The position numbers and the translations under genes are program-made. Shown here one piece after another: positions 1 through 64,000 of a stretch of 64,000 bases of DNA (position 1 is its first letter; each line of letters begins with the position of its first letter). The notes beneath the pieces are model-generated. The model was not told where the DNA came from, searched no databases, and worked only from the letters and a program-made list of their open reading frames with translations. Source of the DNA: Planctomycetota bacterium (GTDB lineage Bacteria; Planctomycetota; UBA1135; UBA2386). The stretch is taken from positions 4,768,001 to 4,832,000 of the forward strand of contig OZ245006.1 in assembly GCA_965223545.1 (NCBI GenBank). Direction: 5' to 3'.

Positions 1-557
1 TCGTGGCAGCTGGCGCAGGTCGCGTCGAGGCCGGTGTATCGCTGCGCGCCGGCCGGCAGCACGGCGGTGTCGGCGTGCGCGTGGCAGGCCGCGCACTCGA
101 GCTCCTGGTGCGCGCCGCCCATGGCGAAGCCGACGCTGTGGTGGTCGAAGCCTTCGCGGCCGTCGAAGCCCGCGGCAACGAAGCTCTGCCGGTTGACGAG
201 GGCGAAGGACGCGCCGTGGTGCTCGCTGTGGCAGCGCGCGCACGCCGCCGAGGCGGCCTGGCTCGAGCGGCCGTGCAGCCCCTCGCCGTCGACTCGCTGC
301 GCTTCGATGTCGTCGTGGCACTGTAGGCAGGACTGCGTCATGTCGGAGAACCAGCCGCCGTGGCACTGCGCGCAGCTGCGGTCGCCGGCCAGGTCGGGGT
401 GGGCGCCGTGTACGGTCGACAGCGTGCCGGGGGCGACGCGGTCGAGATCGCCGATCACCAGCGCGCCGACCGCGACCGCCGAGAGCACCGCGATGGCGAC
501 GCCGGCGTGGCGCCGCAACCAGGGGTCGCTCGGCTGGCGGGGTCGTGCGCGGGTCAT
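1..557 (-). CDS. Multiheme c-type cytochrome (partial, runs off window start)
   Basis: Manual translation from ATG at 557 (ATGA overlap with the upstream stop). N-terminal hydrophobic anchor, then five CxxCH motifs (CAQCH, CLQCH, CARCH, CAACH, CASCH). Absent from the ORF track because no stop lies in the window. Confidence 0.9.
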   Translation of the reverse strand, partial: MTRARPRQPSDPWLRRHAGVAIAVLSAVAVGALVIGDLDRVAPGTLSTVHGAHPDLAGDRSCAQCHGGWFSDMTQSCLQCHDDIEAQRVDGEGLHGRSSQAASAACARCHSEHHGASFALVNRQSFVAAGFDGREGFDHHSVGFAMGGAHQELECAACHAHADTAVLPAGAQRYTGLDATCASCH

Positions 558-2797
558 CGCTCCGCTCCTGCGCCGAGCGGCGCCGCGGCGTCACCGGCGC
601 CGTAGGCGAGCGCGTAGAACACGTGCACGGCGAGCAGCAGCAGCATCAGCACCGCGACCCAGCGGTGTAGCCAGCGCCAGGTCGACAGCAGCGCGCGCAC
701 GTCCTCGAAGTGCGCTGCGGTCACTGCGAGGTGGTGCGCGCGGCGGGTCAGGTCGATGGTGCGCGCGATCTCGGGTGGGGCGACGCCGTGCTGGGTTCCC
801 TCGTGTCGCAGTCCGCTGATCGTGCGGCGCAGCGAGCGCTGCGCGGTGAGCAGACCGAATGCCCGGCCGGCGAAGCCCGCCCGCCAGCGGTGGCGTTCGA
901 CCGATTCCTCGACCGCCCGCCGCGCCGACCGGCGCAGGTCGACGGCGGCCGTGCTCCAGTCTTCGCTGCTGCTCTCGAGCTCCGCCTTGACCTCGTCCAG
1001 CCGCAGCTCGCGGCCGTTGGCGGCGCGCGGCAACCATGCGTAGAAGTAGCGGCCGATCGCGCCCGAGACGACAAGTGCGAGCAAGGCCCACAGCGCGTGG
1101 CCCCCGGGTGTGTCGCGCGGGGCCAGGGCGGCGTGCAGGACCGCGCACAGCAGCGCCAGCACGCCGGTGGCGACGTGGCTGGTCATCCACAAGCGCAGGC
1201 TGCCGAGGCGCAGGTGGAAGCGCTCGGTGCGCCGCGCCAGATAGGCCAGGTTGGTCGCGATCAGTGCGACCGCGGCGATGCCGAACGCGAGGCCCGCGCC
1301 GCGACCAGGCCGCAGCCACTCGTGAAGGTCGTGGGTCGGCCGTTCGGCGGTGGCCAAGCCATAGTAGTCGACGTGCCACAGCACCCACGCCGTGGCCAGC
1401 GCCAGCAGTGCTGCGGCCGTGATCGCCGCGTTGCGGATGCCGGCGCCGCGCGGTTGCGCCGCGGCGGGCGGCGGCCGCAGCTCCGGATTGCACGAGACCC
1501 CGGCGGCGGCGAGCAGCGCTGCCGGCGGCGTGCCGCCGAGCATCGCGAACACGCGGTGCACCGCCAGCCTGCCCCGCCGGATGCCCTCCGCCGTGCGCCG
1601 TTCGAGCTCGACGTGGTCCTCGGTGATGCCGCGGATCTCGGTGCTCATCAACAGCCGCAGCCGGCCGCGCTGCGCGAGGTCGTGCAGGCGCTGCTCGTTG
1701 GCGCGGCGCATGCGGTAGAAGTGCGGTTTGCGGTAGGCCAGGTGCACACGGTTGCCGGGTTGCTCGGCCAGCGCGATCGCGGTCTCCGCTGCGCTGTCGC
1801 CGCCACCGACCACCAGCAGCGCGCGGTCGCGCAAGGACTGCGCGTCGAGCAGGCCATAGGCCACCGACGAAGCGTCCTCGCCGGGCACGTCGAGCCGCGC
1901 CGGCGTGCCGCGGCGGCCGATCGCCAGGCAGACCGCGCGGGCGCGCACTTCGGCGGAGTTGCCGCGCACCCGCAGGCTGCCGTCGGCGTCGCGTTCGACC
2001 GCCTCGACGACCGCGTCGCAGCGCAGCGGCAGCTCGTGGCTGTCGACCAGCTCGCTCCACAGCGCGACCAGCTCCTCCTTCTCGTAGCTGCGCTGTGGCA
2101 GCCGCCCGTGCAGCGGCAGCGCCACCGACTCGGTGAGCACCAGCTTTTGGCGCGGGTACTTCGCCACCGTGCCGCCGGCGGCGCTCTCCTGCTCGAGCCA
2201 GACGAAGGACAGCCCGTGCGCACGGGCCTGCAGCGCGCACGCCAGCCCGGCCGGCCCCGCGCCGACGATGCACAGGTCGCGCAACCCGGCTTCGGCATTC
2301 CGTGCGCGGCGTGCGGCGACCCGGTCCGCCACCGCCGTGCCGTGCTCCACCGCGGTCTTGATCAGCGCGTGTGCGGTGACCTCACCGGCGAGGAACACGC
2401 CCGGCGCGGTTACCGACTCGAGCTCGTCGGTCAGCACCGGCACATCGTCGCGCTCGGCGAGATCCGCGATCGTCACGGTGATCGCGTCCACCGGACAGAC
2501 GCGTGCGCAGGCCGCCACACCGACGCACCGCGCGCCGTGGATCACCGCCGCCTGCCCGTGCACCATGCCGAGCACGTCGTCTTCGGGGCAGACCTCGACA
2601 CACTTGCCGCAGCCGAGGCAGCGGCTCAGATCGATGTGCGGCTGCTGCAGCCGCGCGGCCCGGTCCCCGGCGCGCGCCGCCGTCTCGCGCGCCCGCACCT
2701 GCCGCTGCATGCGCAGAAGCTCCCCCCGCCGCGACGCGGTCGCGAACAGGGAAAGCCCGAGGATGGTGATCGCGGTGAGGACGAAACCCCAGCTCAT
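554..2797 (-). CDS. 4Fe-4S dicluster / FAD-NAD(P)-dependent oxidoreductase (thioredoxin-reductase-like) fused to a C-terminal membrane domain
   Basis: CLGCGKCVEVCP and CVGVAACARVCP motifs; GAGPAG and VVGGGDSA Rossmann motifs; C-terminal TM helices with His residues (SHVATG, VLHAA, LHRW, VHVF). Confidence 0.85.
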   Translation of the reverse strand: MSWGFVLTAITILGLSLFATASRRGELLRMQRQVRARETAARAGDRAARLQQPHIDLSRCLGCGKCVEVCPEDDVLGMVHGQAAVIHGARCVGVAACARVCPVDAITVTIADLAERDDVPVLTDELESVTAPGVFLAGEVTAHALIKTAVEHGTAVADRVAARRARNAEAGLRDLCIVGAGPAGLACALQARAHGLSFVWLEQESAAGGTVAKYPRQKLVLTESVALPLHGRLPQRSYEKEELVALWSELVDSHELPLRCDAVVEAVERDADGSLRVRGNSAEVRARAVCLAIGRRGTPARLDVPGEDASSVAYGLLDAQSLRDRALLVVGGGDSAAETAIALAEQPGNRVHLAYRKPHFYRMRRANEQRLHDLAQRGRLRLLMSTEIRGITEDHVELERRTAEGIRRGRLAVHRVFAMLGGTPPAALLAAAGVSCNPELRPPPAAAQPRGAGIRNAAITAAALLALATAWVLWHVDYYGLATAERPTHDLHEWLRPGRGAGLAFGIAAVALIATNLAYLARRTERFHLRLGSLRLWMTSHVATGVLALLCAVLHAALAPRDTPGGHALWALLALVVSGAIGRYFYAWLPRAANGRELRLDEVKAELESSSEDWSTAAVDLRRSARRAVEESVERHRWRAGFAGRAFGLLTAQRSLRRTISGLRHEGTQHGVAPPEIARTIDLTRRAHHLAVTAAHFEDVRALLSTWRWLHRWVAVLMLLLLAVHVFYALAYGAGDAAAPLGAGAER

Positions 2798-2917
2798 GCC
2801 GACTTCGGCGCCGGCTGCCACCCGCTGGCAGTCCGGCCCACTTCTCTAGTCGGCGATTCAGGGCCTCGGAGTGGGGGTGGCGCGCGCGGATTTCGAAGCA
2901 GCGCGCGGCTTGGCGCC

Positions 2918-4972
2918 TCAGTGTCCGATGCGCAGGTCCAACGCGTTCGTCAAGGCGATCCCGATCGAGGCCGCCGGATCGGGTACCGCGGCCTGCACGT
3001 GTACGTGCTGCGCCAGCAGTCTCGGCAGCAGCGGGATCGGGGCGTCGAGAGTGGTGATCCCCAGCGGGTCGGTCGTCGCGGCAACGACTGCTGCAATTCG
3101 CGTCAGGTCGATCCACGCCGTGCAGCCGCCCCCGAGGCTGGTCACTGCCGATGCGGGAGAGAAGAAGGCGACCGCGGGGGCCGTCGCCGGTGCGTCGACG
3201 AGATCGAGCTTGAACGAACGAGAGCCGAGGGCGGGGGTGCTCCAGCCGCGAAGGTCGGGCCGGGTCGTTGCGCCACAGCCATCTCCGGAGCGCGTGACCG
3301 AAGCCGGCGAGCCGGACAAGATCCACGATTGGGTGGCGCCGTCGGCCAGCAACAGGGTGGTGCGGCCGACGTGATCGAAGACCATCGGGCCCGCGAGCCG
3401 AGCCGTCGCGCGCACGCCGGTCGCCACTTGCTGCCAAGACGACCCGTCCCAGGCGAAGGCAGCACCGCCGAACGCATGCGCGACGACGCGGGCTGCATCG
3501 GGGTCGTAGGCCGCGGCGACGGGACCAGCGCCGGAAGTGACGGCGGCACCGAGACGGCTCCACGCAGTCCCATCCCACTCCCAGGTGCCGCTCGCACCGA
3601 TGAACACGACGCGCTGCCGGCGCGTGTCGGTCACCATGGTTCCGACCGAGTCGGGAGGGAGCGAGCTCGGCTGGATGCGCGTCCAAGTCGTTCCGTCGTA
3701 GCTCCACATGTCCGCGCCACCGAGCACGATGCGTTGCAGCACGGGATCCCAGGCCATCGGCGCGTGATATCGCGCACTCGGCACGGTCGTCGGATTCATC
3801 TGCTGCCAGCGCGATCCGTCCCATTCCCACGTCGCGGCGAACGCGATGCCCGCGGTGAATCCGCCGAACAACACGGCCCGGCGCCGGCGCGGATCGTACG
3901 CCAGGCTGTAGCCAAACTGGGGCATCGGCTGCGGGGACGTCGCCACGCGCTGCCAATTCGCCCCGTCGTACTCCCAGGTCTCGCCGTCGTGAACCGTGAC
4001 TGCTCGGCGGCGGTGGACGTCGTAGCAGAGGCCTCGGGACTGGTTGAACAGGCCGGGGGGATGGGGGTTCGCCCGCGTTGAGGACCATGCCGCGCCGTCC
4101 CAGCTCCAGACGGTCCCGTCGGCTTCGAAGACGGACACGCGTCCGGTCGCGGGCACGAAGGCCAGCGGCTCGCCGGCGGACGGGCCGACGGTCGGGCCGC
4201 CCCGCCAGGTGCTGCCGTCCCATTCCCAGGTCTCGCCGTCGGTGAGCAGGACCATGCGGGCACGGGTCTCGTCGAACGCCATGGTCGCCTGGCCTCCAGG
4301 CGGACCGCTGGCGCTGCGCAGGATCCACGTGGTGCCGTCCCACTCCCAAGTGTCGCGCAGTGGGTTCGTGGGCCCACTGCCGAAGCCGCCGAACAGCACC
4401 GTCACTCCCCGGGTCGTGTCGTAGCCCATGGCGTGGCTGAACCGTGCCGCCGGCGTCGCGGCAGTGAGTCGTTGGGCCCAACGAGCCCCGTCCCACTCCC
4501 AGGTCTCGGCCAGCGAGCCGAACTCCCGGCCGCCGAACAACACCGCGCGCCCGCGTCCTCGGTCGTACGCCATGCCGGCGTCGGCGCCGCTCGGTTGGGG
4601 GAGCGCGGTGTCGAGCTGCCACTGTGCACCGTTCCACCGCCAGGTGGCGCGCGGATACACCCCGGAGACGGAGTCCCATCCACCGGAGACGAGCACGGTG
4701 CCTCGGGTGTCGTCGTAGACCGCGGCTGGACTCGACAGGCCGTGCGGGGTGTTGAACGCATTCACCCCCATGGGGGTCCAGCCGCGTCCGTCCGACTCGA
4801 AGGTGTCCGTCGGGGTGATGCCGACGGCTCTGCCGCGGGCGCGGTCATAGGCAAGGGCACCGAGGCTCTGTGGATTCTTCAGAATCCACGTTCGGGACTG
4901 GGCCTCCACGGTTTGTGTGATGGGGGCGCAGAGAATGACGGCGGTGGCCGAGCAGCGCGCGATCGAGTGCAT
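2918..4972 (-). CDS. Secreted Kelch-like beta-propeller repeat protein
   Basis: Signal-peptide-like N-terminus after a GGAGG RBS; repeated AYD...VLFGG...TWEWDG units. Confidence 0.85.
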   Translation of the reverse strand: MHSIARCSATAVILCAPITQTVEAQSRTWILKNPQSLGALAYDRARGRAVGITPTDTFESDGRGWTPMGVNAFNTPHGLSSPAAVYDDTRGTVLVSGGWDSVSGVYPRATWRWNGAQWQLDTALPQPSGADAGMAYDRGRGRAVLFGGREFGSLAETWEWDGARWAQRLTAATPAARFSHAMGYDTTRGVTVLFGGFGSGPTNPLRDTWEWDGTTWILRSASGPPGGQATMAFDETRARMVLLTDGETWEWDGSTWRGGPTVGPSAGEPLAFVPATGRVSVFEADGTVWSWDGAAWSSTRANPHPPGLFNQSRGLCYDVHRRRAVTVHDGETWEYDGANWQRVATSPQPMPQFGYSLAYDPRRRRAVLFGGFTAGIAFAATWEWDGSRWQQMNPTTVPSARYHAPMAWDPVLQRIVLGGADMWSYDGTTWTRIQPSSLPPDSVGTMVTDTRRQRVVFIGASGTWEWDGTAWSRLGAAVTSGAGPVAAAYDPDAARVVAHAFGGAAFAWDGSSWQQVATGVRATARLAGPMVFDHVGRTTLLLADGATQSWILSGSPASVTRSGDGCGATTRPDLRGWSTPALGSRSFKLDLVDAPATAPAVAFFSPASAVTSLGGGCTAWIDLTRIAAVVAATTDPLGITTLDAPIPLLPRLLAQHVHVQAAVPDPAASIGIALTNALDLRIGH

Positions 4973-5084
4973 CGTTTCTTCCTCCGTCCCGATCCTACGA
5001 CGATGTGTTTCGCCTTGTCCACCTCCCCGGCGGGTTCTGCCATGCGCCGACGGAGTTCTCGATCGACGGGCGCGTTGGAGACCC

Positions 5085-6101
5085 ATGCCCAAGCCCCTGC
5101 TCGCCCGGCGCACCTGCGCATCCCTTCTGCTCGCGGGCTTCGTTGCCCCGGGCGCAACGGCGAGCGCGCAGCTCCCGCACCCCGCGCGCGACCCCTACTT
5201 CCAGCCGACCGACGCGAAGGTCCTCGACAAGCTGCCGGTCGTGATCCTGCGCAACATGATCGAGGACCGCGACGGTGCGATCTGGTTCGCATCGTTCGGC
5301 GGTCCGATTCGCTATGACGGCGCCAACTTCACGAACTTCGCGGAAGAGGTCGGGTTGGCGGGGACCCGCGTGTTCTCGCTGCTCGAGACCGAGTCCGGCG
5401 ACCTATGGTTCGGGTCGATCACCGGTGGCGCGACGCGGTACGACGGCGAGTCGTTCACCAAGTGGACCACCGAGGAGGGACTCGCGAGCAACGACGTCCA
5501 CTGGATCCTCGAAGACCGCGACGGCGACGTTTGGCTGGCGACCACGGCCGGCGTCAGCCGCTATGACGGCAAGTCGTTCACCAACTACACCGTCGACGAC
5601 GGTTTGCCGCACGACGCGGTGTACGTCATCGCGGAGGACCGCACGGGCACGCTCTGGTTCGGCACCCAGGGTGGCATCTGCTCGTTCGACGGCGAGGCGT
5701 TCACCAACTTCGGGCTCCGTGTGGACCGGGAGTTCGTCAACATCCGCGCCATCGTCGAGGACCACTCGGGCAACTTGTGGTTCGGCGGACAGGCCGGCGC
5801 CTTCCGGTTCGACGGCGAGACCCTGACCGCCTTCGACGAAGAGAGCGGGCTGCTGCACGATTTCGTCGGCTCGCTGATGGTCGACCGAGCGGGCCACGTC
5901 TGGTTCGGCCACCCCGACACCTTCGCCGGCGGTGCCAGCCGCTTCGACGGCGAGTCGTTCACCCACCTCACGCAAGACGACGGCATGACCGCCACCAACG
6001 TCTACTGCATGCTCGAGGACAGCGAAGGACGCATCTGGTTCGGCAGCGTCAACGCCGGCGCCTGCCGCTACGACGGCAAGACCTTCACCAGCTTCTCGTG
6101 A
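5085..6101 (+). CDS. Secreted beta-propeller protein (two-component regulator propeller-type repeats)
   Basis: Signal peptide; repeated IxEDxxGxxWF...RYDGxxF units; GGAG RBS before ATG 5085. Confidence 0.85.
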   Translation: MPKPLLARRTCASLLLAGFVAPGATASAQLPHPARDPYFQPTDAKVLDKLPVVILRNMIEDRDGAIWFASFGGPIRYDGANFTNFAEEVGLAGTRVFSLLETESGDLWFGSITGGATRYDGESFTKWTTEEGLASNDVHWILEDRDGDVWLATTAGVSRYDGKSFTNYTVDDGLPHDAVYVIAEDRTGTLWFGTQGGICSFDGEAFTNFGLRVDREFVNIRAIVEDHSGNLWFGGQAGAFRFDGETLTAFDEESGLLHDFVGSLMVDRAGHVWFGHPDTFAGGASRFDGESFTHLTQDDGMTATNVYCMLEDSEGRIWFGSVNAGACRYDGKTFTSFS

Positions 6102-6142
6102 CCGTACGGTGTCAGGCTCGTTTTCTCGCTTCGCCCGACTCC

Positions 6143-8286
6143 CTACCCGCCAATCACGGCAGCGACGGCGTCGGAGAGGACCATCCCGGCCGGGTTGCGC
6201 CGTGGATCGGGCACCACGGCCTGCTGGTAGTAGCGACCGCCGATGAGGGCGGGCGTGACCGGAATCGAGTACGCGAACGCAGCCGACGTGCCCGTGCCGG
6301 CGACCGGAACCGCTGCGTCCGGGCTCACCCTCAGCAGGCAGCCAGTCAGTCCCAAACGGCTCAGGTTCATCGGCAAGGGGGCGGCGCCGAACGTCGTGTT
6401 GCTGGCACCGAACAGTACTGTCGCCGCACCTTGCGGCAGCCCCCGCGCGACGACGTTCATCACCGTGCCCACTCGCGGAGGTAGGGTGGCGGTCAGGTGC
6501 GGAACGCCGAGGCTCCCCAGGCACAAGGGACTTGCGAACGCGACGTACGCGCCCTGCGCAACCACGCCGACGTCGTTGGAAGCCACCCGGCTGTAGACCA
6601 TCCCGGGTTCGAGGTCGGGTGCGTTGAACTGAAACGTAGAGCTCCAAGAGACCGCCGAGCCGTCGCTCCGCCGCGCCACGCTCCCGGTGGTCGATTGCTC
6701 GTTGGCGACCTCGACGTAGGTCACCCCGGCGGGCAACGGCGGCACCGACCCGAAGAAACTCGACCCCCAGGCAGCGACGGTTCCGTCACTCCGTCGCTGC
6801 CATCGCTGCGCAGCGCGGCCGAGTGCTCGCCACCAGCGGCTGCCTCGACGTAGCGCAAGCCGGCCGGCAGCGCGGGCACGTTGGTCTGACCGGAGAGATT
6901 CTTGCCCCAAGCGACGAGTGAGCCGTCGCTGCGCAGCCCGAGCGAGTGCTGGGATCCCGCACTGACCTGAGTGTAGGTCAAACCGGTGGGCGGGGAAGGC
7001 ACGGAGGTCTGTCCCCAGAAGTTCCATCCCCAACCCACCGCGGTCCCGTCGCTGCGCAACGCGAGGGCAAACGACTCGCCCGCCTCGATGGCGGCATAGG
7101 TCGTGCCGGCCCGTGGCGGTGGCACGCTGGTCTGGCCCAGGCTGTCGTCTCCCCAAGCTGCGATCTCGCCGTCGCTGCGCAGCGCGAGCCAATAGCCGAA
7201 TCCCGCCGCCACGTCGGTGTAGGTGAGACCCGAGGGCAGAGCCGGCGCGTTGAGCTGACCCAGTCGATTGGAGCCCCACGACACGACCGAGTCGTCGCTG
7301 CGGCGTGCGACGGTGTGGGACTGGCCCACTGCCCCGCCGGCGTCGACCGCGACGTAGGTCAACCCCGCTGGCAAGGGTGGGACCGCGCCGCGGACGTTCC
7401 CCCACGCCGTGATCGTTCCGTCGCTGCGCAGCCCGACCGAATGATCGTAGCCCGCCGAAACCTGCACGTAGGTCGACCCCGGCGGAAGCGCCGGCACGTT
7501 GGTCTGGCCGGCACTGTTGTCGCCCCAGCCAATGGCCGAGCCGTCGCTGCGCCGTGCCAGCGCGTGCAGTGGCCCGGCGTCGATCGCAACGTAGGTCAGC
7601 CCCGGCGGAAGCGCGGGCACTGCGGCGACGGCCCCCCAGGCGACCACCGCGCCGTCACTGCGACGAGCGGCCGCGAAGCGACCGCCGGCAGCGACCTCGA
7701 CGTAGGCCAGCCCCGCAGGTGCAACGGGGATGTTGAGCTGGCCGAAACGATTGCTACCCCAACCGATCAGCGCACCGTCGCTGCGGCGCGCGATCGCGAA
7801 GTGCTCGCCCACCGTGCCGCCGGCCGCGACTTCGACGTAGCTCAGACCCGGCGGCAGGGCGGGAACGTTGAGCTGGCCGGAGTTGTTGTTGCCCCAACCG
7901 ACGACCGTGCCATCGCTGCGCCGCGCGATCGTGAACTCCTCCCCCGCTTCGATCTCGACGTAATGGATGCCCGGTGGCAAGGGCGGCCGGACATGCCACT
8001 TGGTGGCGCCCCACGAGACCACCGAGCCATCGCTACGGCGCGCGACCGTGTGGTACCCACCGGCAGAGACTTCGACGAACCTCTCCGCATGCCAAGCGCT
8101 GTTGAAGAACATGCCGCCCGGGCCCCAGCCCACGACGTCCTGCGCGCCTGCCGCGCTCGCGCACGACGCGATCAGCGCGGCGATGCACAGCGGGCCGGCA
8201 GGGAATCCGGTGCGTGCCTTCCGGTCGGGCGGGGGAACGCTGTCGGCGGAGATGCGCTGGCCGGAGGGTGGAGTCGCGCGGTGCAT
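6143..8286 (-). pseudogene. RCC1/BLIP-II-like repeat secreted protein, frameshifted near 6785 (or a sequence error)
   Basis: About 12 repeats of ~40 aa (ARRSDGxVVxWG..NxxGQxNVP) in 6721..8286; the last repeat and the C-terminal domain continue in another frame to the stop at 6143. Confidence 0.8.
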
Positions 8287-8530
8287 GGGTCACCTCGTTT
8301 GCCGCCATGGTAATGATCGCGAGCTCGCGCCGGGCGGGCGTGCGCAAGATGGCGCTCGGCCCAGCACGGATGCGGCCAAGCGGTGGGAGGCGTCGATGTC
8401 CTCCGCCGCGAACCGGAAACCTTTGCTCACCGAGGGGAGAGAGTGCGCTTGATCTCGATCGCGGCGGTTCGGCCTGCTGGCCCCAGCCCCCGATCGGGAA
8501 GGCTTCTCGCGACCGGTCGGGGGCTGGGTG

Positions 8531-8920
8531 TCAATCGCCGGCCGGGTCCTCGACCAGCTCGAACACGATGTCCGGCAGCTTGCGCCGGTGGATCGAGTCG
8601 GCGACCGCCTGCAACAGCACGGGCCGCGCCCCGACCAGGCGCGCCGACAGGTCCGCAGGATCACGTCCCGCGGGAAAGCGGACCCGCGCGCGCAGGCGGC
8701 TCTGGTCCGGTGCCGGGGTCACGTCGAGGATCGACAGGTCGAGCAGCACGGGGTCCTCGATCTCGCCCATCAACGTGAGGTCGAGGGTGCGCCGCACCTG
8801 GGCGCAGAGCTGCATCGTCTTGCGATCATCGCCGCGGCGGCTGCCGCGCGCGGCCGCATCTCGGAAATCGCCTCGCGCGGACGCGCCGTCGTCGAAGCGG
8901 GGGAACTTGTCTCTTACCAA
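8531..8920 (-). CDS. RbfA-like protein (ribosome-binding factor A paralog)
   Basis: RKTMQLCAQVRRTL...EDPVLLDLSILDVTPAPDQSRLR...RRKLPDIVF resembles the RbfA fold pattern; TTG start with AGGAG RBS. Confidence 0.65.
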   Translation of the reverse strand: MVRDKFPRFDDGASARGDFRDAAARGSRRGDDRKTMQLCAQVRRTLDLTLMGEIEDPVLLDLSILDVTPAPDQSRLRARVRFPAGRDPADLSARLVGARPVLLQAVADSIHRRKLPDIVFELVEDPAGD

Positions 8921-8924
8921 AGCT

Positions 8925-9003
8925 GGGCTCCTGAAGAATTGCCGTCAGTGAAGAGCCCGGCAAGCCACGCGCGCAGTCTGCCGCGGTGCGATGCGGCGCG
9001 CAA
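8925..9003 (-). promoter_or_regulatory. Putative sigma70 promoter, leaderless 7-codon uORF and RBS-sequestering hairpin
   Basis: TTGCGC-N17-CAGACT (9003-8975); GTG GCT TGC CGG GCT CTT CAC TGA (8968-8945); stem GGGCTCTT/AGGAGCCC includes the AGGAG RBS. Confidence 0.4.
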
Positions 9004-9005
9004 GA

Positions 9006-9034
9006 CCCTCGCGCCGTCGATGCGGCGGCGAGGG
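9006..9034 (-). terminator. GC-rich hairpin just downstream of the lipoprotein gene
   Basis: CCCTCGC-GCCG...CGGC-G-GCGAGGG imperfect inverted repeat; no U-tract. Confidence 0.35.
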
Positions 9035-9040
9035 CGTGGT

Positions 9041-9739
9041 CTATCGCGGCGGCGCGGCGACCGCGGGCTGCTCTTCCGCGTACGGCATCGCGGTCGAGTC
9101 CAAGTACGCCAGCGTGGCCTGCATCGAGGCGTCCAGCCGCCGGTGCAGCTCGCCGCTCTGTTGGCCGAGGGCGCGGACTTCGGGGTCCACGGTGGCGATC
9201 GCGGCGGCGTTGAAGTCGTTGCTCAGAAACAGCGTCACGTCGCGCATGCGCAGGTTGAGGGCGTCGAGCTCGGACTGGGCCGGCTCGACGGCGGCGAGGA
9301 TGCCGCGGTAGAGCGCTTGGGTGTGCTCGAGACGCGCCATGCTGCGCTGCCTCATCTGCGGGTTGGCGAACGACAACAGGTCGGCGCGCCAGCGCTCGAA
9401 CATCGGCTCGGCGGTGCGGCGCATCGTCGCGGTGCTGTCCCGCAGCTGTTCGCCCTGGGTGTTGGCCTCGGCCAGCGCCTGCTCGAGGCCGGAGAAGCTC
9501 TCCTTGGCATCGCCGGCGAAGGCGGGCGACACCAGGTTCTGCATCTGCGCCAGAGCGTGCTGAGCGGCTTGTTTGGCGAGCTCGAGGTCGACGTGCACGC
9601 GCTCGATGCGGGCGTGCACGTGCTCGAGGCTGGCCAGGCCATCGTCGCTTTGGAACATGCCGCAGGCGGCGAGGGCGGCGAGAGGAACGAGGCCGAGCGG
9701 CCGGCGAACGTGCGCGAACATCGGTGTGCTTGCAGTCAT
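9041..9739 (-). CDS. Coiled-coil lipoprotein (DUF2959-like)
   Basis: Lipobox LAAC after a hydrophobic stretch; helical protein with an LRMRDVTLFLSNDFNAAAIA motif; GGAG RBS. Confidence 0.65.
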   Translation of the reverse strand: MTASTPMFAHVRRPLGLVPLAALAACGMFQSDDGLASLEHVHARIERVHVDLELAKQAAQHALAQMQNLVSPAFAGDAKESFSGLEQALAEANTQGEQLRDSTATMRRTAEPMFERWRADLLSFANPQMRQRSMARLEHTQALYRGILAAVEPAQSELDALNLRMRDVTLFLSNDFNAAAIATVDPEVRALGQQSGELHRRLDASMQATLAYLDSTAMPYAEEQPAVAAPPR

Positions 9740-9879
9740 GGACTCTCCGGTAGGCGAAGCGCCCGCCGGCTGTCCAACGCTTCGGCGATCGCGCGCGGCT
9801 GCTTGAGGGCGGCCTTTGGCCGCGGGCTCGGGCTGAGACTGCCGCACGTTTGTGTGGTGTCGCGGCCGCCTCCTCGCAG

Positions 9880-12800
9880 CTATTGAAGTGGTGGCGCCGC
9901 TTCGCGGATGGTGGCGCCGGCCTCCTCACTGAGCACGAGGATGGCGAAACGCTCGACGTCACCGTGAGCACCAGACAGCGACGCGTAGTCGAACCGGCCG
10001 CGCAGGTCGGTGTAGCCGTCCTTGTAGAACACCACGCCGCCACCCGCGCGACGGGCGAACACCTTGACGTAGACCCGGGGCATCGGTCGGCCGCGGTCGT
10101 GGTCGGTGACCTCGAGCTGGCCGTAGCTGTCGATCATGCGCACCGCCATCGAGTTGGCGAAGTAGGGTTGGCGCTGGACCAGGCCAGCGCCGCGCACCTC
10201 TACGAGCACATTGGCGTTGGCGAACTCGGCGGGCAGGTCGAACACCGTCTCGCGGTCGGCCGCGGCCAGCGCGACGCGGTCCTCACGGTTGGGTTTGACG
10301 TAGGCGAAAGCGCCGCTGCCCTGCTGCACGAACGGGTGCGTCGAGAACAAGAACTCGACGTCCATCAGGTAGTAGCTCACCGAGCACTGCTCGAGATTCT
10401 GATGCCGCAAATGCACGCGGCGCGACTCGACCCGCAGCTCCAGCGACGGCTCCGCGGCCGCGAGCTCGTTCTGCGCCTGGACTCGGTTGTCCGGATCACT
10501 GCGCTGCGCGCCCATGCCCGAAGCTTCATCGAGCTGGTGCAGCACGTCCTGGAACATTGCTCGCCACCGGCTCACCGGGTGGTCCGCGTAGCGTTCGGCG
10601 ATCGCGCGCGCAGTCGCCGGCGTCTCGCTGAAGAACGCGAGGTAGGCGCGCATGTAGTCGTACTGCAGCTCGCTGTGCAGCTGCTGTGGATCGACCTTGG
10701 CGAAGCTGCGCAACGCCTCGTGCACGCGATCCTGCAACAGCAGGTAGTAGGTCACCGACATCCAGTCGTTCGCATCCAGCTGCGGGCGGTCCGCCAAGAT
10801 CAGCAACAGGGCGGCGTACTGGCGGGCGAAGTCGGCGTTGAGAATCTCGCGCCGCTTGCCGAAGCGATGGGCGCGGCCGTTGATGAGCGGCTCGTACTCG
10901 ACGTGTTGATAGGCGTGGCGCTCGATCGGGTCGATGCTCAGCAGTGGTGAGTCGAGCCAGCGCCCGCACTGGGCGATGAAGCCGTCGGCGTGCTGTAGGT
11001 ACTCCCGTGTCACCGCGGCGTCGCCGTGGTGCAGGCCGTAGCTCCACAGCACCGGGTGGTAGACGTGGCGGGAACGCAACCGGTCGAGCACGGCGGCGAA
11101 CGCGTTCGCGTCGCGCATCCGCCAGGCGATCTGGCTCAGGTCGATGCGCGCCAGGTTGTGACCGTCGAGATAGGCGAGCACGGCCTCGGTCGAGCCGTTC
11201 TGCGAGATGTGCTCCCACGACGAGGTGTCGATCCGGCTCGGCGTGGCGACGGCGCGCAGCGTGCGCGACTCTGCATGGGCCAAGAGGCCCTCGCCATCGC
11301 TGACGTGCACGGGGTAGTGGGTGAACTCGCCGCTCGCGGGGAAGTAGAACGCGTACTCGACCGTCGCCGTCGAGTACGGTTCGAGCCGCAGCGGCACGCT
11401 GCGCGTCGCGAAGCCGTTGTTCACCGGGATCGCGCCGCGCGGGATCTGCAACAGCAGCCGGATCTGCCGCGGCGCAGACGTCGGGTTGGTGGCGACGACC
11501 TGGCAGCCGTAGGTGATGCCGATCAAGAATTCGTCGGTGACGAACTTGTCGCGGCGCTCGTTGCCTTCGAAGCGGTAGCGATCGTCGAGCCGGTACAGGT
11601 TCTGCGTCACCAGCAGTGGCGCGGTGTCGGCGCGCACCGCCGTGTCGACGATCTCCTGCCGCACCAGCAGCAGCGGGCTGTTCGCCTGCAGCGTCACTCG
11701 CCGGCCGTCGACTTCGGTGCCGTGCTCGCCGGCGGCGAACGGCAGGTCGAGCACCGACAGCGCGAACATCATCTCGGCGAACGAGCCAGTCGCCTCGGCA
11801 AACCGGCCGGAGACGAACGGTCCGTCGCCGGCGGCGGCGAAGTCGCGCCAGAAGCCGTTGACCGCGATCCAGTCGCCGACCTGCTCCTCGATGCGCCGGT
11901 GCCAGTAGTTGTGCTCGACGAACCGTTGGGTCGGATCGACTTGGCGGTAGAGCGCCTTGCCCTGCTCCCGCTGCTTGGCCTCCTCCTTGCGCCGGGCGCC
12001 GCCCATGAAGAACTCGTCGGAGCCGGTCACCGCATTCGGCGCCTCTTCGGCCTCCTCGGCCGGCTCCGGCGCGGCGGCGCGCTCCATGTCCATCTCCTCA
12101 CCGGCTGCGCGATCCTGCTGGGAGCGGCTGTCGGAGCGGAGTGCACGTCGCGCCTCGCCCAGTCGGGCCCGCAGCTCGCCGGCCTTGTCCAAGTCCTTGT
12201 TGCGCAATGTCGCGCGCATCAAGCGGTCCAGCTTGGCGGGGTCGGGAGGCAACAGATCGTGCAGGTCGGCGACCAGGCGGCGCACCGAGTCGCGCTGTGC
12301 CGTTAGGCGCCGGGCGAGCAGGATGCGCTCGACCAGGTTGAGGCGGGCGAACGCCCACGGCTCGAGGTAGCGCTCCAGGTCGGCACCCAAGAGCCAGTGA
12401 TCGAGGAACGTCTGGTGCACCTTGTTGGCCAGATATGGCTGCACCACGGCGGCGAAGAATGCCGGGTCCTTCTGGTGGAGGAAGAAGTGCAGCTCGTGGC
12501 AAGCGTGCTCGGAGTAGAGCGCCCGCTTCTGCTCGTCCGACTGCTCGTGCCAGCGCGTGACGAAGGCGAACTTGGCCAGATCGGCGTCGTCGGTCTGTGC
12601 CATGAACAGGCGGTGGACCCCGGCGAGGGTGTCGAAGGTCTGCGCCTCCGCGTGGGCGGCGTCCGCCAGGACGGCGCTCTCGCCGGCGGCGATGAACTCG
12701 ATGCGCTGTTCTTGGCTGAGGTGGCGGGCGGGGTCGAGGGCGTTCTCCAGTGCCCGCTCGCGCGGCGCGAGCGGGGTCTCGGCGCGGACCCGCGTGGTGT

Positions 12801-15800
12801 AGACCGTGTCGCGGTCGTCGGTGGCGAGCACGTGCAGCAGCGCCCCGTCGCCGAGCGCGGCCAGTGGCACGCGGACGACGCCGTCCGCGTCGGGGGTGGC
12901 GTTGGTGTGCAGCGGCGCTCCGGCGGGCAAGAAGTCCAGGTTGGCGTAGGTGCCCGGCGCCGACTCCAGCGCCGCGGCGTCATCGCCGGCGGCGGCGGTG
13001 CCCGGCCGTTGCCGGTGACCGCCGCGGCCGCCGAACTTGCCGCCGGCACCCCCGCCGAGGCCGATCGCCGTCGCCGTCTCCTCCAGGGCCCACGGGTTGA
13101 GCAGCAGGCCGGGACGGCGCAACAGGTTGCCGGGATAGCGCGGCAGCAGGCGGCGCTCGAGGATGTAGCGGTACTCGTCGCCGATCTCCCGGCCCGAGTG
13201 GAACGACGACCCTTCCGGTGTCGACGGCATCCAGCGCAGCCCGGGGTGGGCGGGACCGCGCAGTGCGAACGCCTCGTACGCCGGCAGATAGCGGGTCGCG
13301 CCGACGTGCACGCGGGCATCCACACCCGCGTTGGCCAGCTGCACGACCAGGTGATCCCCGTCGATCGAAGTCCGCGTCACGTGCAGCGGTCGCTTGGCCG
13401 GCTGCTCCAGGTTGCGGCCCGCCCCGGCGGTCCAGCCGCCGCGCGGCGCGCCGGCGGTGATGCGGACCGTGAAGTGGCGGTCTTGCTCGATCAGCCACAG
13501 CGAGTAGTCGCCGGGCGTCAGATCGCGCAGCTCGACGAAGCCGCCGGCGACCGCGGTGTGCTCGATCGCGTCGGCCTCGAACACGCCGCCGCGCAGGCGG
13601 AGCAGCGACACCGATTGTCGCGTCGCCGCGCCCGCCGGACCGAGATACGGAACCCGGATGGTCTGTCCGGCGAGGCCGTGCAGCACGGGGGGGTAGGTGC
13701 GCACCGCGTCGCGCAGCCGCACCGCGCCGACCGCCCACGGAAACCCCGACACCTGCAGCGTTTCGATGCCGAGCAGCGGACCGAGGTGGATGCGGCCGCC
13801 CTCGTCGGTCTTCAGCGTCACGTCGACGGGGTCGGTGTAGTCGCGGTGGCTCAGGCGAAGGTGCAGGGCGCGGCCGGCCCTGGGTTCGCCGTTCTTGCCG
13901 AGGAGGTCGATGAAGTAGCCCTCCGGCGTGCGGCCGATCAGGGGGCAGCCGGTCTGCGGGGTGGTGTCGATGCGGTTGAGGGCAAAGCTGCGCGTCACCG
14001 GACCGAGCTGGACGTCCTCCCCGCGACTCAAACTGCGGACCGTTCCACTGACGCTGACCTGGACCTCGACGATGTTGGTCGGCACCGAGAGCTCGTGCTG
14101 CCACTCCCGTTCGTCGTCGAACTCCGGGTCGCGCACATCGACCGTCGAACCGATCCCCTGAGTGTCGGTGGCGGTGATGCGCACGCGCCGCTCGGTGAGC
14201 TCGGACAGGCTGATCGGGCGACCGTTGAGCAGCAGGGTCGGCCGCACCACGACTTGTGCGCGGCCGCCGGCGCGCAGCGCCTCGCGCTCGACGTGGATGC
14301 CGGCCTGCAGGCCGTAGCTCTCGGTGTGGTGCTCGAACTCTGCCAGTGCGGCCCGGTCGCCATGCCGCAGGATCACCGCCTTGCGGCCGGGCGCGGTCGA
14401 AAACGGCACCGTGATCTCGCCGTCGTCGTCGGCGCGGTAGTCGCGGCCGCCGATCCACACGGAGGCGTCTTCGAGCACGTTGCCGTCTCCGTCGCGCACC
14501 GCGAACGCGTGGCCCGCGGCGCTGGCGCGCTCGGTGTGCCACAGTCTGCCCTTGTGCAGCACGGCGCGGCTGGCGAGGCCGTTGCCGATGAACTCGACGA
14601 CGTAGACGCCCGGGCGTTGCACCGCCGGCAGGGCGAACTGCCGCCGCACCCGGCGCAGCGGGTTGTCGTCGTAGGAGTGGGTCTCCTCGTGGTTGGCGAC
14701 CAAGCCGTCCAGATTGATCGAGGCGTCGACTTCGCGGCCGACTTCGCGGTAGTAGTTGAAGGTGTTGATCTCGAACACCTTGACCAAGAGGGTGTCGACG
14801 TTCTTCAGGTCGACGTCGATGGTCACCGGATCCTCGTCGCCGTAGTCGGTGCGCTGGGTCGGCGGAAACTCGATCTCGACGCGCTCCTTCAGAGCCTCGT
14901 AGTATCCGGGGTCGTCGAGCAGCGAGTACCACCGCTCCATGTCACCACGGCCGGCCAAGATCTTGATCTCGGCGAACTGGCGGCGCAGATAGGTCGGATC
15001 CAGCACCTCGGCGAAGCTGTCGAACGAGTCGGCGTCGCGCAGGGCGTGCGCCAAGTACGCGCGCACCAGCGGTTCGTCGTCCCCGATCGGCGGCAGGCCG
15101 GTGGGGAAGCCGCGGCCGGGATCGACGCGCACGCTCGTGTTCTCCTGGCGGAGTCGGGGGTGGACGTAGTGGCCGGGCCGCGGCAGGCGCAGATAGGCGC
15201 GGAAGCGGCCCAGGTCCGGAGTGCCGGCCGCCAGATCATCGCGCAGGCGGTGGTAGAGCACGTGCGCTTTGAGCGAGTTGTAAGGTGGCGGCAGTCGGTC
15301 GGCGAACGCCTGCAGGCGCTGCAAGTAGGCGACCCGCGCACCTCGGTCGCGCCGCCAATCGACGTCGGCGGAAGGCAGAAGCCGCGGCAGGTACGTCTCG
15401 ACGAAGTTGTTGTCGCTGAGCAGCGACGGCAGCAGGCGGGCGCATTCCTCGAGCTGGTCGAGCAGCAGGTGGCGGTGGATCGCGAGCGAGCCGAAGCCGC
15501 GGCTGCTGCGGTCCTGTAGGTTGCGCACGACCAGCGCCGGCAGGTTGGCGACGTCGGGGCGCTGCAGCCGCGACAGCAAGCTCATCAGCTGGCGGTCGTC
15601 CAAGCGGGTGGTGGCGAGATCGCGCAGCGCGCGCGGTTGGAAGCCATTGGTCGAGCCCCGGTGACCGCGCAGTGCGCGGGCGGTCAGCGTCGCCGCGCTG
15701 ATCGCGCGCGGATCGAGCGCGGTCGGCACGTCCGGCGCGGCGCCCGGGATCTGGCGCTGGTGGCCGAAGTTCACCCCGAGGCGGCGCACGAGATGCCGCA

Positions 15801-16122
15801 TCGTGGCGTTCGGGTCCTGCTCGTAGGTCAGCAGAGCGCGCCGGTTCTCCGCCGTGAGCACGCGTTGGGTGCGGCCGTGGCGACCGATCCACGCCTTCAG
15901 CAGATTGTCGTGCTCGCCCCACGCGCGGCGGTGGGCGGCGTCCCGGCAGTGATACTCGTAGAAGTCTTCCGTGCCGGGGATCAGCTGCTCGAGCGCCGCG
16001 GCCCGGTCCTCGGCCAGCGCGTACTGCTCCTCGAAGCCGATCGGAACCCCCTGAGCCACCGCGGCAGCTTGCGGGAGGAGGACGGTCAGGGTGGCCAGCC
16101 AGAGGCGTCGGTGTGCGTGCAT
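9880..16122 (-). CDS. Very large (~2080 aa) exported protein of unknown function, possibly with macroglobulin-like domains
   Basis: Uninterrupted long ORF; signal peptide; C-terminal YVKVF...KDGYTDLRGRFDY motif. Confidence 0.85.
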   Translation of the reverse strand: MHAHRRLWLATLTVLLPQAAAVAQGVPIGFEEQYALAEDRAAALEQLIPGTEDFYEYHCRDAAHRRAWGEHDNLLKAWIGRHGRTQRVLTAENRRALLTYEQDPNATMRHLVRRLGVNFGHQRQIPGAAPDVPTALDPRAISAATLTARALRGHRGSTNGFQPRALRDLATTRLDDRQLMSLLSRLQRPDVANLPALVVRNLQDRSSRGFGSLAIHRHLLLDQLEECARLLPSLLSDNNFVETYLPRLLPSADVDWRRDRGARVAYLQRLQAFADRLPPPYNSLKAHVLYHRLRDDLAAGTPDLGRFRAYLRLPRPGHYVHPRLRQENTSVRVDPGRGFPTGLPPIGDDEPLVRAYLAHALRDADSFDSFAEVLDPTYLRRQFAEIKILAGRGDMERWYSLLDDPGYYEALKERVEIEFPPTQRTDYGDEDPVTIDVDLKNVDTLLVKVFEINTFNYYREVGREVDASINLDGLVANHEETHSYDDNPLRRVRRQFALPAVQRPGVYVVEFIGNGLASRAVLHKGRLWHTERASAAGHAFAVRDGDGNVLEDASVWIGGRDYRADDDGEITVPFSTAPGRKAVILRHGDRAALAEFEHHTESYGLQAGIHVEREALRAGGRAQVVVRPTLLLNGRPISLSELTERRVRITATDTQGIGSTVDVRDPEFDDEREWQHELSVPTNIVEVQVSVSGTVRSLSRGEDVQLGPVTRSFALNRIDTTPQTGCPLIGRTPEGYFIDLLGKNGEPRAGRALHLRLSHRDYTDPVDVTLKTDEGGRIHLGPLLGIETLQVSGFPWAVGAVRLRDAVRTYPPVLHGLAGQTIRVPYLGPAGAATRQSVSLLRLRGGVFEADAIEHTAVAGGFVELRDLTPGDYSLWLIEQDRHFTVRITAGAPRGGWTAGAGRNLEQPAKRPLHVTRTSIDGDHLVVQLANAGVDARVHVGATRYLPAYEAFALRGPAHPGLRWMPSTPEGSSFHSGREIGDEYRYILERRLLPRYPGNLLRRPGLLLNPWALEETATAIGLGGGAGGKFGGRGGHRQRPGTAAAGDDAAALESAPGTYANLDFLPAGAPLHTNATPDADGVVRVPLAALGDGALLHVLATDDRDTVYTTRVRAETPLAPRERALENALDPARHLSQEQRIEFIAAGESAVLADAAHAEAQTFDTLAGVHRLFMAQTDDADLAKFAFVTRWHEQSDEQKRALYSEHACHELHFFLHQKDPAFFAAVVQPYLANKVHQTFLDHWLLGADLERYLEPWAFARLNLVERILLARRLTAQRDSVRRLVADLHDLLPPDPAKLDRLMRATLRNKDLDKAGELRARLGEARRALRSDSRSQQDRAAGEEMDMERAAAPEPAEEAEEAPNAVTGSDEFFMGGARRKEEAKQREQGKALYRQVDPTQRFVEHNYWHRRIEEQVGDWIAVNGFWRDFAAAGDGPFVSGRFAEATGSFAEMMFALSVLDLPFAAGEHGTEVDGRRVTLQANSPLLLVRQEIVDTAVRADTAPLLVTQNLYRLDDRYRFEGNERRDKFVTDEFLIGITYGCQVVATNPTSAPRQIRLLLQIPRGAIPVNNGFATRSVPLRLEPYSTATVEYAFYFPASGEFTHYPVHVSDGEGLLAHAESRTLRAVATPSRIDTSSWEHISQNGSTEAVLAYLDGHNLARIDLSQIAWRMRDANAFAAVLDRLRSRHVYHPVLWSYGLHHGDAAVTREYLQHADGFIAQCGRWLDSPLLSIDPIERHAYQHVEYEPLINGRAHRFGKRREILNADFARQYAALLLILADRPQLDANDWMSVTYYLLLQDRVHEALRSFAKVDPQQLHSELQYDYMRAYLAFFSETPATARAIAERYADHPVSRWRAMFQDVLHQLDEASGMGAQRSDPDNRVQAQNELAAAEPSLELRVESRRVHLRHQNLEQCSVSYYLMDVEFLFSTHPFVQQGSGAFAYVKPNREDRVALAAADRETVFDLPAEFANANVLVEVRGAGLVQRQPYFANSMAVRMIDSYGQLEVTDHDRGRPMPRVYVKVFARRAGGGVVFYKDGYTDLRGRFDYASLSGAHGDVERFAILVLSEEAGATIREAAPPLQ

Positions 16123-16483
16123 CGTCGTGGTGGGCAAGAAACTGCGGGGCTCGTGTCGATTCCGGAGACCGCGCTGAACGCGGGTTGGCGCGATCCGTTC
16201 CCGTCGCCAGCAGAGTTTGACGCGGTCGCCGCGCGCGCGGCATGCTCGAAGGGCCGAAACCGCGGCCGCAGCGCATGGTCTGTCCGCTTGGCTGTCCTAT
16301 CGGCGCGCGCCCGGGCGCGACCCCACCGCTTGCCGGCGGTGGGGAGGAATCCCCGTGGGTCGACGTCGGTGCTCCGTATACTCCCTGCCGCTTGCCTTGA
16401 CTCCGATCCGCCGCTCAAAGCCCTTGCCGCCCGCTGTCGAGCCCGCGCCCAGCGGCCCTGGCGAGGGGCCGGCGGAGGGCGGG

Positions 16484-17092
16484 GTGGAGGTTCCCGCGCT
16501 CACCGAAGACGAGCGCGAAGAGCACCGGCTGGCGCTGGCGGCGCGCGCTGGCGATCGCGACGCCTTTCGCGCGCTGGTCGAGCGCTACCAGCACCGGCTG
16601 TTTCGCTACCTTCTGCGGCAGCATCGCTGTGATCCGGAGACCGCCGCCGATCTGACGCAGGAAGTGCTGCTGCGCATGTACCGCGGTTTTGCCAGCTACG
16701 ACCCGCGCGCCCGGCTGTCGACGTGGATCTACAAGATCGCGACCAACGTCGTCATCAGCGAGCACCGGCACCGCAAGGCGCTGAAGCGGGATCGCTGGAC
16801 CTTCTCGCTCGACGCGCCAAGCCCGGACGGCGATGAGCGCAGCTACGACCCCGAGGACGCGGCGCCGCGCCCGGAGGAGAGCGCCCACCACGCCGAGATC
16901 GGGGCCGCGGTGCGCGCCGCGATCGCCGCCCTGCCGGACGAGTTCCGCCAGACGGTGCTGCTGCGCGACCTGCAGGGGCTGAGCTACGAGGAGATCGCCG
17001 AGGTCGTCGGGATCCCCCCTGGTACGGTGCGTTCGCGCATCCACCGTGGCCGGTTGTTGCTGCAGCAGGCGCTGGAAGAGTACCGGCCCTGA
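16484..17092 (+). CDS. ECF (sigma-70 group 4) RNA polymerase sigma factor
   Basis: GDRDAFRALVERYQ, DLTQEV, STWIYKIATN, LSYEEIAEVVGIPPGTVRSRIHRGR; start uncertain (GTG 16484 or TTG 16397). Confidence 0.92.
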   Translation: MEVPALTEDEREEHRLALAARAGDRDAFRALVERYQHRLFRYLLRQHRCDPETAADLTQEVLLRMYRGFASYDPRARLSTWIYKIATNVVISEHRHRKALKRDRWTFSLDAPSPDGDERSYDPEDAAPRPEESAHHAEIGAAVRAAIAALPDEFRQTVLLRDLQGLSYEEIAEVVGIPPGTVRSRIHRGRLLLQQALEEYRP

Positions 17093-17174
17093 GGCGATGG
17101 CCCGTCGGCATGCCGATGGGTGTTGATAGCCTTGCCCGTCAGCCGAACAGGCTCGATGCTGCCGGCCACGCAGA

Positions 17175-20100
17175 ATGAGCGACTCTCGACCGATGACTGA
17201 TGATTCTCCGACCGCGGCGGCGCGTTGGCGCTCGCTGTGCGATCGCGCGCTGCGCCAGCGCGAGGCGCTGCGCGCGATCGGCGGCGAGGACCCCAACGCG
17301 ATCGCCGTGGTCGGCATGGCGTGCCGGTTTCCGGGCGCCGGCGACATCGAGGCGTACTGGCGCAATCTGCGGGACGGCGTCGAGTCGGTGTCGGCGTTCA
17401 GTCGCGAAGAAGCGGTGGCCAACGGTGCCGATCCGGACTTGGTCGGCGACCCGGACTACGTGTTGGCCGGAGCCGTGCTCGAGGACGTCGATGCCTTCGA
17501 CGCCAAGTTCTTCGGCATCAATCCGAAAGAGGCTGCGGCGATGGATCCGCAGCACCGCGTGTTCTTGGAGTGCGCGTGGAACGCGCTCGAGCACGCCGGC
17601 TACGCACCGGAGCAGTGCCCGCGCTCGACCGCCGTGTTCGGCGGCTGCGGGCTGGCGACCCGACACATCCAGGATTTGGCCGAGAGTGCCGACCTCAACG
17701 CCTCGCTAGCGGTAGCGCAGCTCGGGGTGGGCAGCTACGCCGATTTCTTGTGCACCCGCGTGTCGTTCAAGCTCGGCTTGCAGGGCCCGGGTCTCGACAT
17801 GCAGACCGCGTGCTCGACATCGCTGGTCGCGGTCGCGATGGGCTGGCAGGCGCTGCGCACGCAGCAGTGCGACATGGTGTTGGCAGGGGGCGTCTCGATC
17901 CGCTATCCGCGCCGCACCGGCTACCTCTACACGCCGGGGGAGATCCTGTCGCCGGACGGCCACTGCCGGCCGTTCGACGCGATGGCGATGGGGACGGTCG
18001 CCGGCGAAGGCGTCGGCGTGGTCGTGCTCAAGCGGCTGGCCGACGCGATCGCCGACGGCGATCAGGTGTACTGCGTCGTGCGCGGCGCGGCGCTCAACAA
18101 CGATGGCGACGACAAGGTCAGCTTCTACGCGACCAGCGTCGAGGCACAGGCCGACGTCGTGCTCGAGGGCATGGCGCACGCCGGTGTCGAGCCGCGGGCG
18201 GTGAGCTACGTCGAGTGCCATGGCACGGCGACGCCGTTGGGCGACCCGATCGAGATCGCGTCGCTCGACCGCGCGTTCCGCGCGGCGACCGCCGATCGCG
18301 GTTTTTGCGCCATCGGCTCGGTCAAGTCCAACTTCGGCCACGCCGACGCCGCGGCGGGTGTCGCCGGTGTGATCAAGACGGCGCTCGCCCTGCGGCACCG
18401 AACGCTGCCGGCGAGCTTGCACTACCGGGCGCCCAATCCCGAGATCGACTTCGAGGCGACGCCGTTCCACGTCAACGCGACGACCACGGACTGGTCGACC
18501 GACGGGCCGCGCTACGCCGGCATCAACTCGTTCGGCATCGGCGGCACCAACGCGCACGTCGTGCTGCAGGAGGCGCCGGAGTTGCCGCCGACCGATCCGG
18601 GGCGCGCGGCCGAGCTGCTCGTCGTGTCGGCGAAGAGCGAGGCGGCGCTGGAGCAGAGCGCGGCGCGGTTGGCGGCGCATCTGCGCGCGGCCGGCGAGCC
18701 GCCGCTCGCCGACGTCGCCTTCACCACTCAGGTCGGGCGCGCCGCGTTCACCCATCGTCGCTGTGCGGTCGGCGCGGACGCCGAGGAGCTGGCGGCAGCG
18801 TTGGAGGCGAGCGATCGTCGACGGCCGGCGGTGGTCGAGGGAGATCCGCCGCCGGTGGTGTTCGTATTCCCCGGCCAGGGCGCGCAGCACGTGGACATGG
18901 GGCGCGCGCTGTACGACGGCGAGCCGGTCTACCGGGAGGCGTTGGACCAATGCGCGGCCCTGCTCGAACCCCACCTGGGGACCGATCTGCGTGCCGTGCT
19001 CTATCCGGCGGAGACCACCGAGACGGCCCACGAGGCGGCGGCGCAGCAGCTGCAGCAGACGCGGCTCACGCAGCCGGCGCTCTTCGCCGTCGAGTACGCG
19101 ACCGCCCAGCTGTGGATGTCGCTCGGTGTGCGTCCAGCAGCGATGGCCGGACACAGCGTCGGCGAGCTGGTCGCGGCAACGCTCGCCGGCGTGTTCGCGC
19201 TCGCCGATGCGGTGCGCATCGTCGCCGCGCGCGGAGCGATGATGCAGGATCTGCCGGCCGGTTCGATGCTGTCGGTGCCGCTGTCCGAAGCCGACGTCCA
19301 GGAGTACGTCGGCGCGGAGGTGTCGGTGGCCGCGGTCAACGGCCCGGCGTCGTGCGTTCTGGCCGGGCCGAATGCGGCGATCGCGTCCGTGTCTTCAGCG
19401 CTCGAGGCCAAAGGGCTGCCGTGTCGTGCGCTGAAGACGTCGCACGCGTTCCACTCGGCGATGATGCAGCCGATCGTGGCGCCGTTCGCAGCGCTGGTCG
19501 GCGAAGTCGAGCGGTCTCCGGCGCAGATCCCGTGCGTGTCGACCGTCACCGGCGATTGGATCGATGCCCGCGACTGGGTCGATCCGGAGTACTGGGCGCG
19601 CAACCTGCGCCAGCCGGTGCGCTTCTACGACGCCGCGCGTGCGCTGGTTGCCGAGCCGCGAGTCGTGCTCGAAGTCGGTCCCGGGCGCACGCTGAGCGCG
19701 TTGATCAAGCAGCACGCGGCGCGCGCTGGCAAGCGCACGGTGCTGACCTCGCTGCGCCACCCGCAGGATCCGCCGGAGAACGATCTGCGCACCTGGCTGG
19801 CGAGCGTCGGGCGGTTGTGGTGCGAGGGCATCGGCGTGGATTGGCGCGCGTTTTGGGCCGGCCGGCGGCGGCGGCGGGTGCCGTTGCCGGGCTATCCGTT
19901 CGAACGCGTGCCGTTCGCGATCGCGCGCACGGGGCATCGGACTCCGGCCGCCGCTGCATCCGCTGCCGGGCCGGCGCGGGCGCCGGTCGCCGCACGGCTG
20001 CCGCTCGAGCGCTGGTTCTCGCTGCCGACGTGGGTGCGGTCGGCGTGGCCGCCGGTCGAGGCAGCGGTGGGCGAGGGCGGTTGGCTGATTCTCGACGACG

Positions 20101-21806
20101 GTCTGGGCTTGGGTGCGGCAGTGGAAGCCGCCCTCGACCGGGCCGGCGCGGCTGGACCGCGCGTGAAGCTCGCGTTCGACGCGGCGATGGCTGGCGATGC
20201 GACGGCGTGGCAACGGTCGTTGGCGCCGCTCGCGGGGGCGCCCGCGCTGACGATCCTGCACCTGTGGGGGGTCATGGATGCCGACGCGAAGCCCGACGCC
20301 GAGGGTGCCCAGCGCCGCGGCTTCCACGCCTTGGTGGCGATCATCCGGGCGCTCGCCGATGCCTCGTTCCATCGCGTGCGGTTGTGCGCGGTGACCAACG
20401 ATCTGCACGGCATTGCCGGCGAGCCGGCTCGGCTCGTCGAGCGTGCTACCTCGATCGGTGTCTGTCGCGTCGCTTCGCAAGAGTTGCCGCACTGGCTCGG
20501 CCAAGCGGTCGACGTCGACTGGCGGGGCGATGGCACCTCGGCGGACCGCGTCGCGCGCCGTCTCCTGCAGGAGGCCGGCGATTTCGCCGCGCCGCCCGTG
20601 GTCGCGCACCGCGGGGCCGCGCGGTTCGCGCAGACCGTCGTTCCGCAGCCGATGCCGGCGGTCGGTGGCGACGAGCGGCCTTGGCAGTCCGCTGGTGCGA
20701 CCTACTTGATCACCGGTGGACTGGGCGGCATCGGTCTCGAGTTCGCGCGCTTCCTGGCGCAGGCCGGTGCGCCGCACTTGGTGCTCACCAGTCGGAGCGG
20801 GCTGCCGCCGCGCGCTGAGTGGGATGCGGCCAGCGCCGCGGGTGGCACCGTGGGCGGCGCGGTCGACGCGGTCCGCGCGCTCGAGGCGTGTGGCGCCACG
20901 GTGACCGTGGTTGCCGCCGACGTCGCGCGCCGCACCGACATGTGGCGCGCGCTGGAGGAGGTCGCCGAGCGGGGCGGTGAGGTGCGCGGTGTGTTCCACT
21001 CCGCCGGCGTGTCGGATGCCACCGCGTTGACCGAGCTGGACGCCGCCGCGGCCGACCGCGTGCTGCAGGCCAAGCTCAAGGGCACGCTCGTGCTGGCCCA
21101 GCTGCTGCAGCCGGAGAAGCTCGATTTCTTCGTGGTCTGCTCGTCACTGTCGGCGTTGCTCGGTGGTCTCGGGGCAGCGGCCTACGCCGGCGCCAACGCG
21201 TTCCTCGACGCGTTTGCGCAGATGCGTGCCGCTGGTGGTGACGGCGCGCCGCCGGTGATTGCCGTCGACTGGGACACCTGGCGCGACGTCGGTCTGATCA
21301 CCCGCATCGAGGACCCGGCGGAACGCGCCGCGGCCGAGGCCGCCACCGCCGACGCGATCGCCAAGAGCGAGGCGCCGGAGCTGTTTGCCCGCATCCTGGC
21401 CAGGCCGTTGCCGCAGGTCGCGGTGTCGACCACCGACCTCGGCGAGCGGATGCGCCGCAGCGCGGCGCGCACCGAGGCCGCCGCCGAACAGACCCCGGAC
21501 AGTGCATCGCCCGGGGCGGCGGCGGGCAGCGGCGAGCACGCGGCCGCGGCGCCGGCCACGGAAGCCGCGCCGGCCCACGACGCCTCCGCGATGGAGCAGG
21601 TCATCCTCCAGTGCGTGCAGCAGCTCATGGGCATCGACGACGTCGAGGCGGAGGACAGCTTCTTCGAACTCGGCGTCGACTCACTGATCGCGCACCGGAT
21701 GGCGGTACGCCTGCGCGAGCCGCTCGGCATGACCGTGCCGTTGCGCGCCGTGCTGGAGACCGGCTCGCCGCGGGCGCTGGCTGCTTACCTGAGTGACCTC
21801 GGCTGA
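17175..21806 (+). CDS. Type I polyketide synthase, single module KS-AT-KR-ACP
   Basis: KS: QTACSTS, HGTAT, KSNFGH. AT: GHSVG, HAFH. KR: ITGGLGGIG, YAGAN. ACP: FFELGVDSL. No thioesterase. Confidence 0.95.
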   Translation: MSDSRPMTDDSPTAAARWRSLCDRALRQREALRAIGGEDPNAIAVVGMACRFPGAGDIEAYWRNLRDGVESVSAFSREEAVANGADPDLVGDPDYVLAGAVLEDVDAFDAKFFGINPKEAAAMDPQHRVFLECAWNALEHAGYAPEQCPRSTAVFGGCGLATRHIQDLAESADLNASLAVAQLGVGSYADFLCTRVSFKLGLQGPGLDMQTACSTSLVAVAMGWQALRTQQCDMVLAGGVSIRYPRRTGYLYTPGEILSPDGHCRPFDAMAMGTVAGEGVGVVVLKRLADAIADGDQVYCVVRGAALNNDGDDKVSFYATSVEAQADVVLEGMAHAGVEPRAVSYVECHGTATPLGDPIEIASLDRAFRAATADRGFCAIGSVKSNFGHADAAAGVAGVIKTALALRHRTLPASLHYRAPNPEIDFEATPFHVNATTTDWSTDGPRYAGINSFGIGGTNAHVVLQEAPELPPTDPGRAAELLVVSAKSEAALEQSAARLAAHLRAAGEPPLADVAFTTQVGRAAFTHRRCAVGADAEELAAALEASDRRRPAVVEGDPPPVVFVFPGQGAQHVDMGRALYDGEPVYREALDQCAALLEPHLGTDLRAVLYPAETTETAHEAAAQQLQQTRLTQPALFAVEYATAQLWMSLGVRPAAMAGHSVGELVAATLAGVFALADAVRIVAARGAMMQDLPAGSMLSVPLSEADVQEYVGAEVSVAAVNGPASCVLAGPNAAIASVSSALEAKGLPCRALKTSHAFHSAMMQPIVAPFAALVGEVERSPAQIPCVSTVTGDWIDARDWVDPEYWARNLRQPVRFYDAARALVAEPRVVLEVGPGRTLSALIKQHAARAGKRTVLTSLRHPQDPPENDLRTWLASVGRLWCEGIGVDWRAFWAGRRRRRVPLPGYPFERVPFAIARTGHRTPAAAASAAGPARAPVAARLPLERWFSLPTWVRSAWPPVEAAVGEGGWLILDDGLGLGAAVEAALDRAGAAGPRVKLAFDAAMAGDATAWQRSLAPLAGAPALTILHLWGVMDADAKPDAEGAQRRGFHALVAIIRALADASFHRVRLCAVTNDLHGIAGEPARLVERATSIGVCRVASQELPHWLGQAVDVDWRGDGTSADRVARRLLQEAGDFAAPPVVAHRGAARFAQTVVPQPMPAVGGDERPWQSAGATYLITGGLGGIGLEFARFLAQAGAPHLVLTSRSGLPPRAEWDAASAAGGTVGGAVDAVRALEACGATVTVVAADVARRTDMWRALEEVAERGGEVRGVFHSAGVSDATALTELDAAAADRVLQAKLKGTLVLAQLLQPEKLDFFVVCSSLSALLGGLGAAAYAGANAFLDAFAQMRAAGGDGAPPVIAVDWDTWRDVGLITRIEDPAERAAAEAATADAIAKSEAPELFARILARPLPQVAVSTTDLGERMRRSAARTEAAAEQTPDSASPGAAAGSGEHAAAAPATEAAPAHDASAMEQVILQCVQQLMGIDDVEAEDSFFELGVDSLIAHRMAVRLREPLGMTVPLRAVLETGSPRALAAYLSDLG

Positions 21807-21898
21807 CGCGTCACCCCGTTGGAGCCGCGGTCCGCGTGGTCTCAGCGGATTACGCTGCCGAGCGGAGCGGTCGAGTTTGCCGGCAGGCCACGCGGTAC

Positions 21899-23722
21899 TC
21901 ATTGGCGCCAGTAGCCGGCGACCGCCTGCACGCCCGGTGCCGGGATCGTCGCCAGGATGCGCGACTCGTTGAGGTCGTACACCTGGACCTGTCCTGCGTC
22001 GGCGAGCGCGACGAACAGCATCACGGTGTTCACCGCCGGCGCGAAGATCCCCGCGCTGTGCTTGACGAGGCCTTTGCCGCTGTGCTGCGCGTAGCGCACG
22101 CTGCGCTTCCACGGCGCTGTCAGGTCGGGCATCGCGCCGAGGTTGACGATCTCGTCGAAGGCGAAGTCGGCGATCGCGTTGCCCGCGAAGCGCACGCCAC
22201 CCTGGCCGTCGCCGATGCGGTGCGTGATCGCCCATCCGCGCGCGCCGAGTCGGTCCGGGCGCGGTCCCGGTGCGGCGATGACTTCGAGTCGGCTGAGCAT
22301 GGCCGCCCCACTGCCGGTCTGGTGCCCGACCCAGACACCGGGCTGCAAGCTGCTGGCGTCCATGTGGATTGCGCTGATGTTGTGAATGCCGAGCGCGGGG
22401 CCGGGAATCGAGCCGACAATGTTGTCACTGCCGGCGGCGCGCGGCCCGGACTCGTACATCGCGATGGTGCCGTCGCCGTTGACGATGTGGGCGTAGTACA
22501 CCCAGCTGTTCAGGCCGAAGCCGAACTGCCGTGCGCTGACCACGACTTCGCTCGGGCCCCGGATCTGACGGCGCAGCTGCTTGCGCACTCCCAGCGTCAC
22601 GCCGTCGATGATGGTGACGGAGCCGTCGGCGGTGTTGCAGACGAGGAGGTCTTCGCCCTCCGGTTGCCAGGCGAGGCCGGATGCGCCGGCGCCGGTCGCG
22701 ACCGTCTCGACCACCTGGTGGAAGCGAGGGCTGAGTGGGTCGACGTCGATGAACGAAACCGTGCCGGGTGCACTGTTGCTGACCGCCAGCCATTGCAAGT
22801 GGGGCGCCATCGCCATGCTGGTGGGGTCGGGAAGATCGATGCTGGCGAGCACGGTGAAGCGGTTGCTGTTGAGCACGACCACGCGGCGGTTGTCGACATC
22901 GAGCGCGTACAGGAAGTGGCCGATCTGCTGCCGGCTGGTGAACGGACAGAACGGCGTTGGCGGTGGCGGAGCACCTGGTGGCGGCTGTGGACCGTAGAAC
23001 ACGCCGGGTCGCAGGGCGCCGAAGATGCCCAGCTGGCTGGGGTCGTTGCTCCACGGGTCCCCGGGGACCAGGGCATTCGACGGGCTCGGCAAGCAGGGTG
23101 GGACCGTGGTGAAGATGCCGCCGGGCGGTCCCGAGGAAGAAGTTATCGTCGGCTCTTCTCCGTCGATTCCGCGCACCGGGTTCGGCGACGGCGCAATCAG
23201 TCGTGGCGGGTTGGGGTGTGGGGCGATCGAGATCGAGTTGCCCGGCTGGATCTGTAGGGTGATCGGGTTGATCTGGTTGGCCGGGTTGACGTTCTGGTTG
23301 ATGTTCTCGTTGTTGTAGATCAGGTCGAGCGGTTGGCCGAGATGCAGGTCCGCGATCGCGCCAACCCGTGGCGCGCCGATCAGAAGAACGCTGTCCGCTT
23401 CGTTGCGCGTCAGGGTCAGCGCACCCTCGCCACCGCCGTCCAGGCTGCTGGTGCCGGGCGCCAGGGGTGGAAACACGCCGGGCGCGCCGACGTTGGGATT
23501 GAGCGGGAACCGCGACCGCCGAGGGTCGCCGGTGCCCTGGCCGAAGCCGTTGAGGTCGATCACCGAGATCCCGGGGCGCGCGCCGCCGGCGCCGATGTAG
23601 ATCGCTTCGGGCGCAACCGGCGCGTTGACGCGCGGGGACTGTGCCGCAGCGTTCAGGCCGACGGTGAGCAGGGCGAGGGGGGCGAGTGCAGGAATCGAGC
23701 GTTCGCGTTTTGGTCTGAGCAT
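21899..23722 (-). CDS. Secreted protein with Pro-rich N-terminal region and YVTN/YncE-like beta-propeller
   Basis: Signal peptide (AAAQ); propeller-like repeats (LAVSNS..GTVSFID, LLVCNTADGSVTIID); GAGG RBS. Confidence 0.75.
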   Translation of the reverse strand: MLRPKRERSIPALAPLALLTVGLNAAAQSPRVNAPVAPEAIYIGAGGARPGISVIDLNGFGQGTGDPRRSRFPLNPNVGAPGVFPPLAPGTSSLDGGGEGALTLTRNEADSVLLIGAPRVGAIADLHLGQPLDLIYNNENINQNVNPANQINPITLQIQPGNSISIAPHPNPPRLIAPSPNPVRGIDGEEPTITSSSGPPGGIFTTVPPCLPSPSNALVPGDPWSNDPSQLGIFGALRPGVFYGPQPPPGAPPPPTPFCPFTSRQQIGHFLYALDVDNRRVVVLNSNRFTVLASIDLPDPTSMAMAPHLQWLAVSNSAPGTVSFIDVDPLSPRFHQVVETVATGAGASGLAWQPEGEDLLVCNTADGSVTIIDGVTLGVRKQLRRQIRGPSEVVVSARQFGFGLNSWVYYAHIVNGDGTIAMYESGPRAAGSDNIVGSIPGPALGIHNISAIHMDASSLQPGVWVGHQTGSGAAMLSRLEVIAAPGPRPDRLGARGWAITHRIGDGQGGVRFAGNAIADFAFDEIVNLGAMPDLTAPWKRSVRYAQHSGKGLVKHSAGIFAPAVNTVMLFVALADAGQVQVYDLNESRILATIPAPGVQAVAGYWRQ

Positions 23723-23908
23723 GTCACCTCTCTTCGTTGGTCGTCCTAGCGACACGCTTCCCACTCCGTCACCGCTCGCGCGCGTTTCTCCGCCGAACAA
23801 TCAGCGCTTTTTCGCTGTGTGTCGCCCGCGCGCTACACCCTCTCGCCAGTGAGCAATCGCCGGACCGTGAATGGCAAACCGCACTCGATTCGATCTCGGA
23901 TCAGCGCG

Positions 23909-23944
23909 TTGACGGGGGCTTTACTTTGCAATACAAAGTAAAGC
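23909..23944 (+). promoter_or_regulatory. Sigma70 promoter overlapped by a perfect 11-bp inverted-repeat operator; leaderless transcript
   Basis: TTGACG(23909)-N17-TACAAA(23932); GCTTTACTTTG-CAATA-CAAAGTAAAGC (23918-23944) directly abuts ATG 23945. Confidence 0.75.
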
Positions 23945-24751
23945 ATGAGCCGCGCGCGCACCAGCCTCTTCACCACGGTCGACCGACTGCTCCGGGGCGA
24001 CCTGGTGCCAATCGAGGACTTGCGCTGCGGCCATGTCCGCGTCCCGGCGTCACGGATGCTCGTGTTGGTCGCGGCGTTGGGCGGGTTCTACGGCTTGATG
24101 ATGGGGCTCTTCGCGGTGACCGGCGGCCGCGGCTCCGATGGTTGGCTACAGCTCTTCGCGGCTTCGGTGAAGGTCCCCCTGCTCTTCGTCGCGACGTTGC
24201 TGGTCACGTTTCCGTCTCTCTTCGTGTTCTCCGCGCTGCTGCGCTCGCGGCTCGGCTTCCACAGCACGCTGCGCATGATCCTGGTCGGCCTGGGCATCAA
24301 TCTGGCCGTGCTCGCGAGCTTTGGTCCGGTCACCGCGTTCTTCACTCTGTCGACGTCGAGCTACCCCTTCATCCTGCTGCTCAACGTCCTGCTGTTTGGC
24401 GTCGCCGGGTTGATCGGCTTGGGTGTCCTGCGCCGGATGCTCGACGTCGCCTGTGCGCCAGCGGCCGCTGAGGCCCGCGCGCCGGAGCCTCAGCCCGTCG
24501 TGGCTGTCGAGGCCGCCACCGATGCCGACGGCGCGCCGACCCCATCGCAGCGTCCGCGGGAACCCCGGCCAGACCCGGCGCGCCGCGTGTTCAGCGTGTG
24601 GCTGTTGATCTACGGCGCGGTGGGGGCCCAGATGGCTTGGGTCCTGCGTCCGTTCGTCGGCACGCCGAACCAGCCGTTCGAGTGGTTTCGCGCGCGAGAC
24701 TCGAACTTCTTCCTCGGTGTTCTCGAGGCGCTCGGCGCCCTGTTTTCCTGA
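23945..24751 (+). CDS. Multi-pass membrane protein of unknown function
   Basis: About 5 TM segments; KVPLL and QMAWVLRPF motifs. Confidence 0.85.
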   Translation: MSRARTSLFTTVDRLLRGDLVPIEDLRCGHVRVPASRMLVLVAALGGFYGLMMGLFAVTGGRGSDGWLQLFAASVKVPLLFVATLLVTFPSLFVFSALLRSRLGFHSTLRMILVGLGINLAVLASFGPVTAFFTLSTSSYPFILLLNVLLFGVAGLIGLGVLRRMLDVACAPAAAEARAPEPQPVVAVEAATDADGAPTPSQRPREPRPDPARRVFSVWLLIYGAVGAQMAWVLRPFVGTPNQPFEWFRARDSNFFLGVLEALGALFS

Positions 24752-24753
24752 TC

Positions 24754-25401
24754 GTGGCGGCGTTCGAGAGTCTGCTGCGCAGCGAGGGCCCGTTCGCAGC
24801 GGGACGCGGGGTCGTGCGTTGGCAACCGCTGCTGCTCTGGGGAGTTCTGGGTGGCATCGCGTACGGCACCGCGATGGGCTCCTATGGCGGCGTCCCCTTG
24901 CAGTCGCTGTACTCAGGCTTGAAGGTGCCGCTGCTGACGTTCGGCACCATGGCGCTGTGCTTACCCAGCGCCTACGCCGTGAACACTGCGCTCGGCCTGC
25001 GCGACGATTTTTCAGCGGTCTTGCGCGGGATCCTCGTCACGCAGGGCACGGTGTGCGGTGTGCTTCTCGCCTTCGCGCCGATCACGCTGGTGGCGTACAG
25101 CGGTTGTGCCAGCAAGCCGGCGGCGGTGGTCGCCAACGGCCTCGTGTTCGCGCTGGCGACCGGTGCCGGCCAGCTCACGTTGGCGCGCCACTACCGGCCA
25201 CTGGTCGAGCGCGATCGCAAGCACCGCGTGGGTTGGTTGGGATGGTCGCTGCTCTACGTGTTCGTCGCGATCCAGCTGGCTTGGGTGTTGCGACCCTGGC
25301 TGGGTAGCGAAGGTCTGGAGACGACGTTCTTTCGCGAAACCAAGTGGGGCAACGCGTACGTCTACATCGCCGATGTCGTCTGGCGGCTACTGGCGTTCTA
25401 G
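24754..25401 (+). CDS. Multi-pass membrane protein, paralog of the upstream gene
   Basis: KVPLL and QLAWVLRPW motifs shared with 23945..24751; GTG start just after the upstream stop. Confidence 0.8.
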   Translation: MAAFESLLRSEGPFAAGRGVVRWQPLLLWGVLGGIAYGTAMGSYGGVPLQSLYSGLKVPLLTFGTMALCLPSAYAVNTALGLRDDFSAVLRGILVTQGTVCGVLLAFAPITLVAYSGCASKPAAVVANGLVFALATGAGQLTLARHYRPLVERDRKHRVGWLGWSLLYVFVAIQLAWVLRPWLGSEGLETTFFRETKWGNAYVYIADVVWRLLAF

Positions 25402-25412
25402 TGGTCTGTGAT

Positions 25413-26735
25413 TCACACCACTAGCGTCGGTGGTGTTCCCTTTGCTCCGGCGCCTCGCCGCGCGATCCAGTAGAGCAGGGAGCCGATTGCCAGGTAGATC
25501 GCGGTGCGGCCGAACGTCGCGATTCCGACCTGGGTGAGCAGCGCGATGCACACGATCGCGCCGGCGGCGGCGACTGCGCGCGCGCCGGAGAGCTTCAGCC
25601 GCGGAATCGCAGCGATCACGATCAGGTAGATCAGCAGTCGCGTCAGCACGCTGATCTTCGCCAGCTCGACGAACGACCCGGTCGCCGCCAACGCGAACAC
25701 CGCGATGCCATACACCGTGATCGAGAACGCTGGCGTCCTGTAGACGGGATGAACGCGCCCGAACGCCGCCGGCAGCGAGCCGTCGCGGGCCAGGGCGTAG
25801 GGGATGCGCGGGGTCGAGAACATCGCCGAAGCGACGTTGCCGCCGACCGAGATCACGATGCCGATCGTCAGCAGCACGGCCCCCATCGGGCCGAGCACCG
25901 CTTCGCCGACCGCGACCAGGGGCCGACCCACGGCGCCGTGCAGGTCGGGCAGTACGGCGACGCAGACGGTTTGGATCAAGACGTAGAGGGCGGTCACCGC
26001 TGCCAGTGCCCACAGCAGGGCGCGCGGCACGGAGCGCGTCGGATCGCGGGTCTCGCCGGCGGGAATGACCGCGGCCTCCCAGCCGACGTAGGCGTAGACC
26101 AGCAGCATGACCGCTTCGCCAGTCGTGCGGAGCGATGGCAGCGGCGTGTCGCCGATGGGAAGCGCGGTGCTGTCGACGTGCGTCAGCCCGACGATCACGA
26201 GCGCGAGCAGCGGCCCGGCCTTGAGCACGGTCAGGACGCCGATCGAGGCGATGGCGTGGCGTGCGCCGGCGACGTTGACCCAGGTGAGGGCCACGCAGAG
26301 CAGCGCCAGGAGCGCGATACGCACCGCGCCGTGGTTTGCCGCGGGCCAGAAGTAATCGAGCGTGGCGACCAACAGGCTGATGTTGGCGGCCGACGCGGAC
26401 AAGCGGGTGATGAAGAAGGCCCACCCGACTTGGAACGCGGCAAACGGACCGAACGCCGCATCGGCGTAGCGCACGGGGCCGCCGGTGTCGCGGAACTGGC
26501 TGGCAACCGCCGCGAACGACAGGACGATCGGCGCCATGAGCAGGCCGCACAGTAGAAACATCAACGGGCTGTAAACCCCGGTGAGCCGCTCGGCCGCGCC
26601 GGGAGTGCCGAAGATGCCGGCTCCGATCGTGCCGTTGATGGCGAGGACCCAGACGCCGAGCGTGCCGAACTCGCGCACCAGGGTCGGGGCGGAAGTCGTC
26701 GAGGCGTCGGCTTGAGGTGTGGGTCGGCTTGCCAC
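25413..26735 (-). CDS. APC-family amino acid permease
   Basis: IGAGIF, YAYVGWE, GETRDP, ALARDGSLP motifs; about 12 TM segments. Confidence 0.92.
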   Translation of the reverse strand: MASRPTPQADASTTSAPTLVREFGTLGVWVLAINGTIGAGIFGTPGAAERLTGVYSPLMFLLCGLLMAPIVLSFAAVASQFRDTGGPVRYADAAFGPFAAFQVGWAFFITRLSASAANISLLVATLDYFWPAANHGAVRIALLALLCVALTWVNVAGARHAIASIGVLTVLKAGPLLALVIVGLTHVDSTALPIGDTPLPSLRTTGEAVMLLVYAYVGWEAAVIPAGETRDPTRSVPRALLWALAAVTALYVLIQTVCVAVLPDLHGAVGRPLVAVGEAVLGPMGAVLLTIGIVISVGGNVASAMFSTPRIPYALARDGSLPAAFGRVHPVYRTPAFSITVYGIAVFALAATGSFVELAKISVLTRLLIYLIVIAAIPRLKLSGARAVAAAGAIVCIALLTQVGIATFGRTAIYLAIGSLLYWIARRGAGAKGTPPTLVV

Positions 26736-26820
26736 GGTGCGGCTGGATTGCGCCGGCTCGGAGCTTAGCAGGTGCGCAACGAGGCGAGCCGCCGGCGGGC
26801 TGCTAATCTCGACGCTTGCG

Positions 26821-27594
26821 ATGGCGCGGTTGACGACACAGTACGTCGAGGACGACTACCGGCGAACCCTCGAGACGGTGTCGGACTACGAGCAGGCGCG
26901 TTGGCTCGCCAACCGGCGCAATCGCGAGGACTTCCGGATGATGGCCGCGTTCATCGACGAGGCCATCGGCGGGGCTGTAGATGCGACCGAACCTCTGTCG
27001 GTCATCGAAGTGGGGCCGGGCGCCGGGACCTGGACCAAGCGTTTGCGCGCGCAGCGACCGCGTGCGTCGTTCACGCTGGTCGACATCTCCGACCCCATGC
27101 TGGCGCAGGCGCGGGCCAACCTGGGGGAGCCGGCCGACATCGGCTACGTGCACGGGGACTTCGCGCAGGTCGAGCTGCCCACTTGCGACTTGCTGTTCTC
27201 GGCCCGCGCGCTCGAGTACTTCCCCGACAAGCGCGTGTTCGTCGCGCGGGCGCGCGAGGTGCTGCGCCCCGGTGGGCGCGGCATCGTCATCACCAAGAGC
27301 CCTTCGTTTTGGCCACGCGTGCGGGCCAGAAGGCGCGGCAGAGACGAGCCACTGCTGCACAGCGAGCAGATCGCGCCGGCGGACTTGGCCGTGCTCCTGC
27401 GCGAGGCCGGCTTCGAGGCAGTGCGCTGTGATCCGGTGGTGTTGCGCCTGCCGTATCGGCTGCCGCTGCAGGTCGCGAGCCGCGTCGTGTGGCGTTGGCT
27501 GCGCCGCGGCGGCATGCGGGCGGCGGAAGGGCGCTTTTGTGAGGCGTACGCCGCGACCTTCACCGCGCCCGCAGTGCCTGTCGCGCGGCGCTGA
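26821..27594 (+). CDS. Class I SAM-dependent methyltransferase
   Basis: VIEVGPGAG, VDIS..ML, LRPGG motifs. Confidence 0.88.
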   Translation: MARLTTQYVEDDYRRTLETVSDYEQARWLANRRNREDFRMMAAFIDEAIGGAVDATEPLSVIEVGPGAGTWTKRLRAQRPRASFTLVDISDPMLAQARANLGEPADIGYVHGDFAQVELPTCDLLFSARALEYFPDKRVFVARAREVLRPGGRGIVITKSPSFWPRVRARRRGRDEPLLHSEQIAPADLAVLLREAGFEAVRCDPVVLRLPYRLPLQVASRVVWRWLRRGGMRAAEGRFCEAYAATFTAPAVPVARR

Positions 27595-28141
27595 TCACCA
27601 CTGCGAGGGGTGGCGTGGCGTCGATGCGGTGGATCGCCGGTGCCACCCGCAGCAAGGCCTCGAAGAAGCGCTGGTGCTCGTCGTAGACCGAGTCGTGCAG
27701 AGTATAGGTTGCCCGCTCCGCGACGCGCCGCTTGGCGGTCTCGATGGGCACGTCGAGAAACACTCCGGTGAGTGGCGGCAAGGTCGAGAGCACGCGCTCG
27801 AGGGTCTTCGGTGCGTCGCACAGCTGCCGGCTGACGGTGGGGTGTTGTGCGAGGGTCTGCAGGAACCCGTGCTGGGTCACTCCGGGTCCGTACTCCCAGC
27901 ATCGCTTGACCATCGCCCTGGCGATGATGCGGCCGCCCCGGCCCCAAGCTGACAATGTGGCCAGGGTCTTGCTGCAGCGGACCAGTTGTCTACTGGCAGG
28001 TGCGATGCGAGCGAGATCGGCGCGGCGGAAGCGGTGGCGCCGCCACGCCAACACGGGCGCGAGCGCTGGCATTCCCAGCTGGCGAGCCACGCTCGACTTC
28101 CCCGCGCCGGGCAGCCCGATCATCTCGACGTAACGCTGCAC
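27560..28141 (-). CDS. P-loop NTPase / nucleotide-kinase-like protein
   Basis: Walker A GLPGAGKS near the N-terminus; VFLDVPIETAKRRV lid-like motif; GTG start inferred. Confidence 0.6.
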   Translation of the reverse strand: MQRYVEMIGLPGAGKSSVARQLGMPALAPVLAWRRHRFRRADLARIAPASRQLVRCSKTLATLSAWGRGGRIIARAMVKRCWEYGPGVTQHGFLQTLAQHPTVSRQLCDAPKTLERVLSTLPPLTGVFLDVPIETAKRRVAERATYTLHDSVYDEHQRFFEALLRVAPAIHRIDATPPLAVVISAARQALRAR

Positions 28142-28148
28142 GGTTCGC

Positions 28149-29291
28149 TCAGCCGCGGGATCGGCCCTTCGCCGGCGCGGACTTTTCGCCGAGCTCGACG
28201 AACTCGGCGAGCTCCGCCCGCAGTTGCTGCAGGTCACGCTCATAGGCCTCGCGCTGCGCTGGGGGCACGCGCGGGCCGACGGCCTCGAGTGCCGCGATCG
28301 CCTGGCGTTGGGCGGCGGCCGCTTCCGCGTGGCGGCCGAGCTGGGCGAGGATGCCGGCGTGCATCGTGTGGTGGTACTCGGTCTCCGGCTCGAGCTCCGC
28401 GGCGCGCGCGGCACAGCGCAGCGCGAGCTCCAGGTCGCGGTCGGCGTCCGGGACGGGATACTTCGAGTCACCGGACACCACCCAGGCGATCTGGTAGAGC
28501 AGCCACGGATTGTCGTCCCATACGCTGGCGGCGACGGCGCGCACTTCGCGGTAGGCGCGTTCGAGGTCCCCGATGTGGCTCAGCAGGATGCCGAGCTTGG
28601 TCGGCACGTAGGTGTCGTGCTCGGGGCTGGAGGTGATGATCTCGTCCAGAGCGGTGATCGCGTCCTCCCAGGCCTGCGCGGCCATCGCTGCGCGCAGGGC
28701 GGCGGTGGCTTCTTTGAACTGACGGTTCGCCATCTGTTGGGCGGCGATCTCGGCGCGGTGTGCTCGGCGGTCCCAAGTGCCGGCGACGACTGCTGCGAGG
28801 ACCGGGTCGAGCGCGCTGGGATGCCCCAGCCACTCGACATGGCCGTCGGTGCCGATGACGAAGGCCACCGGCAGGCCCCTCGTCTGCGCCGCTTCGCGGT
28901 AGTCCGCGCGCACCGAGCCGTCGGGGTCGGTTCCCAGCGTGTAGCGGATGCGGTCATTCTGGATGCGTCCCTCGCCGGCGCTGCCGCAGAGGAAGTCGAC
29001 CACCTTCTGCAGCGGTTCGTCACTCAAGCCGACGACGGTGACGCCGGCGTCCGCGTAGCGCTCCTGCAACTCGGACAAGTGGTCCATGTTCGCGATGCAC
29101 GGCCCGCACCAGGTCGCCCAGAACTCGACCACGTGGATCGAGTCGGGAGCGAACGCGGTGATCGCGTCGCCCTTCAGCCAGTGCCCCACGTCGAGCGGGG
29201 GGGCGGGAGCGCCGACCGTGAGCGCCTGGGCGGCTGGCGTGGCCGCGAGCAGCAGGATGCCGAAGAGAGTGTGTCGACAGCGGGCCATCAT
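28149..29291 (-). CDS. Exported TlpA/redoxin-like thiol-disulfide oxidoreductase with helical (TPR-like) C-terminus
   Basis: Signal peptide; EFWATWCGPC. Confidence 0.88.
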   Translation of the reverse strand: MMARCRHTLFGILLLAATPAAQALTVGAPAPPLDVGHWLKGDAITAFAPDSIHVVEFWATWCGPCIANMDHLSELQERYADAGVTVVGLSDEPLQKVVDFLCGSAGEGRIQNDRIRYTLGTDPDGSVRADYREAAQTRGLPVAFVIGTDGHVEWLGHPSALDPVLAAVVAGTWDRRAHRAEIAAQQMANRQFKEATAALRAAMAAQAWEDAITALDEIITSSPEHDTYVPTKLGILLSHIGDLERAYREVRAVAASVWDDNPWLLYQIAWVVSGDSKYPVPDADRDLELALRCAARAAELEPETEYHHTMHAGILAQLGRHAEAAAAQRQAIAALEAVGPRVPPAQREAYERDLQQLRAELAEFVELGEKSAPAKGRSRG

Positions 29292-29368
29292 GCGCGGGAG
29301 GATAGACGGACCGGGGCGCGTTGTGCGCCGGTGGGCGTACTCGGGCGGATGTCCCCGGGGCGGGACTC

Positions 29369-30307
29369 CTATCTCTCGAAGCCGGCCCCGACCAAGCGCA
29401 CTTCGCGCAATCTGACGCCGGGGTAGCGGGACACGGTCACTGGAATCGGTCCAGGGTCGGAGCCGTCGGGAAACACCGCGGTCAGATCGAAGGGCGCGCT
29501 GCCCGGCAACGTGTCGGCGATGCGCACGAAGACCTGATCCCGGCGCACTTCGATCGCCACCGTGTCGCGGTGCTCGGCTGCGGCCAGCTCGGCGCGGCCG
29601 ACGTCGACGTGGGCCAAGAATCGCGTGGCCCCTTCGTTGCGGAGTGGTCCGGCCTGCAAGTTCCAGTGGATGCCGTTGACGTTCAGTGTTTCCGGCACCG
29701 AGGTGCTGAGTTCCGGCACGATCTCGAGTCCGCCGGTGGTGACGCGCAGAGTGAGCGTGTCGTCGATCGCGCCCCGGATCCGCAGAGCGTCGGGGATCCG
29801 CGGGGCGTCGTCCGCAAGGAGCGCACCACGGGCTGGCGGTGCGGCGTCGCCATCCGGCGCGGCCGCTCGTTCTTCGTCGCTGGGGGTGTACAGCGCCAGG
29901 GAGAAGTTGTCGGATCCGGCGGCCGGGTCGGCCAGTTGGAGCACGATCCGGCGCCCCGAGCGCGCGACCGTGACCAAGCCCCGCGCCTGGTACCACAAGC
30001 GCACGGGGCCGTCGAGCAGGCGCCGGGCGTCGATGCCCGCTGCGCGCAGAGACATTGAGGGAGACCGCTGCGGGTCCCAAGAGAGGCCGTTGATCGAGAC
30101 GGACTCCGCTGGCTTCCAGTGTCGGTGTTGCCAATGCACACCGCGCTCGTCGAGAACGATCCGGTCGCTGCCGTCGATCCTGGCGATGAGCCGGACGACG
30201 ACTTGCTCCGCGGCGGGTTCGAGCACCAGGGGATGATCCTGCGCTGCGGCGCCATCACCTCCGGCGAGTGCGAGCAGCAACCCTGCGGCGGATGCGAGTT
30301 TCTTCAT
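29369..30307 (-). CDS. Secreted hypothetical protein with internal duplication
   Basis: MKKLASAAGLLLALA signal; two related halves (VSINGLSWDP...LADPAAGSDNFSL and LNVNGIHWNL...IADTLPGSAPFDL). Confidence 0.65.
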   Translation of the reverse strand: MKKLASAAGLLLALAGGDGAAAQDHPLVLEPAAEQVVVRLIARIDGSDRIVLDERGVHWQHRHWKPAESVSINGLSWDPQRSPSMSLRAAGIDARRLLDGPVRLWYQARGLVTVARSGRRIVLQLADPAAGSDNFSLALYTPSDEERAAAPDGDAAPPARGALLADDAPRIPDALRIRGAIDDTLTLRVTTGGLEIVPELSTSVPETLNVNGIHWNLQAGPLRNEGATRFLAHVDVGRAELAAAEHRDTVAIEVRRDQVFVRIADTLPGSAPFDLTAVFPDGSDPGPIPVTVSRYPGVRLREVRLVGAGFER

Positions 30308-30379
30308 CACGGCTTCTGGAAGTCGATGGTAGCGCCAACGCGGTTTGGCGCGGATTGCTCCCAGGATAGGCTGGCGCGC

Positions 30380-31804
30380 GTGCTGCGTGCAGGGCTGTTG
30401 CTGGCCGGGGCCGCGTTGATCCCGCTCGGATGTGCAGGGCTGGCCCCGTTGACGACGTTGGAGCGTCAGCGCCTGGCCGTGTTCGACGCCTACTGGGAAG
30501 CGCTCGACGCGCAGTACCCCCTGTTTGGCCGCCGCGGAGTGGCCTGGGACGAAGTGCGCGGCCAGTACCGCGCCGCGGTGCCGTTCGCCGAGCGTCCGGA
30601 CGACTTCTACCACCTGTTGGCCGGCATGCTCAGCGCAGCCGGGACCGCAACCAACGACCGAGCGCACCGCGACAGTAGCGGAGCCCGCGAATCCAGAGGT
30701 GCCGGACGACCGCGCTGAGCGCAGACGCCAGTGTTGCTTCTCTGCGTCCGGGAGTTGCGGTACGGAACTCGTGACGACAACCGGCCTTCGAAAGAGTTGT
30801 CGCCGCGCGAAGATTCTCGGCCCCGGACGCTCAGCGAGCTTCAAGATCTGCACGTCTCGCTGCACGTCCCGCGCGAGCGCTGGTCGACCGATGGCACCGA
30901 GCCGACGTCGGTCTTGGAGTGGCCGGAGTTCCGCATGTTGCCGATCGGTGGACGGCCGCACGTGGTCGATTGGCCAAAGGGACAAGAGCCGGAGCTACCA
31001 GAGGGCGTACGGCGCGAGCAGCGCTACCCGGAGATCGTCCGCGTGGCGGGGTTCCCGGTGGTGCTGTCGTTGATCGAAGTGCTGCTCACCGGTCGCGCCG
31101 GGAGTGCGGTCGAGCTCGAGTTGCGTTGGCGCAACGGCGCGATCTCACGCCACGTCGTGCGGCGTCCCGGTCGCTTCCACGGGTTGGAGGTCGCGACGCT
31201 GGCGGAGAACGTCTCGCTCGAAGCGCTCGACCAGCAGTTGGAAGCCGCCGGCGATGCGCCGGGTCTGGTCCTCGACCTGACTCGCAACCAAGGCGGTCAG
31301 CTCGACCTCACGGTTGCTTTGATTCGCCGATTCCTGCGCGACGACGTCGAGGTCGTGTTCGTGCCATCGGAGTCGATGTCGCTCTTCGGTGTGATCCCGG
31401 TGGACGCCTTCGTGCGCCAGACGTGGAGGCCTCGACCGCCGCGGCTGGCAGTGCCGGTCGCAGTGTTGACCAGCCGCCTCACCGGTAGCGGTGCCGAACA
31501 TCTCGCGCGGATGCTGCAGCGGCATGCCGGTGCCGTCGTCGTCGGCGAGCGGACAGCCGGAGCCGAGGCCGGCGTCGCCGAGATCGAGGGTGCCGATGGT
31601 TCCAGGCTGCGCTTCGGTGCGCTGCGCATCCTCGACAGCACCGGCCGCGGTCTGCAGGACGAAGGGGTCGTGCCCGATGTTCCCGTGCGCCTGACCCTGG
31701 ATGACGTCGAGCGGCTCGGGCCGGACGCGGCGGTCGAAGACTGGCGCAGCCGGCTGCTGGCGGCGGCGCAGCGGGCTCTCGAGGCGCGCGCCACGTCCCA
31801 CTAG
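30380..31804 (+). pseudogene. S41-family peptidase lipoprotein interrupted by a 201-bp insertion
   Basis: Lipobox-like PLGC; VAWDEVRGQY, LVLDLTRNQGG, TGSGAE, EGVVPD motifs; in-frame insert with TGA at 30716; start may be 30326. Confidence 0.8.
30628..30836. mobile_element. MITE-like 193-bp insertion with 8-bp target-site duplication
   Basis: GCTCAGCG direct repeats at 30628-30635 and 30829-30836; imperfect terminal IRs CCGGGACCG / CGGCCCCGG; removal restores GMLSELQDLHVSL. Confidence 0.75.
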
Positions 31805-31821
31805 GACCAGGAGCACCGCCC

Positions 31822-34383
31822 TCAGGGCTGCAGATCGACCTGCAGGGCCTGCGACGCACTGATTCCGAGGGGCGGGCAGGGCGGCGGCGTCTGCGGTCCC
31901 GCCCAGAAGAACTGCGCGAACAGCTGGGCGCCGATCAGGCCGGTGCGGTTGGGGAGGGGCAGTCCGACGTGCGCGGCGCCGACGGCATCACTCGTCGGTA
32001 CCAGTGCCACCGACCAGGGCGTCGGATCGACCCAGATCATCGCACCGAGCACCGGCACGCCGGCTGGTCGCCGCCCTCCCGTGATGAGCAGCAGACCGGC
32101 GCGGTTCGGTGGCGCCCGGCCGCAGGTCAGGGCGAAGTTCGCGTTGCCGATGCGCGGCATCGCGGTGACCGAGGCGACCACCGCGCCTTCGCACCCCGCC
32201 GTCGATGCACCGAACGAAACAACTCCGGTGGGCAGCAGGTCCAACTGACTGACGTAGGCGTCCCCGTTGCCGTTGTAGACCGGGCTGAACGAGCCGCTGG
32301 TCGTGGGAAAGTTCGGCGACTGCGTGCTGCCCGCCGCGGTCGCCCTGCCGTGCTCGTCGATCACGAGGGCGGCCGCGTCATCGTTGCCGGCCCAGCCGAG
32401 AAACGTGCTGTACGTCAGCGCGGAGACCGTCGGGTCAAGGCGCGTCACGAACGCGTCCCGCGTCGGCCGGAACTGCCAGAGCAGACTGCCTTCGGTGATC
32501 GGAAAACCGCTGGAGCCGGTGTTGCCGACCACGACCGGCGCGCCGGTCGGATCCAACGCGATCGCGGTGATCTCGTCCATGCCGTTGCCGCCGAGATAGG
32601 TGGCGTACGCGAGCGCGCTGGCCGTGGGAGAGAGTGCCGCCAGAAACGCGTCCGGCTGCCCGCCGCCGCCGAACGACCGGTCGAACGCGCCTTGGGTAGT
32701 CGGAAAGTCGCTGGAGAACGTGGTGCCCCCGACCACGAGCCTGCCGCGGAGGTCTCGAGTCAGCGCGATTGGCCATTCGCCATTCGAGCCGCCCAGGTAG
32801 GTCGAGGCGACCAGTGATGACCCGTCCGCGGAGAGTCGCGCGACGTAGGCGTCCGAGCCGCCGCCCGCCGGCGACGTTTGGTAGGCACCCGGAGTGCTGG
32901 GAAACCCGTCGCCTGCCCTGCCTGCGATGACCGGAGCTCCCTGGTCGTCCAGGACCAGGGCGGCGCCCGAGTCGACGTTCGGGCCGCCCAAGAACGTCGA
33001 GAAGTCGAGGTTGTCGCCCGTCGCGGAGAGCCGCGTCACGAAGGCGTCGGCCGGCGCGTAGCCGCCGTAGCTGAAGCCGCCGTTGTAGGTCCGGTCGTAG
33101 GCACCGGCCGTCGTCGGGAAACCGCTGGAGCCGGTCGATCCCACGATCGTCGCTCGTCCCTGTGCGTCGGCCGCGATGGCGTGGCCCCAGTCGTCCACCC
33201 CTCCTCCCAGCAACGTCGAGTAGCTGAGCGACGACCCGGCCGGCGACAGCAGGGTGACGAACGCGTCGTGGAATCCGTTGTGGGTGGTGTCAAAAGCCCC
33301 TGCCGTGGTTGGAAAGTCCCTTTCGTTGGTGCCCCCCGTGATCAGAGTGCCCGCGGCGGTCGCCGCGAGGTCCAGCACCTGGGAGTTGGTGCCGTTGGTA
33401 CCTCCCAGGTAGGTCGCGAACAGCAAGCGCGAGCCGTCCGACGACAGCTTGGCGACGAACGCGTCCTGCGTGCCCCCGATGACGGTGTCGAACGCTCCGG
33501 TGGTGACCGGGAAGTTCGGCGAGCCGGTGCTGCCGCCGATGGTCCACTGGCCCTGGTCGTCGAGCGCCAGCGCGTGCGCCCTGTCGGCGGAGAAACCGCC
33601 GACGAAGGTGGACCAAACGAGGCCGGGGTCGACGGTGAGCGACCAATCCTCGTTGCGTCCCGGGGCCTCGAACCCGAACCGGCGCGGGCCCAGCAAGACG
33701 TAGCGCACTTCGATGGGAAGCCGTTCGCCCGCCGGTCCGTCCTGCCAGCTGCGCGCGGGCGTCATGCGGATGGGCCCGAGCTCGGTGTCGAGCAGCAGGG
33801 CGCCCCCGGTGTCGAGCCGCAGTCCCGTGACACCGCGGACGTCGATCTGCACCGACGACAAGTCGGCGTGCGGCTCGAGCAACAGGTCGTACTCGAAGTG
33901 GCCGTCGTGCTCGCGCGCGCGGAGGTCGATGCCGTCGTAGATCTGGTCGTAGCGCACCGCCGCGTAGAGCGGCACGTTGCGGTGCCAGCGATCGCGGTCG
34001 TTTCCCAGCAGGTAGTGGTGCACGCCCGGTAGGCGCCGCTCACCGACGAGGTGACCCGGCTCGGCGTGCAAGAAGGTCATCCCGACCGCGACCCCGCGGG
34101 ACCGCGTGGCGTCGTGCACGCACACTCGGAGGCCGTCCTTGCGCAGCGTCACCAACAACCCGCCAAACTCGGCCCGGTAGACCGCGCTTGGCTCCCACTG
34201 ACCTCTGTTGGGCACGAACGCGGTGGGCAGGTCGCGAAGCAGGGCGGTGGCGCGGGAGTCGGTCGATGGGGCTCGCGGCGAACAGCTTGCGTCGCGCGAG
34301 CGGGCCTCGCGGGCCTCATGAGCGACGTGCCCGAGTGTCCAGAGGACGAGCAAGGCCAGTGAGAGCGAAGCCCGAGACGCCAT
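31822..34383 (-). CDS. Secreted SBBP-repeat beta-propeller protein
   Basis: FVPNRGQW, YDQIYDGIDL, VDPGLVWSTFVGG; repeated DFPTTxGAFD...DAFVxxL...YSTFLGG units. Confidence 0.9.
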   Translation of the reverse strand: MASRASLSLALLVLWTLGHVAHEAREARSRDASCSPRAPSTDSRATALLRDLPTAFVPNRGQWEPSAVYRAEFGGLLVTLRKDGLRVCVHDATRSRGVAVGMTFLHAEPGHLVGERRLPGVHHYLLGNDRDRWHRNVPLYAAVRYDQIYDGIDLRAREHDGHFEYDLLLEPHADLSSVQIDVRGVTGLRLDTGGALLLDTELGPIRMTPARSWQDGPAGERLPIEVRYVLLGPRRFGFEAPGRNEDWSLTVDPGLVWSTFVGGFSADRAHALALDDQGQWTIGGSTGSPNFPVTTGAFDTVIGGTQDAFVAKLSSDGSRLLFATYLGGTNGTNSQVLDLAATAAGTLITGGTNERDFPTTAGAFDTTHNGFHDAFVTLLSPAGSSLSYSTLLGGGVDDWGHAIAADAQGRATIVGSTGSSGFPTTAGAYDRTYNGGFSYGGYAPADAFVTRLSATGDNLDFSTFLGGPNVDSGAALVLDDQGAPVIAGRAGDGFPSTPGAYQTSPAGGGSDAYVARLSADGSSLVASTYLGGSNGEWPIALTRDLRGRLVVGGTTFSSDFPTTQGAFDRSFGGGGQPDAFLAALSPTASALAYATYLGGNGMDEITAIALDPTGAPVVVGNTGSSGFPITEGSLLWQFRPTRDAFVTRLDPTVSALTYSTFLGWAGNDDAAALVIDEHGRATAAGSTQSPNFPTTSGSFSPVYNGNGDAYVSQLDLLPTGVVSFGASTAGCEGAVVASVTAMPRIGNANFALTCGRAPPNRAGLLLITGGRRPAGVPVLGAMIWVDPTPWSVALVPTSDAVGAAHVGLPLPNRTGLIGAQLFAQFFWAGPQTPPPCPPLGISASQALQVDLQP

Positions 34384-34563
34384 ATCTTGCCGCGACACTC
34401 GACCCCCGACGCTCCTTCTTGTTGCCATGATGCGTCGCAGTATACCGCCGCGCCGGCAGCTCGACCCGGTGGAACACGGGCGCACCAGCTGCCGTGCGCG
34501 AAGGCCTTCTCGTTGTTCTTCGGGTATCGTGCGCCGCCCAAAGAACCGTTTCCCGTTCCTTCG

Positions 34564-35331
34564 ATGATGCGCCGAGTCCCCTCCCTTGTCTTCGCGGTTT
34601 CCGCGTCCGCACTGTCCCTACTCTGGGCCACCGCGCAGGACGGCGATGGCCCGCCCCGCGCGTTCATCGATGGCGTCGGCTGGCAGGCGCTGTCGTTGGC
34701 CGACTTCGTCAACGTCAATGGCGAGGCGGACACGTGGACCGAACGGGATGGGATGATCGTGTGCTCGGGCAAGCCGCTCGGCGGGGCGCGCAGCAAGAAG
34801 GTCTACCGCAACTTCGAGCTCGTGCTCGAGTGGAAGCACCACACGCACGCGGGCAACTCGGGTGTGTTCCTTTGGTGTCCCGAGTCGGCGTTCACCGAGC
34901 TGCCGCCGGGCACTCTGCCGCGCAGTGGCATCGAAGTGCAGGTGCTCGATCTGGGCTACGAAGAGAACTGGCTGAAGAACCGAGGCAATCGCTCGGACTG
35001 GTTCACCAGCCACGGGGACGTGTTTCCGGTCGGCCAATCGTCGATGACCGCGTTCACCCCGCAGATCGAGTACGAAGCGGAGGATGGCACGCGCTACACG
35101 GTCGGCAAGCCGGACAGTGCGCGCAGCTTCCCGGTGCGGCGGCTCACGCGGCCCGCCGGCGAGTGGAACCACTACTACATCCGCGCGATCAACGGCGAGG
35201 TCCGGCTGTGGGTCAACGGCGAGGAGGTCAACGGCGGCACTGGCTGCGCGCCCGCCGAGGGCTATCTGGCGCTGGAGGCCGAAGGCGCGCGCGTCGACTA
35301 TCGCAATCTGCGCATTCGCGAGCTGCCGTGA
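34564..35331 (+). CDS. DUF1080 / 3-keto-disaccharide hydrolase-like secreted protein
   Basis: Signal peptide; YRNFELVLEWK, GNSGVF, GIEVQVLD, GEWNHY, YRNLRIREL. Confidence 0.88.
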   Translation: MMRRVPSLVFAVSASALSLLWATAQDGDGPPRAFIDGVGWQALSLADFVNVNGEADTWTERDGMIVCSGKPLGGARSKKVYRNFELVLEWKHHTHAGNSGVFLWCPESAFTELPPGTLPRSGIEVQVLDLGYEENWLKNRGNRSDWFTSHGDVFPVGQSSMTAFTPQIEYEAEDGTRYTVGKPDSARSFPVRRLTRPAGEWNHYYIRAINGEVRLWVNGEEVNGGTGCAPAEGYLALEAEGARVDYRNLRIRELP

Positions 35332-36074
35332 GGCTGATCGCGCTGGGTGCCAGCAACCTGACGCGGATCACACCGATTCTGCTGCGCACGGCGCGCCGGC
35401 GCGGGCCGGTGCATGCCGTCGCCGCGCTCGGCTTCGGTCGTTCGTTCGGCATCCGCAGCCGCATGCTCTGGCGCGGACTGCCGGGTATCGAGCATTGTGG
35501 CCTCTGGCCGGCGCTCGACGCGCTGCCACCGGCGCCGGAATCGGCGCTGGTCATGGATGTCGGCAACGACGTGCTGTACGGCGCCGAGGTCGCACGGATC
35601 GTCGACTGGGTCGAGGCCGCCGTGTCGCGACTGACGGCGCGGGGCGCGCAGGTCACCGTCGCGGGTATGCCGGTGTTCGCCGGGGTCGAGGTGGGGCGGT
35701 GGCAGTTCGCGCTGTTGCGTCGGTTGCTGGTGCCGAGCTGCAAACTGCCGCGAGAGGTCGTCGTCGAGCGTGCTCGCCACCTGCAGGAGGCGCTGGAGGC
35801 ATTGGCAAGCCACCATCGCGCGCGGTTCGTACCGATGCGCCCGCAGTGGTACGGATTCGATCCAATGCACGTGCGCCGCCGCGCGTGGCCCGAGCTGTGC
35901 GCCGCGCTGCTGGCGGCCGGCCCCGATGGTTCCGGGGCCGTGCGGGCACCGTGGCGCGATCGCTTTCGAGTGGCGTCCGCTCGGCCGGCGGAGCGTTGGT
36001 GGTTCGGGGTGCGACGGTGTGCGGACCAGCCGGCGGTGTGCTGGGAGGACGGCAGCTCTTTGTCGCTGTACTGA
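35328..36074 (+). CDS. SGNH/GDSL-like hydrolase
   Basis: GTGA overlap; IALGASN (block I), DVGNDV (block III), FDPMH (DxxH). Confidence 0.7.
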   Translation: MRLIALGASNLTRITPILLRTARRRGPVHAVAALGFGRSFGIRSRMLWRGLPGIEHCGLWPALDALPPAPESALVMDVGNDVLYGAEVARIVDWVEAAVSRLTARGAQVTVAGMPVFAGVEVGRWQFALLRRLLVPSCKLPREVVVERARHLQEALEALASHHRARFVPMRPQWYGFDPMHVRRRAWPELCAALLAAGPDGSGAVRAPWRDRFRVASARPAERWWFGVRRCADQPAVCWEDGSSLSLY

Positions 36075-36084
36075 CCGATGAGGG

Positions 36085-37614
36085 TCAGCGGGTCGAGAGC
36101 TCCCGCAGGCGGGCACCGATCCGGGTGACGATGATCGCGATCAACGCCGGGGTGCCGAGCACCGCGCATAAGAGCAGGATCCCGGCCAATCCGGGGCCGA
36201 GCACGCCGGCGAGCAAACTGACGAGCACCGCGCCGCCGATCAGCGCGATGGGGAAGGCGCCGCTCGGCACGAACAGAGACACATACAGAGTGACGTGCAC
36301 GACGACGACCGTCGCCAGCAACCACCCGATCGCGGCGAACGTGAAGGTCGCCAGCATGATCGGGCCGTCGTTTATCGCTGCGCCCTGAGCGATCAAGGTG
36401 GCCAGCACCGCGAGGACGAAGGGCACCCAGAGCACGGCGAGGCAGCCCGCCACTTTTTCTGCGGCCCATCCGCCGACCGACGCCGGCAGCAACGCCAGGC
36501 CGAACAGCGTGCGGTCATTGATCTCTTGGCGGTACACCCGGCTGGCGATCATGCCGGCGTCGAAGAACGCACCGGTGAAGGCAACCAGCACGACTGTCAT
36601 GCCCCAGTAGGAGGTGAAGCCCTCGCTGCTGAGGCCGGGCTCCCACAACAGGCCGCCCACCACGGCGGTCGCGATCGCGTACAGGGCGATGCGCAGCCCG
36701 ATGCCACGCCAACCGCCGGCGATGAACTGGAAGTCGCGGCTGGCCACCGCGCGGATGCGCAACGCCGGGCAACGCCAACGGCGGCGGTGCGACTTTGCGC
36801 GCGCCGCGCGCTCGGTCTCGGTCGGCATCAGCGCGAACACCAGCGTGGCGGCAATGGCGAGCGCGACACCGCCGAGCAGATGCACCGTCATCATCCGTTC
36901 GGGCCAGCCACCGGCGTAGCCGGTGCGGACCACGGTGGCGATCGTGTCGAGGATCGAGACGTCCCGCAGGCCACGTTCGATCGCCGCGAGCAGCATCGGC
37001 AGCGGGGTATCGGCGGCGAGGCCGGCGAGCTCGGTGGTCAGCCGGCCGGCCTGCTCGACCAGGACGGGCAGTAGGAGCAGACAGCAGATCGACCACCCCG
37101 TGGCGCGGGCGGCGGCGTGTGTCGTCATGCAGAGTGCAGAAGACAAGAGCCCGATGCCGAAGCAGAGCACCAAGAAGGCCAACAATGCCCCGAAGGTCGC
37201 GAGCACCTGGTCACCGGCGATGCCGCCCAGCGTGACGGCCAGCACGGCGAAGGGGAGCTGCACGATCAGCGCCAGCACGCTGCGCAGCAGGACTCCCAGT
37301 GAGTTGCCGAGCACGGTCGGCAGCGGCCCGACTCCGGCCAGCCGCAAGAGCGGCAGCGAGCCCGACTCCTTCTCGTTGGTGAGCACCGCGGCGAATGCGC
37401 CGATCGCGATCAGGACGATGGTCACGACGTTGAGGTACGCCAGCGTCCAGAACAGGGTGCGCCCCGGGGCGCCGAACCACATCTGCGTGGCGCGCGCGAT
37501 GACCACCTGCAGGATGATGACCAGTACGACGCAACAGCGCAGGCCGTAGGTCGAGCCGCTGCGCGCGTCCTCGCGCATCGACCGTGTCAGCATGATCAGC
37601 GTCGGCCGGATCAT
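36085..37614 (-). CDS. ABC-2-type exporter permease
   Basis: EKESGSLPLLRL motif; many TM helices; ATGA overlap. Confidence 0.8.
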   Translation of the reverse strand: MIRPTLIMLTRSMREDARSGSTYGLRCCVVLVIILQVVIARATQMWFGAPGRTLFWTLAYLNVVTIVLIAIGAFAAVLTNEKESGSLPLLRLAGVGPLPTVLGNSLGVLLRSVLALIVQLPFAVLAVTLGGIAGDQVLATFGALLAFLVLCFGIGLLSSALCMTTHAAARATGWSICCLLLLPVLVEQAGRLTTELAGLAADTPLPMLLAAIERGLRDVSILDTIATVVRTGYAGGWPERMMTVHLLGGVALAIAATLVFALMPTETERAARAKSHRRRWRCPALRIRAVASRDFQFIAGGWRGIGLRIALYAIATAVVGGLLWEPGLSSEGFTSYWGMTVVLVAFTGAFFDAGMIASRVYRQEINDRTLFGLALLPASVGGWAAEKVAGCLAVLWVPFVLAVLATLIAQGAAINDGPIMLATFTFAAIGWLLATVVVVHVTLYVSLFVPSGAFPIALIGGAVLVSLLAGVLGPGLAGILLLCAVLGTPALIAIIVTRIGARLRELSTR

Positions 37615-39107
37615 TCGCCGATCAAAGTGCGCAGCCGAGCGGTGGTCGCACCGAAGACAGCGAACGCGCAGAACAACATTCCGCAGGCCAGCAACGCGAA
37701 CATACCACCCGCGCTCCCCATCCCCGGGCCGGAGAACAGGCACGAGGTCAGCAGGCCGTTGAGCAGGAACACGCCGAGGACCGCGGCAGCGAACGCTCCG
37801 CGGCGCAAGCGCAGCGACAGGTATGTCGCCGTCACGGCACCGAGACAGACCGCGGACAAGAACCACGCCAGGCCGACGTACGCCTCGGCGTCGGTGGGGA
37901 TGCCGTGCTCGCTGACGATGCCCAGCGTGGAGAGGAGCACCAGCGCGGTGGCGGGGAGAAGCAGTGTTGCCGCGGCGCGCACCTTGACCCACCACGCGGA
38001 TTCGACGGAGTACGGCAACATGCCGAGGCACGGCAGGGTCCCGTGCTGCCACTCGGCGCCGAACATGCGGCTGGCCAGCGTGCCGCACTCGATGACCCAG
38101 ATCCAAATGACCACACCCAGCCGGCGCTCGTTCAGATACGAGGGGCCGAGGAACAGCTCGGCAAACGAGAACAACGCGGCGTAGCCGATCGCACGGCCCA
38201 GCAACCCCATTCGACCGCCGAGCAAGCGGTAGTCCTTCCAATACAGCGCTCCGCGGCCGGCGCCGGGGCGCGAGCGCCGGGTGGCGTTGGCGGCCGCGGT
38301 AGAGCCGAAGCCGAGTCCGCGCTGTGGCGGTGCCTCATCGCTCAACGGGGCGAACCGCAGTAGTGCCCAAGCGAACAGAAAGAAGCCGGCGCCAACGCCG
38401 ACGTTGAACACGCAGAGATCGCGGATTCGATCTCCGCCGTGTAGGTCGAAGCCGGTGGCTACCACCTCGACCAGCGCGGTCGGCACCGAGAAGTACGAGA
38501 GAGTCGACTCGAGGGTCAACACGCCGCTCCTCGAGCTCCACCACATCGCGATCCACGGCGCGAACAGCCACGCGAACAGCAGGGTCGATGCCATCGACGC
38601 GGCGGCCCGCGTGCGGCGGCAAAAGCAGGAGCAAAAGATGCCCAAACCCCAGACCAGGATCGCGTAGGAGGACAGCGTGGCGAGGGCGTGGCCGACCTGG
38701 TACACCGACACGCCCCCGAGGGTCACCGACAGCATCGCGAACGGCGCCTGCACCGCGAGTACGAGCAGCACTCCGGTGAGCGACGCGGCGAGCTTGCCGA
38801 CCAGGATGCGGATCGGATCGAAGCCGGCCATGCGCAGCAGGCCCAGCGTGCGGCCTTCGCGCTCCTCGCTGATCAGCCCCGACGCGATGGCGACGCCGAG
38901 CATCGACAGTGCGAAGAAATCCAAGCCGAGGAGCCAGCCGAACACCGTGCGGCCGGGGGCGTCCCACGTGATCCGGTTGAATGCCATCACGCCGATGACC
39001 GTGGCGAGGCCGGCCGGCACAAGCCCGCGTGCGAGGAAGCCGCGTGCGGTGCGCATCTCCACCCGCAGCTCGCGCTCGGCCAGGGTCAGCGCCTGCAGCT
39101 TCAGCAC
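37611..39107 (-). CDS. ABC-2-type exporter permease (paralog of the downstream gene)
   Basis: ISEEREGRTLGLLRM...GKL motif; TM helices. Confidence 0.82.
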   Translation of the reverse strand: MLKLQALTLAERELRVEMRTARGFLARGLVPAGLATVIGVMAFNRITWDAPGRTVFGWLLGLDFFALSMLGVAIASGLISEEREGRTLGLLRMAGFDPIRILVGKLAASLTGVLLVLAVQAPFAMLSVTLGGVSVYQVGHALATLSSYAILVWGLGIFCSCFCRRTRAAASMASTLLFAWLFAPWIAMWWSSRSGVLTLESTLSYFSVPTALVEVVATGFDLHGGDRIRDLCVFNVGVGAGFFLFAWALLRFAPLSDEAPPQRGLGFGSTAAANATRRSRPGAGRGALYWKDYRLLGGRMGLLGRAIGYAALFSFAELFLGPSYLNERRLGVVIWIWVIECGTLASRMFGAEWQHGTLPCLGMLPYSVESAWWVKVRAAATLLLPATALVLLSTLGIVSEHGIPTDAEAYVGLAWFLSAVCLGAVTATYLSLRLRRGAFAAAVLGVFLLNGLLTSCLFSGPGMGSAGGMFALLACGMLFCAFAVFGATTARLRTLIGE

Positions 39108-40086
39108 TACTCCTGCACTCCGGGTTGGGTGAGGTCCATGAACACCTCGTCGAGGCGGCGGCGCGCGGTTTGGAATCCGCTGGGTACGCCGCCGGCGTCC
39201 AACACCGCCGCAGCAGCGCGCGCGGATCCAGGGCTTCGGCCGCGGCCTCCGGCGCGCTCTCGATCAGCAGCGTGGCGCCATCCTCGGTCACCGAGCCGAC
39301 CCCGTCGAGCGCGCGCAACCCGTCCGCGAGCCCGGCGATGGGCGCGGCGAGCTCGACGCGGTAGGACTTGCGCTCGCCGCTCTGCTCGAGCAGTGCGGCC
39401 ATGCTGCCCGAGTAGCGCACCTTGCCGCGGTCGATGATCGTCACCGCGTCGCACAGGTCGGCGAGCTCGCCGAGAATGTGCGAGCTGATCAGCACGGTCT
39501 TTCCCATCGCTGCCAGCTCGCGCAGGATGTCCATCAGCTCGATCCGCGCGCGCGGGTCGAGTCCGCTCGCCGGTTCGTCGAGCAGGAGCAGCTTGGGGTC
39601 GTGCACCAGGACGCGAGCCAGGCTCAGCCGCTGCTCCATCCCGCGCGACAGCGAGCGGATCAGCTCGTCGCGCCGGCCGTGCATGTCGGTCAGCTGCAAG
39701 ACGTCCCGCAGGATCGGATCGCGCTTGTCGCGGCTGAGTCCGTAGGCGGCGGCGAAGAAGTCCAGATACTCGAACACCGTCATCTGCCGGTACACGCCGA
39801 GGTGATCGGGCATGTAGCCGAGGTTGCGCCGCACCTTGAACTTCTTCTTGGTGACGTCGTCGCCGAAGACGGCGACACGCCCCTTCTTCGGCTCGAGTAG
39901 CGTGGCGATGATCTTGAGCGTCGTGGTCTTGCCGGCGCCGTTGGGGCCGACGAAGCCGTGGATCGAGCCGCTGGCGACGTCGAACGAGACGCCGTCGACG
40001 GCGACCCGGTCGCGGAACGAGTAGCTCACGCCGCGGACCACGAGAGCGGGGGAGGCGTCGTCGGCAGCAGGAGTGGTCGTGCTCAT
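39107..40086 (-). CDS. ABC transporter ATP-binding protein; 1-nt frameshift near 39208, probably a sequence error
   Basis: GPNGAGKT, LSRGM, LLLDEP, SSH; natural C-terminus (LDEVFMDLT...VQE*) lies in another frame and ends at 39107. Confidence 0.88.
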
Positions 40087-41885
40087 CAGTGGTCCGTGTG
40101 CAGCTCGATCAAGTACAAGACGTAGCCCTCCTCCGGCTCCAGCTCGGGCTCGGCGCGCAGCGCGAACGACTCCGGCGCTGGGGCCAAGAGCACGCAGAGC
40201 GCCGAGGGCCGCTCGACGAGCGCTCGGAACGCGCTCGGGCGCAGGAGACCGAAACGCTCGGCCAGCAAGGTGATCGCATGCTGTTGCGCCAGAGCTTGCA
40301 GCCGCTCCGACACGCTGTCGTCGTCCGAGCCGGCGAAGTGATGGCTGGCGCGCAAGACGCGGTCCTCGCCGACGAAGTGTTGCAGCGGAAACGAAACCCC
40401 TTCGGCGACGAGCTCGTTCCCGTCGCGGTACAGGTTGCGGACGCCGCCTGCCTCGATCAGCCAGGCCTTGGTGACCGAGGGGAGCGCGCCGACCGCCCGC
40501 AGCCGGGAGACGCGGGCCGGGCCGGCGGCCTGCTCCGCGGTTTCGTCGTCGGCGTCGAGCACCTCGAGCGAGAAGTCAGGGCCGGGCAGGCTGGCACGAC
40601 GCACCAGGGAGCGAAACGAGAACATCGGGATGTCGACGCGCATGGCGCCGGCGCGGCCGTTGTCGATCAGGGCGTTGACGGCCTCTTGTTCCTGGGCAGT
40701 GGACAGCAGCGCGCCGTCGCCCGATTCCGACAGCGTGTAGAGCGCACCGTCGGTGGCGAACACTTGTGTGTACTGGGTCACCGCGTGCTCCCCGTCTCCC
40801 ATCGGCGTCGCCACGGCGAGGGTCAGGACGCGGCTGCGCTCGCCGTGCCCGCGGGCGCCGATCACCATCAGCAGCCAGGTGAAGAGAGCGACGCAGGTCA
40901 GCAGGCCGGCGATCGATATGCGGTAGTCCAGTCCGCGCCGCGCCAAGCGCCAGTGCACCGGGCCAACCAGCAGCAAGAACACGACCGCGACGGCGAAGAT
41001 CAAAGGCCAGCTGTGGCGCACCGGCACCAGGCCGCGGAGTGATTGCAGGATCGGTGTTGCCAGGGAGTAGGCGCTGTTCTCCTCGGCGCGGCGCCGGTTG
41101 ATGTCCTCGATCTCCTCGAGAGTGGTCGTGTCGGTGTGCAGCGACAGCATCGCCGGCACCAGTCCCGCCGCGGAGCGGTCGTAGCGGATCACCGTGCCGC
41201 TGCCCACGGCGAAGCGTTGCAACGGGAGGTTGAGTGGGGTGAGGATCCCCTCGAACTCGGGAAACGCGCCGCCGCGCCGCATGAGGTGGAGTCGCCCGCC
41301 CGCGCGCAGCCAGTGCAAGAACGCCCGCTGCCGCGGTGGATCCCACGTCGGCGCATGGTCGAGCACGGCTTCCCGCAGGGTCTGCGCGCCTCCGGATGTC
41401 GCCGGAAACCAGGCCGCCGGGAACTCGGGAATGGTGCCGCGCGCGGCGCGCACTCCACTGGTGGAGCGCAGCACGGCGACCGCACCGTGGCCCAGGCGCA
41501 GCCCGGGGACGCTCTCGCGCTGCAGGCGCGCCCCGCGGAACTGCAGCTCCCAGAGCTCGGTGTGGCGCAGCACCAGAGGAAAGAACTGCACCACGCGGCG
41601 GGAGCCCGGGGTCAGAAAGCACGGTTCGACCAGCGTGCCGCCCATCTGCGACAAGCCGTTGCTGCGCCACAGCGTCAGCTGCGTCTCGACGGGGGCGTTG
41701 GTGTCGTTCTCGACGACCAACGTCAGTGGGTTGAACTGACCCGGCACCACGCGCCCGTCGAAGCCCCAGTGTGCTTCGACGACGCGCTGGGCACGGACAC
41801 CACCGCCGAGCGACGCGAGCGAGACCGCGGCGAGCATGGCCGTGGCGGCGCGCATCCGACGCGAGAGATTGCGAGCCCGCTGCAT
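40086..41885 (-). CDS. Membrane protein with extracytoplasmic domain, unknown function
   Basis: Signal peptide, WGFDG motif, two internal TM helices; translationally coupled. Confidence 0.8.
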   Translation of the reverse strand: MQRARNLSRRMRAATAMLAAVSLASLGGGVRAQRVVEAHWGFDGRVVPGQFNPLTLVVENDTNAPVETQLTLWRSNGLSQMGGTLVEPCFLTPGSRRVVQFFPLVLRHTELWELQFRGARLQRESVPGLRLGHGAVAVLRSTSGVRAARGTIPEFPAAWFPATSGGAQTLREAVLDHAPTWDPPRQRAFLHWLRAGGRLHLMRRGGAFPEFEGILTPLNLPLQRFAVGSGTVIRYDRSAAGLVPAMLSLHTDTTTLEEIEDINRRRAEENSAYSLATPILQSLRGLVPVRHSWPLIFAVAVVFLLLVGPVHWRLARRGLDYRISIAGLLTCVALFTWLLMVIGARGHGERSRVLTLAVATPMGDGEHAVTQYTQVFATDGALYTLSESGDGALLSTAQEQEAVNALIDNGRAGAMRVDIPMFSFRSLVRRASLPGPDFSLEVLDADDETAEQAAGPARVSRLRAVGALPSVTKAWLIEAGGVRNLYRDGNELVAEGVSFPLQHFVGEDRVLRASHHFAGSDDDSVSERLQALAQQHAITLLAERFGLLRPSAFRALVERPSALCVLLAPAPESFALRAEPELEPEEGYVLYLIELHTDH

Positions 41886-43816
41886 CAGCGTGCCGGAGTT
41901 CGACCTTGCTCCACGGCGGTACCATACCGCGGCCGGCGCCGGTAGAACCACCAGTCGGCGAGCAGCAGCGGCAGGCCGAGCAGTGCCAGCCAGGACCACA
42001 GCGACCGGGCGGGATCGAGGTCCGCGGCGGCGCCGCGCACGGTCAGCTCATCCAGCATCAGCTGTTCGCGGGCCTCGAGCAGCGTCTCCCGGCGCTCGAG
42101 CAAGTTGACGCCGAACCGCCGCTGCACGGCGTCACCAACACGCACGGTGTGCCAACCACAGCGCGGCGCCGACAGACCCAGCGCGATCCCGCCGGTGACC
42201 GCGCGCTGTTGTCGGCTGCCGTCGGGTGCCTCGAGCGCGACCGCGTTGGCTGTCGTGCCGACGTCGACGGCGGGCAGCGGTCCGGCGCGCAACGCCTCGA
42301 CGTCGCGCAGCCCGGCAGCCTGCAGTGCCAGGCCGCTCAGGTTGGCCAACATCACCGGGAACGCGACCCGATAGGGCAGCGTCGATTGCTCGGGATCGAA
42401 CAGCATGGCGAACACCTGCGCCGCGGAGGGGTCGCGGCCTCGGCGCACGAGTAGCGGCCCGCGGGTGCCGTGTACCAGGACCTCGTAGCCGGCTTGCTCG
42501 AGCTCGCGCTCGCTGTGTGACGGTCGCCACGCGGGCTGTTCGAGGACCAGCAGATCGTCGAGCAGCGCGTGCCGCAGCAGCGGGGCCGCCCGGTCCCAAT
42601 CGACGACCGCGGAGCCGCCGTCGAGCACCTCGACGACTTCGGCCAGGACGTCGGGGACGCCGAGCAGGAAGCCGACGGCGTCGTCCCGCAAACGGCGCTC
42701 GTCGGCGGTGACGACCAGGTCGGGGGCGTCCGGTGCGTCCGCCTCGAGCAGCTCGGTCATCGGTTGGGCGGCGAGCGCGTGGCGAAACGCCCATTGGTCA
42801 CCGTCGACGGCGACCCGCAGGGGGCGTTGTGGGCGCAGCTCGAGCAGGCCGTGGTCGTCGGCCCGCAGCGCGTCGGCAGCCCCCGTGTGCAGCTCGACCT
42901 CGATGGTGCGCACGCGGTCGTCGTCTTCGCCGGCTGGCAACGCGACCACGAACCGCTCGGCGGTCTGAGCCTGGAGCGCCACGGGCTCGTCGACGATGGG
43001 CGCACCGTCGGCGGTGACGACCAGCCGGTCGGCGCGCGCGCCGGGCGTGCCTTCGACGACGACCAGGATCTGCCAGCCGCCCCGCGGATCGCGGCTGGCG
43101 CCCAGGTGGGTGATTCCCGCGTTCTCCACGCGGTCGCCGACCCGATCGAACTCGAGGGTGAACGGCAGCGCGAAGTCGGTAGTGTCCGGCAGGACCCCGT
43201 CGCTGATGAGGACGACGCGGTCGACTGCCACGGTCTGGGCGAGCGCCGCGGCCATGCGCAACGCTTCGCCGAGTTCATCGGCGCGGTCTTCGACGTTGAT
43301 CTCGTCGACCGCCGCGCGCAGCGCGCGGCGGTCGTTGCTGAACGAATGGGCCAGCTTGGCAGTCTTGGCGAATCCGATCAGCGCCATCGAGCCATCGGTG
43401 GCGAGTGCGTCGATCCGCTCCACGGCGCGGGCCCGTGCCATCGCCAACCGGGTCTCGGCCTCGCCGGGTGCGACGGCGGCCATGCTGGCCGACTGGTCGA
43501 TCAGCAGAATGACGCGTTCTCGCGCGGCGTCGCCGCCGATCACCGGCTGCATGAGGGCCAGGGTCAGCAGCGAGAGCAGGGCCAGCTGGAGCAGCAGCAG
43601 CAGGTTGCGCTGCAGTCTGCGCAGGGGCGCGTTGACGCGCTGGTCAGCGAGGACCGCGCGCCACAGCAACAGCGACGGCACCCGCCGCGGGGGACGGCGC
43701 AGCTTGAGCAGATAGAGCAACACCAGTGGAATCGCTGCCAACGACCACCACGCCGCGCTCGGCGCGGTGATGGTCGGCCAGTCGATGCCGAGGATGGCGG
43801 CCGTCATGGCGGTCAC
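41885..43816 (-). CDS. BatA-like N-terminal / VWA domain membrane protein
   Basis: LLYLLKLRR...VPSLLLW BatA motif; MIDAS DQSAS; ISDG; C-terminal TM. Confidence 0.88.
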   Translation of the reverse strand: MTAMTAAILGIDWPTITAPSAAWWSLAAIPLVLLYLLKLRRPPRRVPSLLLWRAVLADQRVNAPLRRLQRNLLLLLQLALLSLLTLALMQPVIGGDAARERVILLIDQSASMAAVAPGEAETRLAMARARAVERIDALATDGSMALIGFAKTAKLAHSFSNDRRALRAAVDEINVEDRADELGEALRMAAALAQTVAVDRVVLISDGVLPDTTDFALPFTLEFDRVGDRVENAGITHLGASRDPRGGWQILVVVEGTPGARADRLVVTADGAPIVDEPVALQAQTAERFVVALPAGEDDDRVRTIEVELHTGAADALRADDHGLLELRPQRPLRVAVDGDQWAFRHALAAQPMTELLEADAPDAPDLVVTADERRLRDDAVGFLLGVPDVLAEVVEVLDGGSAVVDWDRAAPLLRHALLDDLLVLEQPAWRPSHSERELEQAGYEVLVHGTRGPLLVRRGRDPSAAQVFAMLFDPEQSTLPYRVAFPVMLANLSGLALQAAGLRDVEALRAGPLPAVDVGTTANAVALEAPDGSRQQRAVTGGIALGLSAPRCGWHTVRVGDAVQRRFGVNLLERRETLLEAREQLMLDELTVRGAAADLDPARSLWSWLALLGLPLLLADWWFYRRRPRYGTAVEQGRTPAR

Positions 43817-44709
43817 GACAGCCATCCCCTCCGGCGCAGAGTGTCCAGCAAGGCGTGCTCGACCGGCGTGCTCGCGTCCAGGCACGCGTAGCGGCCGCCG
43901 CGCTGGCGGCACAGCGACTCGATCTGTCGCTGCAGCGCCGCGCGATGGCCGTGGTACAGGTCGAGCAGCGACTCGGTCGCGGTGACGTCCAGCACCGCCC
44001 CGGTCTCGCTGTCGACCAGGCGCACATCGTGGCCGAGCTCGGGGTTGAGCTCGTCCGGCGCGAGGATCTGTAGGCCGGAGACCTCGAGGCCGAGGCCGTG
44101 GGCGCGGTTGAACGATGGCCGCAACTCGCCGGCGGTGAGGAAGTCGGACAACACGATCAGCAGGCCGCGACCACGATGCACCCTGAGCATGGCGTCGAGT
44201 CCGCGTTCGATGGGCAGGGCGCCGCCGGCTTCGACCTGTTCGAAGAAGGCGAACCAGCGCATCATCGAGCGCCGGCCGGGGGTCAGCCGCAGCTGCCTGA
44301 GGCCACCGTCACGCGCGTCGAACACGTAGCCGTGGGCGCGCTCGCCGCCGGTCAGCGCCATCACACCGAGCCCCGCCGCCAGCTGCTGCGCGAGCCGCAG
44401 CTTGCCGCCGGCGGCCATCGATGCCGAGCCATCGATCAGCACCGTTACGCACAGCTCCTCCTCGTCGTGGTAGAGGCGCGTGTAGGGACGGCCGAGCCGG
44501 GCGAACAACCCCCAGTCGAGGAATCGAATGTCGTCGCCGGCGGCGTAGTCGCGGAAATCTTTGAACTCGAGGCTGTTGCCGCCGCGTCGTGCGCGGTGCT
44601 CGCCGCGGCCGCGATTGGTGAAGCGGCGACCGCTGAGCAGGCGCAGGCGCTCGACCCGCGCCAGCAGGTCGTTGTCGAGCAGCGTCGTGAGCTGGGTGGC
44701 GGATGCCAT
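43813..44709 (-). CDS. DUF58 domain protein
   Basis: SLEFKDFRDYAAGDDIRFLDW; DGSASM; LSDF. Confidence 0.93.
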   Translation of the reverse strand: MASATQLTTLLDNDLLARVERLRLLSGRRFTNRGRGEHRARRGGNSLEFKDFRDYAAGDDIRFLDWGLFARLGRPYTRLYHDEEELCVTVLIDGSASMAAGGKLRLAQQLAAGLGVMALTGGERAHGYVFDARDGGLRQLRLTPGRRSMMRWFAFFEQVEAGGALPIERGLDAMLRVHRGRGLLIVLSDFLTAGELRPSFNRAHGLGLEVSGLQILAPDELNPELGHDVRLVDSETGAVLDVTATESLLDLYHGHRAALQRQIESLCRQRGGRYACLDASTPVEHALLDTLRRRGWLS

Positions 44710-44715
44710 CGATCT

Positions 44716-45704
<989 letters not shown>

Positions 45705-45708
<4 letters not shown>

Positions 45709-48647
45709 CGGTCGTCCTCGTCGAGGTTGCTGCGGCGCTTGCGCGCGAGCAGCCGGGCCATGGTCGTTTGCTTTTCGTCGTCGTCGGTCTCGGTGGGCTG
45801 CGGCGCCGGTGCGGTGCGCGGCGGTGCGGGCGGAGCGGCTCCCGGTTCCGCGGGTGTTGCGGCCGGCGTCGGCGTCGCTGGCGCCGCAGTGGGTGCGGCC
45901 GGCGTGGTCGGCTGTTGGTGCCGCTGTTTGGCCTCGAGCAGGTCGCGCACGGTTTGCTGGCGAGCGATCGGTTCGCGGCGCGGCAGCTGGAGTCGGCGGA
46001 ACGCGACCGCCAGCGGCAGCAGCACCATGATTGTGGCCAGCAGCAGGTCGAAGATCGGCCGTTGCGTGCGCGGTGCCGCCGCGCGGCGGTCGAACAGCTC
46101 TGCGCCGCCCTCGTCGCCGGAGAGCATGCGGCCGCCGGTGCGGCTGGCGATCTGCCGCAGGGTGGCGGGATCGGCGCGAAAGCGGAGAAACTCGCTGCCG
46201 TACGGCACGGCGAAGCCGGTGTGTGTCCGCCCGCCCTCACCGGCGCCCAGCGCCTGGATCGAGGCGCGGTAGTGGCCGACGCCGGTCAGCGGAAACCGGG
46301 CTTCGTAGCGGCGTGGTCCGACCTGGTCGAGCATCACCTCAAGCGAGCCCTGCGGAGTCTCGACCACCGCCATGAGGTCCAGTGGGTTGCCCTGCTCGGC
46401 GAGGTCTTCGACCTCGATCAGGCCTTCGTCGCGGAGCGGCATGCTGCGCGCCGCGAGGGCGCGGCTGGTCCGCGCCCGGGCGATGTCGGTGATCAGTGCT
46501 TGCGCGAAGCGCGGACCGTGTTCCCACGCCGCCCAATCGCGGCCCCAGCGCGGCGCCAGATCCGCGGTGAACGCTGCCGCCGCGCCGACGCCGTAGCGCC
46601 ACCGCGCCAACACCGGATCGGGCTCGGCTTCGTCCGGTCCCTCGAGCACGGTCAGAGCGCGCGGCTTCGGGGTCGTCAAGATGTAGCCGTGCAGCGGAGG
46701 CAGTGCGCCGAGACCGTCGACCATGCGCGCGGTGGTCTCGATGGTCGGCACGAACGTCTTCTCCTGGATCGCGTCTCGCCGCAGGGTGCGGGCCTCCTTG
46801 ATGAAGATCGCCGGCAGCTCGTTGGGCGATGCGGGCAAATAAAAGCGGCCGCCGGTTTGCGTGGCAATGTCGCGCATGCGGCGCGCGTCCGGTGACGCGG
46901 CGCCACCGCCGTGCGGAAACACCGCGACGGTGGAGATGCGGATGTTGGCGGCGCGGTAGGCGGCCAGCAGCTCCGGCGTCGGCGGCGTGGGGTCGCCGTC
47001 CGAGATGATGACCACCTGCTTGGCGGCGGCGTCGGATGCTGTCAAGCCCGTCAGCGCGTGCTGCATCGTCGGGGCAAAGGCCGGCATGTCGCCGATCAGC
47101 GCCCCCGTCACCCTGGGCGCCAGCCGCTCGTACTCGCGCGCCGGAGTCAGCGGAAACAGCCAGCCGTCCCCCGAGCGTTCGAAGGCGAGCACGCCGACCT
47201 CGTCGCCGGGCTGGAGCACCTGCATTGCCTGCAGCGTGATGCGCTTTCCCCAGGTGTTGCCCTGCGGGAACTCGCAAGTGTGCAGGATCACCGCCAGCGC
47301 CCCCTTGGGCATCTGCTTGCGCAACGTCATGTCGAGGTCCACGGGCAGCAGCTCCTCGATCGGCGATGCGCGCCAACCTCCCGGGCCGAAGCTGTCCGGT
47401 CCACCGACCATCAAGAAGCCGCTGCCCTGGTGGAACACCGCGTCGTGTAGCGCCTCGAGCTGACGCGCATCGAAGCCGTCCCGGGCGACATCGACGAACA
47501 CGATGCAGTCGTAGGGCAGCAGCGCGATCGGTTCGGCGGGAACTCCGGCCGGCGTCGTCACGTCGACGATGCGCTGTTGGGCACGGGCGGCCTCGACCCA
47601 GAGGGCCGCATCGCGGGGGTCGCCGCTCTGCACGATCAACACCCGGCCCTCGCCCTCGAGATACAGCGAAGCCGTGGCGACGTTGTTGGCTTCGAAACCG
47701 TCGGCTTCGGCGGTGGGCTCGACGCGGGCGACGAACTCGTAGTAGCCGGTCGCATCGACGATCAGTGGCACGGCGAAGCGCGACTTGCCGGTGTCGTAGT
47801 CGATCGGCTGCCGCAGCACCTCGGTGCCGTTTTGTTCGAGCACCAGCTGGCCGGCGCCCGGCCGCAACGAAGACAGCACGACGGCCGCCTCGATGGTGTC
47901 GCCGACGATCGCGTTGCGCGGCAGCTCCAGCTTCTCGAGCCAGACCTCGTCCTCGATGCCGTAGTCGATCCCGAGGACGTCGACCATCACGCCGCGCGCC
48001 GCCAGGGCATCGACGACGCTCCACAGCTCGCCTTCGGTCGCGACCCCGTCACTGACCAGCACGATCCGACCCGTGCGGTCGGGCGGCAGCATGGCGGCTG
48101 CCGTGGACAGGGCCTCGCCGAGGTCGGTGCCGTCGCGGGCGACCTCGACGTTGACTCCCTCGAACGGCAGCGCCGTCGACGGCGGCAGCTCGACGCCGGC
48201 GTTGCGGGCGAAGAACAACAGCCCGACCTCGTCGCGCTCGGGCTTCTCACTGGCCCCGCGCAGCAGAAAGCCGATGGCTTCGTCGCTGGCATTCGCTCCG
48301 ATGGACGCGGAGTGGTCGATGGCGTAGACCACCGACAGGCGCGGGTCGACGCGCAGCAGGCGGGGTTCGGCAAGGCTGCCGAGCAGCAGGGTGACGAGCA
48401 AGAGCTGGGCTGTGACGACCAACACGGCCCGCGCACCGTGCAGATCGTTGCGGCCGCGGCGATGCACCCACCACAGCCACGGCACGACGACGGGCAGGGC
48501 GGCGAGCCACCAGGGTTGGCCGAGCTCGAGGCGCCGCGCGAGTGTCGCGCCGAGGATCGCACTGCCGAGCACCGTCAGATAGCCGATCGGCCAGCCCCAA
48601 TGGCAGCCGGCCCGCAGCCGCTCCCACGGTGTGGGGCGCGCGCTCAT
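45705..48647 (-). CDS. VWA plus glutamine-amidotransferase-like domain membrane protein
   Basis: DHSAS MIDAS, VSDG; GFLMVGGPDSFGPGG; second VWA-like domain (IISDGDP); C-terminal TM. Confidence 0.85.
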
Positions 48648-50491
48648 GGCCGGACCTCCAGCAGGCGGTGGTTGCCGGTGTCGGCGACCATGAGGCGCTC
48701 GTCGTCGACCCAAGCCAGCGCCCAGGGGGTGGCCAGCTCACCGAAGCCCGAGCCGGCGCGGCCGTAGCGCGCCAGCAGGCTGCCGTCACGGCGCACGCCA
48801 GTGATCCGACCGGCGCCGTACTCCACCAGCCACAGATTGGCTGCGGGTCCGAGGCACAGGTCGTACGGCAGGTCCAGCTCGACGGTCTCGAGCACGCCGA
48901 GGAACTCGCCGCTGTCGGAAAAGCGTTGGATCCGGGCACCCATTGCGTCGGCGACATAGAGGACGCCGTCGTGCCAGCACAGTCCACTGGGCCTTTGGAA
49001 CGCGCCCGGCGCGGTGCCGAACGCGCCGAACGCCGCGATGGGTTCACCGGTTTTGGTGAACTTTTGGATGCGGTCGTTGCCGCCGTACTCCGCGACGTAC
49101 AGGAAGCCATGCGGATCTTGGACGATGCGCACCGGGTAGCCGAACTCGCCGAGGCCGGTGCCGTGGCGGCCGCGCATGGCGACGACATTGCCCTCGCGGT
49201 CGAAGAACACCAGCCGGTGGTAGTGCGTGTCGGCGACGATCACGCGGCCGTCGGCCGTCGCGCAGATTCCCTCCGGCCGGCCGACGTCGTGGGCCGGCAT
49301 CCACCACGAGCGCAGCAAGTTGCCGTCGGCGGCGAACAGCAGCACGCGGCCGACGTTGTCGAGGACCCACCAGCGGCCGTCGCGGTCGGCAGCGACTCCG
49401 CGCGGAGCCGGCACGCTGGTGCCGGTCGGCGGCATCGACAGCTGTCGGACACCGGGCGGCGCCTCATCGGATGGGCCGCCGCAGCCGGCGGCGCCGAACC
49501 CGAGCAGGAGGGTCGCCAGCAAGACGAGCTGGCGCAAGACGACGCGGGTGCCGGCCGGGATCGAGGCGCGCCCGCAATGGCGCAGGACGACCGACTCGCC
49601 GCTCGTCACGTCGGACACGCGCGAAGCGGTGATGCCGCGCTCGGCGCGGTTGTCTTCCAGGCGCAGCGGCCCCGCCGGGTCGGCATCCAGCGCGAGCCGG
49701 TGCGGTCGAATGCCGACCGCGCCGTTCGGCGACGCGCCGGCGGCCAGCCACCGGTGGGCGGAATCGGCCGGTAGCCAGTTGAGCGGGCCCAGGAGTTCGC
49801 CGAGGGCACGGCTGGGCGGGGCGTGGTCGAGGGTCTCCATCGGGCCGTCGTAGACCACGCGGCCGTCGGCCAGCGCGATCGCGCGTTCGCCGAAGGTGGC
49901 CGCCGCTTGCGCATCGTGGCCGGCGATGACGAGCGCCGTGTCCCGCGCGCGCGCGACCGCGAACAGCCGGGTGTGCAGGCGCGCAGCCTGTGCTGGCCCC
50001 AGGTGGCAGAACGGCTCGTCCAGCACCGCGATGGGGGCGCCGCTCGCCAGCGCCCGTGCCACCGCCAGCCGATCGCGTTCGCCGGCGGACAGCTGCGGCG
50101 GGAGAGTCCGCGCCAGCTCGGTCAGCTCGAAGTCGGCGAGCAGCTGATCGACCGAGGGCTGTGGCGCGGGCGGCCGCGGCAGCGCGTACTGCAAGTGCGC
50201 GCGCACGTCCAGGTGCGGCCACAAGCCGCCGTCGGCCGGGGCCCATGCGCACCGCACGACCCCTGGCGGCGGCTCGAGGTGGCATTGGACTCTGCCGCGA
50301 TCGGCGCGCGCGAAGCCGACGAGCAGGTCGAGCAGAGTGGTCTTGCCAGCGCCCGAGTGGCCGAGCACGAACGTCGCGCCCCGCTCGACGCGCAACTCGT
50401 CGAGGCAAAGGCGTGGGCGGTCTCGCGTACCGACGCGGACGTCGCGCAGCGTCCACAGCACCGGTGATGCGTTGCTCGGTCCTTTGCTCAT
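48644..50491 (-). CDS. ABC ATP-binding domain fused to NHL-repeat domain
   Basis: GHSGAGKT, LSAGE, VLDEP; hydrophobic segment ending AAGC; NHL repeats (VADTHYHR, VAEYGGNDRIQKF, VADTGNHR). Confidence 0.85.
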   Translation of the reverse strand: MSKGPSNASPVLWTLRDVRVGTRDRPRLCLDELRVERGATFVLGHSGAGKTTLLDLLVGFARADRGRVQCHLEPPPGVVRCAWAPADGGLWPHLDVRAHLQYALPRPPAPQPSVDQLLADFELTELARTLPPQLSAGERDRLAVARALASGAPIAVLDEPFCHLGPAQAARLHTRLFAVARARDTALVIAGHDAQAAATFGERAIALADGRVVYDGPMETLDHAPPSRALGELLGPLNWLPADSAHRWLAAGASPNGAVGIRPHRLALDADPAGPLRLEDNRAERGITASRVSDVTSGESVVLRHCGRASIPAGTRVVLRQLVLLATLLLGFGAAGCGGPSDEAPPGVRQLSMPPTGTSVPAPRGVAADRDGRWWVLDNVGRVLLFAADGNLLRSWWMPAHDVGRPEGICATADGRVIVADTHYHRLVFFDREGNVVAMRGRHGTGLGEFGYPVRIVQDPHGFLYVAEYGGNDRIQKFTKTGEPIAAFGAFGTAPGAFQRPSGLCWHDGVLYVADAMGARIQRFSDSGEFLGVLETVELDLPYDLCLGPAANLWLVEYGAGRITGVRRDGSLLARYGRAGSGFGELATPWALAWVDDERLMVADTGNHRLLEVRP

Positions 50492-50495
50492 GGCG

Positions 50496-51881
50496 TCAGG
50501 GTGCCTGGCGCGGCACTCGCCCAGACCCGGCCCACAGCATGGTGACGGCAGCCAGCGCCGTCCAGACCGCGGTGATCGCGATGAGCAGGCTGGCGCTGAG
50601 CGCGTCACTGTGGCCGTAGTGCATCAGGTTGTAGAGCCGCACGGCGACCGGTGGTGCGCCGGGAGGGGCGAGCACCGCGCTGGCCACGACTTCGAACGTC
50701 AGCGTGGCGAACAGGACCGCGAACGCCAGCACCCGCGGCGCGCCGGTCAGCCGGCGGAGCAGCGCGCGCCGGCCGGGTCCCGCCGGCAGCAGCCGCGCTT
50801 GGTGCACGTCGGCGCGGTCGCGGCGGCTGGTATCCAGGGCGACGAGCAGCACCGCGGGCGGCATGGCGATCACGGTGAGCGCGGCCAACCAGGGCAGCGG
50901 TGTGCCGTGCAGCGCGCCGAGTCCGATCGAGTCGATCCCGCTCTGCACGGTCAAAGCGACGACCAGGCCGCCGGCGCACCCCGGAGCGCACAGCAGCGGC
51001 GCAAGCCAGGCGCGCGCGCGCGAGCGCCACGCCGCGGCGGCCAGCTCCAGCGCGGCGAAGGCCGCGAGGGCCGCGCCCATGGCCGAGCGGCCGAGGTCGC
51101 TCCAGGTGCGCGCCGAGGTCAAGGTGCCGGTCCACGCGTCGGCGCTCACACCGCGGCCGGTGACTACCCACGCCGGAACCAGGAGGGCGAGGACGAGCGC
51201 GCCGCCCAGCACCGTCCACGTGACGGCGTGGTGGTTGCGGGCCGCGGCCGGGCTCGGCCCGGCGGCTTCGCGCGCCGTGGCGCGCGCCGAGGTGGCGATC
51301 GCCAACACCGGGATCCCGACCACGGCCAACGGCAGCCCGGCTGCTCGCAGGCCGGTGACCGCCGGCTGCCCTCCGGCATGGGCGTCGAACAGGGCGGAGG
51401 TCCAGCTGGTGAGGCCGAGCAGCACCGTCAGCTCGAAGTCGCCGAACGCGAAGACGAAGACCACGCCGCCGGTCCACAGCACCGGCCGCAGCGAGCCGAA
51501 CCGCGACCGCCACCACGTCTGTCGCGCGCGGCTCGCGGCACCGTGCACCGACAACAAGAACTCGCCGGTGGCGCGCATTGGCGGCGGCGGCGCGGCGGCG
51601 CGCACTCCGGCGGCGACCGGGATCAGCTTGGCGGCGAGCAGTGCCACCAACGCGCCCTCGGCGATGGCGCGGTGCGGGGCCAGCAGCAGCGACGACCAGC
51701 CGTAGCCGAGCCAGACCCAGGGGGTGACCAGCAGCGCGCCGAGCACGCCGAGTGCCGCGGCTCGGCCCGAGGGCGTCGCTCTACGCAGCCCGCCCAGGAC
51801 GGCGCAACCGGCGGCAGTGGCGAGGAGGGCGGCGGCACCGGCGCGCAGCGCGGCAGCGGCGGCGCCGGCTTCGACGCTCAC
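50496..51881 (-). CDS. ABC importer permease (Fe3+/thiamine-type, divergent)
   Basis: Multiple TM segments; C-terminal VRLYNLMHYG; lies between the binding protein and the ATPase. Confidence 0.7.
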   Translation of the reverse strand: MSVEAGAAAAALRAGAAALLATAAGCAVLGGLRRATPSGRAAALGVLGALLVTPWVWLGYGWSSLLLAPHRAIAEGALVALLAAKLIPVAAGVRAAAPPPPMRATGEFLLSVHGAASRARQTWWRSRFGSLRPVLWTGGVVFVFAFGDFELTVLLGLTSWTSALFDAHAGGQPAVTGLRAAGLPLAVVGIPVLAIATSARATAREAAGPSPAAARNHHAVTWTVLGGALVLALLVPAWVVTGRGVSADAWTGTLTSARTWSDLGRSAMGAALAAFAALELAAAAWRSRARAWLAPLLCAPGCAGGLVVALTVQSGIDSIGLGALHGTPLPWLAALTVIAMPPAVLLVALDTSRRDRADVHQARLLPAGPGRRALLRRLTGAPRVLAFAVLFATLTFEVVASAVLAPPGAPPVAVRLYNLMHYGHSDALSASLLIAITAVWTALAAVTMLWAGSGRVPRQAP

Positions 51882-52906
51882 TGACCGTACTCCTGGCGCA
51901 GCCACGACAGGCAGTCGGCGGCGTCGCGCTCGACGCCGTGCCAGCTGACCGCGCGGGCGCGCAGCGGCAGCAACGCGCGGACTTCCGCCGGCAGCTCGCT
52001 CGGGTCGTCGATGGGGCCGAGCGGCAGTTGGCGGGAGGGTGAGCGGGCCAGGACGTCCTCGGTCTCCGCCGACAGCAAGAAGTCGACCAGCTGCTCGGCC
52101 AGCGCGCGATGCGGGGCGCCGCGCGGAATCGCCACCGTGTTGGGGATCAGCACGGGATGCCCGTCGACTTCGACCGGCGCCATCGCCACGGGGCTGCCGT
52201 TGTCGAGCTCGCTGAAGAAGTCGTCGGTGTCGGTGAAGCCCGCGCGGCACCTTCCCTGCGCGACCAGGGCGGCGACCCGGCGGTTGCCGGCGGCGATGAC
52301 GGCGCCGGCGCCCACCGCGGCGTCGTGCCAACGGCGCACGTGGGGCCCGCCGTGCGCGCGCCACAGCGCGGTGTAGTGGGCACGGGTCGTGCCCCACAGC
52401 GGGTTGGCGATGGCGAACGCGCTGAGGTCGCCGTCGGCGAGCGCGGCGGTGACGTGGGCCTCGACCGCGCCGTGCTCGGCGGTGAGCTTGCCCCGTTGCA
52501 CGATCCAAACCCGCAGGCGGGCGGCAAAGCCGGTCCACAGCCCGTCCGGATCGCGGTGGGCCTGCGGTATGCGCTGCCAGCCGGGGCCGCGGTAGGGCTG
52601 CAGCAGGCCGGCTCGCGCCAGCCGGAGAGTGCCCAGCACCTCGTTGTTCCACAGGACGTCGCACCGCGGCTGACTCGCCTCACGCGCGATCCGGTCGACC
52701 AGCGCCAGCGATTTGGTGGCTTCGGTGTCGTAGACGACGGCGACGTCGACGCCGGTCTGCGCGGTGAACCGCTCGAGGATGCGCTCGGCGAACACCGCGT
52801 CGTGCGCGCAGTACACCACGACGGCCGCGCGCGGCCAGGCGAGGGCGGTCCACAGCGCGACAATGCCGGCCGCTGCGGCCCACGCCAGCGCGCGGCCTCG
52901 CGTCAC
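51878..52906 (-). CDS. Extracellular solute-binding protein (Fe3+-binding FbpA/FutA-like family)
   Basis: VVVYCAHD, FTAQTGVDV, DPDGLWTG, ANPLWGTT, GFTDTDD, IPNTVAI. Confidence 0.85.
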   Translation of the reverse strand: MTRGRALAWAAAAGIVALWTALAWPRAAVVVYCAHDAVFAERILERFTAQTGVDVAVVYDTEATKSLALVDRIAREASQPRCDVLWNNEVLGTLRLARAGLLQPYRGPGWQRIPQAHRDPDGLWTGFAARLRVWIVQRGKLTAEHGAVEAHVTAALADGDLSAFAIANPLWGTTRAHYTALWRAHGGPHVRRWHDAAVGAGAVIAAGNRRVAALVAQGRCRAGFTDTDDFFSELDNGSPVAMAPVEVDGHPVLIPNTVAIPRGAPHRALAEQLVDFLLSAETEDVLARSPSRQLPLGPIDDPSELPAEVRALLPLRARAVSWHGVERDAADCLSWLRQEYGQ

Positions 52907-54534
52907 TTGCCCCCGTTCTTCTCGCCGGCCTGCAGGCGGTTGAAGTAGCCCTGGATCGAATCGTGATAGCCGGGCGGAACGTCCTCGCGCAGGATCGCCT
53001 CGCTGGCACCGCTCTGCACCGCGCGCAGGAGTTCGGCGTAGTCCTCGCGGGCCTCACCGCTGTCCGCGGCGCGCTCGGTTTTCCACTGCAAGAGCATGCG
53101 GCCCGCCACTCTTGCCGACGGGACGCGCCACGGTCGGAAGCCGGTCGGGCCCTCGGCTTCGGCGACTCCGCCACCACCGAACCCGCGTCCGCCCGAGCCC
53201 GGGCCGGGCTGGGTGCCGGTGCCGTTGCAGCTGCCACACCCCTGGCCACTGCACTCGCCGCAGACGTGCTCGGCCTGACACTGCGCCAACGACTCGGACA
53301 GGCACTCGGCGGCCTCGCCCATCGACTGGCACTCGGCGCAGACCTCGCCGTCGAGAGCACCGAGCTGCTGCAGCTGCTCGGCGAGACGGAGCGCGTCCAG
53401 CGCCTGCTCGAGCTCGGCGAGGTCGCGCATTCCTTGCGCGAAAGCCTCGAGTTCCAGCGCGGCGTCCTCCAGGGCTTCGTCGCTGCTGCCTTCCTCGCTC
53501 GACTCGAGTTCCTGCAGCGCGCGAGTCAGTGCTTGGGCCAGCTCGCTCGCACCCAGCTCTCCGCTCGCGGTCTCGCGCAGCTCCTGCAGCGCGGTCCGCG
53601 CCTCGGCTGCCGCGCTGCGATCGCCGCGGCTGGCCTTTTGCGCGAGCTCGCGGACCTCCGCCAGCTTGCGCTTGGCGGAGCTGCTGTCGCCCCGGCGGAC
53701 GGCTTCGGCGAGTGCCCGTTGCTCGTTCGATGGTGATCGGCCGATGCTCTGGCGGCCCGAGCCGCCCGCCCGCTGTTGTTGGTTCGCGCGGCGTTCTTGC
53801 CAGCGGTCGCCGATGGTCTGCCGCTGCTGGCGCAGGCGGCGTTGGTTCTCCGGGTCGCGCGGCTTCATGGCGCGCAGGGCGGCGCGCAAGGCGGCGAGCT
53901 CGGCATCGACTTCGGGGGACAGGGCGCGGTCCAGCGGGCGCTTGCGCAGTGCCTGGCGGCGCGCCGCGGCCGCCTCGCGCTGCGCCTCGGTGGCCGAGTT
54001 GTCTCTCCTTTCCTGGTCCGCCTCGGTCGCCGCGCGGTCCAGCGGCGGCAGCCAGAGGGCGACGGCGGCGAACGCGAGCATCCCGGTCGTCGCCCGGGCC
54101 GCGCCGCGACGGGGTCGCCAGGGCACCACCGCGGCGGCCTGCACCGTCTGGGCCCGTCGATCGGTGTCGGCGTCGACCAGCGCGCGGTAGTCGGGGTGTT
54201 CGGGGCCGTTGGCCAGGCCGGCGTAGGTCAAGAACAGGTCGCTGCTCTGCTGTTGGTGGTCGATCAAGCGCGCGGCGTCGCGGGTTCCGACCCGCGGAGT
54301 CATCCACCAGGCGGTGAGCGCGGCGAGGGCAGCGCAGACGGGCAGCCAGTAGAGCGCCCCGCTCGGATCGAACGACAAGAGCCGGGCCGCGGCGAGAGCG
54401 ACGGCGGCGGTGATCGTCAGCGCGGTCAGCAGAGTGGCCGCGCGGCGTGCCCAGGAGCCGGTGCGCTGGCGGCGGGCGACCTCTACCAGGAGCGTGTCGC
54501 CACGGTGTTGTCGGGTTCCCGGAGACTCCTGCAT
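52903..54534 (-). CDS. Membrane-anchored coiled-coil protein with Cys-rich and Gly-rich C-terminal region
   Basis: Three N-terminal TM segments, long heptad region, CAEC...CGEC..GCGSCNG, C-terminal VPPGYHDSIQGYF. Confidence 0.8.
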   Translation of the reverse strand: MQESPGTRQHRGDTLLVEVARRQRTGSWARRAATLLTALTITAAVALAAARLLSFDPSGALYWLPVCAALAALTAWWMTPRVGTRDAARLIDHQQQSSDLFLTYAGLANGPEHPDYRALVDADTDRRAQTVQAAAVVPWRPRRGAARATTGMLAFAAVALWLPPLDRAATEADQERRDNSATEAQREAAAARRQALRKRPLDRALSPEVDAELAALRAALRAMKPRDPENQRRLRQQRQTIGDRWQERRANQQQRAGGSGRQSIGRSPSNEQRALAEAVRRGDSSSAKRKLAEVRELAQKASRGDRSAAAEARTALQELRETASGELGASELAQALTRALQELESSEEGSSDEALEDAALELEAFAQGMRDLAELEQALDALRLAEQLQQLGALDGEVCAECQSMGEAAECLSESLAQCQAEHVCGECSGQGCGSCNGTGTQPGPGSGGRGFGGGGVAEAEGPTGFRPWRVPSARVAGRMLLQWKTERAADSGEAREDYAELLRAVQSGASEAILREDVPPGYHDSIQGYFNRLQAGEKNGGK

Positions 54535-54618
54535 CGCAGCGGGACTATACGTCGCGCGACCGAGGAGTGCACCGGGGTGCCGGGTGGTTCGCCTGGCAAG
54601 CCAGCCCGGCGGGTGGGG

Positions 54619-54646
54619 GCGGTCCGCGGCGTTGGCCGCGGACCGC
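54619..54646 (-). terminator. Perfect 12-bp hairpin downstream of the S8 protease gene
   Basis: GCGGTCCGCGGC-GTTG-GCCGCGGACCGC, 8 nt past the stop; no U-tract. Confidence 0.6.
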
Positions 54647-54654
54647 GGTGCTTC

Positions 54655-57129
54655 TCACTGCACCTGCTGGCGGTCGACGTTGGAGACCTCGACCACGTTG
54701 TTCTGGTTGTCGATCAGCACGGCGGTCGCGTCGATGACGAGGCCGGAGGCGATCTGCGCGATGGCGGCCGGGAACGTGAACGTGGTGTACGGATACACCG
54801 ACGGGCCGGCGTTGGTGAACGCGAACACGTTGCCGGCGCTCGGCGCGAAGCCGACGATGCTGGCGGTCAAGGCGTCGGCCTCGAGGCCGAGCACGTTGCC
54901 CATCGCCGCGTGGCGGCTGGTGTCGACGGACATCAAGGTGAAGCCGGTGCTCCAGCCACTGGCCGGGACGCCGGTGAGCGAGACGCGCAAATCACCGGGT
55001 TGGTTGGAGATCACATCCATCACCATGCCGGAGAGATCGCGTCCACCGCTGACGCCGCGGACCACCAGGGCGTAGTCGGCGTCGGTCGCCGCGGTCTCGA
55101 TGTGCGAGTCGGCGAGGATCTCGTCCGCCGTCACCTTCACGGTCCACACGCCGCTCTGCGGCGAGTTGAGCATGATCATTTCCTCGGTGTCGAGGCTGTT
55201 CTTGCCGGTCGGCGCCGCCGGGCTCACGTTGGAGTTGCCGAGGCCGAGGTTGCCGGCGTAGCGGGTGCCGTCCGGTGCGAAGGCCTCGACGTCGAGGTCG
55301 TTGAGGCGGTGGCGGCTCTGGTTGGCCGGGTTGCCCGGCGGCTCGGTGTAGGTGAGCGCGGCGCGGAACGCGTTGGTCGCCGGTGCGACATACACGAAGT
55401 AGGTCCGGCTCTGGCCCTGGCTCAGCACGTCGCGGGACGGGCCGGTGAGGGTGGCGTTCTCCTCGTCGATGACGAGCAGGTTGTCACGCTCGGCATACAT
55501 GTCGCCGATGTTGGGGAAGCCCCAGCCCTGCTGCACGCGCGTCGCGCGGTTGGTCGGCAGCGGGCGGGTGGTCGCCATCATCAGCGCCTTGACGGTCGAG
55601 GCGTGCGCGCGCAGGTTCCAGCGCTCCTGCCAGGTGCCACCGGGGTAGCCGAAAAGGCCGTCGCTGAACATCGTCATCGCCAGCAGGCCGAAGCCGTTGA
55701 CCATCGGGGTGGCGCCGGAGGTGCCACCGAAGTTGTTGGTGTAGCCGCTGTTGGTGCTGGTGGTGTTGATGCTGTCGTAGTAGCCGGTGAAGGTCACGCC
55801 GATGCGGCCGTCCGAGGCCGGGCCGATGCTGCCGGTGCGGCACCAGCAGTCGTCGGCCGGCGAGCTGTTGTTGAAGTGGTTGAAGCCACCGACGCTGTTG
55901 ATGTTCTTGGCCCACGCTTCGGGGCGCGACGGGCGCGCGCCGGCGTTGCTCTGGCTCTGCGTCTTCCAGATGTCCCAGTTGAACACCGACAGGTCGGCCT
56001 GCACCGAGGTCGAGGTGTAGCTCGTGGTGCGGCCACCGCCCCACGACTGCGTCGACGACAGCACCTGGTGGGTCTGCGTCAAGGTCTGCGCCAGGGTGTT
56101 GTAGCTGCCGACCGAGGCCGAGTAGTAGCCCTGGGCGAACGGGGCGCTGCCCTTGAAGAGCGCGCGGAGACCTTGGGCGAACACCTCGCCCGCGGTGTTG
56201 GTACCGTGCGTCGACGAGCCGTTGCGGGTCACCGAGATCGGCGCCGTGCGGTACGGGGCGCGGGCGGCGAACTCGGGGTGGCTCTGCTGGATGCCCTCGT
56301 TGACGTGCGTGCGGATGCCCTTGCCGTCGATCGGCGTGGCCAAGCCGTGCAGCGGCGCGACGCCGGCCTGGGCGAGCGCGTTGTTCATGTCGTACTCAGG
56401 TGCGGTCCAGCGGTCGATCCACATGACCGTGTTCTCGCTGGCCACCTGCAGCAGCTGGCCGCCGGTCAGGGTGGCGCTCAGCAGGGAGCCGTCGACCATC
56501 TCGACGGTGCCGCCGACGCGCTCGACCGCGCGCTCGAGCGCGTCCATGTCGGTGCGGTAGTTGGCCGCGATGATGTTGTAGCGGGTCGCCGGCAGGTCGG
56601 CGTCGGCGGTCAGGCTCGCGATGATCGCCGGCTCGAGCCGGTAGGCGGGGTGGTAGGCGGACACCGCGCGGACGAAGTCGAAGCCGGCGATCGCGGCCTC
56701 GGCGCTCCCGCTCATGCGGACCAGGTAGGCCTGGTTGGCCATCGGCACCAGGATCTCGGCACCGGCGGTGCTCATCGCGTCGCGGAACTCCTGCACCGGC
56801 GGGGTGTGGAACTGCACGAGGTGCAGCTCGTTGCTCCGCATGGCGGCCAGCAGGCCCGGCACCGGCGGGTCACCGATCGCCGGGTCGAAGTCGGCGAGCT
56901 GGGTGGAGATGGTGAACTTCGGCTGCGGCAGGGTGCGCCAGGAGGCGCCTCCGTCGCGGCTTACGCCGGCAACCCACTCGCCGTCCTGCATCTGCAGGCG
57001 GGTGATGGCGTCGCTGCCCGGGATGGCAAAGATCTGTGCGTTGGAGGCGGCGGCCTCTTGCGCGGTCGCAGCGGCACCGGCACCGGCTGCGTACAGAATG
57101 GATAGAGGGAGAACGAAGAGATTCCGCAT
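54655..57129 (-). CDS. Secreted S8 (subtilisin-like) serine peptidase
   Basis: Signal peptide, propeptide, HGTNTAG, SQSNAG, GGTSGATP, QGWGFP. Confidence 0.9.
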   Translation of the reverse strand: MRNLFVLPLSILYAAGAGAAATAQEAAASNAQIFAIPGSDAITRLQMQDGEWVAGVSRDGGASWRTLPQPKFTISTQLADFDPAIGDPPVPGLLAAMRSNELHLVQFHTPPVQEFRDAMSTAGAEILVPMANQAYLVRMSGSAEAAIAGFDFVRAVSAYHPAYRLEPAIIASLTADADLPATRYNIIAANYRTDMDALERAVERVGGTVEMVDGSLLSATLTGGQLLQVASENTVMWIDRWTAPEYDMNNALAQAGVAPLHGLATPIDGKGIRTHVNEGIQQSHPEFAARAPYRTAPISVTRNGSSTHGTNTAGEVFAQGLRALFKGSAPFAQGYYSASVGSYNTLAQTLTQTHQVLSSTQSWGGGRTTSYTSTSVQADLSVFNWDIWKTQSQSNAGARPSRPEAWAKNINSVGGFNHFNNSSPADDCWCRTGSIGPASDGRIGVTFTGYYDSINTTSTNSGYTNNFGGTSGATPMVNGFGLLAMTMFSDGLFGYPGGTWQERWNLRAHASTVKALMMATTRPLPTNRATRVQQGWGFPNIGDMYAERDNLLVIDEENATLTGPSRDVLSQGQSRTYFVYVAPATNAFRAALTYTEPPGNPANQSRHRLNDLDVEAFAPDGTRYAGNLGLGNSNVSPAAPTGKNSLDTEEMIMLNSPQSGVWTVKVTADEILADSHIETAATDADYALVVRGVSGGRDLSGMVMDVISNQPGDLRVSLTGVPASGWSTGFTLMSVDTSRHAAMGNVLGLEADALTASIVGFAPSAGNVFAFTNAGPSVYPYTTFTFPAAIAQIASGLVIDATAVLIDNQNNVVEVSNVDRQQVQ

Positions 57130-57303
57130 GGACAGCCTCGTACAGAGGTTTTTGGAGGACTCCGGCCGGGGTGGGGCGTCGGCGCGGAGACAAGGTGGGC
57201 AGACGCGTCGCTATTGTGCGGCCTGACGCATGGACGATCAAGCGGCACCGGGGCCGATACCCGTCCGGCCCTTGTCAGGGGCGGAATCGCGCCCGGCGGC
57301 GCG

Positions 57304-58200
57304 TCATTTTCGGGCGTCGAGCTCAGCGCGCACCGATCGGTACACGATCTCCTGGAAGCGATCGGGCTTCATGAACCCCGTGCCCCACGTCGCGTCCCAC
57401 TCGGCCGTGGGCTTTGCCGCCCGCACCTCGTCCAAGGTCTTGCCGTCGCGCACCAGATCGGCGAACCGCGCGTGGATCGTGCCCAGGACCTCGCGGTACT
57501 GCCGCAGCCCATCGCGGTCGGTCAGCTTGCCGTGGCCGGGAATGATCGCCGTCTCGCCGTCGGCGATCTCGAGCACGCGGTCGACGGCGGCGATCAGTCC
57601 GTGCAGAGTGCCCCCGCTGTCGAGATCGATGTAGGGAAAGGCGCCGTTGAAGAACACGTCGCCCATGTGGATCACGTTGCCGCGCCGAAACCACACGATC
57701 GCGTCCCCGTCGGTGTGCGCCGCCGAGACGTGGAAGATCTGCACGTCGTCGCCGTTGAGGTGCAGGGTCACGCCTCCCGCGAACGTCACCACGGGCAGCG
57801 CCTTGCTGTCGCCCGCCGCCCGCTCCCCGCCCTCGGCCAGCTGCTGCGCGGACATGCGCTTGCGCACGTTTTCATGCGCGACGATGACCGCGCCCGCGCG
57901 CCCGAACCGCTCGTTGCCGCCGGTGTGGTCGCCGTGGTGGTGCGTGTTGATCACGAACCGGATCGTAGTGTCCGTCAGCCGGGCAACCGCGGCGCGGATC
58001 TGCGGCACCATCGGCGCGAACTGGTCGTCGATCAAGAACGTCCCGTCCTCGCCGTAGCAGACACCGATGTTGCCGCCGCGCCCCTCGAGCATCGCCACCC
58101 CGTCCCGGATCGGCACGGTGTGAATCCGCGCGTCCCCCTGCGCGACCAACGGAGCGCACACGACCATCGCGACAGCCAGACAACTCGCAGAATGGAACAT
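57304..58200 (-). CDS. Exported MBL-fold metallo-hydrolase (cyclase-like)
   Basis: THHHGDHTGGN, AHTDGD, HMGD, IPGHG; signal peptide. Confidence 0.92.
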   Translation of the reverse strand: MFHSASCLAVAMVVCAPLVAQGDARIHTVPIRDGVAMLEGRGGNIGVCYGEDGTFLIDDQFAPMVPQIRAAVARLTDTTIRFVINTHHHGDHTGGNERFGRAGAVIVAHENVRKRMSAQQLAEGGERAAGDSKALPVVTFAGGVTLHLNGDDVQIFHVSAAHTDGDAIVWFRRGNVIHMGDVFFNGAFPYIDLDSGGTLHGLIAAVDRVLEIADGETAIIPGHGKLTDRDGLRQYREVLGTIHARFADLVRDGKTLDEVRAAKPTAEWDATWGTGFMKPDRFQEIVYRSVRAELDARK

Positions 58201-58266
58201 CCCCGAAGCCTACCGAAAGTACGGAGCCAGTCCTGCCCCGGCAGATTTGTCGGCCCTTCAGGGCAG

Positions 58267-58480
58267 GAAACTAGCCGCTGAGGAAGGGGGAGGGGAACGT
58301 GTGAGGGGCCCGGCAGCTACGCCCCCAATAGCCACTGGAGCACGTTTGCCCCAGAGCCAGTCTGGGTCCGAGTTGGCCATCCTTCACTGGTGAGGGGCAC
58401 GTCGCCGTGCCCACTCCCGCAGGTCAGATTCGTTTGATCGCCGCCTCGGGCCGGGCCCACCACAACAATGAGGATGAAGT
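58267..58480 (+). ncRNA. Candidate IS110 bridge/guide RNA region (identical copy at 60085-60298)
   Basis: ~214-nt structured non-coding left end (stems GAACGTGT/GCACGTTT, GGGCAC/GTGCCC); contains CAGGTCAG, identical to the IS right end. Confidence 0.55.
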
Positions 58481-59863
58481 ATGGCTGGGAAGAGCAGAAC
58501 GAGGAAGGGCAAGAAGCCCGCAGCGGAAGTATTGCCAGTCGTGAAGCCCAACGCCGCCGGAATCGACATCGGCAGCCGCGAGCACTGGGTGTGCGCAGCA
58601 GCACCCGACGGCAGTCGTCCGATCAAGCGATTCGGAACGACGACGCCCCAGCTAGAGGCGCTCGCGGACTGGCTGGAGGAGCTCGGAGTGCGATCCGTCG
58701 CGATGGAGAGCACCTATGTCTACTGGATTCCCGTCTACGAGCTACTCGAGTCGAGAGGCTTCGAGGTCATCCTCGCGAATGCCCGCGAGGTGAAGAACGT
58801 GCCGGGCCGCTCCAAGTCCGATGCCAGCGATTGCAGTTGGCTGCAGAAGCTACACACCTATGGCCTCATTCGCGCTTCGTTCCGGCCTCCGAAGGACATC
58901 TGTGCGTTGCGGACCCTGCAACGCCATGCCGCGTCTTTGATCGCGCAGCGCACGCGCCACACGCAGTTGATGCAGCGGTCACTGGATCAGATGAACGTGG
59001 CGATCCATCGCGCGGTAACGGACATCACCGGCAAGACCGGCCTCGCGATCATCCGCGCGATTCTCGCTGGTGAACGCGACCCTCGAGCGCTCGCCAGACT
59101 GCGTGATCCGCGCTGCAAGATCTCCGAGAAGGAGCTCGCGGATCACTTGCAAGGGACCTGGATCGAGGAGCACATCTTCACTCTCGCTTCGGGCTTGCGG
59201 ATGCTCGAGCACACCGACCACGAGATCGAGTCGGTCGAGAAGCGATTGATGGCGATGATCGAGGACCTGCAACCGGAGGAAGCCAAGACGGCCGACGTCC
59301 CCGAGCATCCAGACCCCCGCAAGGAGAGGAGCATCCGAACGAAGGGCGGCCGGGAGCTTCGCGATGCCCTCTGCCGGCTCGTCGGGTGTGATCTCACGCG
59401 AATCGACGGTATCAGCCCGAGCACGGCCATGATCGTGCTCACCGAGGTCGGCTACGACCTCGAAGCTTTCCCGACCGAGAAGCACTTCGTCTCCTGGCTA
59501 CGCCTGTGCCCACGTCAAGCCGTCTCGGGTGGAAAGCGCATCAAGAAGCACCGCAACAACATCGCGGTCAGCAGGATCGCCACGGTCCTCCGGATGGCCG
59601 CCCTGTCCCTCCAACGTACTCAGACAGCTCTCGGCGCACACTTCCGCAAGATCGCCCGCGCGAAGGACGGCAACGTCGCCATCTTTGCCATCGCCCGCAA
59701 ACTGGCCCTGCTCATCTACCGCATGCTGAAGTTCGGCCAGGACTACGTAGACGAAGGCGCCAAGGCCTACGAGGAGCGCTTCACCCAGCGACGCATCGTC
59801 GGACTCCGACAGAACGCTAAATCCCTCGGGTACAAGCTCATACCGATCGCCGAGGCTGGGTGA
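58481..59863 (+). CDS. IS110-family DEDD transposase/recombinase
   Basis: GIDIG, AMEST, KSDASD (DEDD); IDGIS, SGG with catalytic-type Ser, AIARKLA. Confidence 0.96.
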   Translation: MAGKSRTRKGKKPAAEVLPVVKPNAAGIDIGSREHWVCAAAPDGSRPIKRFGTTTPQLEALADWLEELGVRSVAMESTYVYWIPVYELLESRGFEVILANAREVKNVPGRSKSDASDCSWLQKLHTYGLIRASFRPPKDICALRTLQRHAASLIAQRTRHTQLMQRSLDQMNVAIHRAVTDITGKTGLAIIRAILAGERDPRALARLRDPRCKISEKELADHLQGTWIEEHIFTLASGLRMLEHTDHEIESVEKRLMAMIEDLQPEEAKTADVPEHPDPRKERSIRTKGGRELRDALCRLVGCDLTRIDGISPSTAMIVLTEVGYDLEAFPTEKHFVSWLRLCPRQAVSGGKRIKKHRNNIAVSRIATVLRMAALSLQRTQTALGAHFRKIARAKDGNVAIFAIARKLALLIYRMLKFGQDYVDEGAKAYEERFTQRRIVGLRQNAKSLGYKLIPIAEAG

Positions 59864-59871
59864 GTTTCAGG

Positions 59872-60018
59872 TCAGCAGACACCGATGTTGCCGCCGCGCC
59901 CCTCGAGCATCGCCACCCCGTCCCGGATCGGCACGGTGTGAATCCGCGCGTCCCCCTGCGCGACCAACGGAGCGCACACGACCATCGCGACAGCCAGACA
60001 ACTCGCAGAATGGAACAT
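59872..60018 (-). pseudogene. Truncated duplicate of the first 48 codons of the MBL hydrolase gene
   Basis: Copy of 58056-58200; a TGA is created at the IS junction. Confidence 0.85.
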
Positions 60019-60084
60019 CCCCGAAGCCTACCGAAAGTACGGAGCCAGTCCTGCCCCGGCAGATTTGTCGGCCCTTCAGGGCAG

Positions 60085-61693
60085 GAAACTAGCCGCTGAG
60101 GAAGGGGGAGGGGAACGTGTGAGGGGCCCGGCAGCTACGCCCCCAATAGCCACTGGAGCACGTTTGCCCCAGAGCCAGTCTGGGTCCGAGTTGGCCATCC
60201 TTCACTGGTGAGGGGCACGTCGCCGTGCCCACTCCCGCAGGTCAGATTCGTTTGATCGCCGCCTCGGGCCGGGCCCACCACAACAATGAGGATGAAGTAT
60301 GGCTGGGAAGAGCAGAACGAGGAAGGGCAAGAAGCCCGCAGCGGAAGTATTGCCAGTCGTGAAGCCCAACGCCGCCGGAATCGACATCGGCAGCCGCGAG
60401 CACTGGGTGTGCGCAGCAGCACCCGACGGCAGTCGTCCGATCAAGCGATTCGGAACGACGACGCCCCAGCTAGAGGCGCTCGCGGACTGGCTGGAGGAGC
60501 TCGGAGTGCGATCCGTCGCGATGGAGAGCACCTATGTCTACTGGATTCCCGTCTACGAGCTACTCGAGTCGAGAGGCTTCGAGGTCATCCTCGCGAATGC
60601 CCGCGAGGTGAAGAACGTGCCGGGCCGCTCCAAGTCCGATGCCAGCGATTGCAGTTGGCTGCAGAAGCTACACACCTATGGCCTCATTCGCGCTTCGTTC
60701 CGGCCTCCGAAGGACATCTGTGCGTTGCGGACCCTGCAACGCCATGCCGCGTCTTTGATCGCGCAGCGCACGCGCCACACGCAGTTGATGCAGCGGTCAC
60801 TGGATCAGATGAACGTGGCGATCCATCGCGCGGTAACGGACATCACCGGCAAGACCGGCCTCGCGATCATCCGCGCGATTCTCGCTGGTGAACGCGACCC
60901 TCGAGCGCTCGCCAGACTGCGTGATCCGCGCTGCAAGATCTCCGAGAAGGAGCTCGCGGATCACTTGCAAGGGACCTGGATCGAGGAGCACATCTTCACT
61001 CTCGCTTCGGGCTTGCGGATGCTCGAGCACACCGACCACGAGATCGAGTCGGTCGAGAAGCGATTGATGGCGATGATCGAGGACCTGCAACCGGAGGAAG
61101 CCAAGACGGCCGACGTCCCCGAGCATCCAGACCCCCGCAAGGAGAGGAGCATCCGAACGAAGGGCGGCCGGGAGCTTCGCGATGCCCTCTGCCGGCTCGT
61201 CGGGTGTGATCTCACGCGAATCGACGGTATCAGCCCGAGCACGGCCATGATCGTGCTCACCGAGGTCGGCTACGACCTCGAAGCTTTCCCGACCGAGAAG
61301 CACTTCGTCTCCTGGCTACGCCTGTGCCCACGTCAAGCCGTCTCGGGTGGAAAGCGCATCAAGAAGCACCGCAACAACATCGCGGTCAGCAGGATCGCCA
61401 CGGTCCTCCGGATGGCCGCCCTGTCCCTCCAACGTACTCAGACAGCTCTCGGCGCACACTTCCGCAAGATCGCCCGCGCGAAGGACGGCAACGTCGCCAT
61501 CTTTGCCATCGCCCGCAAACTGGCCCTGCTCATCTACCGCATGCTGAAGTTCGGCCAGGACTACGTAGACGAAGGCGCCAAGGCCTACGAGGAGCGCTTC
61601 ACCCAGCGACGCATCGTCGGACTCCGACAGAACGCTAAATCCCTCGGGTACAAGCTCATACCGATCGCCGAGGCTGGGTGAGTTTCAGGTCAG
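60085..61693 (+). mobile_element. IS110-family insertion sequence, copy 2
   Basis: Same as copy 1; ends GAGTTTCAGGTCAG. Confidence 0.85.
60299..61681 (+). CDS. IS110-family DEDD transposase/recombinase (second copy)
   Basis: Translation identical to 58481..59863. Confidence 0.96.
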   Translation: MAGKSRTRKGKKPAAEVLPVVKPNAAGIDIGSREHWVCAAAPDGSRPIKRFGTTTPQLEALADWLEELGVRSVAMESTYVYWIPVYELLESRGFEVILANAREVKNVPGRSKSDASDCSWLQKLHTYGLIRASFRPPKDICALRTLQRHAASLIAQRTRHTQLMQRSLDQMNVAIHRAVTDITGKTGLAIIRAILAGERDPRALARLRDPRCKISEKELADHLQGTWIEEHIFTLASGLRMLEHTDHEIESVEKRLMAMIEDLQPEEAKTADVPEHPDPRKERSIRTKGGRELRDALCRLVGCDLTRIDGISPSTAMIVLTEVGYDLEAFPTEKHFVSWLRLCPRQAVSGGKRIKKHRNNIAVSRIATVLRMAALSLQRTQTALGAHFRKIARAKDGNVAIFAIARKLALLIYRMLKFGQDYVDEGAKAYEERFTQRRIVGLRQNAKSLGYKLIPIAEAG

Positions 61694-61712
61694 GCTCCGT
61701 TTCATCACCTTG

Positions 61713-62930
61713 CTAGCCGCCGGATCCAAGCAGTTCGGTCAGCGCCGCCGCCAACTCCTCGTACTGGGAGAGGTCGTTGTACAGCTGCGCCGAAATGCGC
61801 AACGCCAGCCGCGGTGGCGCGGGCCACGGAAACACCGGCACCTGGATGCCGAAGTGCTTGGTCAGCGCGTGCCCCAGGGGCTCGACGTGCTGCCAGCTCC
61901 GCGGCCTGCTCGCGGTCGCGCCCGGCAACGGCAGGGTCGCCAGCGAGCCGATCAGCGCCTCTGGCGCCGGCGGCTCGATCTCGAGCGCGGCACAGAGGTG
62001 CGCGCGCGCCGCGAGCGCCAGCGCGCGGTTCTGAGCCCGCACCGCTGGCCAACCGCCGGGCAACAGACCGCCGATGCAGTCGATCGCATCGGGGACCGTC
62101 AGATACGCAGTGGGGTCGTGCGTGCCGGTCCAGTCGAACTCGGCGAGGAAGCGCGACCGGTCCGTCCGCTTGCCGCTGGCGCCGTGGCTGATCACGGTCG
62201 GTCGGACCTGCGCCTGCAGGTCACGCCGCACCCAGAGAAAGCCCGCCCCCTTGGGCGCGCAGATCCACTTGTGGCAGTTGCCGGTGTAGTAGGCGGCTCC
62301 CAGCGCGCGAAGGTCGAGCGCCAGCATGCCCGGGGCGTGCGCCCCGTCGACGAGTGTCTCGACGCCGCGCTCGCGCAACTCGCCGATCAGGATCTCCAGC
62401 GGCAAGACCAGCGCCGTCGGACTGGTGACGTGGTCGAGCAGCGCGAGTCGCGTCCGCTCGTTTGTCGCGGCGAGCACGACGTCGACGATCTCACCTGGGT
62501 CGCGGACTGGAAACGGCAGATCGACCACCGTGATCGTGGCGTCGTGCCGCGCCGCCACCTGGTCGAGCGCGTTGCGACACGCGTTGTAGGCATGGTTGGT
62601 GACCAGCAGGTCGTCGCCGGTCGACAACGGCATCGACTGCAGCACCGCGTTGACGCCCGTCGTGGCGTTGGCGACGAACGCGATGTCTTCGGCGTCGGCG
62701 CCGACGAAGTCGGCCAGCTTCCCGCGTGCTCGATCCAGCGCGGGCTCGAGCGTGTGCAGCATGAAGTGGACCGGCTCGCGCTCGAGCTCGTCACGCCAGC
62801 GCTGCTGCGCGTCGAGCACCTCGCGCGGACACGCACCGAACGAGCCGTGATTGAGGAACGTCACCTCGGGATCGAGGCTCCACAGGCGGCGCAGCCGCGC
62901 CGTCGTCGCGGGATCGAGCAGTGATGTCAC
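61713..62930 (-). CDS. Class V PLP-dependent aminotransferase (isopenicillin N epimerase / C-S lyase-like)
   Basis: FLNHGSFG, NATTG, DHVTSPTA, VDGAHAPG, GNCHKW. Confidence 0.92.
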   Translation of the reverse strand: MTSLLDPATTARLRRLWSLDPEVTFLNHGSFGACPREVLDAQQRWRDELEREPVHFMLHTLEPALDRARGKLADFVGADAEDIAFVANATTGVNAVLQSMPLSTGDDLLVTNHAYNACRNALDQVAARHDATITVVDLPFPVRDPGEIVDVVLAATNERTRLALLDHVTSPTALVLPLEILIGELRERGVETLVDGAHAPGMLALDLRALGAAYYTGNCHKWICAPKGAGFLWVRRDLQAQVRPTVISHGASGKRTDRSRFLAEFDWTGTHDPTAYLTVPDAIDCIGGLLPGGWPAVRAQNRALALAARAHLCAALEIEPPAPEALIGSLATLPLPGATASRPRSWQHVEPLGHALTKHFGIQVPVFPWPAPPRLALRISAQLYNDLSQYEELAAALTELLGSGG

Positions 62931-63013
62931 CGCCGCATGTTAGCCACGCGCGGCGGGCGTCCACTGCTGCGTTGTCGTCGCACCGCGGAGGCCGAAACAG
63001 CGATTGCGAAGCG

Positions 63014-64000
63014 TCAGAAGCTGACGACTTCGAGGACCGGGCTCGAGAGCTGGAGCGACAGCCGTCGCTCGACAAATTGACTCGCCACCGGTAGCCCGGC
63101 CAGAGCAGGGTTGTTGGGCACTGGGATCGAGGCCAACAAGCCGCTGACGACGACCGGCACCGGCCGCACGGACGGATCGAGAAAGAGCACGCCGAAACCC
63201 GGCACCGTGGTCGGATTGGCTGCGGCGAGCCCCACCAGCAGCGTTGCGTAGGAGCGGTTGACCGCGAACGTCCAGGTCTGACCGAGACGCGGCGGCGTGA
63301 TGGTGCGCATGTCGACCGGCACCTGGATCAGGGTGCCGACGACCGGAGGCCCGTCGGGCTGCGAGCCCATGATCTGGCCGAGCTCGTAATGGGTCCCGCC
63401 TCGGCCGCCCTGGATGGTGCCGCCGACTTGGTACACCGGCGACGCTTGGATGCCGGGGCCGCCGTGGCCGCGCAGGTTCGGGCAGGGGCAGAGGGGCCAC
63501 CAGCCGACGACCTGCGAGAAGAAGTCGCTGCCCGCGCCACCGAGGACAACGGAATCGACCGCGGTCACCGCCGCCTGCGTCACGATGCCCGGTGGCCCGT
63601 CCACGGGGGCCACCTGCGAGTCGTAGAGGAGTGATGGGGAGCCCTGCACGAAGCACCGCGTCAAGTGCACGGCGGTTGAGTCGAGAGCGATCGCCGGCTC
63701 CCCGAAAGCGGTGCCGTTGATCGTGCCGAAATCGGGGGCGCGCACCACGCAGTCGACCAGGCGGACCGTTGTGAATCCATCACCGCCGATGCCGTGGCCG
63801 GCGAAGTTGGTCAGGCCACCCACGATGCCGCTGATCGAGCATCCGGACAGGGTGAGGGTGTCGCTGCCGGAGCCGTCGAGGTCGATCCCGTTGGCGCCCC
63901 GCGAGCTGCCCGGAGTCGTGGTCTGCAGTGCCGTATGCGGCACGAAGATCGAGAAGCGGGGAGCGCCCAGGATCGTCACCGAGCGGCGCACGGTCACGTT
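63014..64000 (-). CDS. Probably exported protein with Gly-rich, beta-helix-like region and shared C-terminal domain (5' end outside window)
   Basis: Frame is open to the window edge; C-terminal PPRLG...IPVPNNPALAG...Q motif. Confidence 0.7.
   Translation of the reverse strand, partial: NVTVRRSVTILGAPRFSIFVPHTALQTTTPGSSRGANGIDLDGSGSDTLTLSGCSISGIVGGLTNFAGHGIGGDGFTTVRLVDCVVRAPDFGTINGTAFGEPAIALDSTAVHLTRCFVQGSPSLLYDSQVAPVDGPPGIVTQAAVTAVDSVVLGGAGSDFFSQVVGWWPLCPCPNLRGHGGPGIQASPVYQVGGTIQGGRGGTHYELGQIMGSQPDGPPVVGTLIQVPVDMRTITPPRLGQTWTFAVNRSYATLLVGLAAANPTTVPGFGVLFLDPSVRPVPVVVSGLLASIPVPNNPALAGLPVASQFVERRLSLQLSSPVLEVVSF

What the first reader, a model, noticed from the sequence alone, without database searches (positions are those of the whole stretch)
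58056..61693. IS110 tandem duplication that carries ~209 bp of flanking host DNA, joined at the IS right end
Seen: the structure is host-IS-[copy of 58058-58266]-IS-host. The novel junction fuses the IS right end (...TTTCAGGTCAG) to a site inside the MBL gene (CCGTAG/CAGAC) and shares only the AG of the core. Knowledge: IS110 elements recombine at a short core through circular intermediates and do not make long TSDs. Inference: the recombinase paired the right end with an off-target AG site ~210 bp beyond its left end, either by imprecise excision of a cargo-carrying circle that reintegrated or by sister-chromosome exchange. This would be a natural snapshot of IS110 flank capture and amplification.
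Basis: partly seen in the sequence, partly recalled or inferred. Interest (0 to 1): 0.8.

Follow-up and report, generated by a model that had tools for sequence, protein, structure and literature searches.

The report
Jumping gene duplicates neighbouring host DNA
An RNA-guided jumping gene appears to have joined its right end to a wrong spot just upstream, doubling itself plus a short piece of a neighbouring host gene; this is a neat natural example of a sloppy one-sided reaction recently described for this family, not a new kind of system.

Summary
The genome's 23 copies and guide covariation in homologs put the IS110 at 58231-59875 (1645 bp, AG core). The duplicated host DNA is therefore 173 bp (58058-58230), not 209. 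All 23 left ends and 22 of 23 right ends sit in a REP palindrome. The one exception is this junction, where the right end (LD arm plus AG) joins an AG inside an MBL-fold gene that matches no guide arm. A different IS110 in the same genome shows the same geometry: a 183-bp duplication, LD end, AG overlap. Best reading: a one-sided, LD-initiated strand transfer, fixed as a tandem by replication or by recombination of a 1818-bp circle. 2026 preprints describe this class (LD-only tandem boundaries, half-match recombination). Reads do not confirm it: no contig of four runs crosses the junction, but a control short link is missing too, so the test is uninformative. The cargo has not moved elsewhere and encodes only a 48-residue stub. 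New member of a known kind; modest interest.

The parts
57304..58200 (-). Intact host MBL-fold hydrolase gene (298 aa); its first 143 nt lie in the duplicated segment
   Evidence: PF00753; below every beta-lactamase cut-off shown in NCBIfam
58056..58057 (+). Off-target AG used as partner core; its flanks match no guide arm
   Evidence: best arm 2/7; 97.6% of 249 nearby AG sites score as well or better
58058..58230 (+). Host segment X, original copy (173 bp: MBL 5' part, intergenic DNA, left REP half, AG core)
58215..58230 (+). Left half of the REP target (LT arm) plus AG core at 58229-58230
58231..59875 (+). IS110 copy 1 (1645 bp including right-end core), major haplotype
   Evidence: 23 full copies, 12 variable columns
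58257..58266 (+).
58353..58360 (+). Predicted left target guide of the bridge RNA
   Evidence: own end matches 4-5 of 5 in 10 of 12 elements versus 8 of 132 cross pairs
58419..58427 (+). Predicted left donor guide of the bridge RNA; matches the IS right end
58481..59863 (+). IS110 recombinase, copy 1 (460 aa; D29, E76, D114, D117, S349)
   Evidence: NF033542 247.9 bits, cut-off 140
59867..59875 (+). LD arm and AG core at the novel junction (LD-AG joined to host X)
   Evidence: the only 1 of 23 right ends not followed by the REP right half
59876..60048 (+). Host segment X, duplicated copy (173 bp)
59872..60018 (-). Duplicated MBL start: 48-residue stub ending at a stop created at the junction
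60049..61693 (+). IS110 copy 2, identical to copy 1; recombinase 60299-61681
61694..61707 (+). Right half of the REP target (RT), canonical right junction
61713..62930 (-). Host class-V aminotransferase gene, unique right flank
   Evidence: PF00266

Best explanation
A by-product of IS110 copy-out by a one-sided (LD-only) reaction. Shown: the element sits in a REP between two host genes, with ends LT-AG-RD and LD-AG-RT, and its bridge RNA has guides matching LT and LD. Inferred: the recombinase engaged the right end through the donor guide and cut the top strand after AG. It joined that end not to its own left end (a 1645-bp circle) but to a strand cut after an unrelated AG 173 bp further upstream. 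Inferred: if the partner was the sister chromosome, replication gave the tandem directly; if it was the same molecule, a 1818-bp circle formed and re-entered the preserved donor locus by homologous recombination. Both routes give host-X-IS-X-IS-host with one LD-AG-X junction. The event is recent, probably neutral (MBL gene intact, extra copy a 48-residue stub) and likely to collapse back by recombination.
For: Breakpoint exactly at the core; 22 of 23 other right ends canonical. AG is the family core by covariation. Chance of that placement about 1.4e-5, or 0.002 conditional. Independent second case in an IS1111-type element at C1:7063615: LD end, AG overlap, 183-bp duplication. Catalytic residues intact and copies nearly identical, so the element is recently active. 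Hu et al. (10.64898/2026.08.14.744561; sections 8-10) report 437 whole-module tandem duplications, repeat-unit boundaries with almost exclusively LD matches, and, for partial circles, an unmatched side no better than chance. Xie et al. (10.64898/2026.08.31.748434) show top-of-pathway single-strand excision and half-match recombination in vitro. CazIS110 gave tandem repeats in 3 of 96 colonies.
Against: No read-level confirmation: no contig in 4 of 4 runs crosses the junction, and the flank-X-left-end path is one unbroken contig in each; the control indicates such short links are dropped, but it is a single link seen in two runs. In the half-match experiments I read, the partner DNA carried one matching arm, whereas this partner has only the core, so how the enzyme would cut there is unexplained. 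No orthologous empty or single-copy locus was found. Perfect identity leaves no trace of the route.
Confidence: 0.6

Rival explanations
1. Recombinase nick, host repair: the enzyme only nicks at the right-end core, and the free 3' end ending in AG switches template to a 2-bp microhomology upstream and primes re-replication of 1818 bp.
For: Explains why the partner needs no guide match; gives the same junction; LT-RT rejoining is inefficient in IS621, leaving free ends.
Against: A 3-base match lies 3 bp downstream of the site used and was not used; both genome cases share exactly the 2-bp core, the enzyme's own cut register.
Confidence: 0.12
2. Two steps: a normal IS circle inserted off-target at the AG in the MBL gene (host-IS-X-IS), then recombination between IS copies on sisters, or an assembly mosaic of two haplotypes, restored the intact left flank.
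For: Gives the identical final sequence; off-target insertions with no guide match exist for IS621 (27 sites classed 'none'); restoring the MBL gene could be favoured.
Against: All 23 left ends are in REP halves although 1959 sites carry the LT-core 7-mer, so targeting is strict; no joint skipping 58058-58230 was listed in 4 runs (weak for the same reason as above); cannot explain the internal 183-bp case.
Confidence: 0.1
3. The junction is biological but belongs to an extrachromosomal 1818-bp circle or a minor subpopulation, and the assembler threaded it into the chromosome as a tandem.
For: No contig shows the junction; CazIS110 tandems are transient; 100% identity.
Against: The assembly (2 contigs, 8.07-Mb chromosome piece) resolves 23 near-identical copies, including an adjacent pair of different haplotypes, which implies reads spanning several kb (inference).
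Confidence: 0.1
4. Pure assembly or chimeric-read artefact with no biological junction.
For: Copies are identical; junction unseen; all four runs come from one study, so nothing independent supports it.
Against: An artefact has no reason to break at the exact core with AG on the partner side, twice, in two IS110 families; the repeat boundary an assembler would see extends into the REP half, not the core.
Confidence: 0.08

Closest known systems
LD-only tandem expansion of IS110 loci (Hu et al., bioRxiv 10.64898/2026.08.14.744561)
   Same: Tandem duplication of a complete module; repeat boundary keeps only the LD match; they propose LD-initiated reactions resolve in place and duplicate the intervening segment.
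   Different: Here the unit runs 173 bp past the left end into the adjacent chromosome and a host gene. Their cargo is mostly plasmid-derived, chromosomal a minor share. The sections I read do not single out adjacent-flank duplication; figures and supplements were not visible and may show it.
IS621 half-match, copy-out recombination (Xie et al., bioRxiv 10.64898/2026.08.31.748434)
   Same: Single-strand excision that leaves the donor intact; reaction proceeds with partial guide matching at a dinucleotide core.
   Different: Their partners carry one matching arm; this partner has core only. Core is AG, not CT; recombinase is a distant relative (E 2.3e-10).
CazIS110-1 tandem cargo repeats (bioRxiv 10.1101/2025.10.25.684509)
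   Same: Tandem repeat at the donor locus as a transient by-product, 3 of 96 colonies.
   Different: Those arose in an assay selecting the precise LD-RD junction; here the junction is LD-host.
REP-targeting IS110s ISPpu10 and ISPpu9
   Same: Insert into REP palindromes; ISPpu10 marks a 120.2-kb head-to-tail amplification.
   Different: The ISPpu10 amplification boundary is a new insertion into a second REP (canonical target); here no target site is involved at the junction. ISPpu9 seen only as a search listing.
IS91 one-ended transposition
   Same: One fixed end, one variable end, adjacent DNA carried along (analogy drawn).
   Different: Rolling-circle HUH enzyme (recalled), unrelated chemistry.

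Membership tests
IS110 family | DEDD RuvC-like domain plus C-terminal Tnp domain with catalytic serine | tested here: met
   PF01548 and PF02371; NF033542 above cut-off; D29, E76, D114, D117, S349 align with the IS621 chain
IS110 family | Recombination at a short core, no target-site duplication, no terminal inverted repeats | tested here: met
   Filled sites split the REP at AG with one AG at each end versus empty sites
IS110 family | Bridge RNA with left target and left donor guides in a non-coding end | tested here: met
   Guide-end covariation in homologs; ends were picked by best match, so the cross-pair control is the fair test; expression not tested
IS110 family | Right target and right donor guides | tested here: inconclusive
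   No covarying column for RD (11 elements) or RT (8 elements); 54-271 of 300 permutations reached the observed value; low power
IS110 family | Circular intermediate | not testable with these tools
   Only simplified contigs were available; no circle joint listed
IS110 group versus IS1111 group | Long left end holding the RNA, short right end (criterion recalled) | tested here: met
   Left end 250 bp, right end 12 bp: IS110 group
LD-only tandem expansion (Hu et al. 2026) | Adjacent same-strand repeat, at least 95% identity, unit at least 50 bp | tested here: met
   1818-bp unit, 100% (criteria; their TRF and ULTRA validation not run)
LD-only tandem expansion (Hu et al. 2026) | Boundary keeps LD, other side no better than chance | tested here: met
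   LD intact; partner arms 1-2 of 7
LD-only tandem expansion (Hu et al. 2026) | Long-read support and empty-versus-filled comparison | tested here: inconclusive
   uninformative; no orthologous empty locus found
Cargo-carrying (expanded, mobile) IS110 | IS plus cargo found at a new site | tested here: not met
   Segment X occurs only in these 2 copies; 0 of the 21 other IS copies carry it
Composite transposon or long target-site duplication | Both IS copies bounded by canonical insertion junctions | tested here: not met
   Copy 1 has no RT; the pair has two identical LT junctions and one RT

The most novel reading that the evidence does not exclude
In this AG-core IS110 subfamily no right-hand guides are detectable, so the sequence after the core may barely be read. 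The new LD-AG-X junction could then serve as a working donor site, letting the element paste itself plus the adjacent chromosomal flank into any of about 90 free REP sites. That would make core-only over-reach past the left end a route for in-cis capture of neighbouring chromosome, caught here at its first step, with two such junctions in one genome.
Probability: 0.15. Interest if true: 0.6.

Novelty: new member of a known kind. Interest (0 to 1): 0.3.

Why it matters
If real, it is a clean natural substrate for an open mechanistic question: how an IS110 recombinase anchored at LD picks a partner that offers only the core dinucleotide. It has 21 canonical sister copies as controls and a second family showing the same behaviour in one genome. 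That bears on off-target duplications by bridge-recombinase editors and on how IS110 loci begin to gain cargo. It carries no functional cargo and the class is already described, which caps its importance.

Tried and rejected
209-bp cargo and left end at 58267: rejected. Long target-site duplication or composite transposon: rejected, only one RT junction. Guide-directed off-target site: rejected, best arm 2 of 7. Read check: 4 runs, one study, at most 2 samples, contigs only, laid on 57336-59935. Depth in the last two bins equals the IS contig alone (15.1, 31.6, 14.3, 163.4 observed versus 15.1, 31.5, 13.3, 160.0 expected, previous bin unchanged), so no junction contig; 66 records and 22 loose ends were not displayed. 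A simulated k=31 graph predicts a branch at 58222 from a 47-word link between two adjacent, different-haplotype copies; the piece 58219-58253 is unbroken in X2 and X4, so that link is missing too and absence proves nothing. IS-to-flank depth ratios 16.9, 24.1, 15.5, 28.1 only roughly fit 22-23 copies. Empty or single-copy ortholog: only distant MBL homologs in 30 relatives; no hit in the metagenome collection. DNA relatives of the IS: 1 of 300 other genomes of the order. Similar duplications around homologs: none among 75 loci, 1 unrelated 69-bp repeat; many loci are short contigs. Third IS110 family (11 copies): no duplication at its ends. Right guides: not found. Free folding of the left end was weak, z -2.07. 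One search ended in a script error of mine for the target guide and was redone, where L009 and L015 scored low because their true ends lie at the contig edge (visible); they were kept in the count. Earlier scan notes: nothing. Literature searches; none of the passages read describes adjacent chromosomal flank duplication explicitly, but bioRxiv supplements and figures were not visible.
Full report
Observation. Window 58056-59875 is repeated exactly at 59874-61693: 1820 bp, period 1818, 100% identity, with a 2-bp AG overlap. Each copy holds a 460-aa recombinase with the DEDD and Tnp domains, above the NCBIfam IS110 cut-off, with residues D29, E76, D114, D117 and S349 aligning to the IS621 chain. 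The flanks are an MBL-fold hydrolase gene (57304-58200, minus strand; below all beta-lactamase cut-offs shown) and a class-V aminotransferase gene (61713-62930).

True ends. The genome (8.1 Mb, 2 contigs) holds 23 full copies in a few haplotypes with 12 variable columns. All 23 begin after the left half of a palindromic REP and 22 of 23 end before its right half. The uninterrupted 11-base centre of the palindrome occurs at 94 other places. Homologs show a bridge-RNA-like left end in which one segment tracks each element's left target arm and ends in an invariant AG: own end matched at 4-5 of 5 bases in 10 of 12 elements, against 8 of 132 cross pairs. A second segment tracks the right end of the element. 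So the core is AG, the element is 58231-59875 (1645 bp), and the duplicated host piece X is 58058-58230 (173 bp).

The junction. The right end of copy 1 is the single non-canonical end of 46. It is the intact LD arm plus AG, followed by MBL coding sequence that also follows an AG in its original place. The partner site has no arm match: 1, 2, 1 and 1 of 7 against LT, LD, RD and RT, and 97.6% of 249 AG sites in the preceding 5 kb score as well or better. A random junction would fall on an IS110 right-end core with probability about 1.4e-5, or 0.002 if it had to lie in this IS. A genome-wide scan flagged 8 exact head-to-tail repeats; 6 are arrays of 3 or more units, and the only other two-unit case (C1:7063615, 183 bp) is the right end of a different, IS1111-type IS110 joined at its AG core to an internal AG 183 bp upstream. 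Two of two such duplications ending at IS110 LD cores is the strongest argument that the enzyme, not the assembler, made the junctions.

Reads. Four runs of one study hold the stretch, all kept as simplified contigs. None crosses 59875/59876, and the unique flank runs unbroken through X into the IS in all four. This counts against the tandem only if such links survive simplification. A simulated graph of the assembly shows the junction as a 28-word single-copy link beside a 23-copy repeat, and offers a control: a 47-word link between two adjacent copies of different haplotype that should split the piece at 58222. That piece is unbroken in X2 and X4, while a long single-copy branch at 58224 is kept. 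Short links are therefore lost, and the test is uninformative; it rests on one control link. No empty or single-copy ortholog was found.

Mechanism. Shown: ends, core, left guides, junction position, lack of partner match. Inferred: an LD-anchored top-strand cut whose 3' end was joined to a strand opened after the upstream AG, either on the sister chromosome (tandem after replication) or in cis (1818-bp circle, then homologous re-entry). Identical copies cannot separate these. Rivals: nick-primed template switching at the 2-bp microhomology (0.12); off-target insertion followed by recombination or haplotype mosaic (0.10); real circle or minor variant threaded in by the assembler (0.10); pure artefact (0.08). 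Consequence: the original MBL gene is intact, the duplicate start gives a 48-residue stub stopped at the junction, and X occurs nowhere else. It is a local duplication, not demonstrated cargo transport.

Known work. Hu et al. (10.64898/2026.08.14.744561; I read the abstract, introduction, first results section, sections 7-10 and 26, and passages) report 437 tandem duplications of complete modules and 468 of non-coding units. Their repeat boundaries keep almost exclusively LD matches, and they propose that LD-initiated reactions resolve in place and duplicate the intervening segment. Both cases in this genome fit. Xie et al. (10.64898/2026.08.31.748434; parts 1-4 of 6) show single-strand copy-out and half-match recombination for IS621, though their partners carried one matching arm. 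The CazIS110 preprint (10.1101/2025.10.25.684509; passages and section 6) found transient tandem repeats in 3 of 96 colonies. Na et al. (10.64898/2026.03.19.712850; abstract and passages) describe REP-targeted ISPpu10 at amplification boundaries made by canonical insertions. Figures and bioRxiv supplements were not visible and may already show adjacent-flank duplication.

Verdict. The structure is an IS110 (membership met on enzyme, core and left guides) and a member of the LD-only tandem-duplication class, pending read support. Its particular features are that the unit reaches past the left end into a host gene, that the partner offers the core only, and that no right-hand guides were detected in this subfamily (low power). 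Interest 0.3. The boldest reading left open is that the LD-AG-X junction is itself a usable donor, making this the first step of in-cis flank capture (probability 0.15, interest 0.6).

Noticed in passing
G000 C1:7063615-7063982: A second IS110 (IS1111-type, 4 copies) has its terminal 183 bp duplicated in tandem, right end joined at the AG core to an internal AG; that copy is also interrupted by another multicopy element near 7065012.
   Followed up: yes
G000 C1:3912820-3917193: Two inverted copies of the IS sit in REP halves on either side of a Y1 (RAYT-like) transposase gene at 3914571-3914900, suggesting the target REP belongs to that gene and forming a composite-like unit.
   Followed up: partly
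G000 C1:1714943-1718282: Two copies of different haplotype in direct orientation, 43 bp apart, each inserted canonically into one REP of a doublet; used as the control.
   Followed up: yes
G000 C1:988112-988243: Internally deleted relic of the IS: 114 bp of the gene start fused to the last 18 bp of the right end, followed by a degenerate, non-canonical sequence.
   Followed up: partly
window 58267-58271 and 59864-59868: A 5-base inverted pair, 37 bp inside the left end and at the start of the right end, looks conserved and in some homologs changes together (seen by eye; not tested).
   Followed up: no
window 58231-58480 and loci L009-L020, L053: No right target or right donor guide covaries in this AG-core subfamily, yet all 23 insertions chose REP sites among 1959 sites with the left-arm 7-mer; the palindrome's structure may supply the specificity, as reported for ISPpu10.
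   Followed up: partly
G000 C1:1015085, 2159174, 4330729 and several empty REPs: Short tandem duplications of REP halves or REP plus spacer (about 15-40 bp), at both filled and empty sites, so probably REP dynamics rather than the IS.
   Followed up: no
G000 C1, many places (e.g. 5215808, 6437461): A second, about 195-bp repeat family (56-61 copies) forms arrays and is the target of the other two IS110 families.
   Followed up: partly
window 54655-57129: Secreted-type subtilase (S8) gene of 824 aa downstream of the MBL gene.
   Followed up: no
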